NCBI GenBank assembly: GCA_012798755.1
Contig: JAAZMP010000098.1
Location: 12,082 to 76,081 of the forward strand
Direction of reading: 5' to 3'
Length of the DNA stretch: 64,000 bases
Source of the DNA: Bacillota bacterium
GTDB taxonomy: Bacteria; Bacillota; Dethiobacteria; DTU022; UBA8154
The position numbers and the translations under genes are program-made. Each line of letters opens with the position of its first letter. Position 1 is the first letter of the stretch. The notes below the pieces were generated by a model, which was not told where the DNA came from, did no database searches, and was given only the letters and a program-made list of their open reading frames with translations. Below are positions 1 to 64,000 of this stretch, piece after piece.

Positions 1-385
1 GCAAAGAGCCCGGCTCGTCCCGTTACTTGGCCAGGTGAATGCTGGAATACCCGTGCTGGCGGAAGAAAATGTCGAAAACTATCTTATTTTACCGGACGAA
101 ATGATAAGTGGCGACAATCTGTTTTTGTTACGTGTTAAAGGTAACAGCATGAAAGAAGCAGGCATTTTTCAAGATGATTTAGTCATTGTTAGGCAACAGC
201 CGACCGCAGAAAATGGGGAAATAGTTGTTGCACTCATTGGAGATGAAGCAACAGTGAAACGTTTTTTCCGGGAAGCTGATCACATTAGGCTCCAACCTGA
301 AAACCCGGATTTTGAACCAATACTTGTACAGAATAATATTCACATTTTAGGGAAAGTAACCGGCCTTCTGAGAAATTTTAAGTAA
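1..385 (+). CDS. lexA: LexA repressor, C-terminal part (the 5' end lies left of the window)
   Basis: The frame is open from nt 2 (QRARLVPLLGQVNAGIPVLAEEN...). It has the Ala-Gly autocleavage site (VNAGIP) and the S24 peptidase Ser (KGNSM) and Lys (TVKRF). The track start at 35 is an internal GTG. Confidence 0.9.
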   Translation, partial: QRARLVPLLGQVNAGIPVLAEENVENYLILPDEMISGDNLFLLRVKGNSMKEAGIFQDDLVIVRQQPTAENGEIVVALIGDEATVKRFFREADHIRLQPENPDFEPILVQNNIHILGKVTGLLRNFK

Positions 386-413
386 CTTGCAATAAAATGT
401 ATAAATACTATTA

Positions 414-446
414 AAAGGCACTTGCTCTTTTAAATCAAGTGCCTTT
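414..446. terminator. Bidirectional hairpin between convergent lexA and hfq
   Basis: AAAGGCACTTG-N11-CAAGTGCCTTT is a perfect 11-bp stem with T-rich flanks on both strands. Confidence 0.6.
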
Positions 447-474
447 AGATATTTCTTATAAGGTAAAAAGTATT

Positions 475-717
475 TTAACTCTGCTCTGCAGGTGTGAGGC
501 TGATACCAATATTCCGGAACGGTATAATTGTTGAAACAGCATGTTTGTAAACGAGCTGTTGTTTTCCATCCACGTCCAGAAGCACTGTAAAATTATCGAA
601 GCTGCGAATGCTTCCTTTAATCTGGTATCCATTCACTAGAAAAACTGTTGTCAGGATGTTTTCTTTGCGGAGTTGGTTTAAAAAATTATCTTGAAGATTA
701 AAAGAGCCTTTCGACAC
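475..717 (-). CDS. hfq: RNA chaperone Hfq
   Basis: Sm fold motifs are present ([37 protein letters not shown]). I chose the GTG start at 717, preceded by AAGGAGGAG at good spacing. The longer track ORF (to 768) lacks an SD. Confidence 0.9.
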
Positions 718-761
718 TGATATCTCCTCCTTTATTGTTGAATACTCTATTCGGTAAAAGC

Positions 762-1733
762 TTAGCAATATCCTTCTATTTTATAACAAATATTATCCAA
801 AATTGGGTCTACTTTCATATCATTTGGCTTTCGTTCATACCATGAAATTCTGCTATCCGGGCGGAACCAAGTCAACTGCCTTTTTGCGTATCGCCTTGTA
901 TCTCTTTTTAAAGTAGTAACAGCAGTTTCCCAATCATGTTCTCCTTTAAGAAATCTTGCAAAATGAGAATAGCCAAGGGATTGCATCGATTTTAAAGTGG
1001 TTTTATACCCTTTTTCCAGCAATCCTTCAACTTCCTGCAACAATCCTTTCTTTATCATTAAATCTACTCTGCGGTTAATTTTTTCGTAGAGATTTTTTTT
1101 ATTCATAGTTAAACCAATCATAATTAGTTTATAATTGCTTTGTTTTTTTTTAGTATGTTTCCATTGTGTAGATATAGGTTCTCCTGTCGAATGGAAAAAT
1201 TCCAGCGCTCTTATTACCCTTCTAGAATCATTGGGATGCACTCTCTTTGCGGCCGCAGGATCAATAGTTTGAAGCAATCGGTAAAGATGTTCCTTTCCTT
1301 TCAGCTCAAGTTTCTTTTGCAGGCGTTTTCTAACTGAAACATTCGCTTTGCCACCGCGAAATGTATACTGATCGATGACTGCCTTTATGTACAAACCGGT
1401 TCCCCCCGTCAGTATAGGAAGTTTGCCTTTGTTATGGATTTTGTTAATATGATTTTGTGCTTTTTTTTGGTAATCATAAACGGTAAAATTTATGTCTGGT
1501 TTGACAATATCGATCATATGATGTGGTACGCCCTTCCTTTCTTCTATTGTCGGCTTAGCTGTCCCAATGTCCATATAGCGGTAAACTTGGACGGAATCAG
1601 CCGAAATTATTTCCCCTCCTAATTTGCGGGCCAGCTCAATGGCTGTTTCAGTTTTACCAACTGCCGTAGGCCCCACAACACAAAGAAGAGGAATCAAGTT
1701 TTGTTCGGAAAAATTTTCTGCAGCGTCTTTCAC
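762..1733 (-). CDS. miaA: tRNA dimethylallyltransferase MiaA
   Basis: It has the P-loop [10 protein letters not shown] and MiaA-typical [19 protein letters not shown] prefer the GTG at 1733, 1 nt after the mutL stop, with a GGCGGGG SD-like stretch upstream. The track TTG at 1763 overlaps mutL by 29 nt, and a TTG giving MIPLL is also possible. Confidence 0.85.
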
Positions 1734-1734
1734 T

Positions 1735-3549
1735 TTAACCCCGCCTTTTGAAATGCTTTTCAATTTCTGATTTTTTTAGTTTTACGGCAACAGGCCGTCC
1801 ATGCGGACAAAAATAAGGATTATCACACTTGTTAAGCTGAATCAACAGAGATTTGATTTCATCTATAGCCAGGTTTTTGTTAGCTTTAATTGCCGCTTTA
1901 CAGGAAATCCTTAATAATGTATCTTTTTCAAAATCTTTACTGGTTAAAGCCGTGCCGGATGCTTCCTCCAAAATATCACGTAATATTTCGGCAGTAAAAA
2001 TATTTTTTAGAAAAAAAGGTACTGTTCTAATAATAAAAGTATTATTTCCAAATTGCTCCACTTCTAACCCTAGGCTTTGTAGTAGTTTCAGTTCTTTTTC
2101 TTTTATTGTTTCGGCAATCGTTAATGGTAGTTCAACGGGTGTGGGAAGGATTTCCTGAACGTATTTTCCTTTTTTATTTTCTTTTAATTTAATTTTTTCC
2201 CATAGTATTCTCTCATGGGCGGCATGTTGATCAAGCAAGATCAGGTCATCATCTTTTTGCATAATTATATAAGTTGAAAAAACTTGTCCTATTACAGAAC
2301 CATTAAATATCTTTCCCGTAAAAAGTTCTGTTTTAACATTACTGCCGGTAATTATATTATCCTCAAAATTGCTTTTGTGTTCTGCAATTCGGATCTGCAT
2401 GTTATCTTCATGGTGATTTTCATAGCTATGGTCATAAATTTGATCATATTTTGGGGGCGCTTTCAGATCATCTTTTAAGTCATAATTATATACGTTCTTC
2501 TTTTTATCCATTGGTAACATAGAATCCTTTCTGTGTTTTGCCTCATGGATAAAATATTTAGGACTAAAAGCTGTTTTAAGATTTTGTTCTAAAAAACTCC
2601 GCATCTGGTTTTCCCGATGGAATCTTACTTCTGTTTTGGAAGGATGCACATTTACATCCAGGTTTCCGGGAGGCAATGTAAGGTGTAAAAATGCTGCAGG
2701 ATATCTTTTTGAAGTTACAATGCTGGCAAAGCTTCTGTCAAGTGCTTCCCTGATAAGTTGGCTGCGTACATAGCGGCCGTTTATGTAAAATATTTGATAA
2801 TGCCTGCTATTACGAGAGAAATTTGGGTTGCTGACATATCCATTTAAAGTAACATCTTCAGATTCAAAACTTATAGGAACCAGTTCGCGAGCAAAGTCAC
2901 TGCCAAATATTTTTGTAATAACACTCAACAAGTTGCCATCGCCGGGTATTTCAAGCAGCACCTCATTTTTCCTCAACAGTAAAAATGATACATCGGGCCT
3001 GGAAAGAGCCAGGATATTAATAATTCTGGTCAATTTTGCTGTTTCAGAGGGGATTCCTTTTAAAAATTTTAGGCGTACAGGTGTATTATAGAACAGATCT
3101 TTCACTGTTATTTTTGTGCCCACGGGAAAACCTATCTCTTTGTTTTCTATTTCCTTTCCGCCTTCACAGAATACGTACCTGCCTACGGTTTCATCTTGAT
3201 GGCAGGTACTGACAGACATTTTGGAAACAGATGCTATACTGGGCAAAGCCTCACCGCGAAACCCCAGGGTCTGGATTTCTTGAAGATCCTTTAAAAAGGT
3301 TATTTTGCTGGTAGCGTGTCTTTCCAGCGCCAGATTTATTTGATTTGCAGGAATCCCACATCCGTCATCAACAACTGTAATTTCCTTAAGTCCACCCCTT
3401 CTGAAGGTGATTCTTATACGTTTTGCACCTGCATCCAAGGAGTTTTCCACGAGTTCCTTTACTACGGAAGAAGGGTTTTCAACAACTTCTCCAGCAGCTA
3501 TTTGTTTAGAAATAAAGGAATCTAATTTGCGGATAGGAGTAGCATGCAT
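1735..3549 (-). CDS. mutL: DNA mismatch repair protein MutL
   Basis: The N-terminus is a GHKL ATPase (IAAGEVVENPSSVVKELVENSLDAG, DDGCGI). The C-terminal dimerisation/endonuclease region contains DQHAAHERI. Confidence 0.95.
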   Translation of the reverse strand: MHATPIRKLDSFISKQIAAGEVVENPSSVVKELVENSLDAGAKRIRITFRRGGLKEITVVDDGCGIPANQINLALERHATSKITFLKDLQEIQTLGFRGEALPSIASVSKMSVSTCHQDETVGRYVFCEGGKEIENKEIGFPVGTKITVKDLFYNTPVRLKFLKGIPSETAKLTRIINILALSRPDVSFLLLRKNEVLLEIPGDGNLLSVITKIFGSDFARELVPISFESEDVTLNGYVSNPNFSRNSRHYQIFYINGRYVRSQLIREALDRSFASIVTSKRYPAAFLHLTLPPGNLDVNVHPSKTEVRFHRENQMRSFLEQNLKTAFSPKYFIHEAKHRKDSMLPMDKKKNVYNYDLKDDLKAPPKYDQIYDHSYENHHEDNMQIRIAEHKSNFEDNIITGSNVKTELFTGKIFNGSVIGQVFSTYIIMQKDDDLILLDQHAAHERILWEKIKLKENKKGKYVQEILPTPVELPLTIAETIKEKELKLLQSLGLEVEQFGNNTFIIRTVPFFLKNIFTAEILRDILEEASGTALTSKDFEKDTLLRISCKAAIKANKNLAIDEIKSLLIQLNKCDNPYFCPHGRPVAVKLKKSEIEKHFKRRG

Positions 3550-3554
3550 CCCTT

Positions 3555-6254
3555 TTAACCCCCCTTGCCTTTAGGGTTTTCTTTTGGTACTGATATTTTT
3601 GACTGCAGGAAAAATAGTTTATTAAGAGCCTCCAGGGGCGTCATATTAGCCACGTTTAATTTTTTTATTTCTTGGATAATCTCTTTTTGTTTTTTATTTA
3701 AAGAAATGTTCTCTTCAGGATCCGGCAAAAAAGATAACTGGCCTTCGGCAGCCCCTAAATTGGTATAAGAAAATGCCCCTGAAGAAATGTCTCCTTTTTC
3801 TTCGTAAAATTTCAAACCGGGTGCTTGCGATTTTTCTAGGTTGTTCAGAATATGGGAAGCCCTTTTGATAATCTTACCAGGCAAGCCGGCCAACCTGGCA
3901 ACGTTTACACCATAGCTTTTATCTGCTTTGCCGGGGATAATTTTTCTAAGAAAAATGACGTCCTCACCTTTTTCCTGTACAGAGACGGTAAAATTTTTGA
4001 CGCCGGTGAATTTTTCTTCCAATGCAGTAAGTTCATGGTAATGCGTTGAAAACAACACTTTTGCTTGAAGATCGCTATGTAGATATTCAAGAATAGCTTG
4101 TGCCAGGCTTAGACCATCATATGTGCTTGTGCCTCGTCCAATTTCATCCATAATTATCAGGCTTCCGGGGGTGGCGTTTCGTATGATTGATGCCGTTTCC
4201 TCCATCTCTACCATAAATGTACTTCTTCCACTGCTCAAATCATCGCTAGCTCCAACCCGTGCAAAAATTTGTTCTACAGGTGCAAATTCCATTTCCTCAG
4301 CAGGGACAAAACTGCCGATTTGAGCCATGATAAGCAGCAAAGCTACACTGCGGCAATAAGTACTTTTCCCGGCCATGTTAGGCCCGGTAACAATTAAAAT
4401 CCTTTGACTTTCTCCGTCCAAGTAAACGTTATTAGGTACAAAAGGATCCTCTTGGATATGTTCAACAACAGGATGGCGGCCATTTTTAATGTTAACTATG
4501 TTATTCGTAGAAAGGCGAGGCCTGGTATATCTATGTGCAGAGGCGATGTCAGCCAAAGAAAATAAACAGTCAAGATTTGCCAGTATATGCCCGGTTGACT
4601 GTATATGTTTGATGTATTGAGCCACACTTAAACGCAATTTTTCGAAAAGCCTGTATTCAAGCTGAACTAGTTTTTCTTCGGCGCCAAGAATAAGTGATTC
4701 CTTTTCCTTTAATTCCTCAGTAATATAGCGTTCACTATTAACCAAGGTTTGTTTGCGGATATATTCCTTTGGGACTAATTCCAAGTTTGCTTTAGTTACT
4801 TCTATATAATAACCAAAAATTTTGTTAAAACCAATTTTTAGTGATTTAATACCGGTACGTTCTTTTTCTTCTTTTTCCAATTCCAACAGCCAAACCTTGC
4901 TATCCTTGGATATATTTCTTAGTTCATCTATTTTTTTACAGTATCCGCTTTTAAAAATTCCTCCTTCTTTTAATAAAAAAGGTGCATCATCTTTAATGGC
5001 TGTTTCAAGTTTTTCTGCCAGAAAAGATAGGTCGGGAATTAAGTTGTTTAACTGTTTTAACAGGCCCGCATGGCAATTTTGTAACAAAAGTTTTACTTGC
5101 GGTAGAAGCAGCAGCGTTTTTTTTAATGATAACAGGTCCTTTGGGTTTACAAGGCCCATGTTTATTCTCCCGCTTAGGCGCTCCAAGTCGTAACTTTGTT
5201 TTAAAATGTTGGAAAGGTCTTCTTTTAGAAGCTGCTTCTTCTTCAATTCTTCCACTGCTTCCCAGCGGAGCTCTAAAGTTTCCTTTTCCAGCAAAGGTTT
5301 TTCTAACCATTTCCTCAACAATCTTGCTCCCATAGATGTTTTTGTTCTATCCAGTATACCTAATAAGGCATTTTTTTTGTTTCGTGAATGGAATGTTTCG
5401 AATATCTCTAAATTGCGTGCTGTTATGGCATCAAAGGTAAGATGGTCTGTACTTCGATAAAAAACAATATCGTTTATGTGGGATAAGGAAACATTTTGCA
5501 TGTTTTTGATATAATCAAGGGCGAGAGCTGCCGAAAAAAAAGCAGGTTGTACATTTGTTATTCCTGATTTTGCAATAATATCGTCAGGAAACTGTTTTTT
5601 AAGAATAAAAAGTGGTTTCTTATGATCCGGAAATGCTTCTTTTTTGGTAATAAGGAAAAAATCCTTTTGTTTTTGCAAATGCAGCCAGTATAAACTATCG
5701 TTTTCTACATTATGATCAATAATTATTTCCGGTGGTTTTAAGCAGTAAATTTTATCAATAATTTGCTCAACTGCCCTTCTTCCTTCAAAATAAAACACTT
5801 GACATTCCCCGGTGCTAATGTCAACAAATGTCAGCCCAAAGCAGTTTTTATTTTTTGTTTTACTGATGGAAGCAAGGTAATTATTGCGATCCTTTGGTAG
5901 AAGATCGTCATCTATTATTGTTCCCGGAGTTATAACACGAGTTACCTTTCTTTTAACCAACCCTTTGGCTTGACCGGCGTCTTCGATTTGTTCACAAACA
6001 GCAACTTTATAACCTTTTTCCAGCAATTTGGCAATATAGCCTGAAGCAGCATGATAAGGTACGCCGGCCAGGGGCACAGCGTTTTTTTTAGTCCCGTCTC
6101 TGCTGGTTAGAGCGATTTCAAGCTCCCGGGAAGCAACTAAAGCATCATCATAGAACATTTCATAAAAATCCCCAACTCTAAAAAATAGAATAGCATCGGG
6201 GTGTTCGTTTTTGATAGATACATATTGCTGCATCATTGGTGTTAATCCGGACAT
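3555..6254 (-). CDS. mutS: DNA mismatch repair protein MutS
   Basis: It starts MMQQY..FFRVGDFYEMF (mismatch-binding Phe motif). It also has Walker A GPNMAGKST and STFMVEM, DEIGRGTSTYDG. Confidence 0.95.
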   Translation of the reverse strand: MSGLTPMMQQYVSIKNEHPDAILFFRVGDFYEMFYDDALVASRELEIALTSRDGTKKNAVPLAGVPYHAASGYIAKLLEKGYKVAVCEQIEDAGQAKGLVKRKVTRVITPGTIIDDDLLPKDRNNYLASISKTKNKNCFGLTFVDISTGECQVFYFEGRRAVEQIIDKIYCLKPPEIIIDHNVENDSLYWLHLQKQKDFFLITKKEAFPDHKKPLFILKKQFPDDIIAKSGITNVQPAFFSAALALDYIKNMQNVSLSHINDIVFYRSTDHLTFDAITARNLEIFETFHSRNKKNALLGILDRTKTSMGARLLRKWLEKPLLEKETLELRWEAVEELKKKQLLKEDLSNILKQSYDLERLSGRINMGLVNPKDLLSLKKTLLLLPQVKLLLQNCHAGLLKQLNNLIPDLSFLAEKLETAIKDDAPFLLKEGGIFKSGYCKKIDELRNISKDSKVWLLELEKEEKERTGIKSLKIGFNKIFGYYIEVTKANLELVPKEYIRKQTLVNSERYITEELKEKESLILGAEEKLVQLEYRLFEKLRLSVAQYIKHIQSTGHILANLDCLFSLADIASAHRYTRPRLSTNNIVNIKNGRHPVVEHIQEDPFVPNNVYLDGESQRILIVTGPNMAGKSTYCRSVALLLIMAQIGSFVPAEEMEFAPVEQIFARVGASDDLSSGRSTFMVEMEETASIIRNATPGSLIIMDEIGRGTSTYDGLSLAQAILEYLHSDLQAKVLFSTHYHELTALEEKFTGVKNFTVSVQEKGEDVIFLRKIIPGKADKSYGVNVARLAGLPGKIIKRASHILNNLEKSQAPGLKFYEEKGDISSGAFSYTNLGAAEGQLSFLPDPEENISLNKKQKEIIQEIKKLNVANMTPLEALNKLFFLQSKISVPKENPKGKGG

Positions 6255-6280
6255 AATTTCACCTCTTTTTTGGTATGAAG

Positions 6281-7615
6281 TTAAATTATGTGTTTAAGAT
6301 TTCCCGCCAAAGTCCAGGATTTTGTTTCCGTTATTTCAACATTGACAAATTTTCCTATCAAATTTTTATCAGCAGACAGATGTACAATTTTATTCGTTCT
6401 TGTTCTACCGGTAAAAACAGAAGGATCTGTTTTGCTTTTACCTTCAACTAGAATTTGCTGCTCAGTCCCAAGAAGAAGTTTATTAATTTCCATACTTATT
6501 TTGTTTTGTATTTCATTAAGTAGAACAATTCTTCTCTTTTTTATATTTTCAGGAACCTGCTTTTTCATTTTTGCAGCTTTGGTTCCTTTCCGGGGAGAAT
6601 AAACAAAAATATAAGCCGCGTCGAATCTGATTTTTTCCAGCATATCAAGTGTATCTTCAAAGTCCTTTTTTGTTTCCCCGGGAAAGCCGACAATTATATC
6701 TGTTGTGATTGAATTGTTTGCCACTTGATTCCTGATTTTTTCTATTAATTCCAAATAATATTCCCTGGTATACCCGCGGTTCATTAAATCAAGTATGTTA
6801 TTGCTTCCGGATTGCAAAGGCAGATGAAAATGTTCACATATTTTTTGCCCCTGTTGTATTATACTGATTATGTCGTCAGAGAAATCTCGAGGGTGGGAGG
6901 TCAAATACCTTATAAGAAATTGACCTTCAAGGCGGTCCAAAAGGTTCAGAAGCTCCGCAAAGTTAATATTTTGTTTCAATCCCTTACCATATGAATTAAC
7001 GTTTTGCCCTAGTAAAGTGATTTCTTTGTATCCTTTAACAATCAATCCTTTTACTTCGTTGATGATATTTTGGGGGAGCCTGCTCTTTTCCAGCCCCCTT
7101 ACATGAGGTACTATACAGTAAGAACAAAAATTGTTGCAACCGTATGTTACAGGCACCCAGGCTTTGATATTGTGACCTCGTTTTATAGGAAGTTCTTCCT
7201 TTTCTTCTTCTGTTTCCAAGTCAAAAACTGTTTTGGGTGAAAGGCGAGCCTTTTCCAGCAATTCGGGGAAACGTTTCAATGAATGGGTCCCGGCAGCCAA
7301 ATCTACAAATCCAAATTTATTTTTAATTCTGCGAATAACATTTTCCTGCTGTACCATGCAGCCCCATAAAACCAAATTCATTTCAGGTTTTGCAATTTTA
7401 AGGGAGCGTAACCGGCCTAATTTGCTGAAAACTTTCTCCTCGGCCTTTTCTCTTACGGCGCATGTGTTAATAATTAAAACATCAGCATCCTCTTCTTCTT
7501 CCGTGAAAGTATAGTTCATGTTCTCTAAATACCCGGCGAGAATTTCGGAATCGTACACGTTCATTTGACAGCCATAAGTTGAAATGTGGTATTTTTTAGA
7601 TCTATATTTACTCAT
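6281..7615 (-). CDS. miaB: tRNA-2-methylthio-N6-dimethylallyladenosine synthase MiaB (radical SAM methylthiotransferase)
   Basis: It has the UPF0004 N-domain (YHISTYGCQMN), the radical SAM CNNFCSYC motif and a C-terminal TRAM domain. The ATG at 7615 is preceded by AGGAGAA. A TATAAT at 7662-7667 sits inside the longer track ORF, so I reject that longer ORF. Confidence 0.9.
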   Translation of the reverse strand: MSKYRSKKYHISTYGCQMNVYDSEILAGYLENMNYTFTEEEEDADVLIINTCAVREKAEEKVFSKLGRLRSLKIAKPEMNLVLWGCMVQQENVIRRIKNKFGFVDLAAGTHSLKRFPELLEKARLSPKTVFDLETEEEKEELPIKRGHNIKAWVPVTYGCNNFCSYCIVPHVRGLEKSRLPQNIINEVKGLIVKGYKEITLLGQNVNSYGKGLKQNINFAELLNLLDRLEGQFLIRYLTSHPRDFSDDIISIIQQGQKICEHFHLPLQSGSNNILDLMNRGYTREYYLELIEKIRNQVANNSITTDIIVGFPGETKKDFEDTLDMLEKIRFDAAYIFVYSPRKGTKAAKMKKQVPENIKKRRIVLLNEIQNKISMEINKLLLGTEQQILVEGKSKTDPSVFTGRTRTNKIVHLSADKNLIGKFVNVEITETKSWTLAGNLKHII

Positions 7616-7721
7616 TAATAGAAGTTCTCCTATTTTGTAATACATTTTTGGCCACATTGTAATTATAGTCTTTAATACAACAAAAGTCGAATTATGCGCT
7701 TGCCCGGGAAATAAAAATATT

Positions 7722-7754
7722 AAAAAAACCCCCTACTGCTTTACAGCAAAGGGG
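7722..7754 (-). terminator. Rho-independent terminator after the 77-aa zinc-ribbon gene
   Basis: The minus strand reads CCCCTTTGCTGTAAAGCAGTAGGGGG followed by TTTTTTT. Confidence 0.6.
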
Positions 7755-7789
7755 TGTTTAGATTTTTGTAATTTTAAAGAATGAAAAGG

Positions 7790-8023
7790 TTATTTTTTAT
7801 GGGTTATCTCATATTCCAGATCTTCAAGCTTGTGCATAACAGTGTCCACTTTTTCTTCCAGCTCATGAATTAGGGTGCTCAGATTAAAGTAGTCCATAGA
7901 TCCGACAACGGTACCACAAGATTTGCATTGTACAAACATTATCTTAAATCTCCAGTTCTTCGGCTCTGCTTCTGCCATTTCGAAAGTGTGGTTCCCACAT
8001 TTAGGACATGATGACAAGGCCAT
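7790..8023 (-). CDS. Small zinc-ribbon protein with an acidic coiled-coil tail (function unknown)
   Basis: Two CxxC pairs are present (CPKCG ... CKSCG), followed by LIHELEEKVDTVMHKLEDLEYE. It has a GGGGGAG SD 9 nt upstream of its ATG and its own terminator. Confidence 0.6.
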   Translation of the reverse strand: MALSSCPKCGNHTFEMAEAEPKNWRFKIMFVQCKSCGTVVGSMDYFNLSTLIHELEEKVDTVMHKLEDLEYEITHKK

Positions 8024-8154
8024 GCTGGTCAGCTCCCCCTACAATTTTAATTAAGGGTTTCGACAAAAAAATTATATCTCCTTTATTTTTGTAAAACTTT
8101 AACGTCATTTTTAAGATCCATTGTTTCGTTTTTGGTATTATGAAAGCAAAATAA

Positions 8155-8628
8155 TCACCGGAAATCAAAATATCTTTTTCGTCGTTTGACGGTCAGATTG
8201 CTCAACCAGGCAATAACTATAAATGCAATCAGTTTGTAGGAGAAACTATAGAATGTGGACCATTGCAAATAGACAATGTATTCTTGCTCTACAGCAAAGA
8301 TTTCTAAGGCAGTAAAAATTAAACTAAAAAGGATTAGATACGGTAATTGCCATAGTTTTTCTTCGGGTAAGAAGCAAATTATGATTATTCCAATTCCCCC
8401 CAAGCCTATCAAATAGCCCAGGGGAATGTTATGAAATGGGTAGAGTGATTCGTGGAAAGCATAAAATCCATAGGTTATAAAGGTATCATTAAGGAAATAT
8501 CCGACTACCACAGCCCAAATAGCGGCACTCCAATGTTTACCAACTTGCGAACGCAAAAATACAATTATGAATAACCACAGCACCGCTGCGGAAATAATCC
8601 AGGGCAATTTAGACCCCCCTATTTCCAA
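8155..8628 (-). CDS. Polytopic membrane protein (about 5 TM helices), function unknown
   Basis: It is hydrophobic throughout and ends in a basic KRRKRYFDFR tail. An alternative TTG start at 8607 has a better SD (GGGGGG plus 6 nt). Confidence 0.55.
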   Translation of the reverse strand: MEIGGSKLPWIISAAVLWLFIIVFLRSQVGKHWSAAIWAVVVGYFLNDTFITYGFYAFHESLYPFHNIPLGYLIGLGGIGIIIICFLPEEKLWQLPYLILFSLIFTALEIFAVEQEYIVYLQWSTFYSFSYKLIAFIVIAWLSNLTVKRRKRYFDFR

Positions 8629-8631
8629 CGA

Positions 8632-9792
8632 TTATTTTCCCATTTGTTCATGCATAAAATCTTCATAAATGTAGACGAGTTCTTTATCGAACAAAGGCCT
8701 TTTTACTTCTATAGTGGAACGACGTATGGCCGGCAACAGCCGTGAGGCCTCTTCTTCAGTAAGGTTGATACCGTACTCCCTGAATTTAAGCATGAGGGCG
8801 TTTGAACCGGAATGTTTGCCGATGACAATCTGTCTTTGCAGCCCAACATCTTCAGGGCTGAACACTTCATATGTTCCAGGAAATTTTATTACACCGTCTG
8901 CGTGGATCCCTGATTCATGGCGAAACATATTATCTCCAACGATAGCTTTCCCGGGGGGTAAGGCTCTGTCAGAAGCTCTTGCTACATACTCAGATAGTTC
9001 TCTGAACATTTGTATCCGAATATCATAATTTTTGTTATAGATATATTTTAGAGCCATGATTACTTCCTCCAGGGCGGCGTTCCCTGCTCTTTCACCCAAC
9101 CCGTTTACCGTAACGCCAATATACCGCGCTCCGGCCTTTACCCCTGCCAGAGCATTAGCGGTAGCCATACCGAAATCATCATGGGTATGCATTTCAATGT
9201 CCATGCCAGTTTTTTTAATTAGTTCAGATACGATATCGTAGGTCTTAAAGGGTTCTAAAACCCCAACAGTATCGCAATAACGAAGTCTATCCGCCCCGGC
9301 TTTTTTAGCAGCCAGAGCGAATTCAATCAAAAACGGAGTTTCTGTTCTGGAGGCATCTTCAGCATTGACAGAGATATAAACACCATGTTGTTTGGCATAC
9401 TTTGTTGCTTTGACCATGCTTTCCAAAACCTGTTCCCTGGTGCTGTTTAATTTATGTTTGATATGAATGTCAGATGTTGAAATAGAAATGGCAACAGCGT
9501 CCACCCCGCAATCTAAAGAATGTTTTATATCACCGATGTGGGCCCTGTTCCAAGCCATGATGCTGCAGTTTAACCCCATAGAGGCAATTTTTTTAATTAC
9601 AGTCTTTTCAGCCCCCCCCATTACGGGAACGCCGACTTCGATCTGGTGGATACCTACTTCATCAAGCATTTTGGCGATTCGTATTTTTTCTTGATTTGAA
9701 AACACTACACCAGCTGTTTGTTCACCGTCTCTTAAAGTTGTGTCAACGATAATAATGTCTTTGTTTTTTAAGCCTTTCGAAAACCTGTTCAT
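8632..9792 (-). CDS. Homocitrate / citramalate synthase family enzyme (NifV/AksA-like, short form without the LeuA regulatory domain)
   Basis: It has DRE-TIM HMGL-like motifs (DTTLRDGEQ, HTHDDFGMATAN, and the H.H metal site in ESGIHADG). At 386 aa it has no LeuA_dimer tail. Confidence 0.8.
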   Translation of the reverse strand: MNRFSKGLKNKDIIIVDTTLRDGEQTAGVVFSNQEKIRIAKMLDEVGIHQIEVGVPVMGGAEKTVIKKIASMGLNCSIMAWNRAHIGDIKHSLDCGVDAVAISISTSDIHIKHKLNSTREQVLESMVKATKYAKQHGVYISVNAEDASRTETPFLIEFALAAKKAGADRLRYCDTVGVLEPFKTYDIVSELIKKTGMDIEMHTHDDFGMATANALAGVKAGARYIGVTVNGLGERAGNAALEEVIMALKYIYNKNYDIRIQMFRELSEYVARASDRALPPGKAIVGDNMFRHESGIHADGVIKFPGTYEVFSPEDVGLQRQIVIGKHSGSNALMLKFREYGINLTEEEASRLLPAIRRSTIEVKRPLFDKELVYIYEDFMHEQMGK

Positions 9793-9798
9793 AATACT

Positions 9799-9828
9799 TT
9801 CCTGTAAAAAAACAGGAACACCTCCTTT
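9799..9828 (-). promoter_or_regulatory. Displaced strong SD plus hairpin in front of the NifV-like gene
   Basis: The minus strand reads AAAGGAGGTG, then the hairpin TTCCTGT-TTTTTT-ACAGGAA, then AGTATT-ATG. The SD core ends 26 nt from the ATG, or 6 nt if the hairpin stacks out. Confidence 0.4.
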
Positions 9829-9849
9829 ACCCTTTATTGATTATATTCT

Positions 9850-10977
9850 TTAACAAAGCACAAGGTTATCTCTATGTATTATCTCTGCACTATCCATGTA
9901 GCCTAAAATATCTTCAATTTCGGCAGATTTCCGTCCTGTAATTTGGGATAATTCCTTGGAGCCATAATTTACTAAGCCACGGGCAACTTCTTCTCCCTGG
10001 ACATTGCATATACTTACCATCTCGCCTTTGGAGAAACTCCCTTCAAAATTAATAATACCTGCCGGCAATAAGCTTTTTCCTTCCTCCAGGGCTGATTCAG
10101 CCCCAAGATCTATTTTAATAGTTCCTTTGCTTTTTTGTGCAAAAGCAATCCACCGCTTTCTACTGCGCAGGTGGCCCTGCTTTGAATAGAAAAAAGTCCC
10201 TATTTTTTCTCCTTCAAGAGTCCGTTTAATAATATTTTCCTGACGTCCATTGGCTATAACCATATCGATCCCGGAAGCCATGGCGATCTCAGCAGCTTCT
10301 ATTTTAGTAATCATGCCACCTTTAGCAAGCATTTCCTCTGTTTCTCCGGCATAATTTTTAATTTCAGGAGTGATTTCATCAACAAAGGAAATACAGGAAG
10401 CTTCAGGGTTGTAGCGGGGATCTGCCGTATAAAGGCCGTCAATATCGGTCAAGATCTGAAGCAGATCTGCATCAATGAGGGTGGCTACCAAAGCAGACAG
10501 CCGATCATTGTCCCCGAAAGCTATTTCTATTTCATCTGTAGAAACAGTATCGTTTTCATTAATAATTGGGATGACGCCGAATTTCAAAAGATGCAACAAG
10601 GTATTACGGGAATTTATATAACGTTTACGGTTATCAAAATCCTCCCAAGTCAGTAAAACCTGCGCTACTATGTGTCCGTACTCAGAAAACAGTTTTTCAT
10701 AAGTTTGGATCAGCAGTCCTTGTCCTACAGCAGCAAGAGCTTGTTTTTCCTGGGTGGAAGACGGCTTAGTTTTAAGGCCGAGCCTGCCAATTCCGGCTCC
10801 AATTGCCCCCGAAGAAACAAGAATAACGTCTTTGCCCTGGTTTTTAAGATCTGCTATTTGCCGGACGAGCTTTTCTATAATACCCAGGTTCAGCTTGCCT
10901 GTTTCATAAGTAAGCAAGCGTGTTCCTACCTTAACAACTATTTTCTGGATGTGTTCCGGTTTAAGTGGTCTTTTCAA
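9850..10977 (-). CDS. proB: Glutamate 5-kinase ProB (with C-terminal PUA domain)
   Basis: It has KIVVKVGTRLLT and the amino-acid kinase fold, plus a PUA region at the C-terminus. The TTG at 10977 is preceded by GGAGGAG at 6 nt, and that SD lies inside the longer track ORF. Confidence 0.9.
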   Translation of the reverse strand: MKRPLKPEHIQKIVVKVGTRLLTYETGKLNLGIIEKLVRQIADLKNQGKDVILVSSGAIGAGIGRLGLKTKPSSTQEKQALAAVGQGLLIQTYEKLFSEYGHIVAQVLLTWEDFDNRKRYINSRNTLLHLLKFGVIPIINENDTVSTDEIEIAFGDNDRLSALVATLIDADLLQILTDIDGLYTADPRYNPEASCISFVDEITPEIKNYAGETEEMLAKGGMITKIEAAEIAMASGIDMVIANGRQENIIKRTLEGEKIGTFFYSKQGHLRSRKRWIAFAQKSKGTIKIDLGAESALEEGKSLLPAGIINFEGSFSKGEMVSICNVQGEEVARGLVNYGSKELSQITGRKSAEIEDILGYMDSAEIIHRDNLVLC

Positions 10978-11041
10978 AAAGTTCTCCTCCAAAATGAATA
11001 TGCACAAAATTACAATTTTCTTTTTATATTAATCTCTTAAT

Positions 11042-11842
11042 TTATAAGTGAAGCATATTTTTTTCTTTTTGAGTAGCGCGGACAACTGCCTGAATCAATG
11101 AAGACCTTACAGAGCCTTCCTCCAAAGCAAAGAGACCGGCGCTGGTTGTCCCTCCCGGGGAGGTAATTTTGTTTTTTAGGACAGCGGGATGTTCTCCTGT
11201 CTTTATAAGCATTTTGGCCGCACCTAAAACTGTTTGGGCAGCTAAACTAAGAGCGGTATCACGATCGAGGCCCATTTCCACACCTCCATCAGCAAGCGCT
11301 TCGATAACCAAAAATACATAGGCCGGTCCGCTGCCGCTTAATCCGGTTACGGCACTCATATGCTTTTCCTGAAGAGAAATAACTTTTCCAAGGGATCCTA
11401 TCAGATCCATGATTTCCTTCTCTTCTTTTTCGGATACTTCCCCGCTGCTGCAAAGAACGCTCATACCTTCACCGATAAGACAAGGCGTATTAGGCATTAC
11501 TCGGATAATCTTTGCTGAAGCTGTTAAGTTTTCTTGAAAGAAACCGATGCTAAGGCCGGCTGCAACAGAAATAAGAAGATTCTCGGAGTTTAGCGATGAT
11601 TTAATTTCCCGGAGTAAGTTTTTCATATCCTGGGGTTTTACAGCAAGAAATATTTTTTGAGCTTGTTGACAAAGGGAGGGTGCATCCGCAGCAATTTTTA
11701 TCTGCAAATTTTTTTTCAAAAGATGCAGTTTGTCAAAATCCTGATCAAAAGCGATGATTTTTTCGGGAGCAACAAGCTTCTTTTTTATTATACCTTCAAG
11801 CAAGGCGCCACCCATAGTCCCGCACCCAATAAAACCTAGCAT
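11042..11842 (-). CDS. proC: Pyrroline-5-carboxylate reductase ProC
   Basis: It has a Rossmann GFIGCGTMG motif and the C-terminal SPGGTT motif. The ATG at 11842 is preceded by AAAGGTGG at 8 nt. Confidence 0.9.
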   Translation of the reverse strand: MLGFIGCGTMGGALLEGIIKKKLVAPEKIIAFDQDFDKLHLLKKNLQIKIAADAPSLCQQAQKIFLAVKPQDMKNLLREIKSSLNSENLLISVAAGLSIGFFQENLTASAKIIRVMPNTPCLIGEGMSVLCSSGEVSEKEEKEIMDLIGSLGKVISLQEKHMSAVTGLSGSGPAYVFLVIEALADGGVEMGLDRDTALSLAAQTVLGAAKMLIKTGEHPAVLKNKITSPGGTTSAGLFALEEGSVRSSLIQAVVRATQKEKNMLHL

Positions 11843-11981
11843 ATTTCCCGCCACCTTTAAGAATTGTACCCTTATATTTTATTACAAAGGATAATGCATT
11901 GCAAGTTGCAGAACTAAAAAAATAAAAAAACCAAGGCTAATGCATATGATGATAAGAATTATTTAAGCTGTAAAAAGGCAT

Positions 11982-13541
11982 TTAGTCAACATTTTTGTAC
12001 CTGTTAAATTTTCTATCTCTTTCGCTTTTTTCACCAAGCTTTTGTTCACGCGGAGGCATTGCCGGCAGTATTACATAAAATGTACTCCCTTTACCAAGTT
12101 CGCTTTTTACTTTTACTTCACCGTGATGACGGCTGACAAGCCCACGCACTATGGCCAGCCCCAGGCCTTTTCCCTGCTGCGCTCTGTTACGCGCTTTATC
12201 CGTTTTATGAAATCGTTCCCATATATAGGGTATTTCTTCCGTAGGGATGCCGACACCGTGATCTTTGACAGTAAAAACTATCTTTCCGTTATCCTTATCC
12301 AACCAATTTTTTAATACCACCTTGCCCCCTTCGGGGCTATAGGTAATTGCATTTTCCAATAGGTTAACCAAAACCCTGTAAAGCTTGTCGCTATCACCCC
12401 AAATTCCCGGCATGTTATCGTCGTAGTCATACTTCAACCTTATTTTTTTTTCGTGTGCCTTGGGAAAAACTATATCGAGAGCCCTTTTAGCCACGCGATA
12501 TGGCGATACTTCTTCCCATCTAAACTTAATATGGCCGCTTTCAATATTGGCAAACTCCATCAAATCATCAACCAGACGGTTTAGATGCAACGTGTTATTT
12601 AAGATAATTTTAAGATATTTTTCTTTTTCTTCTTCACGGACAAAACCTTCCAGTATTGCATCCACAAAACCTTGGATAGAAGTCAGTGGGGCCCGAAAAT
12701 CATGAGAAACATTAGCTACCAAATTTCGCTGCATTTTTTGTAAGCGTTTTTGTTGTTGTACGGTTTTATCTACTTCTTCTACTGCTTGGTTAAAAGTTGC
12801 CGCCAGCTGCCCCAGTTCTCCACTATCATTTATTTTTATGCGGCTGCGGAAATCTCCTTTTACCATTTCTTTGGCAGCCCTGGTCATAGCTCGCAAGGGG
12901 TTGGAAATTTTCCTTGCCAGTGAAAATGCAAGTAACCCGGCGACAATGGCAGCAAAGAAAAAAGAATATAAAACCAGGCGGCTGATTTGTGCTACCGTTG
13001 CTTTAATAGAAGTTAACGGAGCACTGACTATAATAGCCCCAATAACTTCGGGCATTGCCGAATCAACTTCCATGTTTTCATCCGAAATTTCTGTAGAACC
13101 TTTGAAAATTGGCATGGCTACAAGTTGCCGCTGCAGCACGGGTCCATATATTTTTTTTGACAGGCTGTCTCCCTGAAGAATAAATTCAATTTCATTGGGT
13201 TCCAAATCAATGCCCCGTCCAACACTTCCTTCTTGCGGCATAGTAATAACTACATCGTTATTCTGATCATCAATTATGCGAATTTTTGTATCCATGGAAT
13301 GCGAAAGAGTCTGCGACATTTTCCTGACTTCTTCATAATCGCCTATTTTAAATTCTGCGGCCAGCATTTCCGCTATTTTTTCCACCTGGCTGGTGATCTC
13401 CCATTCATGGGCACTGGAAAAATATTTTTCAACAAGGTAAGAAAAATAAATACCAATTGACAGCAAAGTAATAAGAATAACGATGAGGTGTGCTACCAGT
13501 AGTTTCCCAAAAAGACTTTGCGGATGCCACTTAAACTTCAT
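11982..13541 (-). CDS. Sensor histidine kinase (2 TM helices, HAMP, HisKA, HATPase_c)
   Basis: It has the H-box VSHDFRAPLTSI, the N-box LLENAITYS, and the G-boxes DHGVGI and GKGLGLAIV. Its ATG overlaps the response regulator stop (ATGA). Confidence 0.9.
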   Translation of the reverse strand: MKFKWHPQSLFGKLLVAHLIVILITLLSIGIYFSYLVEKYFSSAHEWEITSQVEKIAEMLAAEFKIGDYEEVRKMSQTLSHSMDTKIRIIDDQNNDVVITMPQEGSVGRGIDLEPNEIEFILQGDSLSKKIYGPVLQRQLVAMPIFKGSTEISDENMEVDSAMPEVIGAIIVSAPLTSIKATVAQISRLVLYSFFFAAIVAGLLAFSLARKISNPLRAMTRAAKEMVKGDFRSRIKINDSGELGQLAATFNQAVEEVDKTVQQQKRLQKMQRNLVANVSHDFRAPLTSIQGFVDAILEGFVREEEKEKYLKIILNNTLHLNRLVDDLMEFANIESGHIKFRWEEVSPYRVAKRALDIVFPKAHEKKIRLKYDYDDNMPGIWGDSDKLYRVLVNLLENAITYSPEGGKVVLKNWLDKDNGKIVFTVKDHGVGIPTEEIPYIWERFHKTDKARNRAQQGKGLGLAIVRGLVSRHHGEVKVKSELGKGSTFYVILPAMPPREQKLGEKSERDRKFNRYKNVD

Positions 13542-14242
13542 CTCTTTTTCACCTCGAATTTGTAACCTACTCCCCAGACGGTCTGAATAAAAGTGTTTTC
13601 AGAATCAGCCGCGGAAAGCTTTTGTCTGATTCTTTTGACATGTTCATCGACAGTCCTTGTACTTCCAAGATAGTCATATTCCCAGACTTGTTGTAATAAT
13701 TGTTCACGGTTTAAGGCACGTCCGGCATTGCGGGCTAGAATAGCCAACAATTCAAATTCCTTAGGGGTTAATACAACTTGATTATTATTCACAATTACTT
13801 TGTAGCTATCAGGATAAATCATAAGACTCCCAAATTGCAATATTTTATCTGGCCGGTTGTAGTTAGTACTGCGTCTTAACAATGCATTAACCCTGGCTAA
13901 AAATTCTCTTGGCCGGAAAGGTTTTGTTATGTAATCGTCGGCCCCAATTTGAAAACCCAAAACTTTATCTTCTTCTTCGCCCTTGGCGGTCAACATGATA
14001 ATGGGAATACTACGGGTGGCGGAATTTTGTCGTAATCGGCGGCAGATTTCCCAACCATCCAGCTTGGGCAGCATCAAGTCAAGAATGATCAAATTGTAGT
14101 GTTTTTTGAGGGCTTTCCGTAATCCCTCTCTTCCTTCGTAAGCAACATCTACATCGAAGTCTTCAGCTCTTAGAACAATGCGAACAAGTTCGCATATGTC
14201 ATTGTCATCTTCAATTACAAGGGCTTGGCGTTTATATTCCAG
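13538..14242 (-). CDS. OmpR/PhoB-family response regulator with an apparent CTG initiation codon
   Basis: The track ORF begins at MIILDLMLP, in the middle of the receiver domain. The frame stays open upstream to a TAA and encodes (L/M)EYKRQALVIEDDNDICELVRIVLRAEDFDVDVAYEGREGLRKALKKHYN. That stretch has no ATG, GTG or TTG. A CTG at 14242 lies 8 nt after GGAGGG. Confidence 0.8.
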   Translation of the reverse strand: MEYKRQALVIEDDNDICELVRIVLRAEDFDVDVAYEGREGLRKALKKHYNLIILDLMLPKLDGWEICRRLRQNSATRSIPIIMLTAKGEEEDKVLGFQIGADDYITKPFRPREFLARVNALLRRSTNYNRPDKILQFGSLMIYPDSYKVIVNNNQVVLTPKEFELLAILARNAGRALNREQLLQQVWEYDYLGSTRTVDEHVKRIRQKLSAADSENTFIQTVWGVGYKFEVKKR

Positions 14243-14258
14243 GGCTTAATCCCTCCTT

Positions 14259-14280
14259 TTATAATTGTGTTATAATTGTG
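14259..14280. repeat. Perfect 2 x 11-bp direct repeat just upstream of the response regulator SD
   Basis: The plus strand reads TTATAATTGTG twice. On the minus strand this is CACAATTATAA CACAATTATAA followed by AAGGAGGG. Confidence 0.9.
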
Positions 14281-14296
14281 GCTTAATATATGTTTC

Positions 14297-14336
14297 GAAA
14301 AATATCTGCCATAACCTTTGGAAGTTTATGGCAGAT
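14297..14336 (-). terminator. Terminator downstream of the 367-aa membrane protein gene
   Basis: ATCTGCCATAA-N11-TTATGGCAGAT is an 11-bp perfect stem, followed on the minus strand by ATTTTTCG. Confidence 0.5.
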
Positions 14337-14497
14337 ACTGTTTTAATATTTTTACTATTGTTTAAAAAAAACATAAGCAATATATGAAAGGCGGCGGAAA
14401 ACGAAGATTATGGCATATAATAAGAGAAAGATTGTTGTTGCCGATTTTCATTGTTAAAAACATGTATTTTCGGAATAGATGAGCAGTTGCTGCTTTC

Positions 14498-15601
14498 TTA
14501 TTTATCCAACCTTGCTCCGGCTTCTCCGGGATAGGTTAAGTTTTGGCTTAGAGTATGCATCCACTTTCCGATTGGTAGCAGCAAGTTATGCCAACTTGCC
14601 AAAAAAATCGTATCAAATATGTTATAAACCGATAAGGAACTGTTGCGCCGCAAAATAGCAGCGGTTATGGCCCCTGTCACTACAATTCCGGCAAACATTA
14701 ATGCACCCGCTGAGGTCATGTTCCCCAGTAAACCCATAAAATAAAAAGGTAGGAAAAATATCACATAGTGAAAAACAAAAATAAATAAAGCATCTTGGCC
14801 AATTAAAGTAAAATACCGAAACAGTAAAGATTTTTGGAAAAAGCCAAAGTTGAAAATTCCCAGTAAAAAAAAGCTTAATCCCATTCCCAAAAGCAGGAAG
14901 GGTATTGATGCTCCATAACGTACAATGGAAATACCGTTTTCATTCAAAAGTAAGGCAATAACCACCAAACCTATTCCCAGCCCAAGACAACCCCAAGAAA
15001 AAAAACGTGAACGGAGATAGGGGGCAAAATAAAAACCGACAGCATTAACAAGCAATATCGCAAATAAAGGAAATTGCCCAGCAAGAATTTTTCCCCAAAA
15101 CAGTGATAATTGGCTTTGTGAAAGAAGCAGGTGCAACAACAGTGCCAGCAGCATAATGCTTGGAAACAAAGAACGCAAAAAATTTAAATCATGCTTTCTG
15201 ACCGCGGAGAGAACAAACCATACAAGTATGAAAAGGCTGACAGCCTGGGCCTGTAACACTCCCCATGAAAGAGACATAAACACACCTATTAAAAACAGCT
15301 TGCCCAGACGGATGGAATATTCTTTGCGCAGCTCTTGCGGATCTGTATTTCTATTCAAACGGCTTTCACAGGAAAAATACAAAGCAAGCCCTGCTGCCAA
15401 ATAAAACATGGGGGTAGCAATATCGCCTGGTGTATGGCCGAATATTCCAAGTATTTTTACAGGGTTGCTCTCATAGACCCAGCGCAAACCGTGGCTAAAA
15501 ACCATTAGCAACACAGCCAGTCCCCTGAGTGCATCTATTTCTTTAAAGCGTTTGCTTTTAACTGTGTACTGCTTATCTTCAGTATTACTTAAATACTCCA
15601 T
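14498..15601 (-). CDS. Polytopic membrane protein, acyltransferase-3 / DUF1624-like
   Basis: It has about 10 TM helices and an N-terminal EIDALRGLAVLLMVFSHG motif typical of membrane O-/N-acetyltransferases. The family assignment is from memory only. Confidence 0.55.
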   Translation of the reverse strand: MEYLSNTEDKQYTVKSKRFKEIDALRGLAVLLMVFSHGLRWVYESNPVKILGIFGHTPGDIATPMFYLAAGLALYFSCESRLNRNTDPQELRKEYSIRLGKLFLIGVFMSLSWGVLQAQAVSLFILVWFVLSAVRKHDLNFLRSLFPSIMLLALLLHLLLSQSQLSLFWGKILAGQFPLFAILLVNAVGFYFAPYLRSRFFSWGCLGLGIGLVVIALLLNENGISIVRYGASIPFLLLGMGLSFFLLGIFNFGFFQKSLLFRYFTLIGQDALFIFVFHYVIFFLPFYFMGLLGNMTSAGALMFAGIVVTGAITAAILRRNSSLSVYNIFDTIFLASWHNLLLPIGKWMHTLSQNLTYPGEAGARLDK

Positions 15602-15708
15602 TTTATAATCCCCAGTCTGTTGGTTTAGTCTTTAATCCATTTACAGGATATCAAACAAATGCAAAATCGATATAAACAAATAGTAAACAAATTGTCAACT
15701 TTTTCCCC

Positions 15709-15748
15709 TAAAAAAACCCGATAACTAAACCTGGCTTGTTATCTGGGT
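15709..15748 (-). terminator. Second terminator downstream of tRNA-Trp
   Basis: The minus strand reads ACCCAGATAAC-N12-GTTATCGGGT followed by TTTTTTT. Confidence 0.55.
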
Positions 15749-15765
15749 TAATTGAAAGTCCTCTT

Positions 15766-15808
15766 AAAAAGCATAGTGGCCGTGAATATCACAATTCACG
15801 GCCACTAT
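15766..15808 (-). terminator. Terminator immediately after tRNA-Trp
   Basis: ATAGTGGCCGTGAAT-ATCACA-ATTCACGGCCACTAT is a 15-bp perfect stem, followed on the minus strand by GCTTTTT. Confidence 0.65.
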
Positions 15809-15811
15809 GTA

Positions 15812-15887
<76 letters not shown>

Positions 15888-15898
15888 ATACTAAAATT

Positions 15899-15927
15899 AT
15901 TTTAACTCAACAAGCTTTTTTTGTCAA
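15899..15927 (-). promoter_or_regulatory. Sigma-A type promoter for tRNA-Trp
   Basis: The minus strand reads TTGACA, a 17-nt spacer, then TAAAAT. The -10 ends about 11 nt before the mature tRNA 5' end. Confidence 0.7.
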
Positions 15928-16007
15928 GGCAATGCAACGAAGCCCATGATACAGGCTATCGGTCAAAAATAAATGTATTTCTCCTGTCATCTTTTTAAAG
16001 TGATGGT

Positions 16008-16856
16008 TTAATCCTCTACAAATACAGTATTGGCCGTATGGATGAGATAGTTTTCTTTAAAGGCCTGAAAAAGTGTACAGCTTGCTTTGAATCCTGTACA
16101 ATGACAAGGAGCTAATTTTTGTATGTCAAAACTTTTAAGTTCCCTTACTGTATAATCAAGGCGTTTTGCAGAAGCATTTACGAGGTGCATACCACCATAG
16201 CATGCATATATTTTACTTTTACCCGTAAGTTTGCTGGCATAACGTAAAGTATTAATTAGACCTGCATGAGCACAGCCTAGTAGAACAATCGTTCCCGAAG
16301 AACCTTCCAGGATTATAGCCTGATCATCTCTAAGAATATCTTCTGCAAAGCTACCATCAGGGTTTTTATAAAATAAATCCCCCTTTTCCCCTTCCTCACT
16401 TTCAATTCGTGGGATCTCACCTGTGATTATTACACCTTTTTCAATTTCTTGGGGATCCCGGGTAAGGTGAAATTTTGCTCCCAGGCTTTCCAGTTCTTCT
16501 TTTGGCCAAGGAATGCCAATCTTTCTTGGTTCCTTGCCCTTTTGCAGGTGATACTTATTTTGAAAAACATCGGGATGTGCATATACTGGCGTAGGTCCTG
16601 TTATTTGTAATAAATCTTTTAATCCCCCGGTATGATCGTAATGGCCATGGCTTAAGACCACTTTATCAATTTTTGCTAGATCAATATTTAATGTTTTGGC
16701 GTTTTGTAATAAAGTAAAACCTGCACCGGTATCAAAGAGAATTTTTTTGTTGCCTATCTCTAACAACATGGATAGGCCATGCTCACCCAGTACGCCATCA
16801 CTTGGATAAGGCGCGCTGTTTTCACATAAGGTTGTTATTTTAATCTTAGATAGCAT
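16008..16856 (-). CDS. MBL-fold metallo-hydrolase
   Basis: It has the HxHxDH motif (LSHGHYDHTGG) with downstream His/Asp ligands. No substrate can be inferred. Confidence 0.8.
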   Translation of the reverse strand: MLSKIKITTLCENSAPYPSDGVLGEHGLSMLLEIGNKKILFDTGAGFTLLQNAKTLNIDLAKIDKVVLSHGHYDHTGGLKDLLQITGPTPVYAHPDVFQNKYHLQKGKEPRKIGIPWPKEELESLGAKFHLTRDPQEIEKGVIITGEIPRIESEEGEKGDLFYKNPDGSFAEDILRDDQAIILEGSSGTIVLLGCAHAGLINTLRYASKLTGKSKIYACYGGMHLVNASAKRLDYTVRELKSFDIQKLAPCHCTGFKASCTLFQAFKENYLIHTANTVFVED

Positions 16857-16938
16857 GGTTGAAACCCTCCGTTTCTTGATATTTTTTAGATTATGAAAGC
16901 AGGTCTTTGTTTTAAGTGTGTATGGTTGATTTCTTTGG

Positions 16939-16978
16939 AAAAAATTAAGCGGCCTAAATAAAAGGCCGCTTAATTTTC
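16939..16978. terminator. Bidirectional terminator downstream of codY
   Basis: TTAAGCGGCC-N9-GGCCGCTTAA is flanked by an A-run and a T-run. Confidence 0.65.
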
Positions 16979-17104
16979 AGTTATATGATAAAAACACGTT
17001 TCACTTCTCATAATTACCTCTATAGACCTTTTTCCATTTTATGGTGAGATAAAAATTATTTCGAAGTTAAATCAATTTTCCGTTAGCATAACCTGAAACA
17101 GGAA

Positions 17105-17920
17105 TTATTTTAACCAAGGCAAACCAGTCTTTCTGCTTTCATTTTTTTCAAGATAATCATATAGATAAGGATTTAAAACCCTGATATACGTTCCCTTCAT
17201 CCCTAGCGAACGTGATTCAATTATTCCTGCACTTTCAAACTTTCGTAGCGCGTTAACAATCACTGAACGGGTAATGCCTAATCGGTCTGCTATCTTGCTG
17301 GCAACAAGTAGCCCTTCATCGCTGTTTAGCTCTTTGAAAATTTGCTCTATGGCTTCCAGTTCAGAGTATGAAAGAATACTCATAGCCAATTCAACGACTG
17401 CTTGATTGCGCGCTTTTTCTTCCGCTTCTTCTGCTTTAAGCCGCATTATTTCCATTCCGATTACAGTAGCGCCTCTTTCAGCAAGGATTAAATCCTCCTC
17501 TACGAAAGCTTCACCAAAACGGGCTATGACTATGGTGCCGAGACGTTCGCCACTGCCAATTATAGGAACTATTGAAATGTTTTTTTCGGCAAAAATACAT
17601 TTTTCTTCTTCTACATAAACACAGTTGGGTTTTCTATGTTTAAGATTGTCCCTTAGTTCATCACTTTTTAAAAGAAAATCGTTATATCTTTTTGGAAAAC
17701 GGCCTTTTTCCAACACTTCACTGATCATGAGACCACATTCAAATTCATCTACCAAGGAGTACCCAAGGATTTTGCCTTCATCATCCGTTACAGTGATATT
17801 GGCATGAATAATATCCTTTAAGGCTTCAGAAATTTCTTTGTAGTCAACATACTGCCCTACAGAATTCTGCAAAAGTTTATTAATGAGCCGTGTTTTTTCC
17901 AATATGGACAATGTAACCAT
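17105..17920 (-). CDS. codY: GTP/BCAA-sensing global repressor CodY
   Basis: It has a GAF-like N-domain and a C-terminal wHTH (ASKIADRLGITRSVIVNALRKFESAGIIESRSLGMKGTYI). The ATG at 17920 is preceded by GGAAGGTG. The longer track ORF has no SD. Confidence 0.9.
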   Translation of the reverse strand: MVTLSILEKTRLINKLLQNSVGQYVDYKEISEALKDIIHANITVTDDEGKILGYSLVDEFECGLMISEVLEKGRFPKRYNDFLLKSDELRDNLKHRKPNCVYVEEEKCIFAEKNISIVPIIGSGERLGTIVIARFGEAFVEEDLILAERGATVIGMEIMRLKAEEAEEKARNQAVVELAMSILSYSELEAIEQIFKELNSDEGLLVASKIADRLGITRSVIVNALRKFESAGIIESRSLGMKGTYIRVLNPYLYDYLEKNESRKTGLPWLK

Positions 17921-18130
17921 TTTTTTCACCTTCCTTGTTGTTTGTTCATTCACATACCGATAGGCCTTTTTATAATGCTTTCGTAAAAAGGCCGTGCTAA
18001 CGGAACCGTGTTTAATTGAAAGCACTTTCGAAATTGTGCTTACCTCTTATATTTATTATAATCCTCTGCCGCCCAAACATCAACTATAAAAATCTTCAAG
18101 CAAATTAAAACATGCTTTCCTATGTAGAAA

Positions 18131-18170
18131 AACAAATATAAAACCCCGTTTTACCGAGCCGACGGGGTTT
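18131..18170 (-). terminator. Terminator after the VWA gene
   Basis: AAACCCCGT-N12-ACGGGGTTT is followed on the minus strand by TATATTTGTT. Confidence 0.6.
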
Positions 18171-18209
18171 TAATATGGTGATTTGATTATAATTTTTCAT
18201 AATCCCAGG

Positions 18210-19406
18210 TTATTTTTTTACCTTGAGCTTTTTGATGGCATTATCTATTCCTTCCAGTGTAAGCTCATACATGGGTATTATATCTTTAATTATAGCTATA
18301 GTATATGCACCCGCTGTCCAGTGCCAATATTCATCAGGGATTGGGTTTAACCAGGTTATATGGTTAAAATGGGAGGCAATGCGTTGCAACCACACGATAC
18401 CCGGTTCATTGTTGCTCATGCTCCAATCAATAGCGCCTCCAACCATGGTTAATTCACTGGGTGCCATACTGGCATCCCCTACGATGACCACTTTGTATTC
18501 GGGACCGATATTTCGTAAAAATTCTTCTGTTTTAAGGGAATTGCTCAAGCGGCAGGCCGGATCAAGAAATATGTGTTCGTATATGCAGTTATGGAAATAA
18601 AAAAATTTTAAGTCTTTAAAATGTGTGGCTTTGTTTACGGCACTGAATAGTTGACTGCAAATACGGGTATGCGGGATCATAGATCCACCCGAATCCATGA
18701 TCAAAAGTAACTTTACGGTATTTTTCCTGCCCCTGGACCATACCAGTTCCAATAGTCCGCCCTTATCAGCGGTGGATTCGATGGTTTTATCAATATCAAG
18801 TTCATCTTTTGGCCCTTCATTTTTACTGCTTAGCTGTCTTAATTTGCGCAGGGCCACTTCAAATTGCCGCACTCCAATTGTTTCATCGGCACGAAAGCCT
18901 TTAAAATTCCTTTCAGCTGCTACCTTTACCGCGGACTTGTTTACGGATTGGCCACCGAGGCGTACACCGGCGGGGTGATAACCCGAATGACCAAAGGGAG
19001 ATGTGCCTCCTGTTCCTATCCATTTGCCGCCGCCGTGATGCTGCCCTTTTTGTTCTTTAAGCCTTTCTTCCAACTGCTGTCGCAGTTCATCAAGATCCCA
19101 TTCTTGAAAAAGCTTACGTTCTTCAGGGGAAATACGTAGCGGAGGCAGCGCATTTTCTAACCATTTGAGTGCACGTTCCGCCAGTTCATCGGAAGTTTCC
19201 ACTCCCTTAAAACAATGATGAAACGCTTGGTCGTACCTATCATACTGGGTTTCGCTTTTAACCAACACAGCACGTGCCAGACAATAAAAACCGTATAAGC
19301 TGGAAAATGCTAGACCCTGGCTTAATGCTTCCATCAAGACCATCCATTCTGTAATAGAAACAGGAACGCCATAACTTCTAAGTAAATAGAAAAAATGAAT
19401 AAACAT
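18210..19406 (-). CDS. VWA domain protein, CoxE-like partner of the upstream AAA+ ATPase
   Basis: The N-terminus is FFYLLRSYGVPVSITEWMVLMEAL. The C-terminal VWA domain has a MIDAS-like DSGGS (LLLIMDSGGSM). Confidence 0.8.
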   Translation of the reverse strand: MFIHFFYLLRSYGVPVSITEWMVLMEALSQGLAFSSLYGFYCLARAVLVKSETQYDRYDQAFHHCFKGVETSDELAERALKWLENALPPLRISPEERKLFQEWDLDELRQQLEERLKEQKGQHHGGGKWIGTGGTSPFGHSGYHPAGVRLGGQSVNKSAVKVAAERNFKGFRADETIGVRQFEVALRKLRQLSSKNEGPKDELDIDKTIESTADKGGLLELVWSRGRKNTVKLLLIMDSGGSMIPHTRICSQLFSAVNKATHFKDLKFFYFHNCIYEHIFLDPACRLSNSLKTEEFLRNIGPEYKVVIVGDASMAPSELTMVGGAIDWSMSNNEPGIVWLQRIASHFNHITWLNPIPDEYWHWTAGAYTIAIIKDIIPMYELTLEGIDNAIKKLKVKK

Positions 19407-19425
19407 GCAAAATCACTCCGGCCGG

Positions 19426-20295
19426 TTAACGAAACAAGCCGTATGATGTAGTTTTTCGTTGCGTTCCCGCTTTCTGGCTGCCCAAACGTTGTAAAACTGC
19501 ATAGAAATCCCGATCTTTTTTAATGAGTACCCCCAAAAAAGGTAATTCATTGCTAATTTTTTCCGGGGCAATTCCTCCGATTACTAGTGCCTGTACCCAA
19601 TCCAAAAGTTCACTGGTGCTGGGTTTTTTCTGCAACCCTGTAATGTTGCGAATCCAGTAAAATGCTTTCATGGTTTCTGCTAACAGTTTTTTATCGAGAT
19701 CAGGGTAATGCACGCGCACTATATTTGCCATCATTTCTTCGTCGGGAAATGTTATATAGTGAAAAATACAACGCCTTAAAAATGCGTCCGGAAGTTCTTT
19801 TTCAGCATTGCTGGTAATTATTACAATGGGGCGGTGCTTCGCAGTAATAGTTTCACCTGTTTCCGGGATATCAAAGCTCATAATATCAAGTTCCCATAAT
19901 AGGTCATTGGGGAACTCTATGTCAGCCTTATCAATTTCGTCTATAAGAAGAACAACCTGTTCCGGTGAGGCAAAAGCTTCACCTATTTTGCCAAGCTTTA
20001 TGTAATGGCTGATTTCAGAGACGTCGTGGTCTCCAAACTGGCTGTCATAAAGCCTTTGCACGGTATCATAGATGTAAAGACCGTCTTTAGCTTTAGTGGT
20101 TGACTTAATGTTCCAAATCAATAGTTTTTTATTTAGTCCTTCTGCAATACTGCGTGCCAACATTGTTTTTCCAGTTCCCGGTTCGCCCTTAATAAGCAGC
20201 GGTCTTCCCAATGTAGCCGAAATATTAACACTGTTTTGTAGCTCTTCTGAAGCGATATAGTCTTTTGTACCTGTAAAATTATGAACTTGTTGCAA
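19426..20295 (-). CDS. AAA+ ATPase, MoxR/CoxD-like
   Basis: It has Walker A GEPGTGKT and Walker B LLIDEIDKA. The TTG at 20295 lies 9 nt after AGGAGG, and that SD is inside the longer track ORF. Confidence 0.85.
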   Translation of the reverse strand: MQQVHNFTGTKDYIASEELQNSVNISATLGRPLLIKGEPGTGKTMLARSIAEGLNKKLLIWNIKSTTKAKDGLYIYDTVQRLYDSQFGDHDVSEISHYIKLGKIGEAFASPEQVVLLIDEIDKADIEFPNDLLWELDIMSFDIPETGETITAKHRPIVIITSNAEKELPDAFLRRCIFHYITFPDEEMMANIVRVHYPDLDKKLLAETMKAFYWIRNITGLQKKPSTSELLDWVQALVIGGIAPEKISNELPFLGVLIKKDRDFYAVLQRLGSQKAGTQRKTTSYGLFR

Positions 20296-20434
20296 GATCA
20301 AAATCCTCCTACTCAAGTATTTTATTTATTATATACAAAAAAACAAAAAACGAAAACTCTAAAATTATACGTTATAATTTTCTACATAAAAGTTTCTATT
20401 CCTGCTCACGGTAGTTTTGGAGTTTTGTTTTTGG

Positions 20435-22204
20435 TTACCGTCTGCTCATTAACAATTCAAAACGCGGAAACTTGGGGAAGTATTTTCTTAAAAAAGGCTG
20501 CCTGCTTTCTTTTGGTGAGTAGATCAATTGCAGGCGATTAACCCGTTTTCCTAACTGTTTCAAAAAGAGTGCGAAATTCTTGATAACCTTTTCCGATAGA
20601 TGTAACCCTTCTGCATTTACCACCAAGTGGAAGCAGCGCTGGGGTAATAAATTTTTCAAAACATGCCTGAGTTCCTGTAAAGCAAATCTGTTCAATAAAC
20701 CTCTTAAGCGCAGATAGAAAACACCATTATTTTCCGAAACATAAACTTTCAAAAGGTTTCCCGCCGCTGTTCCTAAGTTTCCTTGTTTCGACACTTGTAT
20801 TCGACGATACAAAAGTGGAACTGCTCTTGTACTATCGCTTTTGTTTTGCAATTGCGCTAAAATGTTTTGATACCAACGACTTTGTTTATCAAAGTTTTTC
20901 ACAAGCCACCAGCCCACGCAACGGTAAAGTGCTGAACCCCATCCTGTCAAAAAGAAGTTTTGAAAAGCATTTCTTATAGTATAAAAACGCCTAAATGCTT
21001 TAATGGTTTCCTTTTGTAATTCTTCGGCAGACATTTGGGCGGGTTGAAATACCACATGGTGCCCGTCATAAAGTTCCCAGTCTTTAGTTAAAAGCCGTCC
21101 TTCGGATTCCAGTTTTTCAAAAAGTGGTGTTCCGGGTAAGGGGGTCAGTATCATAAATTGTACACTATCTATGCGCATTTCTAAAGCAAAATCCACTGTT
21201 TCCTGTATGGTGTCAACCGTGTCCTGATCGCTTCCGAATACAAACATACCATGAATTCTAATGCCATATTCATGAAATTTCCGGATACATTTCCGGATAT
21301 CGTCCACGTTTTGCTTTTTGTTGTAAGATTGCAAAGTTAAAGGGTTAATAGATTCAAGCCCCACATAGGCAATATCTCCCCCGGTACGACGCATAAGTTC
21401 TAAAAATTCCTCGTCTTTGGCTGACTCTACACGCATCTGCGCACCCCAACTTTTAAGCTTAATATTTCTGTCAAGCATTTCCTGTAGCACTTGTTTGGTA
21501 TGTTTAGGATTAGCTGTAAAGTTGTCGTCGCAAAAAAATATGCTTTTCCCCTTGTAAAGGGAAAGCTCTTGCAATATTTTTTCTTTTGAACGACTGCGAT
21601 AACTACGGCCAAACATCGGCGCAACACTGCAAAAAATGCAGTTGTATGGGCAACCGCGTGAAGTCATTATCGGGATAGAGCGCATCTGGTTGTAGTGGTC
21701 TAAAAGGGTGAGATCCGGCATGGGAAGCTGTTCCACATCGATCCAATCTTCCGGAAGGGGGTTATGTACTGCCTCACCATTTTGCCAATAAGAAATTCCG
21801 GGAATATCTTCCGGCGATTTTCCTTCATCAAGTGAACGGATCAGAGAAAGAAAGGTAAGATCTGCTTCGCCTCTGACAACGTAATCAGCATACTGGAGCG
21901 CTTCTTCCGGCAAAAAGGTTGCATGGATGCCGCCGATTATTATAGGTACATTTTGCGAATGAAGATAACCGGCAATACGATAAGCTTCATGACTGGTTGA
22001 AGTTGTGGTTGAAATCCCTACAAGGTCGGCCTCCAAGAGCTTAGGCCAGGGCAACGCTTCACTTTGGTTTACATGGATGCTTACATCATACCCGGCCTCT
22101 TTTAATTGAGTTCCAAGCAGGGGTAGGCCCAGCCTTGGCATCCGGGTAGTACTGTAAACATGTCCTTTTTTTGTTTTGGGTTCTATTAAAATTATTTTTT
22201 TCAC
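20435..22204 (-). CDS. B12-binding-domain radical SAM enzyme with a C-terminal STAS-like extension
   Basis: The N-terminus is a cobalamin-binding Rossmann domain (LVGISTTTS..IIIGGIHATF). The radical SAM motif is CPYNCIFC. The last ~110 aa have a STAS-like beta-alpha pattern (VFYLRLRG..ALQELRHVLKNLL..HLVVNAEGL..IKNFALFLKQL..LQLIY). The GTG start follows CAGGAG. Confidence 0.85.
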   Translation of the reverse strand: MKKIILIEPKTKKGHVYSTTRMPRLGLPLLGTQLKEAGYDVSIHVNQSEALPWPKLLEADLVGISTTTSTSHEAYRIAGYLHSQNVPIIIGGIHATFLPEEALQYADYVVRGEADLTFLSLIRSLDEGKSPEDIPGISYWQNGEAVHNPLPEDWIDVEQLPMPDLTLLDHYNQMRSIPIMTSRGCPYNCIFCSVAPMFGRSYRSRSKEKILQELSLYKGKSIFFCDDNFTANPKHTKQVLQEMLDRNIKLKSWGAQMRVESAKDEEFLELMRRTGGDIAYVGLESINPLTLQSYNKKQNVDDIRKCIRKFHEYGIRIHGMFVFGSDQDTVDTIQETVDFALEMRIDSVQFMILTPLPGTPLFEKLESEGRLLTKDWELYDGHHVVFQPAQMSAEELQKETIKAFRRFYTIRNAFQNFFLTGWGSALYRCVGWWLVKNFDKQSRWYQNILAQLQNKSDSTRAVPLLYRRIQVSKQGNLGTAAGNLLKVYVSENNGVFYLRLRGLLNRFALQELRHVLKNLLPQRCFHLVVNAEGLHLSEKVIKNFALFLKQLGKRVNRLQLIYSPKESRQPFLRKYFPKFPRFELLMSRR

Positions 22205-22498
22205 ATTCTACAACTCCTGTTTAATTGTTAGTGATTGTTAACCAACAAGGGTGTATTTTTATTTCCTTATCAATCAAAAAACCACCTATTCCCAGTATAG
22301 GTTATTTTGCTATAACCCGCAACCTTAAAACACGGTATTTCTTACTATATATAGGTGTACCGGCTGTTTTTTGGTTATGTACAAAATTATTGGTTATTTT
22401 GGTTGTCGGGAACATTATCCTAACGTTATGATAAAGTATAACCGGGAGAGGCAGATTTTATGAAATATGGGGAAAAATACTATTCCATGAAGTTTAAA

Positions 22499-23215
22499 CT
22501 AGATAACAGCAGGGCTTGAACCCGGAAATTTTTGCCCAAAACGCTTTATAAAAAAAGTCCTGTTAAAAATGATTTTTGACAGATTTTGTTCAAATAAAGT
22601 GAGGTTCATTTGGTTTATAAACTGCTCGTCCGGATCAATATAGACCAGACATTCCAAAAGCAACGATTTTTCTTCTAAGGAATTGCCGGGGAATACTGTT
22701 CTAACAAATTCTTGTGGGGGAACATCAAGCAAAATAACCCTTTCTTCTTCCCCAGGGTATTTTACAAATTTTGCTTTTTTAAAAAGGTCTGACCAGGAAA
22801 CAAGTAATTGTAACGGGGAGATGAAAAATCCTTGCAGCGAATCAAGTTCCAGTTCGATAGCCTGTTTCCAGGAATCGTCTTTTAAGTCCTTGATAAAAAG
22901 TTTCCCGGAAGAGTGTTTATAAATATCCAGCTTGTAGTTGGAAATTTTACCATAGATTATATTATTATTTTTCAGATTTCCTTGGAATTCCATGGTGTAT
23001 CCTGGCCCACGTTCTATAATTTCAAGCTCGAAGGCATCAAAATTATGTTCCATATTGTGCAGCGTTTCTTGAAGCATTGCACCGGGGCGGGTTGTTTCTG
23101 TATAAGCGAAATTATAGTACAGCAAAGCAACAAATAACAGTAAAAGAACCGGCAACAAGATTTTTTTTTCTAATCCAAACTTTGAGCTTGCATGATCATT
23201 TTTTAAAGAAAACAT
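22499..23215 (-). CDS. Membrane-anchored hypothetical protein
   Basis: It has a single N-terminal TM helix (ILLPVLLLLFVALLYY) and a soluble domain of about 190 aa with no motif I recognise. Confidence 0.5.
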   Translation of the reverse strand: MFSLKNDHASSKFGLEKKILLPVLLLLFVALLYYNFAYTETTRPGAMLQETLHNMEHNFDAFELEIIERGPGYTMEFQGNLKNNNIIYGKISNYKLDIYKHSSGKLFIKDLKDDSWKQAIELELDSLQGFFISPLQLLVSWSDLFKKAKFVKYPGEEERVILLDVPPQEFVRTVFPGNSLEEKSLLLECLVYIDPDEQFINQMNLTLFEQNLSKIIFNRTFFIKRFGQKFPGSSPAVI

Positions 23216-23303
23216 GAAAGATAGCTCCCTCTTACCGACCTTAAAACAATCATATGGCCGGAAGAGGGGAAATATAACAATACTTTTAAAATATCAAAGC
23301 AGT

Positions 23304-24743
23304 TTACCTTCCTCCACCATCTCCTTTGATTACACCAAGGGGAGAAAGCCGGGCTACTTTGGTAATCATATCTATATCCGCCAGGGTATTTATAACCATA
23401 TCAATATCTTTATAGGCTTCGGGGGCTTCATCTAAAAGATTTGCGGCTTTACCTCCATAGTAGAGAACTGACCCCAGTTGTTTTTTAAACATACTTGTAG
23501 ATATTGTTTTTTTGGCTTCACGACGGGACATTACCCTGCCGGCTCCATGATTAACAGAATAAAAAGTGTCCACAATTTTGGGGGTAGCAACGACTACATA
23601 AGAAGAAGTGCCCATGCTGCCCGGAACAAGAACAGGATGTCCGCTGGAAATATAAGGAGCAGGGTTTCCGGTATGCCCCGGCGGCAAAGCCCTTACAGCT
23701 CCTTTGCGGTGAACTAGCAATTCCTTACCCTCTATTTTTTCGAATTTAGCAATGTTGTGAGCAACATCATAGACTACTCCAAGATCGAGCTCAGTGTCCG
23801 GGCAATCAAAATAACTGCTGAAGGCTTCCCTGATGTCATAAGTAATAATTTGCCGGTTGGCAAAAGCAAAATTTATCGCTGCTGACATAGCCGCAAGGTA
23901 ATTTTGGCCTTCGGTAGATGTTATAGGGACAGCGGCAAGGCCTTTGGATGGAAGTTCGATTCCATATTTTCTTGCTGCCTTTTCCATAACAGAAGAATAG
24001 TCAATGCAAATTTGGTGTCCGAACCCTCTGCTGCCGGTATGGACAAGCACTCCCAGATCGCCTTTTTTTAATCCGAAGGTGGAGGCTATACCTTCGTCAA
24101 ATATTTCGGATATTTCTTCCAGTTCAATGAAATGGTTACCTCCGCCTATGGTAGATAGCTGGTTTCCACGCCTTCTGGCTCTTCTGCTTACCTTGGACAG
24201 ATCCGCCCCGGAAAAACTTCCTTCTTCTTCAACAAAATCATGATCCTCCTCACGGGCAAAACCTAATTCCAGGAGCGCCTTGAGCCCTTTAGTAGTAATT
24301 TCTTCAAAGTATTTTCCTACACGATGCTGGTGCTTGCTCTTTTTACCGATTCCGGTGGGTACCCTTGAAGCTATTTCCTTTAAAAGGTTAAACAAATCTT
24401 CATCTGTTAAATCGCCGACTTTGAGATTGCTGCGTATAAGCCTAACGCCGCAGTTGATATCCATGCCTACAGCTCCAGCCGAAATCAGCCCATCCGGAAC
24501 CTCCATAGCCATAATTCCGCCAATGGGCAATCCAAAACCAGTGTGTATATCAGGCATACCGATAACATGTTTGTAGACCCCGGGAAGAGTAGCGGCATCA
24601 GAAAGTTGTTTTAAAGACTCTTCCTCCAAAAAATTTTCGTAGAGGTATTCATTTAAATAAACTTTGGCATCAACTCGCATTTTTCCACTACGGGGGAGCA
24701 ACAAACAATTCTTACTGATGAATCTAATGTTCAAAAATATCAC
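23304..24743 (-). CDS. rtcB: RNA 3'-phosphate/5'-OH ligase RtcB
   Basis: It has GMPDIHTGFGLPIGG, the GGGNHF, HTGSRGFGH and HRKGA motifs, and an N-terminus of the ..PRSGKMRV.. type. The start is uncertain (GTG at 24743 or TTG at 24734). Confidence 0.9.
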   Translation of the reverse strand: MIFLNIRFISKNCLLLPRSGKMRVDAKVYLNEYLYENFLEEESLKQLSDAATLPGVYKHVIGMPDIHTGFGLPIGGIMAMEVPDGLISAGAVGMDINCGVRLIRSNLKVGDLTDEDLFNLLKEIASRVPTGIGKKSKHQHRVGKYFEEITTKGLKALLELGFAREEDHDFVEEEGSFSGADLSKVSRRARRRGNQLSTIGGGNHFIELEEISEIFDEGIASTFGLKKGDLGVLVHTGSRGFGHQICIDYSSVMEKAARKYGIELPSKGLAAVPITSTEGQNYLAAMSAAINFAFANRQIITYDIREAFSSYFDCPDTELDLGVVYDVAHNIAKFEKIEGKELLVHRKGAVRALPPGHTGNPAPYISSGHPVLVPGSMGTSSYVVVATPKIVDTFYSVNHGAGRVMSRREAKKTISTSMFKKQLGSVLYYGGKAANLLDEAPEAYKDIDMVINTLADIDMITKVARLSPLGVIKGDGGGR

Positions 24744-24782
24744 CCATGATTTTTAATATTTTTGGAGTCTGGATTTTCGCAA

Positions 24783-25556
24783 TCAGATCTCCCAATCAAT
24801 TTCTTTTAATTTATTTAATAATCCATAATTGGTTAAATCGAAGTGAATTGGAGTTATAGATATATAAGAGTTCTTTACCGCAACAACATCGGAATTTTTC
24901 ACCTCTTCTGTGGGATCAACCTCTTCTCCGGCCAGCCAATAATAATTTCTGCCGCGAGGATCAATTCTCTTTTGAAAAGCATTACGATATTGCCGCAGCC
25001 CCAAACGTGTGACAGCCACGCCGGCGATTTTCTTGCGCGTTTTGCCAGGGATATTTATATTCAACAAAGTATTATTCGGTAAGTCATGGTTATATATAGT
25101 GTGTAAAATCCTCAATACAAAATTAGCAGCAAAACGAAAATCAGGATTTTCTTGTTCTGTTAATGAAATGGCCATAGCCGGAATACCCAGTATAATAGCC
25201 TCAACAGCTGCTGATACTGTGCCGGAATAAAGTACATCCGTTCCCAGGTTTGAACCGCGGTTAATGCCGGATATTACCAGATCCGGTTTTTGAGGAAGCA
25301 AATATTCTACGGCTAATTTTACACAATCCGAAGGAGTCCCATTAACAGACCATCCTTTTAAACCGGCATTATGAAAAAACTTTACTTCTTCTGCCCTCAG
25401 CGGGCGGTGCATGGTAATGGCATGCCCGGTAGCGCTTCTTTCGTGATCCGGAGCAACAACATATATTTCAACATTTTCGTCTTGTAGCAATGCTTCACCC
25501 AATACTTGAATTCCTTCGGCATGAATCCCATCATCATTAGTCAATAAAACAATCAA
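24783..25556 (-). CDS. surE: 5'/3'-nucleotidase SurE
   Basis: It begins (M)IVLLTNDDGIHAEGI and has SGINRGSNLG. The TTG at 25556 lies 6 nt after GGGGGGAT. Confidence 0.9.
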   Translation of the reverse strand: MIVLLTNDDGIHAEGIQVLGEALLQDENVEIYVVAPDHERSATGHAITMHRPLRAEEVKFFHNAGLKGWSVNGTPSDCVKLAVEYLLPQKPDLVISGINRGSNLGTDVLYSGTVSAAVEAIILGIPAMAISLTEQENPDFRFAANFVLRILHTIYNHDLPNNTLLNINIPGKTRKKIAGVAVTRLGLRQYRNAFQKRIDPRGRNYYWLAGEEVDPTEEVKNSDVVAVKNSYISITPIHFDLTNYGLLNKLKEIDWEI

Positions 25557-25614
25557 ATTCAAATCCCCCCGATAATAAAAAAACATTTTAATAAAAGAGG
25601 CGGCTTCTTTATTT

Positions 25615-26922
25615 TTAATTTAACCCCGCAAGTAGTTTAGTGGCCCTTTTTTGTGTTTCGAAAAGTATTTTTTCTTCATCTACAGTTAGCAATTCTCTTT
25701 TTTCCATCAATATTTTTCCGTTAACCATAACCAGGTCAACATCTGAGGCTGCCGCACTGTATACCAGATGTGCTACAACGTCATGCAGGGGGAACAAATG
25801 TGGTTTTTTAAGTTGCACTACAATCAAATCTGCTTTTGCTCCTTTTTTAAGCGGTCCTACTGTTTCATCCAGGAAAAGCGCTTTTGGACCGTTTATGGTT
25901 GCCAACTTTAGTGCAATTTCTGCAGGTGCTATTGTGGCATTTTCTTTTAGTCCCTTCGGTAAAAGGGAGGCCAGCCTCATTTCTTCTACCATGTCCAGGT
26001 TGTTATTGCTGGCTGCGCCATCAGTGCCCAAAGATACAAGGAGTTCTTTTTCTAACAAATCAGCAAGGGGTGCAATTCCGGAACCAAGTTTGAGGTTGCT
26101 CCCTGGGTTGTGAGCTATTGCTACTTTTTTTTCCGCAAGAATATCTATTTCCTCTCTGGAAAGATGTACACAATGGGCAGCCAGGATGTTATGTTCAAAC
26201 AGGCCGAGATCATCAACAAATTTTATTGGTGTTTTGCCATAGGTTTGCAGGCTTTCTTCGATTTCCTTGCGAGTTTCAGCCAGATGAATATGTATAGGAA
26301 CTTCCAGCTTTTCAGCTGTTTTCATAATCTTTTGCAGAAATTCCGGTGGGCAGGTATAAGGTGCATGGGGGCCCAGCATTACTGTTATTCTTCCTTCTCC
26401 CGCCTTGTGCCAGTTGCGTACTAAGTTCTCATTTTTTTTCAAGCTAATCGAACCTTTTAACTTATCCGTTCCAATTAGCCCCTGTGCCAATGAAGCCCTG
26501 ATTCCTGCTTCTGTGCAGGCCCTGGCCACCTCTTCCATATGAAAATACATATCAGCAAAGCAAGTAGTGCCACCCTTGATCATTTCACAAATAGCAAGCA
26601 TTGATCCCCAATAAATATCATCTTTTTTTAACTTGGCTTCCGCCGGCCAAATTTTTTCCCCCAGCCACTCCAGAAGAGGCATATCATCAGCATAACCCCT
26701 GAAAAGAGTCATGGCTGCATGGGTATGGGTATTTACAAAACCGGGCATTACAAGATCGCCTTTTATGGTTTTGGAAAATTTCTTCCGGTTATGTTCCCGG
26801 CGAGGTCCCAGGTATGTTATCTCGTCGCCCTCAATTATTATTTCTCCGAAAGAAACAAGTTTGAAGTTTTCGTTTTCCCATGCCAGTATATAGTCAGGCT
26901 GAATCAGTATTTTTTTCAGCAA
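25615..26922 (-). CDS. mtaD: 5'-methylthioadenosine / S-adenosylhomocysteine (and probably 5'-deoxyadenosine) deaminase
   Basis: It is an amidohydrolase (PGFVNTHTHAAMT, HLAE, GTDGAASNN). The TTG start follows GGGGGAG and overlaps the upstream stop by 7 nt. Confidence 0.85.
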   Translation of the reverse strand: MLKKILIQPDYILAWENENFKLVSFGEIIIEGDEITYLGPRREHNRKKFSKTIKGDLVMPGFVNTHTHAAMTLFRGYADDMPLLEWLGEKIWPAEAKLKKDDIYWGSMLAICEMIKGGTTCFADMYFHMEEVARACTEAGIRASLAQGLIGTDKLKGSISLKKNENLVRNWHKAGEGRITVMLGPHAPYTCPPEFLQKIMKTAEKLEVPIHIHLAETRKEIEESLQTYGKTPIKFVDDLGLFEHNILAAHCVHLSREEIDILAEKKVAIAHNPGSNLKLGSGIAPLADLLEKELLVSLGTDGAASNNNLDMVEEMRLASLLPKGLKENATIAPAEIALKLATINGPKALFLDETVGPLKKGAKADLIVVQLKKPHLFPLHDVVAHLVYSAAASDVDLVMVNGKILMEKRELLTVDEEKILFETQKRATKLLAGLN

Positions 26923-27602
26923 CTGTGGCTCCCCCTTTTAAGCAACTTTTGGCCATATTCGTACAAATATTTTTTTCTTAATTCTTTTACTTCCTTAGGG
27001 CCTAAAGTATATGGTGATCCTAAAATTTTAGACCAGATAATGATCTGGGCATTTCTCTCGATTACCCTGCAACGTTGCAAAGCTGTAGGAAAATCATCAC
27101 CTAATACAACTAGTCCATGATTTGCTAACAGCACGGCGTTATTTTCTGTACCCAGTACTTTTACCGCATTTAAGGCTAGCTCATCGCTCCCCGGATGTGC
27201 ATATTCGGCAACCTTGACCGGGCCGCCGACTACTTGGGCCAGATCTTCTACCACGACGGGGATTTCTTGCCTGCATACTGCAAATGCCGTAGCCAAAATA
27301 CTATGTGTATGTATTATAGCCTTAACGTCTTTTCGGGCCTGGTATATGGATAGGTGAAGAGGGAGCTCCGAAGAGGGTTTCCATTTACCTTCGTCCACTT
27401 CGCCTGACATATTTACTACAATCATATCTTTGTATTGCAATTTTTCGTAGTGAATACCGCTGGGTGTTATAACTACTTGTTTTTCTGTAGGCCTGCTGCT
27501 GACATTTCCCCATGTTTCAAAAACTAACCCTTCTTTAAAAATAGTATGGGCAATTTTTACCGCTTCTTCTTTGGCTTTCCTCACTGCGCTTACTACATTC
27601 AA
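26916..27602 (-). CDS. Class II aldolase/adducin-family protein. Candidate (methylthio/5-deoxy)ribulose-1-phosphate aldolase of a DHAP shunt; an MtnB-type dehydratase is not excluded.
   Basis: It has the class II aldolase fold with the HTHS zinc motif (AIIHTHSILATAF) and LLANHGLVVLG. The TTG start overlaps the mtnA stop (TTGA). Confidence 0.8.
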   Translation of the reverse strand: MNVVSAVRKAKEEAVKIAHTIFKEGLVFETWGNVSSRPTEKQVVITPSGIHYEKLQYKDMIVVNMSGEVDEGKWKPSSELPLHLSIYQARKDVKAIIHTHSILATAFAVCRQEIPVVVEDLAQVVGGPVKVAEYAHPGSDELALNAVKVLGTENNAVLLANHGLVVLGDDFPTALQRCRVIERNAQIIIWSKILGSPYTLGPKEVKELRKKYLYEYGQKLLKRGSHSC

Positions 27603-28687
27603 GAATGTTCACCCCTTTTGTTATACAGATCGATCATCTTATTTTGATCGGGAAGTTTGATTATACCACATTCTGTGATCAAAGCGGTAATTAGTTTCGC
27701 CGGCGTGATATCAAAAGCAGGGTTTTTTGCATTTATTCCTACCGGTGCGAGGGTTAATTCACGAAATTTGGTTATTTCTTCCGCATCCCTTTCTTCTATT
27801 GTTATCTTTTTACCGGAATCAATGGACATATCAACCGTAGAAAGAGGTGCTGCCACATAAAAAGGCACATCGTTTTCTTTGGCCAGGACAGCCAAAGAAT
27901 ATGTGCCGATCTTATTGGCTACATCTCCATTTGCCGCAATGCGGTCTGCACCGACAATTATACAATCCACATCTTTTTTGGAGATATAGTATCCTGCAGC
28001 GCTATCGACTATTAAGGAAAAAGGGATCCCTTCTTTTTGCAATTCCCAAGCTGTAAGACGCGAACCTTGTAAAAAGGGCCTTGTTTCGTCAACATAAACC
28101 ATTATTTTTTTCCCTTGACGAAAAGCGCTTCTGATAACACCTAACGCAGTTCCATAGCCTGCAGTAGCCAAAGCCCCGGCATTACAATGTGTTAAAATAG
28201 TATAGTGATCGCCAATGAGTTTGGCTCCCTGCTCTCCAATTTTTTGATTGATTTCAATATCCTCATCAAAAATAATCTTGGCTTCTTCCTCCAAACCCTC
28301 TATTATCTCAAGCGGTGAAGCCTTTTTTAGATTTCTGCTTTTGTTTAAGATTCTTTCTACTCCCCAGGCAAGATTTACTGCGGTTGGGCGTGTTTTTTTG
28401 AGAATGGCGCCGTGAGTTTCCAGGTGGGATTGAAATCTGGAAAAAAAGAATTTATGCTTTTCAGTCGGCCCGGCAAAACTTTGTAAGTATTTCCGGGCAG
28501 TTAATAACAAAGCAAAGACGGCTGTCACTCCTATCGCCGGAGCTCCTCTGACGACCATCTTTTCAATACATTTTTTTACATCATCGAAGGTGTGGCAATG
28601 AACATAGCGTTCTACTTCCGGTAAAAGCCGCTGATCGAGCAGCTCAAGGGAAAGGCCGTTCCAAATAATCGGGGAAATACTTTTCAT
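27599..28687 (-). CDS. mtnA: S-methyl-5-thioribose-1-phosphate isomerase MtnA
   Basis: It belongs to the eIF-2B alpha/beta/delta-like family (LLDQRLLP, VRGAPAIG, HCNAGALAT, VGADRIAANGD). The ATG at 28687 lies 7 nt after GGGGGG. Confidence 0.9.
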   Translation of the reverse strand: MKSISPIIWNGLSLELLDQRLLPEVERYVHCHTFDDVKKCIEKMVVRGAPAIGVTAVFALLLTARKYLQSFAGPTEKHKFFFSRFQSHLETHGAILKKTRPTAVNLAWGVERILNKSRNLKKASPLEIIEGLEEEAKIIFDEDIEINQKIGEQGAKLIGDHYTILTHCNAGALATAGYGTALGVIRSAFRQGKKIMVYVDETRPFLQGSRLTAWELQKEGIPFSLIVDSAAGYYISKKDVDCIIVGADRIAANGDVANKIGTYSLAVLAKENDVPFYVAAPLSTVDMSIDSGKKITIEERDAEEITKFRELTLAPVGINAKNPAFDITPAKLITALITECGIIKLPDQNKMIDLYNKRGEHS

Positions 28688-28729
28688 TTGCTTACCCCCC
28701 AAAACGAAATAAAAAAGCAAAAAGTACTC

Positions 28730-29524
28730 TTATTTGCCTAAAGGATAGTCCTCTTTTAAACCACAACAACATTCCCTTGCTGCGGGCATGGATACTGCCG
28801 TTTCCATGAATATTTCCCGAATTAGATCTATCTTTTTACCCATTACTTCGACAACCTCCCGGTGTGTGAGAGTATGCGAGGATATTCCGGCAGCAAAATT
28901 TGTAACCAAAGAAAGGTTAGCATAACACAGCCCCGCCTCTCGGGCCAGGGTAACTTCCGGGACATTTGTCATTCCTACTACATCAGCCCCCCAAAGAGCA
29001 AAGGCTTTGATTTCCGCCGGTGTTTCATAGCGGGGCCCTTCTGTACAGATATAGGTACCTTTTTTTGCAAAAGTTATTCCTTTTTCCAACATAACATTTT
29101 TCAAAATTTCTCTTAATTGCGGGCAGTAGGGATCGGTAAAATCGGTATGAACAACGCCATTGGCATTTGTCCCATCATAAAATGTATGTTCCCGGTTTTT
29201 TGTAAAATCTATGAATTGATCAATTATAGCTATCGAGCCCGGGGGAAGCTCTTTTTTTAAAGATCCGACTGCTGTTGTAGCCAGGATTCTGGCAACCCCA
29301 ATGTTTTTCAAAGCAGCAATATTAGCACGGTAGTTTATGCGATGGGGCGGTAGTTCATGTTTACCTCCATGGCGCGCTAAAAAAGCAATAGCAATTTTAT
29401 TAACATTGCCGATCGTTATTTGCACTTTACCGTATGCCGTTTTAACTTCTACTTCTTCAGGATTGTTTATGACCTTGGCATCATAAAAACCTGTTCCACC
29501 AATAATTGCTATTTTAGCTTTCAT
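28730..29524 (-). CDS. mtnP: S-methyl-5'-thioadenosine (or thioinosine) phosphorylase, MTAP/MtnP type
   Basis: It is a PNP/UDP_1 family member (IAIIGGTGFY, RHG..H..PP..INYRANI, GMT..PE). The strong SD GGAGGAG is displaced about 28 nt from the ATG, with a GCCTGG-TTAC-CCAGGC hairpin in between. Confidence 0.9.
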   Translation of the reverse strand: MKAKIAIIGGTGFYDAKVINNPEEVEVKTAYGKVQITIGNVNKIAIAFLARHGGKHELPPHRINYRANIAALKNIGVARILATTAVGSLKKELPPGSIAIIDQFIDFTKNREHTFYDGTNANGVVHTDFTDPYCPQLREILKNVMLEKGITFAKKGTYICTEGPRYETPAEIKAFALWGADVVGMTNVPEVTLAREAGLCYANLSLVTNFAAGISSHTLTHREVVEVMGKKIDLIREIFMETAVSMPAARECCCGLKEDYPLGK

Positions 29525-29592
29525 AACAGATAAGCCTGGGTAACCAGGCGTTCTCCTCCTTTTTCCTTAAGGTTTGCAATAGCACGACAGTT

Positions 29593-30843
29593 CTAGGAAT
29601 TAACTTCCCAGCTTTCCAGATAGTTTTTCTGCTCTGCAGTAAGCGAATCAATTTTTAGTCCAATGCCTTCAAGTTTTAGCCAGGCAACATCTCTATCCAA
29701 TTCCGGGGGTAGCGATAGAACTTTCTTTTCCAGTCGGCTTTTATTTTGAAGAAGATAATTTAAGGCTAGAACCTGCAAAGCAAAAGACATATCCATAATT
29801 TCCGCTGGATGGCCGTCAGCTGCTGCTAAGTTAACCAATCTTCCCTCACCGAGCAAGTATATACAGCGACCATCCTTGAAATAATAAGCATCTATGTTTT
29901 TGCGAACTCTATGTGGGCCATCCGTTAACGATGCCAGCGCTTTTTTATCTATTTCAATATCAAAATGGCCGGCATTGGCCAGTATGGCTTTGTCTTTCAT
30001 CACAGCAAAATGTTCCCCGGTAAAAACTTTGCTGCACCCTGTTACTGTTATAAAAATATCTCCCTGTGAAGCAGCCTTGGCCAAAGGCATTACCTGAAAA
30101 CCGTCCATATGGGCTTCAAGTGCCTTAACAGGATCTATTTCACAGACAATAACCCTGGCACCAAGTCCTTTGGCTCTCATGGCAACACCTTTGCCGCACC
30201 AGCCGTATCCTGCCACAACGACATTTTTCCCCGCCACGATCAGGTTGCTGGTACGCATGATTCCATCCCAGACTGACTGCCCTGTCCCATAACGGTTATC
30301 AAAAAGATATTTGCAACGAGCATCATTGACCGCTATCATAGGAAAGCCTAAAATTTTGTTTTTTTCCATGGCTCTGAGCCTGATAAGGCCGGTTGTTGTT
30401 TCTTCAGCACCGCCAATTACACGGGGAATACGATCTTGAAAGTTTTTGTGCAGGAGGGAAACAAGATCACCCCCGTCATCAATAATCAAATGGGGTTTTT
30501 TGCTTGCGGTTAAATAAAGATGTTCCTCATATTCTTCCGCAGAAGCATCATGCCAGGCATATACCTCTATCCCTTCACTATGCAAAGCCGCAGCTACATC
30601 ATCCTGTGTGGAAAGGGGATTGCTGCCGGTGATAACAACTTTTGCACCGGCTTCTTGAAGCATAAGAGCCATGAATGCTGTTTTAGCCTCCAGGTGAATA
30701 CAAATGGCAATGTTAAGGTCTCTAAAAGGTTTATTTTCTCCGTATCTTTTTTGTAGCTCCCTGAGAACAGGCATATGTTCCCGTACCCATAAAATTTTTT
30801 CCATACCCTTAGGGGCAAGGCTTTCATTTTTTATCAAGGACAA
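29593..30843 (-). CDS. ahcY: Adenosylhomocysteinase
   Basis: It has the NAD-binding motif VVAGYGWCGKG, plus TTTG and NLAAADGHPAEIMD. I chose the TTG at 30843, which lies 6 nt after GGAAGGGTG and gives MSLIKNESLAPKG... The longer track ORF would have to encode a 10-bp perfect inverted repeat. Confidence 0.9.
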   Translation of the reverse strand: MSLIKNESLAPKGMEKILWVREHMPVLRELQKRYGENKPFRDLNIAICIHLEAKTAFMALMLQEAGAKVVITGSNPLSTQDDVAAALHSEGIEVYAWHDASAEEYEEHLYLTASKKPHLIIDDGGDLVSLLHKNFQDRIPRVIGGAEETTTGLIRLRAMEKNKILGFPMIAVNDARCKYLFDNRYGTGQSVWDGIMRTSNLIVAGKNVVVAGYGWCGKGVAMRAKGLGARVIVCEIDPVKALEAHMDGFQVMPLAKAASQGDIFITVTGCSKVFTGEHFAVMKDKAILANAGHFDIEIDKKALASLTDGPHRVRKNIDAYYFKDGRCIYLLGEGRLVNLAAADGHPAEIMDMSFALQVLALNYLLQNKSRLEKKVLSLPPELDRDVAWLKLEGIGLKIDSLTAEQKNYLESWEVNS

Positions 30844-30884
30844 AGCAAACACCCTTCCGGAATAGAATTTAAATAAACTTTCGA

Positions 30885-30917
30885 GGAAAGATATGATAAT
30901 TCCTGCAATATCTTTCC
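30885..30917 (-). promoter_or_regulatory. Perfect 10-bp stem hairpin in the ahcY leader
   Basis: The minus strand reads GGAAAGATAT-N13-ATATCTTTCC. It lies between the tRNA-operon terminator and the ahcY SD. Confidence 0.35.
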
Positions 30918-30946
30918 CCATTTACTATAACCGTTTTTGCCAGTCT

Positions 30947-30977
30947 AAATAAAAAAACTCCGGATGTGCCAGGAGTT
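30947..30977 (-). terminator. Terminator of the tRNA operon
   Basis: The minus strand reads AACTCCTGG-CACAT-CCGGAGTT followed by TTTTTATTT. Confidence 0.65.
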
Positions 30978-30990
30978 TTTTAAAAAGCTA

Positions 30991-31076
30991 TGGTGCGAGA
31001 GGGGGGATTTGAACCCCCACATCCTTGCGGACACCAGGTCCTGAACCTGGCGCGTCTGCCGTTCCGCCACTCTCGC
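30991..31076 (-). tRNA. tRNA-Leu (anticodon CAG), long variable arm
   Basis: The reverse complement is GCGAGAGTGGCGGAA...CCAGG-UUCAGGA-CCUGG...GGTTCAAATCC...CTCTCGCACCA. Confidence 0.95.
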
Positions 31077-31083
31077 AAAAAAA

Positions 31084-31159
31084 TGGTGAGCCATCCAGGA
31101 TTCGAACCTGGGACACCCTGATTAAAAGTCAGGTGCTCTGCCGCCTGAGCTAATGGCCC
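31084..31159 (-). tRNA. tRNA-Lys (anticodon UUU)
   Basis: The reverse complement is GGGCCATTAGCTCAG...CCTGA-CUUUUAA-TCAGG...GGTTCGAATCC...ATGGCTCACCA. Confidence 0.95.
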
Positions 31160-31194
31160 ACATCGGGGGCCAAAGTTCCCCCTTTGGAATATAA

Positions 31195-31281
31195 TGGTGG
31201 AGAGGACTGGATTCGAACCAGTGAAGGCAACGCCAGCAGATTTACAGTCTGCCCCCTTTGGCCGGACTTGGGTACCTCTCC
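31195..31281 (-). tRNA. tRNA-Tyr (anticodon GUA), long variable arm
   Basis: The reverse complement is GGAGAGGTACCCAAG...GCAGA-CUGUAAA-TCTGC...GGTTCGAATCC...CCTCTCCACCA. Confidence 0.95.
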
Positions 31282-31294
31282 ATCTTATATTTTC

Positions 31295-31371
31295 TGGAGC
31301 CGACGATGGGACTCGAACCCGCAACCTGCTGATTACAAATCAGCTGCTCTAGCCTGTTGAGCTACGTCGGC
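31295..31371 (-). tRNA. tRNA-Thr (anticodon UGU)
   Basis: The reverse complement is GCCGACGTAGCTCAAC...GCTGA-UUUGUAA-TCAGC...GGTTCGAGTCC...CGTCGGCTCCA. Confidence 0.95.
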
Positions 31372-31403
31372 ATGCACTTTATCTATTTGTCAGTGCCTTT
31401 AAC

Positions 31404-31432
31404 AGTATAACCTATTTTTCTTTAAGCGTCAA
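31404..31432 (-). promoter_or_regulatory. Sigma-A type promoter of the Thr-Tyr-Lys-Leu tRNA operon
   Basis: The minus strand reads TTGACG, a 17-nt spacer, then TATACT, about 30 nt upstream of tRNA-Thr. Confidence 0.7.
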
Positions 31433-31650
31433 CTGTTTTAAACCAACAGCATAATATTTTAAATCATGCCGGGAAATCACCATCTGGATGAAGTATGGTA
31501 GAACTTGCCTAAGTGCCAGGTTGCCGTCGTTAGATTGCCTTATTGTCAGATTATTATCCAGGATAAATGTATAAATAAAATCAACATAGAGTATAACAAA
31601 AAAGAACTACGCAATATTAATTATAGCATTTTCGATGAGGAGGTCAAATC

Positions 31651-32598
31651 ATGTTTTTTCGAGGGTTTGAAAAAATTCTTGAATCAATAAAAATAATCGA
31701 AGAGGATCTGAAAAATGATCCTGATGACAAAGAAAGTATAATTAACAATCTGTTAAATTTACGCAATATCATGGACCAATGCGTAAAATACTGGTTGTAT
31801 TTTGAGGAAAAAGTTAACGAGTTACAAAAAAAATACAATTTTATTTTGCCGGATGTTTTTCCCGATCATTTACTGGAGGATATAAATTTAAAGAGCGAGA
31901 ACACTGATTTCTTACCTGAAATAAGTTCTGATTGTAATAAAAGTACAGTGTCCGGCAAACAATTTTTTTTGAAATTGGAAAGCGAGCAAGGCATTGACTC
32001 TTTCCGAAAAGGGCTTGGATTTTGGGATCTGGCTATGTTGGAAGAAGCCATAAACGAATTCGAAAAAGTCGTAAAGATAGAGCCTAATTTTATTTTTGGC
32101 CATTTTTGCCTGGGGCTGGCCTACAGCCAAAAAGGACTTTATAATCAAGCTCTCAGCAAATTACGATTAGTTAAAGCTTTAAATCGCGATCCTCATCTTA
32201 ATGCTTTTGTTTATAACGCTATCGGTAATATTTATGCCAATGAAAGGCAATACGAGGAGGCATTATATGAATTTTCTTTATCTGTTGAAGAAGATCCCTC
32301 TTTTTACATAGGATATTTCAATATGGGGGCCATCTATTTTAATCTAAGAAAATATAAAAAATCCGCGGAGATTTTTGAAAAAGTTAAAGCTGCCCTGCCT
32401 TATGATTGGGAAGTTTGCTATTGCCTTGGCAGGGCTTACATGCTTATCGGAAAATTTGTCGAAGCACTGCAAAATTTTAAGAAAGCACTCACCTTAAATC
32501 CCATGGAACCAAAAGTACTATTTGAAATGGGTGTGCTGTATGATCTTTTGGGGGACAAAAAAAGTGCCTCTTATTGTTTTGATAATATTAAAAAATAA
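31651..32598 (+). CDS. TPR-repeat protein
   Basis: The ATG lies 7 nt after GAGGAGG. The C-terminal ~200 aa contain about 5 TPR units (e.g. AINEFEKVVKIEPNF..GHFCLGLAYSQKG). The N-terminal ~110 aa are helical and acidic. Confidence 0.8.
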   Translation: MFFRGFEKILESIKIIEEDLKNDPDDKESIINNLLNLRNIMDQCVKYWLYFEEKVNELQKKYNFILPDVFPDHLLEDINLKSENTDFLPEISSDCNKSTVSGKQFFLKLESEQGIDSFRKGLGFWDLAMLEEAINEFEKVVKIEPNFIFGHFCLGLAYSQKGLYNQALSKLRLVKALNRDPHLNAFVYNAIGNIYANERQYEEALYEFSLSVEEDPSFYIGYFNMGAIYFNLRKYKKSAEIFEKVKAALPYDWEVCYCLGRAYMLIGKFVEALQNFKKALTLNPMEPKVLFEMGVLYDLLGDKKSASYCFDNIKK

Positions 32599-32636
32599 TG
32601 ATAAGTTTGATCACGCTGATTAAACCGATGTTTATA

Positions 32637-32672
32637 AAGAGGCAGAAGAGCGGATTCACCCTTCTGCCTCTT
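32637..32672. terminator. Bidirectional terminator between the TPR gene and fdnH
   Basis: AAGAGGCAGAAG-N12-CTTCTGCCTCTT is a 12-bp perfect stem with T/A-rich flanks. Confidence 0.65.
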
Positions 32673-32701
32673 TGTTTCCGATAATACTTTGATAATTGTT
32701 T

Positions 32702-33508
32702 TTATCGGTTCTTTGTTAATGTTGATTCTTTTTCCTTTTTCTCTTGTGCAACTTTATCTTTGCGCAATTTGAACCAGCTGGAAAGCGTACCTGCCGCCAG
32801 CCCAACTGCTGCTAAAGCTTTAAGCGGAGCAGAAGCGGCTTTCCAAAGGTAAAAGGTAGCCAAGGAGAATTTTGGATCGGCAGGCAAGCCATATTTATCC
32901 GGTGCATCAGCAAGTATATAAATTACTGATAAACCGCCCAGTTCTTCCTTGCCATAGATTTGGGCATTAGCATATCCATTTTCCCGAAGCAGAGCCACCC
33001 TGGCCTCTGCTTCGGTAATTTTTTCACTTGCTTCCCCAAAAGAAATTGCATTGGTAGGACAGGCTTTAGCGCATGCAGGTTCTAACCCATTGCTAATCCT
33101 ATCGAAGCAAAAAGTGCATTTCCACGATTTGCCTCCACCTATTTTAGGTACCTGGTAAGGACAGGCAGCAGCACAGGCACCACAACCCACGCAAAGCTCC
33201 ATATCAACTAGAACCGGGCCCAAATCGGTCTTATGGATGGCATCGTAAGGGCAAATATTTGTACATATTGGTTCTGTGCAGTGCATGCAGGAACAAAAGG
33301 AAAAATACCAATTTACTTCCCCATTGTTTGTATATTCATTAAACCTTACCCTGCTCCAGGTATCTGGGCTGAAATCGGAAGGATTCTCGTAGGAACCGGC
33401 AAACGCTGTCTCTGTTGCCGGAAGTTGATTCCAGTTTTTGCAGGCAACTTGACAAGATCGGCATCCTATACATTTAGTTGTATCGATAACCCTAACTTTT
33501 CTTTCCAT
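32702..33508 (-). CDS. fdnH: Formate dehydrogenase iron-sulfur (beta) subunit, FdnH-like, with a C-terminal membrane anchor
   Basis: It has four Cys clusters (CIGCRSCQVAC, CMHCTEPIC, CVGCGACAAAC, and CTFC...C..C). A C-terminal TM helix (LKALAAVGLAAGTLSSWF) is followed by a basic tail. Confidence 0.9.
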   Translation of the reverse strand: MERKVRVIDTTKCIGCRSCQVACKNWNQLPATETAFAGSYENPSDFSPDTWSRVRFNEYTNNGEVNWYFSFCSCMHCTEPICTNICPYDAIHKTDLGPVLVDMELCVGCGACAAACPYQVPKIGGGKSWKCTFCFDRISNGLEPACAKACPTNAISFGEASEKITEAEARVALLRENGYANAQIYGKEELGGLSVIYILADAPDKYGLPADPKFSLATFYLWKAASAPLKALAAVGLAAGTLSSWFKLRKDKVAQEKKEKESTLTKNR

Positions 33509-36499
33509 TTATCCAGCCCTCCTTATATTGCATAAGAATGCTTTAAATTCCGGTATGGTCGTGTTGGCACATCCGATCGACGGCGTAATGTCGTTAGCGA
33601 TCGGACCTTTGGACATACAGGCATAACCCCAGTGCCAGAACATGCCGACTATTTCCTGTTCCTCACCGTCAACTTTTAATGGTTGTAAACGTGGTGTAAT
33701 GCAAGCCGGCGCTTCAAATTGGCCACGTTTGCTTTCCACTATAACCAGATCCCCGTTGTCTATGCCCAGTTTTGCCGCCAACGAAGGGCTAATCTCTACA
33801 AATAAATCCGGCATAGCCTCATTGAGCCAGGGCATATTACGAGTCATCATTCCGGTCTGATAGTGTTCGGTTAACCGGTAGGAAGTAGCAATGTAGGGGA
33901 ACTGCTGTCGATCACCACGCGAATCAGGGTACCACACGGTTATAGCAGGATTATATTGAATGGCAGACAATATGTTATCCACCGGGCTTTCCCAGGGTTC
34001 ATAATGTTCAGGGAAGGGGCCTTCAACCATACCCGGTGCAAAAAAACGTGCCTGTAACTCAGGGTTCATAATATAAGGTGCACGCGCTGTTTCTTCCGGC
34101 GGGATATCGGCATTAAAGTCCGGCACGTCGTTTCTTTTCCATTCTCCATTTTCATACCATAATACCGGTGCATCCGGATCCCAAGGACGACCCTGCGGAT
34201 CGGCAGAACAGCGGTTATAAATAATGCGCCTATTGACCGGCCAAGCAAAGGACCAATCCGGGTTGCTGCCGATACCTTCTGTTTCTTTGATGCGGCGTTT
34301 GCAATGCGGGTCTTCGTCATTATTGTAGTAACCGCTATAAATCCAGTTGCCGCAGGTTGTGGAGCCGTCATCGGCCAACACAGTGAAGTTAGTCAACAGT
34401 TTCCCGCTGTCAGATTCATAGCCGTTAAGCTCCTTGGCTACGGCAACAGCATCAATATCTTCACCGTAGTCCCAGTTTAGTTTTAAAATGGGATCGGCAA
34501 AAGGCCCGGGATCTGCCTCGTATGCTTTACGAATTTTTTTATAAAGCTTATCCACAATCCAAAGATCGGATTTGGCATCTCCCGGTGGTTCCTGTGCTTT
34601 ATAACGCCACTGGATCCAACGTCCGCTGTTGGCCACTGTACCTTCTCGTTCAATATGCAAAGCAGCCGGCAAAAGGAATACCTCAGTGGCAATTGTAGTG
34701 GGATCGACTCCGGGTTCCTTCCAGAAAGTGGCCGTTTCGTTTTCAAATATATCAACGACGACCTGCCAGTCCAGGCTGGCGCTATAGTTGCGCTTACCTG
34801 AGGCGGAGGGGCCACTGACTGCCGGGTTGTCCGCCCAACAGATCATGCCCTTTACTTCCCCTTCGCCCATGTACTTGTACATAGCGATATGTGAACGATC
34901 TTTATTATCCAACTTTGGGTAATAATCATAGCAAAAATCGTTCTCGCTGTTAGCATGTTTGCCCCAGAAAGCTTTAAGCATGCTGATGATAAATTTGGGC
35001 TTATTGCTCCAGTAGCTAGTCGCCGGTGTTTCCACCCTGTTGTAATCCGCAAGGGTAGGATGCAAGGCTGCCTTGGGGTGTCCCAGGTAACCGGGCATAT
35101 TGCCAAAAAGAATGGCCATATCGGTAGAACCCTGCACATTCTGTTGGCCACGCTGGGCATTTACGCCGCCTCCGGCAATACCCATGTTGCCCAGCAGTGT
35201 CTGAACCATAGCGACAGCGCGAACGTTTTCAGAACCATGGGTGAATTGGGTGATACCCATGGCATACATAATATTGCCGGCTTTTCCAGGTTTCCCCGTA
35301 CTGCAGTAAAGGTCAGCAACTGCCAGGAACTTATCTTTGGGGCAACCGGTAATCCGGCAGACTGTATCCACGTCATAACGGGAATAGTGTTTTTTCATTA
35401 GTTGAAAAACACAGTTGGGGTCTTGCAGTGTGTAATCCTTGATGATGTTTCCGTCTCCGTCTGTCTGGTAGGTCCAGGTAGATTTATCATAAGATACTTT
35501 ACCGTTATCATCTACTGCTGCCCCGGAAAAAAGTCCGTCGTTAAAGGAAAATTCAGGGTTTATCAGATAAGAAGCATTAGTGTAATTCACTACATACTCT
35601 TTCTGATAAAGATCGTTTTGAATGGCATAATTTATCAAGCCACCTAAAAAAGCAATATTTGTTCCCGGGCGTATGGGGGCATACAAATCAGCAATGGCAG
35701 CTGTCCGTGTAAAGCGTGGATCCACCACTATTAATTTAGCTCCCTTTTCCCGGGCTTTTTGAATCCACCGCATCGATATGGGATGATTTTCGGCAGTATT
35801 TCCGCCAAAATTCATAAGCACATCGGAATTCCGATAATCAATCCAGTGATTAGTCATCGCTCCTCGACCGAATGAGTTGGCCAGACCGGCCACAGTAGAA
35901 GAGTGTCAAAGACGAGCGCAGTGGTCAATGTTGATAATCCCCAGCGCTTTGGCCAGCTTGTGAAAAAGATAATTTTCTTCATTGTTGCACATAGCGCTGC
36001 CCAGCCAGGCCAGGGCTTTACTTCTATTTACAGTGACCCCATCGCTGTCGGTTTTTTCAAATGTCGTGTCTCTAGTTTTTTTAATCCGTTGGGCAATGGT
36101 TTCCAAAGCCCAATCCCAATCCTTAACCTCCCAATCAGTAGCATATGGTGCACGGTATAGAACCTGTGTCAGCCGCCTGGGGTTAATTTGCGGCACACCT
36201 TTCTCATCATAAACATAGGCCATGTTATAAAGGGCAGACCCTTTACTGCAAAGTGCCCCTTCGTTGATCGGATGATCAGGGTCACCCTCTGTGCCCACTA
36301 CTTTGCCATCTTCAACATAACAAATAATTCCACATCCTACACCACAAAACGGGCAGATCGTGGTAGATGACTCTGCGTATTGGATCCTCAGATCTTTAGA
36401 AACAACCTTCTCTTCAGGGGTAAGGCCCAGTTTCAAAGCTAAGCTTCCCGTAATTACTGCGCCGGATATCCATAAAAAGTTTCTTCGAGAAATCTTCAT
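33509..36499 (-). CDS. fdnG: Formate dehydrogenase catalytic (alpha) subunit, Tat-exported, selenocysteine at the in-frame TGA 35906-35908
   Basis: The track splits it into 35906..36499 and 33509..35893, but the two parts are in one frame: ...[31 protein letters not shown], the canonical Sec motif of FdnG/FdhF. It has the twin-arginine signal MKISRRNFLWISG, the 4Fe-4S motif CPFCGVGCG, and molybdopterin oxidoreductase domains. Confidence 0.9.
35878..35908 (-). other. UGA(Sec) codon plus SECIS-like hairpin of fdnG
   Basis: The mRNA reads UGA CAC UCU UCU ACU G-UGGCC-GGUCU-GGCCA. The GGUCU apical loop lies within the AGL codons, as in E. coli fdhF/fdnG SECIS elements. Confidence 0.6.
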
Positions 36500-36667
36500 G
36501 AAGGTATTTCACCTCATTTCAGTAATAAATGCCAAAGATAAATAAAAAATAAACATAAAAAAGATAAATATTAGATGATAAGAATATATAAATATTGACC
36601 CCATTTTAAGAATAAGTTTCAAAATAAAACGGCCACCATAAAAAATATCCGGCTTATGTTAATCAGA

Positions 36668-37570
36668 CTAATTCAGTACAGCTGCTTCACCAGGTGGTTT
36701 ATAACCCTCCTCCCTAGCCAGTACATCTAAATAACCAGTTGCTAATGCTTCGACTTCCAGTGAAACGTCTTTTTCCAAGACCTTCCCGTCAACAGTTTTC
36801 AGGTAAAGCTTACACTTTTCGCAGACATGGACCTGGCGGGCTTTATCACCTACCACGTAGAAAAAACGCAGCTTTTTTTGCTCCGCATTGTGACAGTAGG
36901 GACATTCCAGGCGGGGGTAAACCCATTCTGCATGGCAAAGCCAGCACCCCAGAACCCGCGCGCCATTTTCGCTTCTATGCCTGGCCATAACTGCTGTTTG
37001 GCCGCATATAGGACAGTAGCCCTGGCGCCATATTGTAAAACCTACTTGTTGGTTCACCTCCCTCATGTAGGCACTGTAAAATGGACTGAGACTCGTAAAA
37101 ACGACAAAAGAAATAATCTCTCCATCCAGTCCTATTTTTTTATCAATTTTTTGTTTCCTTATAAAATCTTCCAGCTCCTGTTTGTTAAATAAGGCTATTG
37201 CCCCTAAAAATTCCTCCAGATTACCATTTTTAAAAACATTTGCTCCGGGTAATTCTAAAAGTGATTCGGGTGCTGCAGGGCTGGCTTCCTTGAGTGCTTT
37301 ACAAGTAGCGCTGAGAATTTTCATGAAAAGATCCGAATTTATTTCCAGTTTTTTTTCGGCCAATAAATATTTTTCATTTCGGAAACAATTTTTGATTTCT
37401 TCAGCGGAAAGACCATTGTGGATGTTTCCAATTTTATGCAAATAGCTTAATTGAACCTTCAGGATTTTTTTATAGATTTTAAAAATCGGTGCCAAATCGT
37501 TATTTTTTTGAAGATGATGTTCGATTTCCTTGGTTACCAACTTCATAGACGGCGGGTAGTGTTGTCCCAT
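36668..37570 (-). CDS. fdhE: Formate dehydrogenase accessory protein FdhE
   Basis: It has four CxxC pairs with FdhE spacing (CPICG, CWLCH, CPYCH, CEKCK) and lies directly upstream of fdnG. Confidence 0.85.
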   Translation of the reverse strand: MGQHYPPSMKLVTKEIEHHLQKNNDLAPIFKIYKKILKVQLSYLHKIGNIHNGLSAEEIKNCFRNEKYLLAEKKLEINSDLFMKILSATCKALKEASPAAPESLLELPGANVFKNGNLEEFLGAIALFNKQELEDFIRKQKIDKKIGLDGEIISFVVFTSLSPFYSAYMREVNQQVGFTIWRQGYCPICGQTAVMARHRSENGARVLGCWLCHAEWVYPRLECPYCHNAEQKKLRFFYVVGDKARQVHVCEKCKLYLKTVDGKVLEKDVSLEVEALATGYLDVLAREEGYKPPGEAAVLN

Positions 37571-37862
37571 GTTTTCCCCCTCACGTTACAAATCTGCAAT
37601 TTTTACAGGTGATGTTTTTCAGTTTTTACCTTAACGATTTTTCCGATCGTGATTTTTTTATCATTCAGGGTCATCTTCCACTTTCATTACTTCGAGGGAA
37701 AATGCCGTTTTCCTTCTTTAGCCTCTTTAGTCTAACTGATTATTTCTATTTTTGTTCCCTAAATTCCTTCGTATTTTAAAAGAAATCAAATAAAATGATA
37801 AATCTCTTTCCCATAACAAAAAACCCGGAATAAATTACTACAAAACATGTATCCTTCTGCTA

Positions 37863-38324
37863 TTATTCGGTTTTTTCCCCATAAATCCAGGGTTCTGCGC
37901 ATTTTTTATAGCTTATTATTTCTTTCTGTGAAAAGAAAAGAGAGATCTCCCGGGCTGCACTTTCAGGGGAATCTGATCCGTGAACAATGTTGTTGCCGGT
38001 AAAAAGGCCATAGTCGCCTCTGATGGTTCCCGTTGGGGCCTCCTGAGGATCCGTACTTCCCATCATTTTACGGGCCACCTGGATTGCCTGCCTACCTTCC
38101 CAAACCATGGCAACCACCGGCCCGGAGGTGATAAAACTGACAAGATCATCAAAAAAAGGTTTGCCTACATGTTCATTATAATGCTGATTTGCCATTTCCT
38201 GGTCTATTGTAAGCATTTTTAAGGCTACTAACTTTAACCCTTTTTTTTCAAATCTGCCAATTACCTCACCAATGAGATTACGCTGAACAGCATCCGGCTT
38301 GAGCATTACAAAAGTTTTTTCCAT
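37863..38324 (-). CDS. ndk: Nucleoside diphosphate kinase
   Basis: It begins [13 protein letters not shown] and has the NxxHGSD active-site His (NIVHGSDS). Confidence 0.95.
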
Positions 38325-38411
38325 AAAAAAGGCCTCCTGTGTAACATAATCGATTTGCTAAAAAGAAAGGCTTCTCGTTTTTATTGTAAAAAAGAGAAGC
38401 CTTTCTAAAAC

Positions 38412-39326
38412 TTAGTAAATGAACAGAGGATTGTCATCCTCAATTATCCGCTTTTCCGCAGAACGCAAAGCACGGATGTTTTTGGCTAGGGTAAAAATGT
38501 GCAAATGGGTTAAACCATCATAAAATCGCAGATCTTCGATCTTTCTTTTATTAAGGCATTCATCAATTGCCGGGCCGGTGAAATTAAGGGCGCTGTCTTT
38601 TTGCGAAGCATAGATGAAGCCCCATTTTGTATCATACGAAGGAATGAAAGCACCATAGGAATCAACGTTTTTAAAAACTAGTTTCAGGGTATTGTAAATT
38701 GCACCATGGCATTCAATGAACTTTGGATTTAGGGAACCGGCCTGCAAGGCAACGCTTCCCCCTTTTTTGATTCTCTGTGCAGTCAGACGGTAAAACTCCT
38801 TGGTAAATAACAGATAGGAAGGGCTGTTATCCAATGGTTCCGTAAGATCAAGAAAAATAACATCCCATTTACCGGTGTTTTCCTCAAGGTATTTGCGGGC
38901 ATCCATATGATACAACTCCACTTTGGGATTATCGAAGGAGCCCTGGTTCCAATCAGGCAAATACTTTTTGCAAACATCTATCACTTGGCGATCAATATCC
39001 ACCATCAAAATTTTCTCAACAGAAGGATGTTTTAATACCTCTCTTAAAACAGCTCCCTCTCCGCCGCCTATAACCATTATTTCTTTAGGTGAAGGATGTA
39101 TTACCATAGCTGGGTGAACTAAAGCTTCGTGGTAAATGAATTCGTCGTAATTGGACGATTGAATTTTCCCATCCAAAATTAGGCAGCGACCAAAAAAATC
39201 TGTGTCAACGATTTCAATGTTTTGAAATGGCGTCTTTCCATCGTAAACGTACCGTTCTATGCCGTACATATGAGCCTGGCTGGGGTGCGTATACTCAATG
39301 AACCATTTCCCGCTGAGAGGTAACAA
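38412..39326 (-). CDS. speE: Spermidine synthase (aminopropyltransferase)
   Basis: It has the GGGEGAVLREVLKH SAM/dcSAM site, the LDGKIQSS motif and DLTEP. The TTG start lies 7 nt after AAGGAGG. Confidence 0.9.
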   Translation of the reverse strand: MLPLSGKWFIEYTHPSQAHMYGIERYVYDGKTPFQNIEIVDTDFFGRCLILDGKIQSSNYDEFIYHEALVHPAMVIHPSPKEIMVIGGGEGAVLREVLKHPSVEKILMVDIDRQVIDVCKKYLPDWNQGSFDNPKVELYHMDARKYLEENTGKWDVIFLDLTEPLDNSPSYLLFTKEFYRLTAQRIKKGGSVALQAGSLNPKFIECHGAIYNTLKLVFKNVDSYGAFIPSYDTKWGFIYASQKDSALNFTGPAIDECLNKRKIEDLRFYDGLTHLHIFTLAKNIRALRSAEKRIIEDDNPLFIY

Positions 39327-39373
39327 AACAAGGCCTCCTTTTCAGGGCTGTAGTCTTTTTAGTGTTCTGGTTT

Positions 39374-39769
39374 TTATACTGCAGACTTTTGTTCGGGATA
39401 CTCTGTTTTAATTTGGTCAAATTCGAAAATGCCACGTTTTATTTCTTTAGCCGCCATTCGTTCGGCTGTAAATTGCTTTTTTAAAAAGTAACACGAAACC
39501 CAGGGATCTACAGTATTCCCGCAAGTAAACACATCCACCGCGGCATAGCCGTGTTCGGGCCACGTATGAATAGCCAAATGCGACTCGGATATTACCACAA
39601 CACCGCTTACTCCTTGAGGGGAAAATTCATGGAAGACAGCTTCCCTGACCTCGGCCCCTGCTTCCAGAGCTGCATTAATCATAATTTCTTCGATCTGCCG
39701 GGTGTTGTTTAATATATCCGGAGAACACCCATAAAACTCAGCTAGAACGTGACGGCCTAAAGCGCGCAT
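39374..39769 (-). CDS. speD: S-adenosylmethionine decarboxylase proenzyme (pyruvoyl, class 1B)
   Basis: It has the self-cleavage motif [15 protein letters not shown]. The ATG is at 39769. The longer track ORF would run through the promoter at 39814-39841. Confidence 0.9.
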
Positions 39770-39813
39770 TTTCCAAAACCCCCTTTTTAAAATTTGGTTT
39801 AAGGTCAAGTTAA

Positions 39814-39841
39814 ATTGTAACAAATTAAGTGTAAAAGTCAA
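39814..39841 (-). promoter_or_regulatory. Sigma-A type promoter of speD-speE (extended -10)
   Basis: The minus strand reads TTGACT, a 16-nt spacer ending in TGT, then TACAAT. Confidence 0.65.
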
Positions 39842-40037
39842 TGATTACGGAATATATTTTTAAAAAAAGATATGTGCTTATCCAAACAGAAGATATTTGC
39901 GTTTAACTGCTTTAAATAATAAAAAACAACACCTTTCCGGGCTTTAATAATTATTTCAGATTTACATTGCTAATTTTGAAATTCGTTTAGCCTTCAAATA
40001 TTTTTACCAAGCTTTTATTTTAAAAAATTACTTGTGT

Positions 40038-40511
40038 TTATTTTCTAATACGCACAACCAAACCGTTGTTAGCTTTTTGAAGTTCACCGGTTGAAATTTT
40101 GATAAGTGAGTTTGGGGAACCCCCACCGGTATAGACCAAATCTTTTTCCATTACTTTAGGATCAATTAAGTACTGCCCTTCATAACCGAATGAAGGGACA
40201 CCTCCTACCGGGTAGCCCGACCCGGCTATAATTTCTTCCGGTGTGGCAATCCGGGGTGGTTTTATGCCAAGTGCTTTTCCGACCCTTTTTCTACTGACCC
40301 GGTCTTCTCCTTTAACAATTGCTGTAATTAAACGCCCTTCGCTGTCGATGAGGCAAATATTTTTCACCAGATCCTCCGGAGTAGCGTTTGCCGCTTTGGC
40401 AGCAGCCTCAACTGAATGACATGCTTGCTCAAAAACTAAATGTTCGCCGTGAATTTCATGGGCAAACATATATTCCTTCATTTTATTTTCGTATTTATCC
40501 AATACTTCCAC
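40038..40511 (-). CDS. YbaK/EbsC-type aminoacyl-tRNA trans-editing deacylase domain protein
   Basis: It has the size and motifs of the YbaK/ProRS-associated domain (KNICLIDSEG.., SGYPVGGVPSFG). The start is uncertain (GTG at 40511 or TTG at 40502). Confidence 0.8.
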   Translation of the reverse strand: MEVLDKYENKMKEYMFAHEIHGEHLVFEQACHSVEAAAKAANATPEDLVKNICLIDSEGRLITAIVKGEDRVSRKRVGKALGIKPPRIATPEEIIAGSGYPVGGVPSFGYEGQYLIDPKVMEKDLVYTGGGSPNSLIKISTGELQKANNGLVVRIRK

Positions 40512-40742
40512 CTCTTTTTAAGAATATTTTAGCAAGCCTATGTAGCTTTTTGTTCCAGTATACCAGCATGGTTAATTATACACCATTTTCGATCGGATTT
40601 GATAATTGCGGTTTCAGCTTTTGCAAAACACCCGGATTTTGTTCAGGGGACTATTTTACAGATAGCAATGTAGGGTTTTTTGCTGGGGTTAACTAATAAC
40701 ATTAATAGTATATTAAGAAATGTTAGTTGGAGGAGATAAAAT

Positions 40743-42338
40743 TTGAAGGAACTGGTAACGATTAAGGATGCAATTGAAATTATAAATGATTACCTGGAAA
40801 AGAAAATCAACATGCCCGGAAACATAAATTATAGTAACATCTCCTATCTTATACAATACGGCTGGTTAAGAAAGTATACTGAAAATGACAAAACACTGGT
40901 CAACTATAAAGAGTTGATGAAATATTATGAGAAATTTTATAGTGATAGAAGGCTAAAATGGACAAACGAACTAGGAAATGATCTAAACTGGCATTTGGCT
41001 TTTGAACATTTAAAGGAAAGAGATACTACCAAACACGTACACAGATTACATCCCTATAAAGGAAAATTTATTCCTCAGTTAGTTCAATATTTTATTGACG
41101 ATCACACTGATGAGTTTAAAAAGGAAATATATTTTCAAAAAGGCGATATAATATTAGACCCTTTCTTGGGCTCGGGGACAACCCTGGTTCAAGCCAATGA
41201 ACTTGGAATACATGGAATAGGTATAGATATATCTGAATTTAATTGCCTGATATCAAAATGTAAAGTTCAAGATTATGACATTAATCTATTACAGAAAGTG
41301 TCGAACAGGATTTTAAATAAATTAGAAGAAGGCAAATTTGGTAAAAATATTTTAGCTTTTGAAAAAGAATTGTCTAACGAAATGCATCGTTTTAACAAAG
41401 AACATTTTCCAAATCCGGATTTTAAATATAACATCAGGCAAGGTTTGCTTGACGAGGGGAAATATGGCAAAGAAAAGGAAAAAGACTTTCTATCTGTATA
41501 CCACAGGCTGATGCACAAATACGATGTCGAAATCAAACCTGCCGGCGGAAATAATTTTTTGGACAGATGGCTTTTAAAAAATATTAAAAATGAGGTCGAT
41601 TTAGTCAGTGATGAAATACAAAAAGAAACAGATAAAAGTGTAAAAAACTTTATGATGGTTGTTTTAAGTAGAACAGTTAGATCTTGTAGGGCAACTAAGC
41701 ATTATGACCTGGCTACCCTAAAAGAACCACAATTTGAAACATATTACTGTAAAAAACACAAAAAGATTTGCAAACCAATTATGACAATAAGAGCACGATT
41801 TAGGCGATATTTAAACGATACCATGAAGCGAATCGAAGAGTATGGTAAAATAAAAACCAATGCTGGTTATGCTATTATTAACGGGGATTCCAGGACAATG
41901 AACATAAGTAGCGGGATCAAAGACATAAATCCTGCTTTATTTAAACTGCTGAAAGAAAAAAAAATTAAAGGTATTTTTACTTCACCGCCGTATGTTGGAA
42001 ACATTAATTACCATGAGCAACATGCTTACGCTTATGAATTATTCAATTTTAAAAGAAAGGATAAGCTTGAAATAGGTCCTTTATACAAAGGGAAAGGAAA
42101 AAAAGCCCGGCAATCCTATGTGAAAGGAATATCTGATGTTCTTATAAATTGCAAAAAATTTATGGTAAAAAATTATGATGTTTTTATGGTTGCTAATGAT
42201 AAACATAATTTGTACCCCGAAATCGCCAAAAAAGCAGGTATGGAAATTGTCAACAAATTTAAAAGACCTGTTCTAAATAGAACCGAAAGGGACAGGAAGC
42301 CTTATTCGGAAATTGTTTTTCACCTAAAGTGCAAATAG
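40743..42338 (+). CDS. Solitary SAM-dependent DNA methyltransferase, SPPY type (m4C or m6A), motif order X-I...IV
   Basis: It has HRLHPYKGKFIPQLVQYF (motif X-like), DPFLGSGTTLVQA (motif I), then about 260 aa later IFTSPPYVGNINY (motif IV). The TTG start lies 9 nt after GGAGGAG. Its GC content is visibly lower than its neighbours. No nuclease gene is adjacent. Confidence 0.8.
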   Translation: MKELVTIKDAIEIINDYLEKKINMPGNINYSNISYLIQYGWLRKYTENDKTLVNYKELMKYYEKFYSDRRLKWTNELGNDLNWHLAFEHLKERDTTKHVHRLHPYKGKFIPQLVQYFIDDHTDEFKKEIYFQKGDIILDPFLGSGTTLVQANELGIHGIGIDISEFNCLISKCKVQDYDINLLQKVSNRILNKLEEGKFGKNILAFEKELSNEMHRFNKEHFPNPDFKYNIRQGLLDEGKYGKEKEKDFLSVYHRLMHKYDVEIKPAGGNNFLDRWLLKNIKNEVDLVSDEIQKETDKSVKNFMMVVLSRTVRSCRATKHYDLATLKEPQFETYYCKKHKKICKPIMTIRARFRRYLNDTMKRIEEYGKIKTNAGYAIINGDSRTMNISSGIKDINPALFKLLKEKKIKGIFTSPPYVGNINYHEQHAYAYELFNFKRKDKLEIGPLYKGKGKKARQSYVKGISDVLINCKKFMVKNYDVFMVANDKHNLYPEIAKKAGMEIVNKFKRPVLNRTERDRKPYSEIVFHLKCK

Positions 42339-42548
42339 CGAATAGCCGGGGGGGGAAAGCAGGCCCACTTTATATATAAAAGTCGGGCGGGGCATTCCCC
42401 ATTACTTATTTTAGAATTTGGAAGTTCTGAACAGTCTTCAGTGATGATCTTATATAAAAATAAAGTTCCCGCAAAGATTACTAGGAACTTTGCGTGAACT
42501 TTAGCCTTTTCGGGACTCTTATGTTTGTGATGAACCCCGTTATAATCG

Positions 42549-42625
42549 TGGTCGGAGCGACAGGATTTGAACCTGCGACCTCTTGACCCCCAGTCAAGCG
42601 CGCTTCCAAGCTGCGCCACGCCCCG
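42549..42625 (-). tRNA. tRNA-Pro (anticodon GGG)
   Basis: The reverse complement is CGGGGCGTGGCGCAGCTTGG...CTTGA-CUGGGGG-TCAAG...GGTTCAAATCC...CGCTCCGACCA. Confidence 0.95.
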
Positions 42626-42641
42626 TTACCTGTTGATATGT

Positions 42642-42670
42642 ATTGTACCATTTACTTAAACTAAAGTCAA
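42642..42670 (-). promoter_or_regulatory. Sigma-A type promoter of tRNA-Pro
   Basis: The minus strand reads TTGACT, a 17-nt spacer, then TACAAT, about 16 nt before the tRNA 5' end. Confidence 0.7.
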
Positions 42671-42746
42671 TAGTTTCACGAGCGGATGTAGTTATTCTGT
42701 GATAATGTCATGTAGAATTTATTTTAGTAAAATATATATGTACATT

Positions 42747-42779
42747 ATATATTCATAATATATTCATAATATATTCATA
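42747..42779. repeat. Perfect 3 x 11-bp tandem repeat (ATATATTCATA)
   Basis: I read this directly. The units are 42747-42757, 42758-42768 and 42769-42779. The repeat lies between the DUF5320-operon terminator and the tRNA-Pro promoter. Confidence 0.9.
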
Positions 42780-42811
42780 AAAACCCTCACAATGGCAAAT
42801 TGCGTGGGTTT
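42777..42811 (-). terminator. Terminator of the NifX-like/DUF5320 operon
   Basis: The minus strand reads AAACCCAC-N13-GTGAGGGTTT (one 2-nt bulge), running into TTTTTAT. Confidence 0.5.
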
Positions 42812-42869
42812 TTATACTATCCATAACTTCAACTTGTTAACATAATCTCGAATTTTTGTTTTGCTGTTT

Positions 42870-43076
42870 CTACCAAAAACCGCGTCCCCGGTTATTCCGG
42901 CCTCGGCCATTTTTTGGACCTAGGCCAAAACGCGGGGCATTAAAGAATTGGTTGCCGGAAGGCCTGGGGTAAGAAGGCACGGCTCTCCTTCTCCGGGCAG
43001 GTAAAAAACAAAACCCGCGCCCCCTGCCGGTTATTGGGCCGGCACCCTGTGGGCCCGTTCCATCAAAGCCGGGCAT
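42870..43076 (-). CDS. DUF5320-like small Arg/Gly-rich protein
   Basis: It begins MPGFDGTGPQGAGPITGRGRGFC, the signature I recall for DUF5320, and has a C-terminal GRGRNNRGRGFW. The ATG at 43076 lies 8 nt after GAAGGAGG. Confidence 0.7.
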   Translation of the reverse strand: MPGFDGTGPQGAGPITGRGRGFCFLPARRRRAVPSYPRPSGNQFFNAPRFGLGPKNGRGRNNRGRGFW

Positions 43077-43102
43077 ATACATTGCCTCCTTCAAACTATA
43101 TT

Positions 43103-43528
43103 TTATTGAAATCTTCTTCCTCCGCCTCCGCCACGACCTCCACCTCTTCCTCCACCTCTACCCCTTCCCCCGCCAGTGCCGAAATTGGAAGGCACTGTGG
43201 AACCTGAGACTAGGTTTAATTTGCCTTGTTGATACTGTTCCAAAGCATCGGTTACTGTTCCGCTAATCCCGGTATAAATCTTGATGCCTCCGGTATTTAA
43301 TGCAGCATGAGCTTTCGGTCCGACGTTTCCGGTAAGCACTGCACCCACTCCTTTATCCATCAAAAATTGCGCAGTTTGAACGCCGGCACCCCCTGCTGCT
43401 TCTGCACTGGGGTTTGCAATCGCCTCATGTTGCCCTTCATCTACTAAAACAAAGTAGGTGCAGCGGCCAAGGCGTTGATCCACCAAACTGTCCATTTCCG
43501 GCCCTTGAGAAGTAATCGCAATCTTCAT
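43103..43528 (-). CDS. NifB/NifX-family (dinitrogenase Fe-Mo cofactor biosynthesis domain) protein with a C-terminal RGG tail
   Basis: It has MKIAITS..LGRCTYFVLVD...GVGAVLTGNVGPKA...GIKIY, typical of the PF02579-type fold. The tail is GTGGGRGRGGGRGGGRGGGGGRRFQ. Confidence 0.8.
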   Translation of the reverse strand: MKIAITSQGPEMDSLVDQRLGRCTYFVLVDEGQHEAIANPSAEAAGGAGVQTAQFLMDKGVGAVLTGNVGPKAHAALNTGGIKIYTGISGTVTDALEQYQQGKLNLVSGSTVPSNFGTGGGRGRGGGRGGGRGGGGGRRFQ

Positions 43529-43764
43529 ATCTTACACCTCCATCTGTAATGGTATTTTATTACACTTACCTCCATGTTACCGGTGTGTACTTGCTATCAT
43601 TCCCCTATTTTAATAACCTACCAAGTTTGTAAGGATTTACATCATTATACCAAAATTATAAGATAATTGAAAGCAGTATGGTTACGTTTGTAACTATTTT
43701 TTAAAAAAGCTTACTCCCACCCAAAAATAATTGCCCCTGAATAAAGAAAGAAAGAAAAACAAAT

Positions 43765-43795
43765 CATCGCTCACAGCGATGTCCTAAATACCTCA
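43765..43795 (-). other. Candidate UGA(Sec) plus SECIS-like hairpin (may double as terminator) at the end of the Grx-like gene
   Basis: The mRNA reads UGA GGU AUU UAG GA-CAUCGCU-GUG-AGCGAUG-AUUUGUUUUUCUUUC. This is a 7-bp perfect stem starting exactly 11 nt after the UGA, with a GUG apical loop and a U-rich tract after it. Confidence 0.5.
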
Positions 43796-44002
43796 ACCCT
43801 TGCCCTGGTAACCGATAGACTTGACTTTTCCGTCTTCAACAAGTACCGGTACAATTCCGGCGCCATATTTTACCTTGGCCGTCTCTAACGCAGAACTATC
43901 ATGGCTAACGTTGAATAACCGGTAAGAAAGACCTTCCTGTTCTAGTTGTTTGATCTGTTTTTGGCAATAAGCACACCCATCCTTAACATATAGTTCAATC
44001 AT
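43784..44002 (-). CDS. Glutaredoxin-like CxxC protein, probable selenoprotein ending ...GKG-U-G-I (the conventional call stops at TGA 43793)
   Basis: It has a Grx fold (MIELYVKDGCAYCQK...VPVLVEDGK). An AGGAGGT SD lies 6 nt before the ATG. The TGA at 43793-43795 is followed in frame by GGT ATT TAG and a SECIS-like hairpin. Sec usage in this organism is shown by fdnG. Confidence 0.6.
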
Positions 44003-44394
44003 TGTATTACCTCCTAACTAGTACAATATAGTTGTAATCAATCAGCAGCAAAACAGCTGCTAAAAACACCAAATTTAATAGTTAACATAATGTTGTTCAC
44101 AATGTTGTTAATTGGCCACCTTAACATCAAGCATAACGTGTGCCAGGGTGAAGATGGTCCTTTTTTTGTCTAATTGAATAGCTACTAATATCTTAACACA
44201 AGTAAATAAATTTAAGCAAAACCCAGAAAGGTATTTTTTTAAAAAAAGCTGTAAAAATAATAACATGCGATGAATAACGGCAATTGGAGAAATAATTTAA
44301 AATAGTTTTTTTAAAAAAGGACTTTTTGTTACAATAAACGAACTATACCTTTAAATGCTTTTCGCATTTATAAATAGAAAGGTGATGAATTATT

Positions 44395-44757
44395 ATGCAG
44401 TCTTTGATTTTTGTACTCATAATAGCATTTTTGTTGTTTCTTTGTTTTGCTCTTCCTTTACTTTTACAAAGACGGGCTATTATTGCAGTTATAAAAATTT
44501 TCCGGCAAAAAAATGCTTTAAAGGCAAATAACGCATTGACACGTGATGAACTGGGGATTGTACCACAAACTTTTTTCAGTAAAATGTTAAAATTGCGCGA
44601 TTACAAGCCCGATGCACTCAATCTTCTTTTAAGCACAAAAATTGTAAAGGAAACAGCAGACGAAAAACTTTATTTTTCCAGGGAAGAATTTTCTACATTG
44701 CAAAGGAAAACAAGTTCCCGGATGTTAAAATTTCTTCTACCAAAACGGCTTCTTTAA
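44395..44757 (+). CDS. Hypothetical protein with an N-terminal TM helix
   Basis: The ATG lies 9 nt after AAGGTGAT. It has one N-terminal hydrophobic helix and a basic soluble part. I recognise no motif. Confidence 0.5.
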   Translation: MQSLIFVLIIAFLLFLCFALPLLLQRRAIIAVIKIFRQKNALKANNALTRDELGIVPQTFFSKMLKLRDYKPDALNLLLSTKIVKETADEKLYFSREEFSTLQRKTSSRMLKFLLPKRLL

Positions 44758-44894
44758 ATTAAAGCATATATCGCCCGTGTCTTTTAACATATCAGTTTAC
44801 TTAAAATATAAAAAGCAGAAGTTGTTTTCACTGAGAAAATTCAATTCTTTAAAAACAGGAAATTGCAATTGTATCTATGTAGTGAAATCAAAAA

Positions 44895-45419
44895 TCAGCT
44901 TTTATATTTTTTTAATATATAGTTCACAAAAAAATAGAAACCCAGGCTAAAAACAAGTGCATTTACAACCGCGCCCAGTAAAAAAGTAACACCAAAAAGT
45001 TCGGCGGCACTTAAGATCTTGTCTTTTAAAGGACCGGTTCTCAAAATTAAAAAATATTGATTTTTTATAAATTCCAGGATGTTTTCTTTTTCCATAACCG
45101 GAACCAAAATTAATCCACCGGTGACAAAATTTAGAGCATACATTAAAGGAATCAAAATTCCTGTCAGCAGGCTGGTTGCGGCCGCGCAAGCTTGGTTAGC
45201 TCTAAAAATTATTGCTAAAAAATAAGCCAGAACAAATCCAACACCAAAGGTGGGAATGAAATTTATGCCTATACCCAGGGCACATCCCAGAGCTACTTTA
45301 AACGGTTTTTCTTTTATTTCTACGATTTGTTTTTCTATAGTTGTGTAAAATTTTTCTTTATAATTTTTCCATCCAGATAAAAAAAAGCCTTTTGTATTGG
45401 AGTTTTTCTGTTTGCCCAC
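44895..45419 (-). CDS. DUF2062-like integral membrane protein
   Basis: The topology is 3-4 TM helices, with a G.ALG.GINFIPTFG motif that I recall for DUF2062. The GTG start follows GAAGGAAG. Confidence 0.5.
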   Translation of the reverse strand: MGKQKNSNTKGFFLSGWKNYKEKFYTTIEKQIVEIKEKPFKVALGCALGIGINFIPTFGVGFVLAYFLAIIFRANQACAAATSLLTGILIPLMYALNFVTGGLILVPVMEKENILEFIKNQYFLILRTGPLKDKILSAAELFGVTFLLGAVVNALVFSLGFYFFVNYILKKYKS

Positions 45420-45422
45420 GTC

Positions 45423-45956
45423 TCATTCTTCCTTCCCTTCTTTAGAAATTTCTTCGAATTTTACATTATCTTGGTTTATCACTTCATAGTTTTCATATAA
45501 ATCAAACATTTTTATGATTACCGAAGGATAGGTTAGGACCTGGATGACTCCTTCATTTGGGGCAGGCTCTTTTTCCTCGACTGTTATAACTAAAGTATTG
45601 TCTTTACGGTCCAAAGAATTTACAGAAATAAAATATCCACCGGTAGGTTTTTCTCCTGCAAATATAAGTATATAAATATCTTCCTCGGCAGCAAATTCCC
45701 GGGGATCAAAAACAAAATAACCCTTTTGTTTTTTTAATTGTTCAGTTGCATTTACTACCGGCATTGGCAAAGCATCAGTTTCCTCTAAAATTTCATACCC
45801 TGAAACAACAGGTTCCTGAATTTGTTCCGGCTCGACTTGTTTTTCCGGAGCTTGTTTTTCTGATAAATCAGTATGAACAGGTTTCTTAAAAATTCCACAT
45901 CCTGTAAAAAACAGAACTGTTAAGATAACTAAAAAAATGACAGGCGTTTTTTTCAA
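45423..45956 (-). CDS. Lipoprotein with a PrcB-like C-terminal domain
   Basis: The TTG at 45956, 9 nt after AAAAGGGGGT, gives the classic lipoprotein signal MKKTPVIFLVILTVLFFTGC. The C-terminal region reads IFAGEKPTGGYFISVNS...VIQVLTYP. Confidence 0.65.
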   Translation of the reverse strand: MKKTPVIFLVILTVLFFTGCGIFKKPVHTDLSEKQAPEKQVEPEQIQEPVVSGYEILEETDALPMPVVNATEQLKKQKGYFVFDPREFAAEEDIYILIFAGEKPTGGYFISVNSLDRKDNTLVITVEEKEPAPNEGVIQVLTYPSVIIKMFDLYENYEVINQDNVKFEEISKEGKEE

Positions 45957-46089
45957 AAGTACGAAACCCCCTTTTAAATTAATACATGTTTGTTTTTGCC
46001 CCTGAACAGTTTGATTCCTTTTCACTTTTATTCTTATCTTATTCTATAATTATAGACATGTTTTCCTGTTTTTTTGTTTCACTTTTTAA

Positions 46090-46133
46090 CAAAAATAAAA
46101 AAGCACCCCTATCAAGAAGTGCTTCTTTTTTTT
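46090..46133. terminator. Terminator after spoIVA (bidirectional hairpin)
   Basis: AAGCAC-N12-GTGCTT is flanked by A-rich and T-rich runs. Confidence 0.55.
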
Positions 46134-46177
46134 GGGTTTTTCGGTTTATAAAAAAACTTGTGTTCGCTATATGTAAA

Positions 46178-47656
46178 TTATAAAATTATAACGATCAGCC
46201 CTCCGCTGCCTTCATTGATTATTCTTTCCAGTGTCTCTTTAAGTTTTTGTTGGGCATTTGGGGGCATATTGCTTAGTTTTCCGGAAATTCCGTCTTTTAC
46301 AAGTTCATAAAGGGATTTTCCGAATAAATTTGACTCCCAAAGTTTTTCCGGATCTTCGGCAAATTCTTCTACAAGATAATTTACAAGCTCTTCGCTTTGT
46401 TTTTCCGAACCTACGATGGGTGTAAATTCTGATTTGATATCGACTCGTACGATGTGCAAGGAAGGTGCACTGGCCTGAAGCCGAACACCAAAGCGGCTTC
46501 CTTGGCGTATTATTTCCGGTTCTTCCAGAAAAATTTCATCTAAAAAAGGAGGAACGATCCCGTAGCCATTTTCTTTGACATCCTGTAAAGCCTGGGCAAC
46601 TTTATCGTATTCTTTACGGGCATAGGAAAATTCTTTCAATACCTTTAGAAGATCGGCTTGATCAGTGATGGTCACCCCGCAAATATCGGATAGTGTTTTA
46701 TCATAGAGTTCTTGCGGCACGGCGATTTCTACCAGTGCAGAACCCTTGCCCGGTTCGATGCTCCTGATAAAAACATCTTCAACAGTATCATAACCCTTAA
46801 TTGTTTCCACGGCCGTTTCGATTTCATTTAAACGTTCTACGTTAAGAAGATGTTCCTTTATGATGTCGGCATACTCGACAGTCAGTTCATGCGAAGGCCC
46901 CAAAGCTTCGATCCAGGTAGGCAAATTAATACTAATTTCCCGGACGGGAAATTCATAAAGAATTTCCTTGAACAGAACATTGATATCGTTTTCACTCAAC
47001 TCCAGGCAATTTAATGAAACAACCGGTACCTCATATTTTTCCGAAAGCTCATTTTTGAGTTGCAGTGTGCTTTCGGAAAAAGGCCGGACAGAATTAAGAA
47101 CTACGACAAAAGGCTTGCCAATTTCTTTTAATTCATTAATGACTCTTTTTTCGGCATCGATATAACTTTCCCTGGGGATATCTGTAATTGTCCCATCCGT
47201 GGTAATAACTATGCCAATGGTGGAATGATCCTGGATTACTTTCCGGGTTCCGGTTTCAGCGGCTTCTTCAAAGGGGATCGGTTCCTCAAACCAAGGAGTG
47301 GATACCATTCTACGTTGGCCTTCGTCATCGTCATAACCGATCGCTTCGGGGACAGCATAACCTACACAATCAACCAATCTTACTCTCATAATGACATTTT
47401 GGGATAGGGTTATTTCGATAGCCTCATCAGGGATAAATTTTGGTTCAGTGGTCATAATGGTTTTTCCTGCACTTCCCTGGGGCAGTTCGTCTTTAGTTCT
47501 TTCCAGGACATGGGGGTTATCAATATTGGGGAGAACAAGTATTTCCATAAATTTCTTTATAAAGGTTGATTTACCCGTTCTGACCGGACCTACAATACCT
47601 AAATAAATATCACCTCCAGTTCGTTCTACAATATCCTCAAAAAGGTCGAACTTCAC
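46178..47656 (-). CDS. spoIVA: Stage IV sporulation protein A (spore coat basement-layer ATPase)
   Basis: It has IVERTGGDIYLGIVGPVRTGKSTFIKKFM (Walker A) and full-length similarity to SpoIVA as I know it. The GTG start follows GGAGGGGAG. Confidence 0.95.
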   Translation of the reverse strand: MKFDLFEDIVERTGGDIYLGIVGPVRTGKSTFIKKFMEILVLPNIDNPHVLERTKDELPQGSAGKTIMTTEPKFIPDEAIEITLSQNVIMRVRLVDCVGYAVPEAIGYDDDEGQRRMVSTPWFEEPIPFEEAAETGTRKVIQDHSTIGIVITTDGTITDIPRESYIDAEKRVINELKEIGKPFVVVLNSVRPFSESTLQLKNELSEKYEVPVVSLNCLELSENDINVLFKEILYEFPVREISINLPTWIEALGPSHELTVEYADIIKEHLLNVERLNEIETAVETIKGYDTVEDVFIRSIEPGKGSALVEIAVPQELYDKTLSDICGVTITDQADLLKVLKEFSYARKEYDKVAQALQDVKENGYGIVPPFLDEIFLEEPEIIRQGSRFGVRLQASAPSLHIVRVDIKSEFTPIVGSEKQSEELVNYLVEEFAEDPEKLWESNLFGKSLYELVKDGISGKLSNMPPNAQQKLKETLERIINEGSGGLIVIIL

Positions 47657-47749
47657 AACTTCTCCCCTCCTTTAATTTCGGACAAGGATATAACAATAAA
47701 TGTGCTAACGTTATATTTATATGAAGATAAAAGGACAATATTACATTAT

Positions 47750-47792
47750 ATATAAAAAAACCTGTCTGTTTTTTTAATCACATAACAGGTTT
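47750..47792 (-). terminator. Terminator after gpsA
   Basis: The minus strand reads AAACCTGT-N19-ACAGGTTT followed by TTTTTATATA. Confidence 0.6.
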
Positions 47793-47898
47793 AGATGAAT
47801 AAAGCATCGTTAACTTCGTGTTTTGCGAAAGTTTATCTTAATATTTTTATTTTCTTGTTTGCTTGCCTGTCAAACCTTATTTTGGGCTACTTGCTGGA

Positions 47899-48915
47899 TT
47901 ATTCAAATGCTGTTTCTTCTGTTTCATGGGTTTTTTTTCTTTGCATAAGGTTTGTGACAGCAGCCCGGGGATTGCCTTTTTGGAAAATAATAGCGTACAT
48001 TTCTTTTGTTATAGGCATTTCTACGCCGTGGCGAAGAGATAGTTCATAGGCAGCCCTGGTTGTTTTGATTCCTTCTGCAACCATTTTCATTTCAGATGTT
48101 ATCTCCTCTATGGTATGGCCCTTGCCCAACATCATTCCTACATAACGATTTCTACTGTGAGTACTGTTACATGTTACAAAAAGATCTCCAAAACCTGTCA
48201 GGCCGCTGAAAGTTCCTCGTTTGGCACCAAGAACAAGGCCCAGGCGGGTGATTTCCACCAAACCTCTTGTTAAAAGGGCAGCTTTGGTGTTGTCTCCATA
48301 GTTTAAACCATCACAAACTCCGGCCCCTAAGGCTATCACATTTTTGAGGGCTCCACCAAGTTCTACCCCGATAATATCGGAATTAGTGTAAACTCTAAAA
48401 TAAGATGTCATAAAAATATCCTGAACTTTTTCCGCCAAAGCTGCGTCATGGGCGGCAACAACTGTGGCCGCCGGCATGCAACGGCTTACTTCTTCTGCGT
48501 GGTTAGGGCCTGATAAAACAGCAATCCTGCAAGAAGAATCAGGCTGGAGTTTTTCTATAATCACTTCGGAAAGGCGCTTTAAAGAACCCTCGGCCAGGCC
48601 TTTGGCGGTATTAACGACGATGGTATCGCCACGCAAAAATTTTTTTATTCTCCCGGCCATTTCTTTTACGGCATGAGAGGGAATGGCCAAAACGATCAGA
48701 TCTTTTTCCCGGACGGCGTTTTCCAAATCAGTGGTTAATTTTAAGCTTTTCGGTAAGAAAACACCGGGCAGGTAGTCACTGTTTTCATGGGCTTGTACCA
48801 TTTTTTGCCGCAGTTCTTCCCTTCTCATCCAAAGGGTAACATCAAACTTTTTTCCTACCAACAAGATAGCCAGGGAAGTGCCCCAGCTTCCTGCACCGAT
48901 AACCCCTATCTTCAT
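47899..48915 (-). CDS. gpsA: NAD(P)H-dependent glycerol-3-phosphate dehydrogenase
   Basis: It begins MKIGVIGAGSWGTSLA and has the GLKNV-type motif (GGALKNVIALGAG). Confidence 0.95.
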   Translation of the reverse strand: MKIGVIGAGSWGTSLAILLVGKKFDVTLWMRREELRQKMVQAHENSDYLPGVFLPKSLKLTTDLENAVREKDLIVLAIPSHAVKEMAGRIKKFLRGDTIVVNTAKGLAEGSLKRLSEVIIEKLQPDSSCRIAVLSGPNHAEEVSRCMPAATVVAAHDAALAEKVQDIFMTSYFRVYTNSDIIGVELGGALKNVIALGAGVCDGLNYGDNTKAALLTRGLVEITRLGLVLGAKRGTFSGLTGFGDLFVTCNSTHSRNRYVGMMLGKGHTIEEITSEMKMVAEGIKTTRAAYELSLRHGVEMPITKEMYAIIFQKGNPRAAVTNLMQRKKTHETEETAFE

Positions 48916-48922
48916 CTGTGTT

Positions 48923-49531
48923 TTACCTTTCTGTTTTCTTAATGTTAACCTTTTCGCCCAGCTTTGATTCTTTGCCTTGCAGAAGCCTTTTGATGTTGGG
49001 CATATGTCTTCCTAAAAGCAGCAGGCAAACTGCTAACCCGAAAACAAAATAACTGGGCGGATAGGGCAAAAGCAGCATAACAACAGGAATGGACAGAGCC
49101 CCTACTATAGAGGCAAGGGAAACATAGCGTGTCCATAAAATAATAATTATAAAAAGCAAAAATATGACTAGTGCCGGTATGGGTGCAATGCCTAAAAAAA
49201 CACCAAATGTTGTAGCAACACCCCTTCCTCCTTTGAAGCCAAAAAAAAGTGGCCAGTTGTGGCCTGCAATGACGGCTCCGGCTGAAAACAAGAGCAGCCA
49301 TGTTTCCACATGAAGATGTGAGGCCAGCAGAACAACGACAAGCCCTTTCAGGGCATCCAAAATTAGGACCAGCACTGCATATTTTAAGCCCAGGACTCTG
49401 GCAACGTTTGTAGCACCTGCATTACCGCTGCCAACATCACGAATGTCCACTCCTTTTACTGCTTTGGAAATAAAATAACTAAAAGAAAGTGAGCCAATTA
49501 AATAGGATAAAATCAATAAGAAAGCAGCCAC
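48923..49531 (-). CDS. plsY: Glycerol-3-phosphate acyltransferase PlsY
   Basis: It has GSGNAGATNV and FKGGRGVAT motifs and about 5 TM helices. Confidence 0.9.
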   Translation of the reverse strand: MAAFLLILSYLIGSLSFSYFISKAVKGVDIRDVGSGNAGATNVARVLGLKYAVLVLILDALKGLVVVLLASHLHVETWLLLFSAGAVIAGHNWPLFFGFKGGRGVATTFGVFLGIAPIPALVIFLLFIIIILWTRYVSLASIVGALSIPVVMLLLPYPPSYFVFGLAVCLLLLGRHMPNIKRLLQGKESKLGEKVNIKKTER

Positions 49532-49537
49532 GTTATT

Positions 49538-50863
49538 TCACCCCTTTTTCCGACGACGGGATCTGACCAAGAGTTTTACAGGGGTACCCTCAAAACTAAA
49601 GGCTTCCCTTAAGCGGTTTTCCAAATATCTCAAATAGGAAAAATGTATCAAGGATGTATTATTGACGAAAAGAACAAAGGTCGGGGGTTTTGCAGCAGTT
49701 TGTGTCCAGTAATATATTTTGCCTTTTCTGCCCCTGAGCGTGGGTAAAGGATTTACCCCTTGGGCATCTGATAAAAGTTTATTCAACAAGGGAGTAGGCA
49801 CTCTTGTGCAATAGTTTTTATAAACCTTTTGGAAAAGATCAAATATATTTTTCAGGCGCCTGGGTTCATAAATTGATGTCAATATCAAGGGAGCAAAAGA
49901 AACGAATTTTAGATCATTTCTGGTTTTATCAATTATTTTTTCGGATATTTCCCGGCGTTGTTGTTTAACCAAATCCCATTTATTTAGTGCCACAATCAAG
50001 GCCCTGCCGCTTTCCAGAATATAGCCAGCGATCTTCTGATCTTGTTCAGTTGCTCCTGTATCTGCTTCCAACAACAAAACGGCTATATCAGTATCATCTA
50101 TTGCTTTTAGAGAGCGGATAACACTATAATATTCAATATTTTCCAGAACCCTGCTTTTTCTACGTATCCCGGCTGTGTCTACAAGTATGTATTTTTTGCC
50201 TTCCCGTTCTAACAATGTATCGATGGCATCCCTTGTTGTTCCCGGCTCCCGGGTAACAATTACCCTGTTTTCACCTAACAAAGTATTTATAAATGAAGAT
50301 TTTCCCACATTGGGACGGCCGACAATTGCTATACGTATCAGTTCATCTTCTTGCTGTGTTTCCTTTGTGACAGATGGAAAAAATGAAATCACTTTATCAA
50401 GGAGATCCCCTGTATTTAAACCATGTGCAGCCGAAATAGGCAGGGGATCGCTTAAGCCCAGCCGATAGAACTCAGCAACATTTTGCCCCATAGACTCAAT
50501 TTTATTAACAGCCAGTACAACAGGTTTCCTTTGACGGCGCAGCAGGCTGGCGATTTCTTCATCAAGTGGGTTTAGGCCTTGACGTCCATCAACCAAAAAA
50601 ACAATAACAACAGCTTCTTCAATGGCTAGTTCGGCCTGCCTTTGTACTTCGATTTCCATTTTTTCTTTACCTGAAAAAGTCAGGCCTCCGGTATCAATTA
50701 CCAGGAAATCCCTGTTTAGCCAGCTGGTGCGGCCATAAAGCCGATCCCGCGTTATTCCGGGTATTTTACCTTCTATAGCTTTTCGCCCTCCCACAAGACG
50801 GTTAAAAAGCGTTGATTTTCCTACATTGGGGCGGCCGACAAGAGCAACTAACGGGGTAGACAA
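49538..50863 (-). CDS. der: Ribosome-associated GTPase Der/EngA (tandem G domains plus KH-like)
   Basis: It has two GRPNVGKS P-loops and two DTAG/DTGG motifs. The start is TTG. Confidence 0.95.
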   Translation of the reverse strand: MSTPLVALVGRPNVGKSTLFNRLVGGRKAIEGKIPGITRDRLYGRTSWLNRDFLVIDTGGLTFSGKEKMEIEVQRQAELAIEEAVVIVFLVDGRQGLNPLDEEIASLLRRQRKPVVLAVNKIESMGQNVAEFYRLGLSDPLPISAAHGLNTGDLLDKVISFFPSVTKETQQEDELIRIAIVGRPNVGKSSFINTLLGENRVIVTREPGTTRDAIDTLLEREGKKYILVDTAGIRRKSRVLENIEYYSVIRSLKAIDDTDIAVLLLEADTGATEQDQKIAGYILESGRALIVALNKWDLVKQQRREISEKIIDKTRNDLKFVSFAPLILTSIYEPRRLKNIFDLFQKVYKNYCTRVPTPLLNKLLSDAQGVNPLPTLRGRKGKIYYWTQTAAKPPTFVLFVNNTSLIHFSYLRYLENRLREAFSFEGTPVKLLVRSRRRKKG

Positions 50864-50881
50864 CAGATAGCTCAGCCTCCT

Positions 50882-52207
50882 TTAGCCCGTAGCAAGGGTT
50901 TCTTTTTGTGCTATTATTTTCCTTATTTCTGATAAGCTGCTAATGGGGACAATCTGGGTTTTTAACTTGTTTGATAGAAAACTTAAAGAAACATTATCTA
51001 AAAAAAGTTCGGTTCCTTCTTTGAGCATAACAGAAGGTATGAACACGATTTCACCTAGGTTTTTACCTTTTAGGCCTATGAAAAGATCACTTCCGGTAAG
51101 TAGACCGGCAACTGTAACATTTTTACCCCAGAAAATATTGGAGAGAACATGAAGATGTGTTTTTAGGCCATCAATTTTTTCAAGTTCTTCTTGGAAAATT
51201 TTTAAGAACCCGGATCCGGATCGGCCGGTTACTAAAGACACTTCCAGACGGCGGTTTAACGAAGGAAAGGTTTGTCCCTTCCATTCCTCAATTTCATTTA
51301 AAAACATTCTTCCCAGTCCCACGCCATTTTCAAGCTGTTCGTACATCCCATAGTGTTCATGTGGGGGTAAAGGCTTTGCGCAAAGCAAGTAGAGTTCATC
51401 GGCAAGAAATATGAAAGGCGTACCCAGCCTTTTTTGGTAATGTTCTTGCATATCCGAAAAATATTTAACAATATACGAAGCCTTGGCAGGTGATACTCTT
51501 CGCAATGGAAACAACCGGCGGCGGTACCGGGTCAAACCAACAGGCACAAGGGCTAAGGTTTTTAAACCTGGATAAAGAGCAGCAAGATCATCGACAGTTT
51601 TTTTTAAAGATTTTCCATCATTGATCCCAGGGCAGATAACGATCTGTCCATGAATTTCGATACCTTCAGATACCAATTTCTCCAATTGTTCAAGGATGCC
51701 GCCTGCAGCATGGTTTCTCATCATTTTCCGCCGGATGCCGGGAATTGTGGAATGAATAGATATGTATAATGGGGAAATTCCCCTGCGAATGATTCTTCTA
51801 ATATCTAATTTGCCCATATTGGTAAGTGTAATATAATTTCCGTGAAAAAAAGAAAGACGGTAGTCATCGTCCTTTTTATATAAGGAAGAACGCAAACCAG
51901 AAGGTTGTTGATCTACAAAGCAAAAAATACAGTTGTTTTGGCAGCGCCGCATAGGCCCAATGGTAGGAGTCACAAATTCCAGTCCAAGCCCCTGGGTATG
52001 TTTTTTTTTAATTTTTACTTCGTATGGCTGACCTTCTTTACTGTATAAAGAAAGCGTAACCTTGGCATCAGAACTGAGATAATAATAATCAAGAATATCA
52101 TAAAAGTAAGAGTTGTTTAGCTTGAAAAGAAAATCTCCCGCCCTGATCTTTGTCCCGGCAGCAGGGGAGCCTTTTTTGATATGCGAAACGATAAAGCCCG
52201 GGTACAT
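50882..52207 (-). CDS. PDZ plus radical-SAM-like DUF512 protein
   Basis: It has a CQNNCIFC (CX3CX2C) motif, an N-terminal PDZ-like segment and a C-terminal DUF512-like region. Its position upstream of der is conserved in Firmicutes. Confidence 0.8.
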   Translation of the reverse strand: MYPGFIVSHIKKGSPAAGTKIRAGDFLFKLNNSYFYDILDYYYLSSDAKVTLSLYSKEGQPYEVKIKKKHTQGLGLEFVTPTIGPMRRCQNNCIFCFVDQQPSGLRSSLYKKDDDYRLSFFHGNYITLTNMGKLDIRRIIRRGISPLYISIHSTIPGIRRKMMRNHAAGGILEQLEKLVSEGIEIHGQIVICPGINDGKSLKKTVDDLAALYPGLKTLALVPVGLTRYRRRLFPLRRVSPAKASYIVKYFSDMQEHYQKRLGTPFIFLADELYLLCAKPLPPHEHYGMYEQLENGVGLGRMFLNEIEEWKGQTFPSLNRRLEVSLVTGRSGSGFLKIFQEELEKIDGLKTHLHVLSNIFWGKNVTVAGLLTGSDLFIGLKGKNLGEIVFIPSVMLKEGTELFLDNVSLSFLSNKLKTQIVPISSLSEIRKIIAQKETLATG

Positions 52208-52355
52208 TGTTTTTCCCCTCCATTATGGACTGGCAGCTGGTTTTTTTACCAATAGCGTTTCAAAGCATACCTATTATCCTATCTCCTCTGGTCTCTGTCA
52301 AGGTGTGGCAATACCCTGCTTACGTTTGCCTTAAAAGCTATTTTGATCATTTAGC

Positions 52356-52550
52356 CTAGTGTTTGACAATGACGTACGTACCGTTTTCCAGATCGTGGGC
52401 AACACCTTCAGTTATACGCGATAAAGTCAAAGCCAACTTACCCTGTTCTTCTTCATTTTCAGCATAAAAAACAGGCGCCCCACCTCCTGCCACTTTTTCA
52501 GGTTTCAGAGCAATAATTGCCAGTATGAATTTGTTCAGTTCCACCGCCAT
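52356..52550 (-). CDS. 64-aa partner protein of the YIEGIA protein (I recall the label 'capping complex subunit for YIEGIA')
   Basis: It is a small acidic ORF 13 nt downstream of the YIEGIA gene. The naming is from memory of database family labels. Confidence 0.55.
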   Translation of the reverse strand: MAVELNKFILAIIALKPEKVAGGGAPVFYAENEEEQGKLALTLSRITEGVAHDLENGTYVIVKH

Positions 52551-52565
52551 TACAACTCCTTCCCA

Positions 52566-53462
52566 TTAATCAGAAGCTTTGCGGCCTGCGGATGTTTTTA
52601 ACGGGGATCGAAAGGCACTTTCCAAAACAGGCACCCGTTCCACTGCTTCCAGTAAGAATTCGATATCTTTCTCTATGGGAACGATGACCATTCCTATCCT
52701 GCCGGTATCCAGATCCCGGCGCAGAAGGGGTGTGTATTCCGCTGTATCTACATCCTTATATAATCCCAATATTGATGCCGCATCATGTGCAATGGCCATA
52801 CGTTGCCCAATACTTGCAAGTGTTGCCCTGGCATCATCGTTCAAAGGTTCAATAATTACCCCCAAAGCCCTTTCCAGGTATTTTTCCCTGATACTTTCTA
52901 TTCCCAAATTCATGAAATGGATATTTTCCACGAAAAGATTGGGACCCTTGAAGTACACTTTTCCCTGCCGAATGCGGGCTATTTCACCAATAACTTTTCC
53001 TCCCTTTAACCTTCCGGAAATATAGTAGGTAACGGCTACAACTATCAATCCGTACAAAATATTTCCTATGTAAGTAGCTCCTCCGACCAATAAAGATGCA
53101 AACATGACCAGGTAATTTCGGGCCTCAAAAACCCGGGCCACCCCCTCAACATATTCCGCACCCCTTGAAACAAGATTTATCTCATCAAGATTTTTTAACA
53201 TCATTCGTTCTAAATCGCGCACGTCTCGGAATTGTGCTGCCGCCAGGGCCAGGAAAGTTACAGCAGTAAATTCTTTTTCTATTAGCGCCGGGATTGCTAC
53301 GGAGCCAATGACTGCGGCAATGAAGGCCGTGGCAAGATGTATTGCCGTGCCATGGGGATAACTGGGATATTGGCGGTAGTCTCTTTTGAGCATAGAATAC
53401 CGTATCAAAACGCCTGCTGCCACACCGGTTAATGTTGCCTGCAAAAAAGGGGAATCCAGCAA
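52566..53462 (-). CDS. YIEGIA-family membrane protein
   Basis: It contains YVEGVARVFEA (the YIEGIA motif variant) and several TM helices. I chose the TTG at 53462, 7 nt after GGAAAGAGGGA, because the longer track ORF (to 53627) would contain the rpsA-operon terminator. Confidence 0.7.
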   Translation of the reverse strand: MLDSPFLQATLTGVAAGVLIRYSMLKRDYRQYPSYPHGTAIHLATAFIAAVIGSVAIPALIEKEFTAVTFLALAAAQFRDVRDLERMMLKNLDEINLVSRGAEYVEGVARVFEARNYLVMFASLLVGGATYIGNILYGLIVVAVTYYISGRLKGGKVIGEIARIRQGKVYFKGPNLFVENIHFMNLGIESIREKYLERALGVIIEPLNDDARATLASIGQRMAIAHDAASILGLYKDVDTAEYTPLLRRDLDTGRIGMVIVPIEKDIEFLLEAVERVPVLESAFRSPLKTSAGRKASD

Positions 53463-53586
53463 TTCTTTGTCCCTCTTTCCTAAAGCCGTGGTCCATTTAT
53501 TGTTTTTTGTTCTGTAGTAGAATAACCCTGGGTTGCAACATTTATTCTTTTTACTGCTTGGCTGTGGAAACGGCAGGTAAATGTTC

Positions 53587-53619
53587 CAAATAAAAACGGA
53601 CTTTCCTACAAAGCCCGTT
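53587..53619 (-). terminator. Terminator of the cmk-plsC-ispH/rpsA operon
   Basis: The minus strand reads AACGGGCTTT-GTAGG-AAAGTCCGTT (10 bp including one G-U pair) followed by TTTTATTT. Confidence 0.65.
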
Positions 53620-53732
53620 AAAGACAAAGATCCCCTTAGCGCTTATAATCTTGATTATAGCGATTTTATTGCAGGCTTGGATCTGGCAATCTTTTACTGT
53701 GTTGCACTAAGGTCAGGTCAAGAAACTACAGG

Positions 53733-55766
53733 TTATTCCTCTTCCTCGCTTTTGCCAATGCTGTTTTCATTATTGAAAAGATCCCCAAACACATCCCCCA
53801 GTGTTACGTTCTGATTTTCGTTTTCTTTGGAGTAGGAGTGAGTGGTAAGATCTCTTGGTGCAGGTCGCGCCTTTTTAATGCTAAGGCTGATCCTTTTGCT
53901 GTCTACATTTATATCCAAAATTTTTGTTTCAACCACTTCGCCTTCCTGAACAATTTCCGAAGGATGCTTTACGTGAAAATCAGCCATCTGGGAAATATGC
54001 ACCAGCCCTTCCACGCCCGGAAAAAGTTCAACAAATGCACCAAAATTTACAATCCTTGTTACTTTCCCACTGATTATTTCCCCGACAGTGTATTCTTCAT
54101 CAACTTTGGTCCAGGGATCGGGTTGGGCTTGCCTAAGACTTAAACTTATTCTTTCCCGTTCCGGAATAATTTCCAGCACTTTTACTTCGATTTCTTCGCC
54201 AACTTTAAGAACATCTTGGGGATGTCCCACTCTTTGCCATGAGATTTCGGAAATGTGTACCAGGCCATCAATGCCACCAACATCAACAAAGGCACCAAAA
54301 TCCGTAAGTCTTTTTACAACCCCGGGGATTATTTCACCCTCTTTTAAATTTGCTAATGTTTCCTGTTTTTGTTTTTCTGCTTCCTCTTCCAGCATCTGTT
54401 TTCTGGAAAGAATGATTTTGTCGCGCTCTCTGTTAAGTTCAATGATTTTGAAAGAAAACTCCTGCCCCAAAAATTGTTGAAAATCAGGAATATAGCGAAC
54501 ATCTACAAGCGATCCAGGCATAAAGCCCTCAAGGCTGCTGCCCAATTCGATAATTATCCCGGCCGGGACTATTTCTTTTACGATTCCTTCCATGTTTTGG
54601 CCTGTTTCTGCAGCTTCCTCCAGCTCATTCCAGCGTCTTTCGCGTTCCAAGCGTTTTTGGGAGACAATAATCTTGTCTTCTTGGTCGTTAATTTTTAAAA
54701 TTAAAAGATCAACGCTGTCTTCAAGAGAAAATTTGTCTTTTAGTGTAGTATCCCCTTCCAAAAAGACTTCGGCACGAGGAAGTATCGCCTCAGTTTTATA
54801 GCCAAAATCAACCAATACTTGATCTTCTTCCACTAGAACAACCTTTCCCGTTATTATGTCACCAGGTCGGTAGTCCTTTTCCGGCACATCTTGATATGAA
54901 ACAACCTCCTCTGTTTTAGCTTCAAAATTATCATTTTCCATTTTAACCATAACCTCCTTTATCGTCCAAGGGGGAGTTGAAGCCCCCGCAGTCACCCCCA
55001 CGTTTTTGATCCCCACCAGCCACTTCGCTAAGATTTCCCGGGCTCCCGTAACCTGGTAGGTTTTTACTACCTCACGGCAGACCTGTGTTAACTTGTTGGT
55101 GTTAGAACTTTTTTCATCTCCCACAACCAACATTAGTTCTACCGTTGATGCCAATTTTACAGCTGAAGCCTGACGCAAAGCAGTTGCTTTGCAGATCGTG
55201 TGGTAAACTTCAAGATTAGGATTCTTTTTTTTCAGGATTTTTGCCATTTTTGAAAACCGATCTTCTCGCTGCGTGGTTTGCGAGATCAATAGAGCCTTGG
55301 GACCAAGCAGTGTTTCTTTTATGGTATCATAGTCTTCCGGATCAACAACTATGGCCTTTCCTTCAGTCCAGCCGGATACTGCTTGTACTTCTGGATGTTG
55401 TTTGTTTCCGCAGATAATAATGTCATAGCCATTTTTAAAAAATTCATGGGCGATTTTTTGCAAGCTTTTGACTTTTGGGCAGGTAGCATCAACAATTTTT
55501 AGACGTTTTTTTTCTCGCAAAATTTTTAAATGCCGGGGAGGAATGCCGTGTGCACGTATTATAACGGTACCGCTGTCCAATTTCTGAAGATCTTCAACAA
55601 TCTTTACTCCTTTTGAATGTAAAAAATTAGTGACTTCGTCATTGTGTACCAGCGGTCCTAAAGTAAAAACTTTTTCCCCCTTGTCAACCTCCTGCAATGT
55701 AAGCTTAAGTGCTCTTTTAACCCCGCTGCAAAAACCCGCGTGTTCAGCCAATAATACCCGCAACAA
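53733..55766 (-). CDS. ispH: Bifunctional IspH (HMBPP reductase) / ribosomal protein S1-like fusion
   Basis: The N-terminal ~280 aa are IspH/LytB (AGFCSGVKRA, ATCPKV, three Cys ligands). The C-terminal region has four S1 OB-fold repeats (e.g. GVVKRLTDFGAFVDVGGIDGLVHISE). The start is TTG. Confidence 0.9.
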   Translation of the reverse strand: MLRVLLAEHAGFCSGVKRALKLTLQEVDKGEKVFTLGPLVHNDEVTNFLHSKGVKIVEDLQKLDSGTVIIRAHGIPPRHLKILREKKRLKIVDATCPKVKSLQKIAHEFFKNGYDIIICGNKQHPEVQAVSGWTEGKAIVVDPEDYDTIKETLLGPKALLISQTTQREDRFSKMAKILKKKNPNLEVYHTICKATALRQASAVKLASTVELMLVVGDEKSSNTNKLTQVCREVVKTYQVTGAREILAKWLVGIKNVGVTAGASTPPWTIKEVMVKMENDNFEAKTEEVVSYQDVPEKDYRPGDIITGKVVLVEEDQVLVDFGYKTEAILPRAEVFLEGDTTLKDKFSLEDSVDLLILKINDQEDKIIVSQKRLERERRWNELEEAAETGQNMEGIVKEIVPAGIIIELGSSLEGFMPGSLVDVRYIPDFQQFLGQEFSFKIIELNRERDKIILSRKQMLEEEAEKQKQETLANLKEGEIIPGVVKRLTDFGAFVDVGGIDGLVHISEISWQRVGHPQDVLKVGEEIEVKVLEIIPERERISLSLRQAQPDPWTKVDEEYTVGEIISGKVTRIVNFGAFVELFPGVEGLVHISQMADFHVKHPSEIVQEGEVVETKILDINVDSKRISLSIKKARPAPRDLTTHSYSKENENQNVTLGDVFGDLFNNENSIGKSEEEE

Positions 55767-55782
55767 GCTATAACCCCCAAAT

Positions 55783-56358
55783 TTACAACAGCTTTTGCAT
55801 TTCTTCCGAAATCAGTGAAGTAGCTGTCTCCAACACTTTACCTTTTATTTTACCCTCTTCCGTAAAAGATATCAAAGGGCCTATTTTAACCTCTGCCGCT
55901 CGAAAAAATTTACCCGGCCATTTTATGAAGACGGGCAAAACAGGTGCTTTACTTCTCAAAGCGATTGCAGCTGCACCACGGTGAAGTTTTCCCAGTCCAT
56001 CACCCCGGCTTCTTGTCCCTTCAGGAAAAAGCCCCAGTATACCACCCTCCTCCAATACCTGCAAGGCATGTTTAACAGCATTTTTATCAGGTACATTTCT
56101 TTTTACAGGAAAGGCGCCCAGTTTTCTAAGAAGCGACCCAATAAAAGAAATTTTAAAAAGTTCCTCTTTGGCCATAAAATTCACTTTATGTTTACCGGGC
56201 AGCAAGCATCCAATTAAAGGAGGGTCAAACCAACTGGTATGGTTAGAACAAATGATAAAGGGACCTTGCGCAGGAAGGTTCTTTTTTCCATGATACTTCC
56301 ATCGATACATGCATTTAAAATATAAATGGAAAAGTTTTCGCACAAGCCGGTAAAACAT
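55783..56358 (-). CDS. plsC: 1-acyl-sn-glycerol-3-phosphate acyltransferase
   Basis: It has the HX4D motif (SNHTSWFDPP) and FPEGTRS. Confidence 0.85.
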   Translation of the reverse strand: MFYRLVRKLFHLYFKCMYRWKYHGKKNLPAQGPFIICSNHTSWFDPPLIGCLLPGKHKVNFMAKEELFKISFIGSLLRKLGAFPVKRNVPDKNAVKHALQVLEEGGILGLFPEGTRSRGDGLGKLHRGAAAIALRSKAPVLPVFIKWPGKFFRAAEVKIGPLISFTEEGKIKGKVLETATSLISEEMQKLL

Positions 56359-56359
56359 A

Positions 56360-57037
56360 TCAACAACCCTCGTTACGAATTGTTTTTAAAACTGTTTCTA
56401 CAACTTCTTCAAAAGTATAATCAGTCGTATCTATAGCCAGAGCTTCCGGAGCAGCCCTAAGGGGTGCTTCTGCTCGTTCCTGATCAATGCGATCCCTTTG
56501 ATCTATTTCTTTAAGAAGATCCTTATAGTTTACATTTAAGCCCTTGTCCCTCATTTCCAGCCAGCGCCTTCTGGTGCGTTCCTCCAAACTGGCTGATAAA
56601 AAAAACTTATAGTCGGCATCTACCAATACATTGGTTCCAATATCCCGACCTTCCATAACGATCCCATTGCTTTTTTCAGCAAGTTCCCTTTGTAAGAAAA
56701 CAAGCTTTTTTCTCAAGCCGGGTGACTTAGCAACAATAGAAACATTTTCATTGATCTGGGGGCTGCGAATTTTGTCTGTAACATCTTCACCGTCCAGGTA
56801 TATTAAAGTACCTTTTTGGCGATTGTGTTCGATTTTCATGTTACAATTTTGTACTAATTTAATTAGCAGTTTGTCGTTATGTAAATCAATGCCTTCTTTT
56901 AAGGCTTTCAAAGTGATGGCTCGATACATTGCCCCTGTATCGAGACATGTCATCCCTAACCGATGCGCAACTTCTTTGGCAACACTGCTTTTTCCCGCGC
57001 CGGCTGGGCCATCGATAGCAATCTGCACTCTTACCAC
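56360..57037 (-). CDS. cmk: Cytidylate kinase
   Basis: It has the IAIDGPAGAGKSS P-loop. The start is GTG at 57037 or GTG at 57028. Confidence 0.9.
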   Translation of the reverse strand: MVRVQIAIDGPAGAGKSSVAKEVAHRLGMTCLDTGAMYRAITLKALKEGIDLHNDKLLIKLVQNCNMKIEHNRQKGTLIYLDGEDVTDKIRSPQINENVSIVAKSPGLRKKLVFLQRELAEKSNGIVMEGRDIGTNVLVDADYKFFLSASLEERTRRRWLEMRDKGLNVNYKDLLKEIDQRDRIDQERAEAPLRAAPEALAIDTTDYTFEEVVETVLKTIRNEGC

Positions 57038-57084
57038 CCCGATATTACTCCGTTAAAGCAGTTATGTTTCTATAAAATAAATAT

Positions 57085-57139
57085 ACCGGATTTCTTTTTT
57101 TTGCGCTTAAAGTTTGCGCAAAATAAAAGAAAACCCGGT
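57085..57139 (-). promoter_or_regulatory. Long (about 22-bp) A/U-rich hairpin in the cmk leader. It could be an attenuator, or the terminator of the upstream gene.
   Basis: The minus strand reads ACCGGGTTTTCTTTTATTTTGCGC-AAACTTTAA-GCGCAAAAAAAAGAAATCCGGT followed by ATATTTATTTTAT. Confidence 0.4.
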
Positions 57140-57170
57140 TAATGGAAGATTGTCTCCTGACCCTTTAAAA

Positions 57171-57207
57171 ACCTTCACCTTTACACCTTGCACCTTATTA
57201 CCACCTC
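57171..57207 (-). repeat. Array of five Shine-Dalgarno-like (A/G)AGGUG motifs in the cmk leader
   Basis: The minus strand reads GAGGTG-gtaat-AAGGTG-c-AAGGTG-ta-AAGGTG-AAGGT. On the plus strand, CACCT starts at 57176, 57184, 57191 and 57202. Confidence 0.85.
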
Positions 57208-57235
57208 ATAGAAAAAAAGAAAAGCATCCATAGCA

Positions 57236-57264
57236 ATAATATACTATAATATCGCTTTTGACAA
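57236..57264 (-). promoter_or_regulatory. Candidate sigma-A promoter of the cmk operon
   Basis: The minus strand reads TTGTCA, a 17-nt spacer, then TATTAT, just after the stop of the upstream gene. Confidence 0.4.
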
Positions 57265-57276
57265 CCCTAATAAGAA

Positions 57277-57804
57277 TTATTCAGGAATGATCCAGGCTAT
57301 TAGATCCCTTTCCCCAAAGGTTTTTAGTTCATACCCTTTTTCGGGAGACTTTAATTTGCCATGAATTTCCACTATGGATATCGAAGCCGGTCTATCCCCG
57401 GAAACTTTTCCGATTACCTCCAATAAGTCCCCCGGTTGTACATTAACACAAATGCTTTCATTTCCAAATTGCTCTACAACCTCGTTATTTATAAGCAAAT
57501 AAAGAGTACATGAACCTTCGGGAGGAGCCTTTAACTCCAAAACCAAAGTGATCCCTTCCTGTGTTAGGTAGGAAGACTGCGTTTTTTCAGTAATTATTTT
57601 CCGTCCCATTGTTTCCCGGGCTTCTGCCTCTTGCATTACAGGTTTTCCTTCAACCTTATCCGTTTTGCTTAAAAATAAACGCAAGTCGCCATTTAACAGC
57701 ACGGCCTGAACAATAAATAGCAGAACAACAAAAACAAGAGCTACCCTAAAAATAATTTTTTCGATTGCAGTTACAAAACGTTGTAACCATCTATCGAAAT
57801 CCAT
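57277..57804 (-). CDS. Hypothetical membrane-anchored protein
   Basis: The ATG at 57804 follows GAGAAGGGGG. It has one N-terminal TM helix (VALVFVVLLFIVQAVLL) and no motif I recognise. Confidence 0.5.
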   Translation of the reverse strand: MDFDRWLQRFVTAIEKIIFRVALVFVVLLFIVQAVLLNGDLRLFLSKTDKVEGKPVMQEAEARETMGRKIITEKTQSSYLTQEGITLVLELKAPPEGSCTLYLLINNEVVEQFGNESICVNVQPGDLLEVIGKVSGDRPASISIVEIHGKLKSPEKGYELKTFGERDLIAWIIPE

Positions 57805-57873
57805 AAAATATAAAGCCCCCTTCTCTATATATTTATGCAATACAGGGGACTTTAATACTTGTTTCCCGTCTGC

Positions 57874-58368
57874 TTAGCGGTTGCTTTCTCTTAAACGCAG
57901 CATCAACCTGTTCTGGAAAAATTCGTTCATTTTAAATAATAACCGTTCTACCTCTCTATTATTTAAAATGATACTATTTGGTTCGAGGATTTCAATTCGC
58001 CTGAATTCCTCACGAATGATGAAACGCAACAGGTCCTCCAGCGAATCCGCCCATACTACCAGTTCCAGAGGGGCAAAGGCAATTTCTTCGTCCATTTCGG
58101 CATCGTATACACTATATATTTCACCAAGATCCATATTTTCAACGTTTATTCCTTGTAAAGGTACGTTTCTCCAAAGTGCTACCTGCTGTTCCCTGTAGTC
58201 CTGAGCAACTTCTTCTGTTCTTTTGCCACCGAAAAAAAAGCGCGCCGGCCTAGGTTTGCCTTTATAATCAAATCTTACTTTAAATTTTAGGCGATAATCA
58301 GCCCGTTTTTCTCTGCTAATTTCAGTTTTTTCCCCTTTTTCGCGGGAATTAATTTCTGACTTAAACAT
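57874..58368 (-). CDS. Hypothetical protein (basic N-terminus, acidic core)
   Basis: It is a 164-aa ORF with coding-like composition and a weak SD. I recognise no motif. Confidence 0.45.
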   Translation of the reverse strand: MFKSEINSREKGEKTEISREKRADYRLKFKVRFDYKGKPRPARFFFGGKRTEEVAQDYREQQVALWRNVPLQGINVENMDLGEIYSVYDAEMDEEIAFAPLELVVWADSLEDLLRFIIREEFRRIEILEPNSIILNNREVERLLFKMNEFFQNRLMLRLRESNR

Positions 58369-58543
58369 TTGTTATCTTTCTCTCTTTCTATCCACACAAT
58401 GGCTTCAAGGATATATTCTATTGTTATTTTGCCTATAATATCTATAATACCCAAATATAAGCTTACCCTTCATGATGTTTTTAATTCTTCAGTAAATCAA
58501 TATTTCCTGCATGAAACAAGAGATAAAAAAAGTATTGTAACAG

Positions 58544-59158
58544 CTAAACCGCCAAGTGGCAAGTATCATTGTATACATCCAAATAGGCATTTTTCCAGTC
58601 ATCATATAAGATAGTTGTAAGGGAAGCCGGTGATAGTCTTAGTCTGTTAATCTTAGAAAAAGGCATACCTAGGATCCCGGCCACCAGCACTTTAATAGCT
58701 CCGGCATGAGTAACGATAACAAAATTTTCTTTCCTTTCATCAGCCGCCAAAAGCTCTTCATAGCTTTTAAGAACCCTGTCTTTGAAATCTTCAAACTGCT
58801 CCCCATTAGGAATGACACTGTTTTCCGGGTTAATCATCCATTGATCAACGTGTTTTTGTTCTTTTTCATTCATTTCGGTGTATACTTTCCCTTCCCAGTT
58901 ACCGAAATATATTTCGCTTAATCCCTCGACAGGTTGCGGTTTCAGATCGCGTGCAAAAGCAATGTTTTTTGCAGTTTCAAGGGTACGTAAAAGTGGGCTG
59001 GAAAATACTTCGCTAAATTTTTCAGAACTCAAACGTTGTGAAACAAGCTGCGCCTGGTTTTTCCCGGTTTCATTCAAAGGAATATTTTCCTTGCCCTGGA
59101 AACGCATCTGTAAATTCCAGTTTGTTTCACCATGTCTTACCAAAAACACTTTTTGCAT
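58544..59158 (-). CDS. Histidine phosphatase family protein (PGM/CobC-like)
   Basis: It has the RHGETNWN catalytic motif and a downstream H in VTHAGAIK. Confidence 0.85.
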   Translation of the reverse strand: MQKVFLVRHGETNWNLQMRFQGKENIPLNETGKNQAQLVSQRLSSEKFSEVFSSPLLRTLETAKNIAFARDLKPQPVEGLSEIYFGNWEGKVYTEMNEKEQKHVDQWMINPENSVIPNGEQFEDFKDRVLKSYEELLAADERKENFVIVTHAGAIKVLVAGILGMPFSKINRLRLSPASLTTILYDDWKNAYLDVYNDTCHLAV

Positions 59159-59188
59159 TATTTTTTATCCCCCCATGACATAATAAAA

Positions 59189-59923
59189 CTACATCAGGTC
59201 TACCAATTCTTTTAGTTTACGGATTTCTTTTCGGGTCAAAGCTCTGTAGTCCGAAGGACGAAGCCCTTCCAAATTTAAAAAAGCGAAGGCAACCCTTTTG
59301 AGAAACAAAACAGGATGTCCAATAGCCAAGCACATACGTTTAACCTGTCTTTTTTTACCTTCGCGCAGCGTCATTATTAATGATGTGCCCTTTTTTTGTT
59401 GTGAAGCAACTTTTACCTCAGCCGGGGAGGTCAGCCCATCTTCCAAAAGAACTCCCTTGGACAGTTTGCGCAGATCCTTAAGAGAAGGAGCGCCTTTAAC
59501 CGTAACAAAGTATTTTTTGGGAACTTGAAAACGGGGATGTGTCAACCTAAAGGCCAGTTTCCCATCATTGGTTAATAATAGCAACCCTTCAGTATCCATA
59601 TCCAGTCTGCCTACGGGGAAAAGACCTTTTTTGATCTTCGCTGGGAAAAAATCCATTACGGTAGGACGGCCAAAAGGGTCACTGACCGTTGTCAGGCAGC
59701 CTTTGGGTTTAAATAAAAGGTAATATTTTTTCTCCAGGGCTTCTACAGTGTTTTGATCAACCTCAACATGATCGCGGTTTGGATTAATTTTTCTCCCTGG
59801 TTCTTTTACAGTGATGCCATTTACCTTTACCCTGCCGGCCATGATTAGCCTCTCGGCGGCACGCCGTGAAGCTATGCCGCCGGCAGCAATAAATTTGGCA
59901 AGTCTTATCAATTTGTTTTTCAT
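59189..59923 (-). CDS. rluB: 23S rRNA pseudouridine synthase, RsuA/RluB family
   Basis: It has an N-terminal S4 domain (RLAKFIAAGGIASRRAAERLI) and the catalytic motif GRLDMDTEGLLLLTNDG. Confidence 0.9.
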   Translation of the reverse strand: MKNKLIRLAKFIAAGGIASRRAAERLIMAGRVKVNGITVKEPGRKINPNRDHVEVDQNTVEALEKKYYLLFKPKGCLTTVSDPFGRPTVMDFFPAKIKKGLFPVGRLDMDTEGLLLLTNDGKLAFRLTHPRFQVPKKYFVTVKGAPSLKDLRKLSKGVLLEDGLTSPAEVKVASQQKKGTSLIMTLREGKKRQVKRMCLAIGHPVLFLKRVAFAFLNLEGLRPSDYRALTRKEIRKLKELVDLM

Positions 59924-59941
59924 ACTTTAATTATAATATAG

Positions 59942-60493
59942 TTATCCTTTAAAAACCAGGTTGCAAATAAATACGGCCGCTAAAATACCGGCCAAATCGG
60001 CCAACAAACCGACAGTTAGGGCGTAGCGTGTTTTTTTGATGCCCACCGCACCGAAATATACGGTTAAAATATATAAAGTGGTATCGGTGCTTCCCTGCAT
60101 CGTAGCTGCAATACGTCCCAACAATGAGTCAGCCCCGTAAGTTTTCATAATTTCTGCAGTAATGGCCAATGCACTGCCCCCGGAGATAGGGCGCATAAAA
60201 GCCAGGGGCAAAATTTCTGCGGGAATACCCAAAAACCTAATAAGAGGCGCTAGCAAATTTGTAAACAGTTCCATGGCGCCACTATCCCTGAATAAACCAA
60301 TTGCAACCATCATACCCACTAGAAATGGTATCAACCGTACGGACATGGTAAAGCCCTCCCGGGCCCCTTCTATAAATGTATCGAAAACTTTTATTCCCCG
60401 AAAGTAAGCATAAAGAAGTGCAAAAAGGATCAAGCAGGGTACAACCCAGACAGAAATAATGTTTAAAACAGAAAAAAGAGCCATACCCATCAC
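59942..60493 (-). CDS. spmB: Spore maturation protein B
   Basis: It is a nucleoside-recognition-type membrane protein directly after spmA and dacB, as in the B. subtilis dacB-spmA-spmB operon. Confidence 0.85.
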   Translation of the reverse strand: MMGMALFSVLNIISVWVVPCLILFALLYAYFRGIKVFDTFIEGAREGFTMSVRLIPFLVGMMVAIGLFRDSGAMELFTNLLAPLIRFLGIPAEILPLAFMRPISGGSALAITAEIMKTYGADSLLGRIAATMQGSTDTTLYILTVYFGAVGIKKTRYALTVGLLADLAGILAAVFICNLVFKG

Positions 60494-61128
60494 TAATTTC
60501 TTTTTGCTGCTTTTATTGTTTTTGGAAGCGGTGTTCTTGTTTTATCCTTCCAGGAATAGTAATGTCTGAAGATCCGATCGCAAGCGATTGCCGTTAAGCT
60601 GGAGGTGAAGGTGGCAATGATTGTTGTTCCGATGATATCCCCGGGGTTTAAAGCCCCGGTTGCAGCCCTTAAAGCAATAATCGTGGTGGGAATCAGTGTC
60701 AGGCTGGAGGTGTTTAAGGCCAAAAGGGTACACATATTTGCTGTTGCTGTATCCGGTTTGTCGTTTAAAGTCTGTAGTTTTTCCATCGCTTTAATGCCGA
60801 AAGGCGTTGCTGCATTACCCATACCTAAAAGATTGGCACCCATGTTCATAAGCATGGCGTTCATAGCCTTGTGGTTACGGGGAATGCCCGGGAAAAGCCA
60901 ATAAGCCAAGGGTTTAAGCAAAAATATGACGATATGTATAAAACCTGACTTTTCGATAATTTTCATAATGCCAAGCCAAAAAGTCATGATACTGATCAAA
61001 CCAAAAACAACGCTTACAGCATTTTCTGCGGAAGCAAAAATTATTGGCGTTATCATTTCCATATTACCATTTAACCCGGCAAAAATAATAGCTATAGTGA
61101 TCATGCCCACCCAAAGCAAGTTCACCAC
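60493..61128 (-). CDS. spmA: Spore maturation protein A
   Basis: It is a membrane protein with a Gate/nucleoside-recognition domain, in conserved operon position after dacB. Confidence 0.85.
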   Translation of the reverse strand: MVNLLWVGMITIAIIFAGLNGNMEMITPIIFASAENAVSVVFGLISIMTFWLGIMKIIEKSGFIHIVIFLLKPLAYWLFPGIPRNHKAMNAMLMNMGANLLGMGNAATPFGIKAMEKLQTLNDKPDTATANMCTLLALNTSSLTLIPTTIIALRAATGALNPGDIIGTTIIATFTSSLTAIACDRIFRHYYSWKDKTRTPLPKTIKAAKRN

Positions 61129-61129
61129 A

Positions 61130-62278
61130 TTATTCTCTCCTCCCGAACGTTCTTTTCAATTTTTCCCAAAAACTTATTTTTCTGACTTCGTGTCCGGCAA
61201 GCAAATCAATTCGTCCAACCACATCTTTGCAAAAACTGATTTCAAGTTCCCCAACTTTCTCACCTGTTTTGAGCGGAGCTTGCAATGGTTCATTTATGAC
61301 AAAACGATAGGTAATCTTATTATCCTCACTGCCTTCGTTGTTTTTCGGGATTTTCAATGGAAAACCAAAGCTTTGTGAGGCAATAATTTTTACTTTGTCT
61401 TCCATTCCGTTTTCAACTGCTACTGATTTCAGGTGCTGCCCTTTTTTCAGAAAACATTTGTGTTGAAATTCCACAAAACCATAGTCCAACAAAATTTGTG
61501 TATCCTCCCACATCCGCGGCGCATTTAACACGACAGAGATAAGCCGGCGTCCGTCACGCGCCGCAGCACCAACAAAACAACGTCCAGCCGGTGTAGTCCA
61601 ACCTGTTTTGATTCCTTCGGCTCCTTCGTAGGAAGTCAGAAGTTTGTTTTGATTATATAAAACACGATCCCACGGTTGCTCCGGCCAGGAAATAACTGCA
61701 CTGGCTGTCGAAACAATCCGACGAAACTCTTTAATTCCCATGGCATGAGCGGAGATCAACGCCATGTCATAGGGGGTACTATAATGTTCAGGATGGTGTA
61801 GCCCGTGTGGATTGCAAAAAGAGGTATTCAAAGCCCCAAGTTCTGCTGCCCTTTGCGTCATCAATGCAGCAAAATCTTCCACGCTACCTGAAATGTGTTC
61901 GGCAATAGCTACGGCGGCATCGTTACCGGAACGTAACATCAGCCCTAGAAGTAACTCCTCCATATTTTTTACTTCCCCTTCTTCCAACCAAATAGAAGAA
62001 CCGCCGGTATTGGCAGCCCGCGGACTGGTTATAATTTTGTCATTTAATTTTCCTTTTTCCAAGGCGATAACAGCAGTCATAATTTTTGTGGTACTGGCCA
62101 CCGGCCTGGCCAAATAAGGGTTCTTGGCATAAAGAATTCTTCCGCTGTTCCAATCAAAAAGTATTGCTGCTTCGGCAGAAATTTCCGGTAAGGTTGTTTC
62201 TGCTCCAACTGTAAAAGAAAATAAAAAGAAAAAAAGCAATAACATGAAATTGGTGCGAAAGCTTGCTCTTTTGATCAT
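61130..62278 (-). CDS. dacB: D-alanyl-D-alanine carboxypeptidase (sporulation-type PBP5*)
   Basis: It has a signal peptide, SxxK (ASTTK), SxN (RSGND) and KTG (IKTGWT) motifs, plus a C-terminal PBP5_C domain. Confidence 0.9.
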   Translation of the reverse strand: MIKRASFRTNFMLLLFFFLFSFTVGAETTLPEISAEAAILFDWNSGRILYAKNPYLARPVASTTKIMTAVIALEKGKLNDKIITSPRAANTGGSSIWLEEGEVKNMEELLLGLMLRSGNDAAVAIAEHISGSVEDFAALMTQRAAELGALNTSFCNPHGLHHPEHYSTPYDMALISAHAMGIKEFRRIVSTASAVISWPEQPWDRVLYNQNKLLTSYEGAEGIKTGWTTPAGRCFVGAAARDGRRLISVVLNAPRMWEDTQILLDYGFVEFQHKCFLKKGQHLKSVAVENGMEDKVKIIASQSFGFPLKIPKNNEGSEDNKITYRFVINEPLQAPLKTGEKVGELEISFCKDVVGRIDLLAGHEVRKISFWEKLKRTFGRRE

Positions 62279-62367
62279 TTTATCCCCCGGCTATCTGTTG
62301 AAAAAAATTTTCAACCAAATAATCTCTTCTAGGCATATTTATTCTTTGAGGGTCCTTTTTATGATAA

Positions 62368-62391
62368 ATGAAAAAGGGCTCTGAAGAGCCC
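62368..62391 (-). terminator. Terminator after ytfJ
   Basis: The minus strand reads GGGCTC-TTCA-GAGCCC followed by TTTTTCATTT. Confidence 0.6.
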
Positions 62392-62439
62392 ACATAAAGA
62401 ATAAAGCAGATCAGCTAGGATTTTATTTTGTAGTTGCTG

Positions 62440-62865
62440 CTAAAACTTAAAATCAATATCCTCGGATTCCTCAGGTGTTGTCAGATCCTGCAAATAATGG
62501 ATCACTTGCGGGGCCAAATCAACGAGCCGATCGAGAATAGCACTGCGATCAACCGGCAAAAGTTTTACTTCTCCATGAGCGACTACCAGGAAAGCCATGG
62601 GGTGAATAGAAACGCCTCCGCCGCTACCACCACCAAAAGGTAAGGACAACTGCTGGTTTGATGCCGTAGCATCACTTATTTCTTCATCTTCAGATTCAAA
62701 TTCGGAGCCGCCGGTAACGAAACCAAAAGCGACCTTTGATACAGGAATAATAACATGACCGTCAGGAGTTTCTACTGGATCGCCAACGACCTTAGTAACA
62801 TCGATCATTTCTTTTAGGTTCTCCATGGCTGTAGTCATCAACCCTTGGATGGGATGCTCTGTCAT
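62440..62865 (-). CDS. ytfJ: Sporulation protein YtfJ/GerW family
   Basis: It has IIPVSKVAFGFVTGGSEF and FGGGSGGGVSI.P.AFLVV motifs typical of YtfJ/GerW. Confidence 0.85.
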   Translation of the reverse strand: MTEHPIQGLMTTAMENLKEMIDVTKVVGDPVETPDGHVIIPVSKVAFGFVTGGSEFESEDEEISDATASNQQLSLPFGGGSGGGVSIHPMAFLVVAHGEVKLLPVDRSAILDRLVDLAPQVIHYLQDLTTPEESEDIDFKF

Positions 62866-63461
62866 TTCATGGTACCTCCCTCATAAAGTTTTATTCTTAA
62901 ATGTTCCCATAAAACCAATAAAGTATAATAAATAGCGCTGGTTCCATGAACAAAAAATTTAAAGCTACACGAAAAAAGTAACGTCCTTTGTTCAAAGGAA
63001 GGATAAACTAATATGAGGGGTTTTTTTGCAAAGGGCATCGCCCAAAAAAAACGGGCGAAAGCCATCGCGGAAAGCTGTCTTAAAAAACCTACCAACATTG
63101 CCGTCCAGGCTGAATCGCCGGTACCTATTTTGATTTTGATGTCTGCAGTAACCCACCGTAAGGTTTGCATGAAGCGGTATACCAAAAGCAAGGTTTTTCG
63201 AAGTTGCTCTTTTTTGAATGGCTCCCACCCGCGTTTTGCCCTGACTATCGCTTCCATGCTTTCGTCAAGAAAAAAAGTTTTTTCAAAACCGGTAAGTTTA
63301 AGGCTATCTCCTATAAATATTTCCAATTCCAAGGAGGCACTGTTATCTTTCCGCAAATTATTAAATGATATTCGCAATTGGAACGGTATTAATAAAATGC
63401 TGGCTAAAATAAATAAAAGAAGAAACAACAAATAGAAAAACCAGGGGAAAACGAACAACAT
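62862..63461 (-). CDS. DUF2953/YtfI-like membrane protein
   Basis: It has an N-terminal TM helix, and its stop overlaps the ytfJ start (ATGA), as in the ytfI-ytfJ pair of bacilli. Confidence 0.6.
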   Translation of the reverse strand: MLFVFPWFFYLLFLLLFILASILLIPFQLRISFNNLRKDNSASLELEIFIGDSLKLTGFEKTFFLDESMEAIVRAKRGWEPFKKEQLRKTLLLVYRFMQTLRWVTADIKIKIGTGDSAWTAMLVGFLRQLSAMAFARFFWAMPFAKKPLILVYPSFEQRTLLFSCSFKFFVHGTSAIYYTLLVLWEHLRIKLYEGGTMK

Positions 63462-63491
63462 AAAAATACCTTCTTACACCATGAAGTCCTT

Positions 63492-64000
63492 CTATTTAGT
63501 TTCTCCAGCTTCAGGAAAAAAAGTATCATTTAGCCAAAGTTTTTTTAGTTTTTCCAGTTCATTGCGATCTTTGAACCCAAAATACTGTAAAAAATTTTCC
63601 GTAATACCGTAGATCATAGGTCTTCCCAGCGTTTCTTTACGCCCTAGAACTTTTATCAATCCCCTTTTAACAAGATTATCAATTACCCCATCAGTTTTAA
63701 CGCCCCGAATGTTTTCAATTTCCAGCTTGGTCACAGGCTGTTTTAAAGCAACAATGGCCAGTGTTTCCAATGCCGCCTGCGAAAGAGAAGCACTAAGATA
63801 TTCTTCATCAATAAATAATTGTTCTAAAAAGGGTGCTACTTCCGGCTTGGTTCCCAGTTGGTATCCTTGTTCCGTTTCCAGAAGCACCAAACCCCGTTCT
63901 TCTTTTTTAAGTTCTTCTTTGTAGCTTTCTAAAGAATCCTTTATTTTTTGTTCTGTTGTTTTAAACAATTTGCTTAGCTTTCTTAAAGATAGTGGTTCAT
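63492..64000 (-). CDS. scpB: Segregation and condensation protein B (the 5' end lies right of the window)
   Basis: It has tandem wHTH motifs (QAALETLAIVALKQPVTKLEIENIRGV..DGVIDNLVKRGLI). The frame stays open beyond the track start (..PLSLRKLSKLFKTTEQ) to the window edge. Confidence 0.85.
   Translation of the reverse strand, partial: EPLSLRKLSKLFKTTEQKIKDSLESYKEELKKEERGLVLLETEQGYQLGTKPEVAPFLEQLFIDEEYLSASLSQAALETLAIVALKQPVTKLEIENIRGVKTDGVIDNLVKRGLIKVLGRKETLGRPMIYGITENFLQYFGFKDRNELEKLKKLWLNDTFFPEAGETK

Follow-up and report, generated by a model that had tools for sequence, protein, structure and literature searches.

The glutaredoxin-like gene on the minus strand at positions 43784–44002 of the window, by which we mean the whole 64-kb stretch of DNA that was analysed, very probably reads its in-frame TGA as selenocysteine (Sec) and belongs to the Uxx-star kind of protein. 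From the sequence comparisons presented here, we place the probability of this reading at roughly 0.9. Gene callers almost certainly truncate the gene: the annotated end is the TGA, and the predicted true end lies two codons further on.

The start codon ATG was located at 44002–44000 (-), and the ORF as annotated consists of 69 codons ending in ...GYQGKG according to the sequence and the ORF list. A CAYC redox motif is encoded by codons 10–13 (43964–43975, -). The original prediction had described a layout of TGA, GGT, ATT and TAG behind this 69-codon ORF, and the sequence agreed with it base for base. The UGA, the putative Sec codon 70, occupies 43793–43795 (-) and is followed by codons for Gly and Ile at 43787–43792 (-; GGT at 43792–43790 and ATT at 43789–43787) and by TAG, the predicted true stop codon, at 43784–43786 (-). 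The revised coding sequence, 43784–44002 (-), therefore comprises 72 codons plus TAG, and its predicted product, MIELYVKDGCAYCQ...SIGYQGKG-U-G-I, is a selenoprotein with the glutaredoxin fold. A strong Shine-Dalgarno sequence, AGGAGG, was read directly off the sequence at 44010–44015 (-) with a 7-nt spacer to the ATG, and a promoter-like site, TTAACA-16-TATGTT, was found further upstream at 44084–44111 (-) as a consensus match only. A tandem 12-nt direct repeat at 44086–44109 (CATAATGTTGTT / CACAATGTTGTT on the plus strand) overlaps the promoter-like site and may be an operator.

To the database entries, the gene ends at the TGA. A protein search of a 5.8-billion-protein collection returned 21 relatives, namely 20 close ones and one of Cys type (P0021). 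All 20 close relatives stop at the glycine that precedes the TGA (19 are full-length, and P0019 runs off the end of its contig), and NCBI names one of them "glutaredoxin family protein". These entries favor the explanation that the TGA is an ordinary stop, that the protein has 69 residues as annotated, and that the hairpin and U tract behind it form a Rho-independent terminator. The complete CxxC fold of the 69-residue form is also consistent with this explanation.

The related loci argue against it. A one-genome-per-species scan yielded 251 related stretches, nearly all from metagenome-assembled genomes, and the best 80 of these 251 were read. The TGA-type loci among the best 80 were mostly labelled Bacillota, Syntrophomonadaceae or Dethiobacteria, and their proteins were approximately 45–80% identical to that of the query; the query gene and 58 such loci make up the 59 TGA-type sequences counted here (Sec forms, L001–L055, L057, L060, L068, and L078; Cys forms, within L056–L080). 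TGA stands straight after glycine in 59/59 of these sequences, whereas it accounts for only about 25% of the long-frame stops in the window. The two codons that would be untranslated after an ordinary stop are conserved as amino acids. The first position holds G (34 sequences), K (17), N (3), or one of D, E, A, and R (the other five), and the second holds I (52), V (3), L (3), or F (1). A stop codon always comes next, and its type varies freely (TAA, 32; TGA, 21; TAG, 6). The U-x-x-stop layout of the query, which is characteristic of Uxx-star proteins, is thereby found in all 59 TGA-type sequences.

In the 21 Cys-type loci among the best 80 of 251, the TGA column holds TGC or TGT without exception (...GWQGRG-C...), and the tail beyond it is longer and variable. 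These loci are more distant from the query and are mostly labelled Acidobacteriota or Rhodothermales. P0021 from the protein search has the same Cys pattern at the U column. The pairing of Sec with Cys that is expected of bacterial selenoproteins was therefore found in 21 loci and P0021, and an invariant TGA against Cys in distant relatives is, at the level of sequence, the classic Sec/Cys signature. The original prediction of read-through at the TGA was borne out by these homologues in that the pattern of an ordinary stop was not seen among them and Cys orthologues were found at the U position.

The sequence behind the gene was then considered for a selenocysteine insertion sequence (SECIS). 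After TAG and the dinucleotide GA, the minus strand reads CATCGCT-GTG-AGCGATG from 43781 to 43765. The corresponding RNA hairpin, CAUCGCU-GUG-AGCGAUG (43765–43781, -), has a 7-bp stem with four G-C pairs and a GUG loop, and lies entirely past the stop codon. The gap between the TGA and the first stem base is exactly 11 nt (GGTATTTAGGA), and G and U occupy loop positions 22 and 23 when the U of UGA is counted as 1; a 7-bp hairpin beginning 11 nt past the TGA is thus present as had been claimed. The sequence 3′ of the stem is ATTTGTTTTT, and the U-rich tract AUUUGUUUUU at 43755–43764 (-) gives the hairpin the look of an intrinsic terminator in the terminator scan. The locus accordingly contains the terminator pattern of a G+C-rich stem-loop followed by a U tract, as a pattern match only, and this feature of the locus suits an ordinary stop.

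The hairpin by itself is thermodynamically ordinary, with a z-score of −0.61 for the 66-nt fold. The terminator scan of the 1.6-kb region found 1 site vs 1.3 expected in shuffles, and a permissive Rfam search of 43700–43850 gave chance-level matches only, all with E > 3 and none to a SECIS family. We also scanned the six frames of the 64-kb window for open frames that are 50 codons or longer and end in TGA (n = 116), and asked which of them are followed by a hairpin with a stem of 5 bp or more, including at least 3 G-C pairs, starting 8–20 nt downstream and having a G within the first two loop bases. Only 2 of the 116 frames passed, one at the Sec site of fdnG and the other at the glutaredoxin-like gene. 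The hairpin alone is within chance, and its combination with the TGA context is beyond chance.

Conservation of the hairpin was analyzed with an alignment of 58 distinct 48-nt stretches, each starting at the TGA. RNAalifold predicted a 6-bp helix with double compensatory changes in 6/6 pairs. For the 7-pair version, 87.9% of the cells were paired compared to 70.8% in shuffles, and the covariation score was 0.561 compared to 0.222 in shuffles, none of which (0/500) reached 0.561. In slid controls, in which the partner was moved by 1–3 columns, the covariation was 0.09–0.21. The covariance check on the hairpin that was originally proposed thus came out in its favor, with compensatory changes in every pair and values higher than in the shuffles and in the slid controls alike. 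Most loops read C-G-U-G-N, and the first G in them never varies across the alignment. Counted from the U of UGA, this G usually sits at a distance of 22–28 nt, most commonly 25, and the spacing from UGA to the stem in the relatives is mostly 9–17 nt. A covarying hairpin whose apical loop keeps a conserved G, as expected of a selenoprotein gene, is therefore found here. Bacterial SECIS elements have been generalised in structural work on SelB as having a 6–8 bp stem and a conserved loop G approximately 20 nt after the UGA (PMC4605307), and the hairpin of the glutaredoxin-like gene fits this description.

A strict hairpin pattern was found in 50/59 TGA-type sequences vs 1/21 Cys loci, which indicates that the structure travels with the TGA. 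A U-rich tail follows the hairpin in only 3/59 TGA-type sequences, suggesting that the hairpin is conserved as a SECIS and not as a terminator. The proposal that one structure serves as both SECIS and terminator consequently stood in part: it fits the local sequence according to the terminator scan, but it does not hold as a feature of the family. The invariance of the TGA, the conservation of the next two codons, and the conservation of the hairpin show that all three are under selection. Because the TGA is invariant, the two following codons are conserved, distant relatives carry Cys in place of the TGA, and the stem covaries around an invariant loop G while the U-rich tail is rare, we consider it very improbable that the TGA is an ordinary stop, and translation through it as Sec remains the preferred reading.

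Judging from the fdnG Sec codon and the SECIS that accompanies it, the organism decodes UGA as Sec. The CARL-U-HS site that had been noted in fdnG was verified, with its TGA at 35908–35906 (-), and this Sec codon (35906–35908, -; HCARL-U-HSS, appearing as HCARL*HSSTVAG) serves as a positive control within the window. The apical hairpin of its SECIS, UGGCCG-GUC-UGGCCA, lies at 35878–35892 (-) and has G23 and U24 in the loop. The geometries of the two hairpins in this genome are close, being G22U23 for the query and G23U24 for fdnG. ORF callers break the FdnG-like formate dehydrogenase alpha subunit itself (33509–36499, -) at this canonical Sec codon, leaving parts of 197 and 794 aa.

These data also bear on the possibility that the UGA is read by a route other than Sec, either by near-cognate Trp or Cys insertion or as a reassigned codon, to give a 72-residue protein free of selenium. 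The inserted amino acid is not decidable from sequence alone, and the Cys-type relatives indicate that sulfur can serve at the U position. However, UGA is a genuine stop two codons on in 21 relatives and also ends many genes in the window, so the codon is not reassigned. The conserved hairpin shares its geometry and loop G-U with the SECIS of fdnG in this genome, and a Cys codon would suffice if Cys were to be inserted, yet 0/59 sequences have one. We therefore regard a selenium-free read-through product as scarcely plausible and retain Sec as the residue most probably inserted at codon 70.

Components of the Sec machinery were sought within the window. ARAGORN found no tRNA-Sec in the 64 kb, an Rfam scan of the whole window at gathering thresholds found tRNAs only, and NCBIfam scans of 20 window ORFs found no SelA, SelB, or SelD; these scans identified MutS, MutL, MiaB, Der, SpoIVA, GpsA, RtcB, AhcY, and IspH-S1 among others. 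The last of these, at 53733–55766 (-), is a fusion of IspH (4-hydroxy-3-methylbut-2-enyl diphosphate reductase) and ribosomal protein S1, and scored 752 bits to the bifunctional model NF000907. When the window was searched for further hidden selenoproteins as in-frame ORF pairs joined by a TGA, only fdnG was credible. The TGA-joined pairs at 45425 and 49540 were rejected as adjacent separate genes. A B12-binding radical SAM protein at 20435–22204 (-) matched the "CUAEP/CCAEP-tail radical SAM (seleno)protein" model weakly, with 64 bits against a cutoff of 500; it is not a member, and it showed no extension through an in-frame TGA.

The protein encoded by 43784–44002 has the small glutaredoxin/thioredoxin fold and the N-terminal CxxC that are characteristic of Uxx-star proteins. 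It matched Pfam Glutaredoxin (PF00462) with 36.8 bits (cutoff, 22.9), and the closest solved sequences were Grx3 and NrdH. The "Uxx-star" label that the original prediction had named proved to be real: it belongs to NCBIfam NF041212, "Uxx-star family glutaredoxin-like (seleno)protein", which was the best NCBIfam match and aligned end to end over positions 1–70 of 70. The NF041212 score rose from 57.3 bits for the truncated protein to 62.8 bits when C-G-I was added, Cys standing in for Sec, and is then 3 bits under the cutoff of 66 bits. Relatives at 57–71% identity scored 67.3, 72.1, and 72.3 bits, other relatives scored 59.3, 64.7, 81.8, and 105.4 bits, and two Cys-type proteins scored 82.2 and 67.7 bits. 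Since the relatives score on both sides of 66 bits, the clade straddles the NF041212 cutoff, and it should be useful when the Uxx-star model is tuned. The scores against UXX-star families 1, 2, and 3 (NF041114, NF041211, and NF047338) were 40.7, 41.1, and 43.2 bits vs cutoffs of 72, 100, and 97, respectively, and being far under these cutoffs, the query falls in none of the named sub-families.

In a review of 2026, UXX-star selenoproteins appear with the motif GxGU (PMC13188914), and a passage of this review credits UXX-star to Haft & Tolstoy 2025 (mSystems). The family and its U-x-x-stop architecture are thus already curated and published, and the query is a further Uxx-star member that adds no new kind of system. 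Its value lies partly in the correction of a systematic annotation error, in which close relatives end before the TGA. As all of these relatives end at the pre-TGA glycine, the selenoproteome of these anaerobic digester bacteria would be under-counted.

The following course of translation can be proposed. On arrival of the ribosome at UGA 70, SelB with Sec-tRNASec would be held by the hairpin 11 nt downstream; Sec would be inserted, GGU and AUU would be read, and UAG would terminate translation. Because Sec is only three residues from the end, the SECIS would be wholly in the 3′ untranslated region (3′-UTR). In this genome, the hairpin and U tract would probably also end the transcript, with the SECIS staying intact on the mRNA. 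When selenium is short, translation may stop at the UGA and give a 69-residue protein that has an intact fold and lacks only the tail, and the ratio of the 72- to the 69-residue form could track the selenium supply.

In the protein, the glycine-rich tail may swing Sec back to the CxxC center, where a selenenylsulfide would form and exchange with the dithiol, and the tail would then be a mobile redox or ligand-binding arm. We give the redox-arm mechanism about even chances. The relatives provide a clue in this respect. Among the best 80 of 251 loci, CxxC is present in 58/58 Sec-type proteins, whereas CxxT together with a tail Cys is present in 21/21 Cys-type relatives. In the Cys type, the second active-site Cys is gone, which leaves the tail Cys as the only available partner for the first Cys; the tail residue can accordingly be argued to work directly with Cys10. 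The complementary pattern of CxxC with U and CxxT with C points to a possible pairing between the first active-site Cys and the residue in the tail, and this split is a testable clue to the role of the C-terminal Sec.

The main alternative to the redox arm accepts a real Uxx-star selenoprotein and assigns Sec and the two Cys residues a different task, the binding of a soft metal or metalloid or of selenium/sulfur species. Gene neighborhoods lend it some support. In the clade with GFGGGG-U-[GK]-I tails (within loci L019–L068), a cation-diffusion-facilitator (CDF) transporter gene is convergent and lies approximately 0.3 kb downstream in 29 loci. In the window, the next gene downstream (43103–43528, -) encodes a 141-aa protein similar to the NifX-like C-terminal domain of MrpORP, with a Gly/Arg-rich GGRGRGGGRGGGRGGGGGRR tail, and the one after it (42870–43094, -) encodes a small Gly/Arg-rich DUF5320 protein. 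However, the neighbors differ between clades and may only mirror shared genome ancestry. The query gene appears to be monocistronic: a gap of 255 nt that holds a terminator-like hairpin separates its stop codon from the next gene. The CxxC/CxxT complementarity is explained no less well by thiol-selenol exchange. Binding of a metal or metalloid is regarded as rather unlikely, and the redox arm is favored.

The other neighbors were compared among the loci. In L004 and L013, the selenoprotein gene is likewise followed by the 141-aa NifX-like gene, and these are the only loci compared that share neighbors with the window. Upstream of the query gene are a divergent 120-residue ORF and then DUF2062, PrcB-C-like, and SpoIVA genes. 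In the GFGGGG-U-[GK]-I clade, NadE-like (33 loci) and MnmG (27 loci) genes lie 2–4 kb upstream, and genes for an MttB-like methyltransferase and a corrinoid protein lie downstream in 17 loci; these arrangements probably represent conserved synteny rather than an operon. No functional partner was found from the gene neighborhoods, and since they are not conserved between clades, no function was assigned from context. An identical copy of the gene with the same neighbors was observed on a biogas-fermenter metagenome contig. Two TGA-type loci, L004 and L015, are in bins labelled Desulfovibrionaceae or Desulfovibrio, and their proteins are 57–71% identical to the Bacillota versions; L004 of this pair has the downstream gene of the window too. 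These labels could reflect mis-binning or horizontal transfer.

The observations can be joined into a broader reading, which we put forward tentatively and consider doubtful as a whole. The relatives labelled Dethiobacteria, Bacillota, or Syntrophomonadaceae would form a fourth Uxx-star sub-family outside the current models, in which the tail Sec partners the first active-site Cys; at the present locus, one 3′-UTR hairpin would act as both SECIS and terminator, and the selenium supply would pick the 72- or the 69-residue form. The tails in this proposed sub-family are G-x-G-U-[GK]-I and GGGG-U-[GK]-I, and the sequences come mostly from metagenome-assembled genomes.

Compared with known systems, the query is most similar to the Uxx-star family NF041212, with which it shares a glutaredoxin fold of approximately 70 residues, a CxxC at the N-terminal end, a Sec or Cys that precedes the stop by exactly three residues, and a glycine-rich lead-in, which is G-x-G-U in the query. 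It differs from most of its relatives in having CAYC where they have CP[YH]C.

Mammalian thioredoxin reductase has a C-terminal Gly-Cys-Sec-Gly tail, which has been proposed to shuttle redox equivalents to and from a CxxC-type center. Similar to the query, it has Sec near the C-terminus on a flexible, glycine-flanked tail, and a truncated product is possible at the UGA. In contrast, its fold and size are unrelated, the tail of the query is G-U-G-I and not G-C-U-G, with no Cys beside Sec, and the partner thiol in the query would be provided by the CxxC of the same small domain. The comparison with the GCUG tail is accordingly meant as an analogy only.

The glutaredoxin selenoprotein with a UxxC active site (PF00462; PMC13188914) is likewise a bacterial selenoprotein with the Pfam Glutaredoxin domain. 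There, Sec replaces the first active-site Cys, whereas the query keeps CxxC and carries its putative Sec in the C-terminal tail. With respect to the RNA element, the query resembles the E. coli fdhF-type SECIS in having a stem of 6–7 bp from 11 nt past the UGA and an apical-loop G-U at +22/+23. The bulged U of the fdhF type is not evident in the query hairpin, and unlike the fdhF type, the query element would be wholly in the 3′-UTR, with only two codons beyond Sec. The locus would thus represent a clean natural case of a bacterial SECIS wholly within a 3′-UTR.
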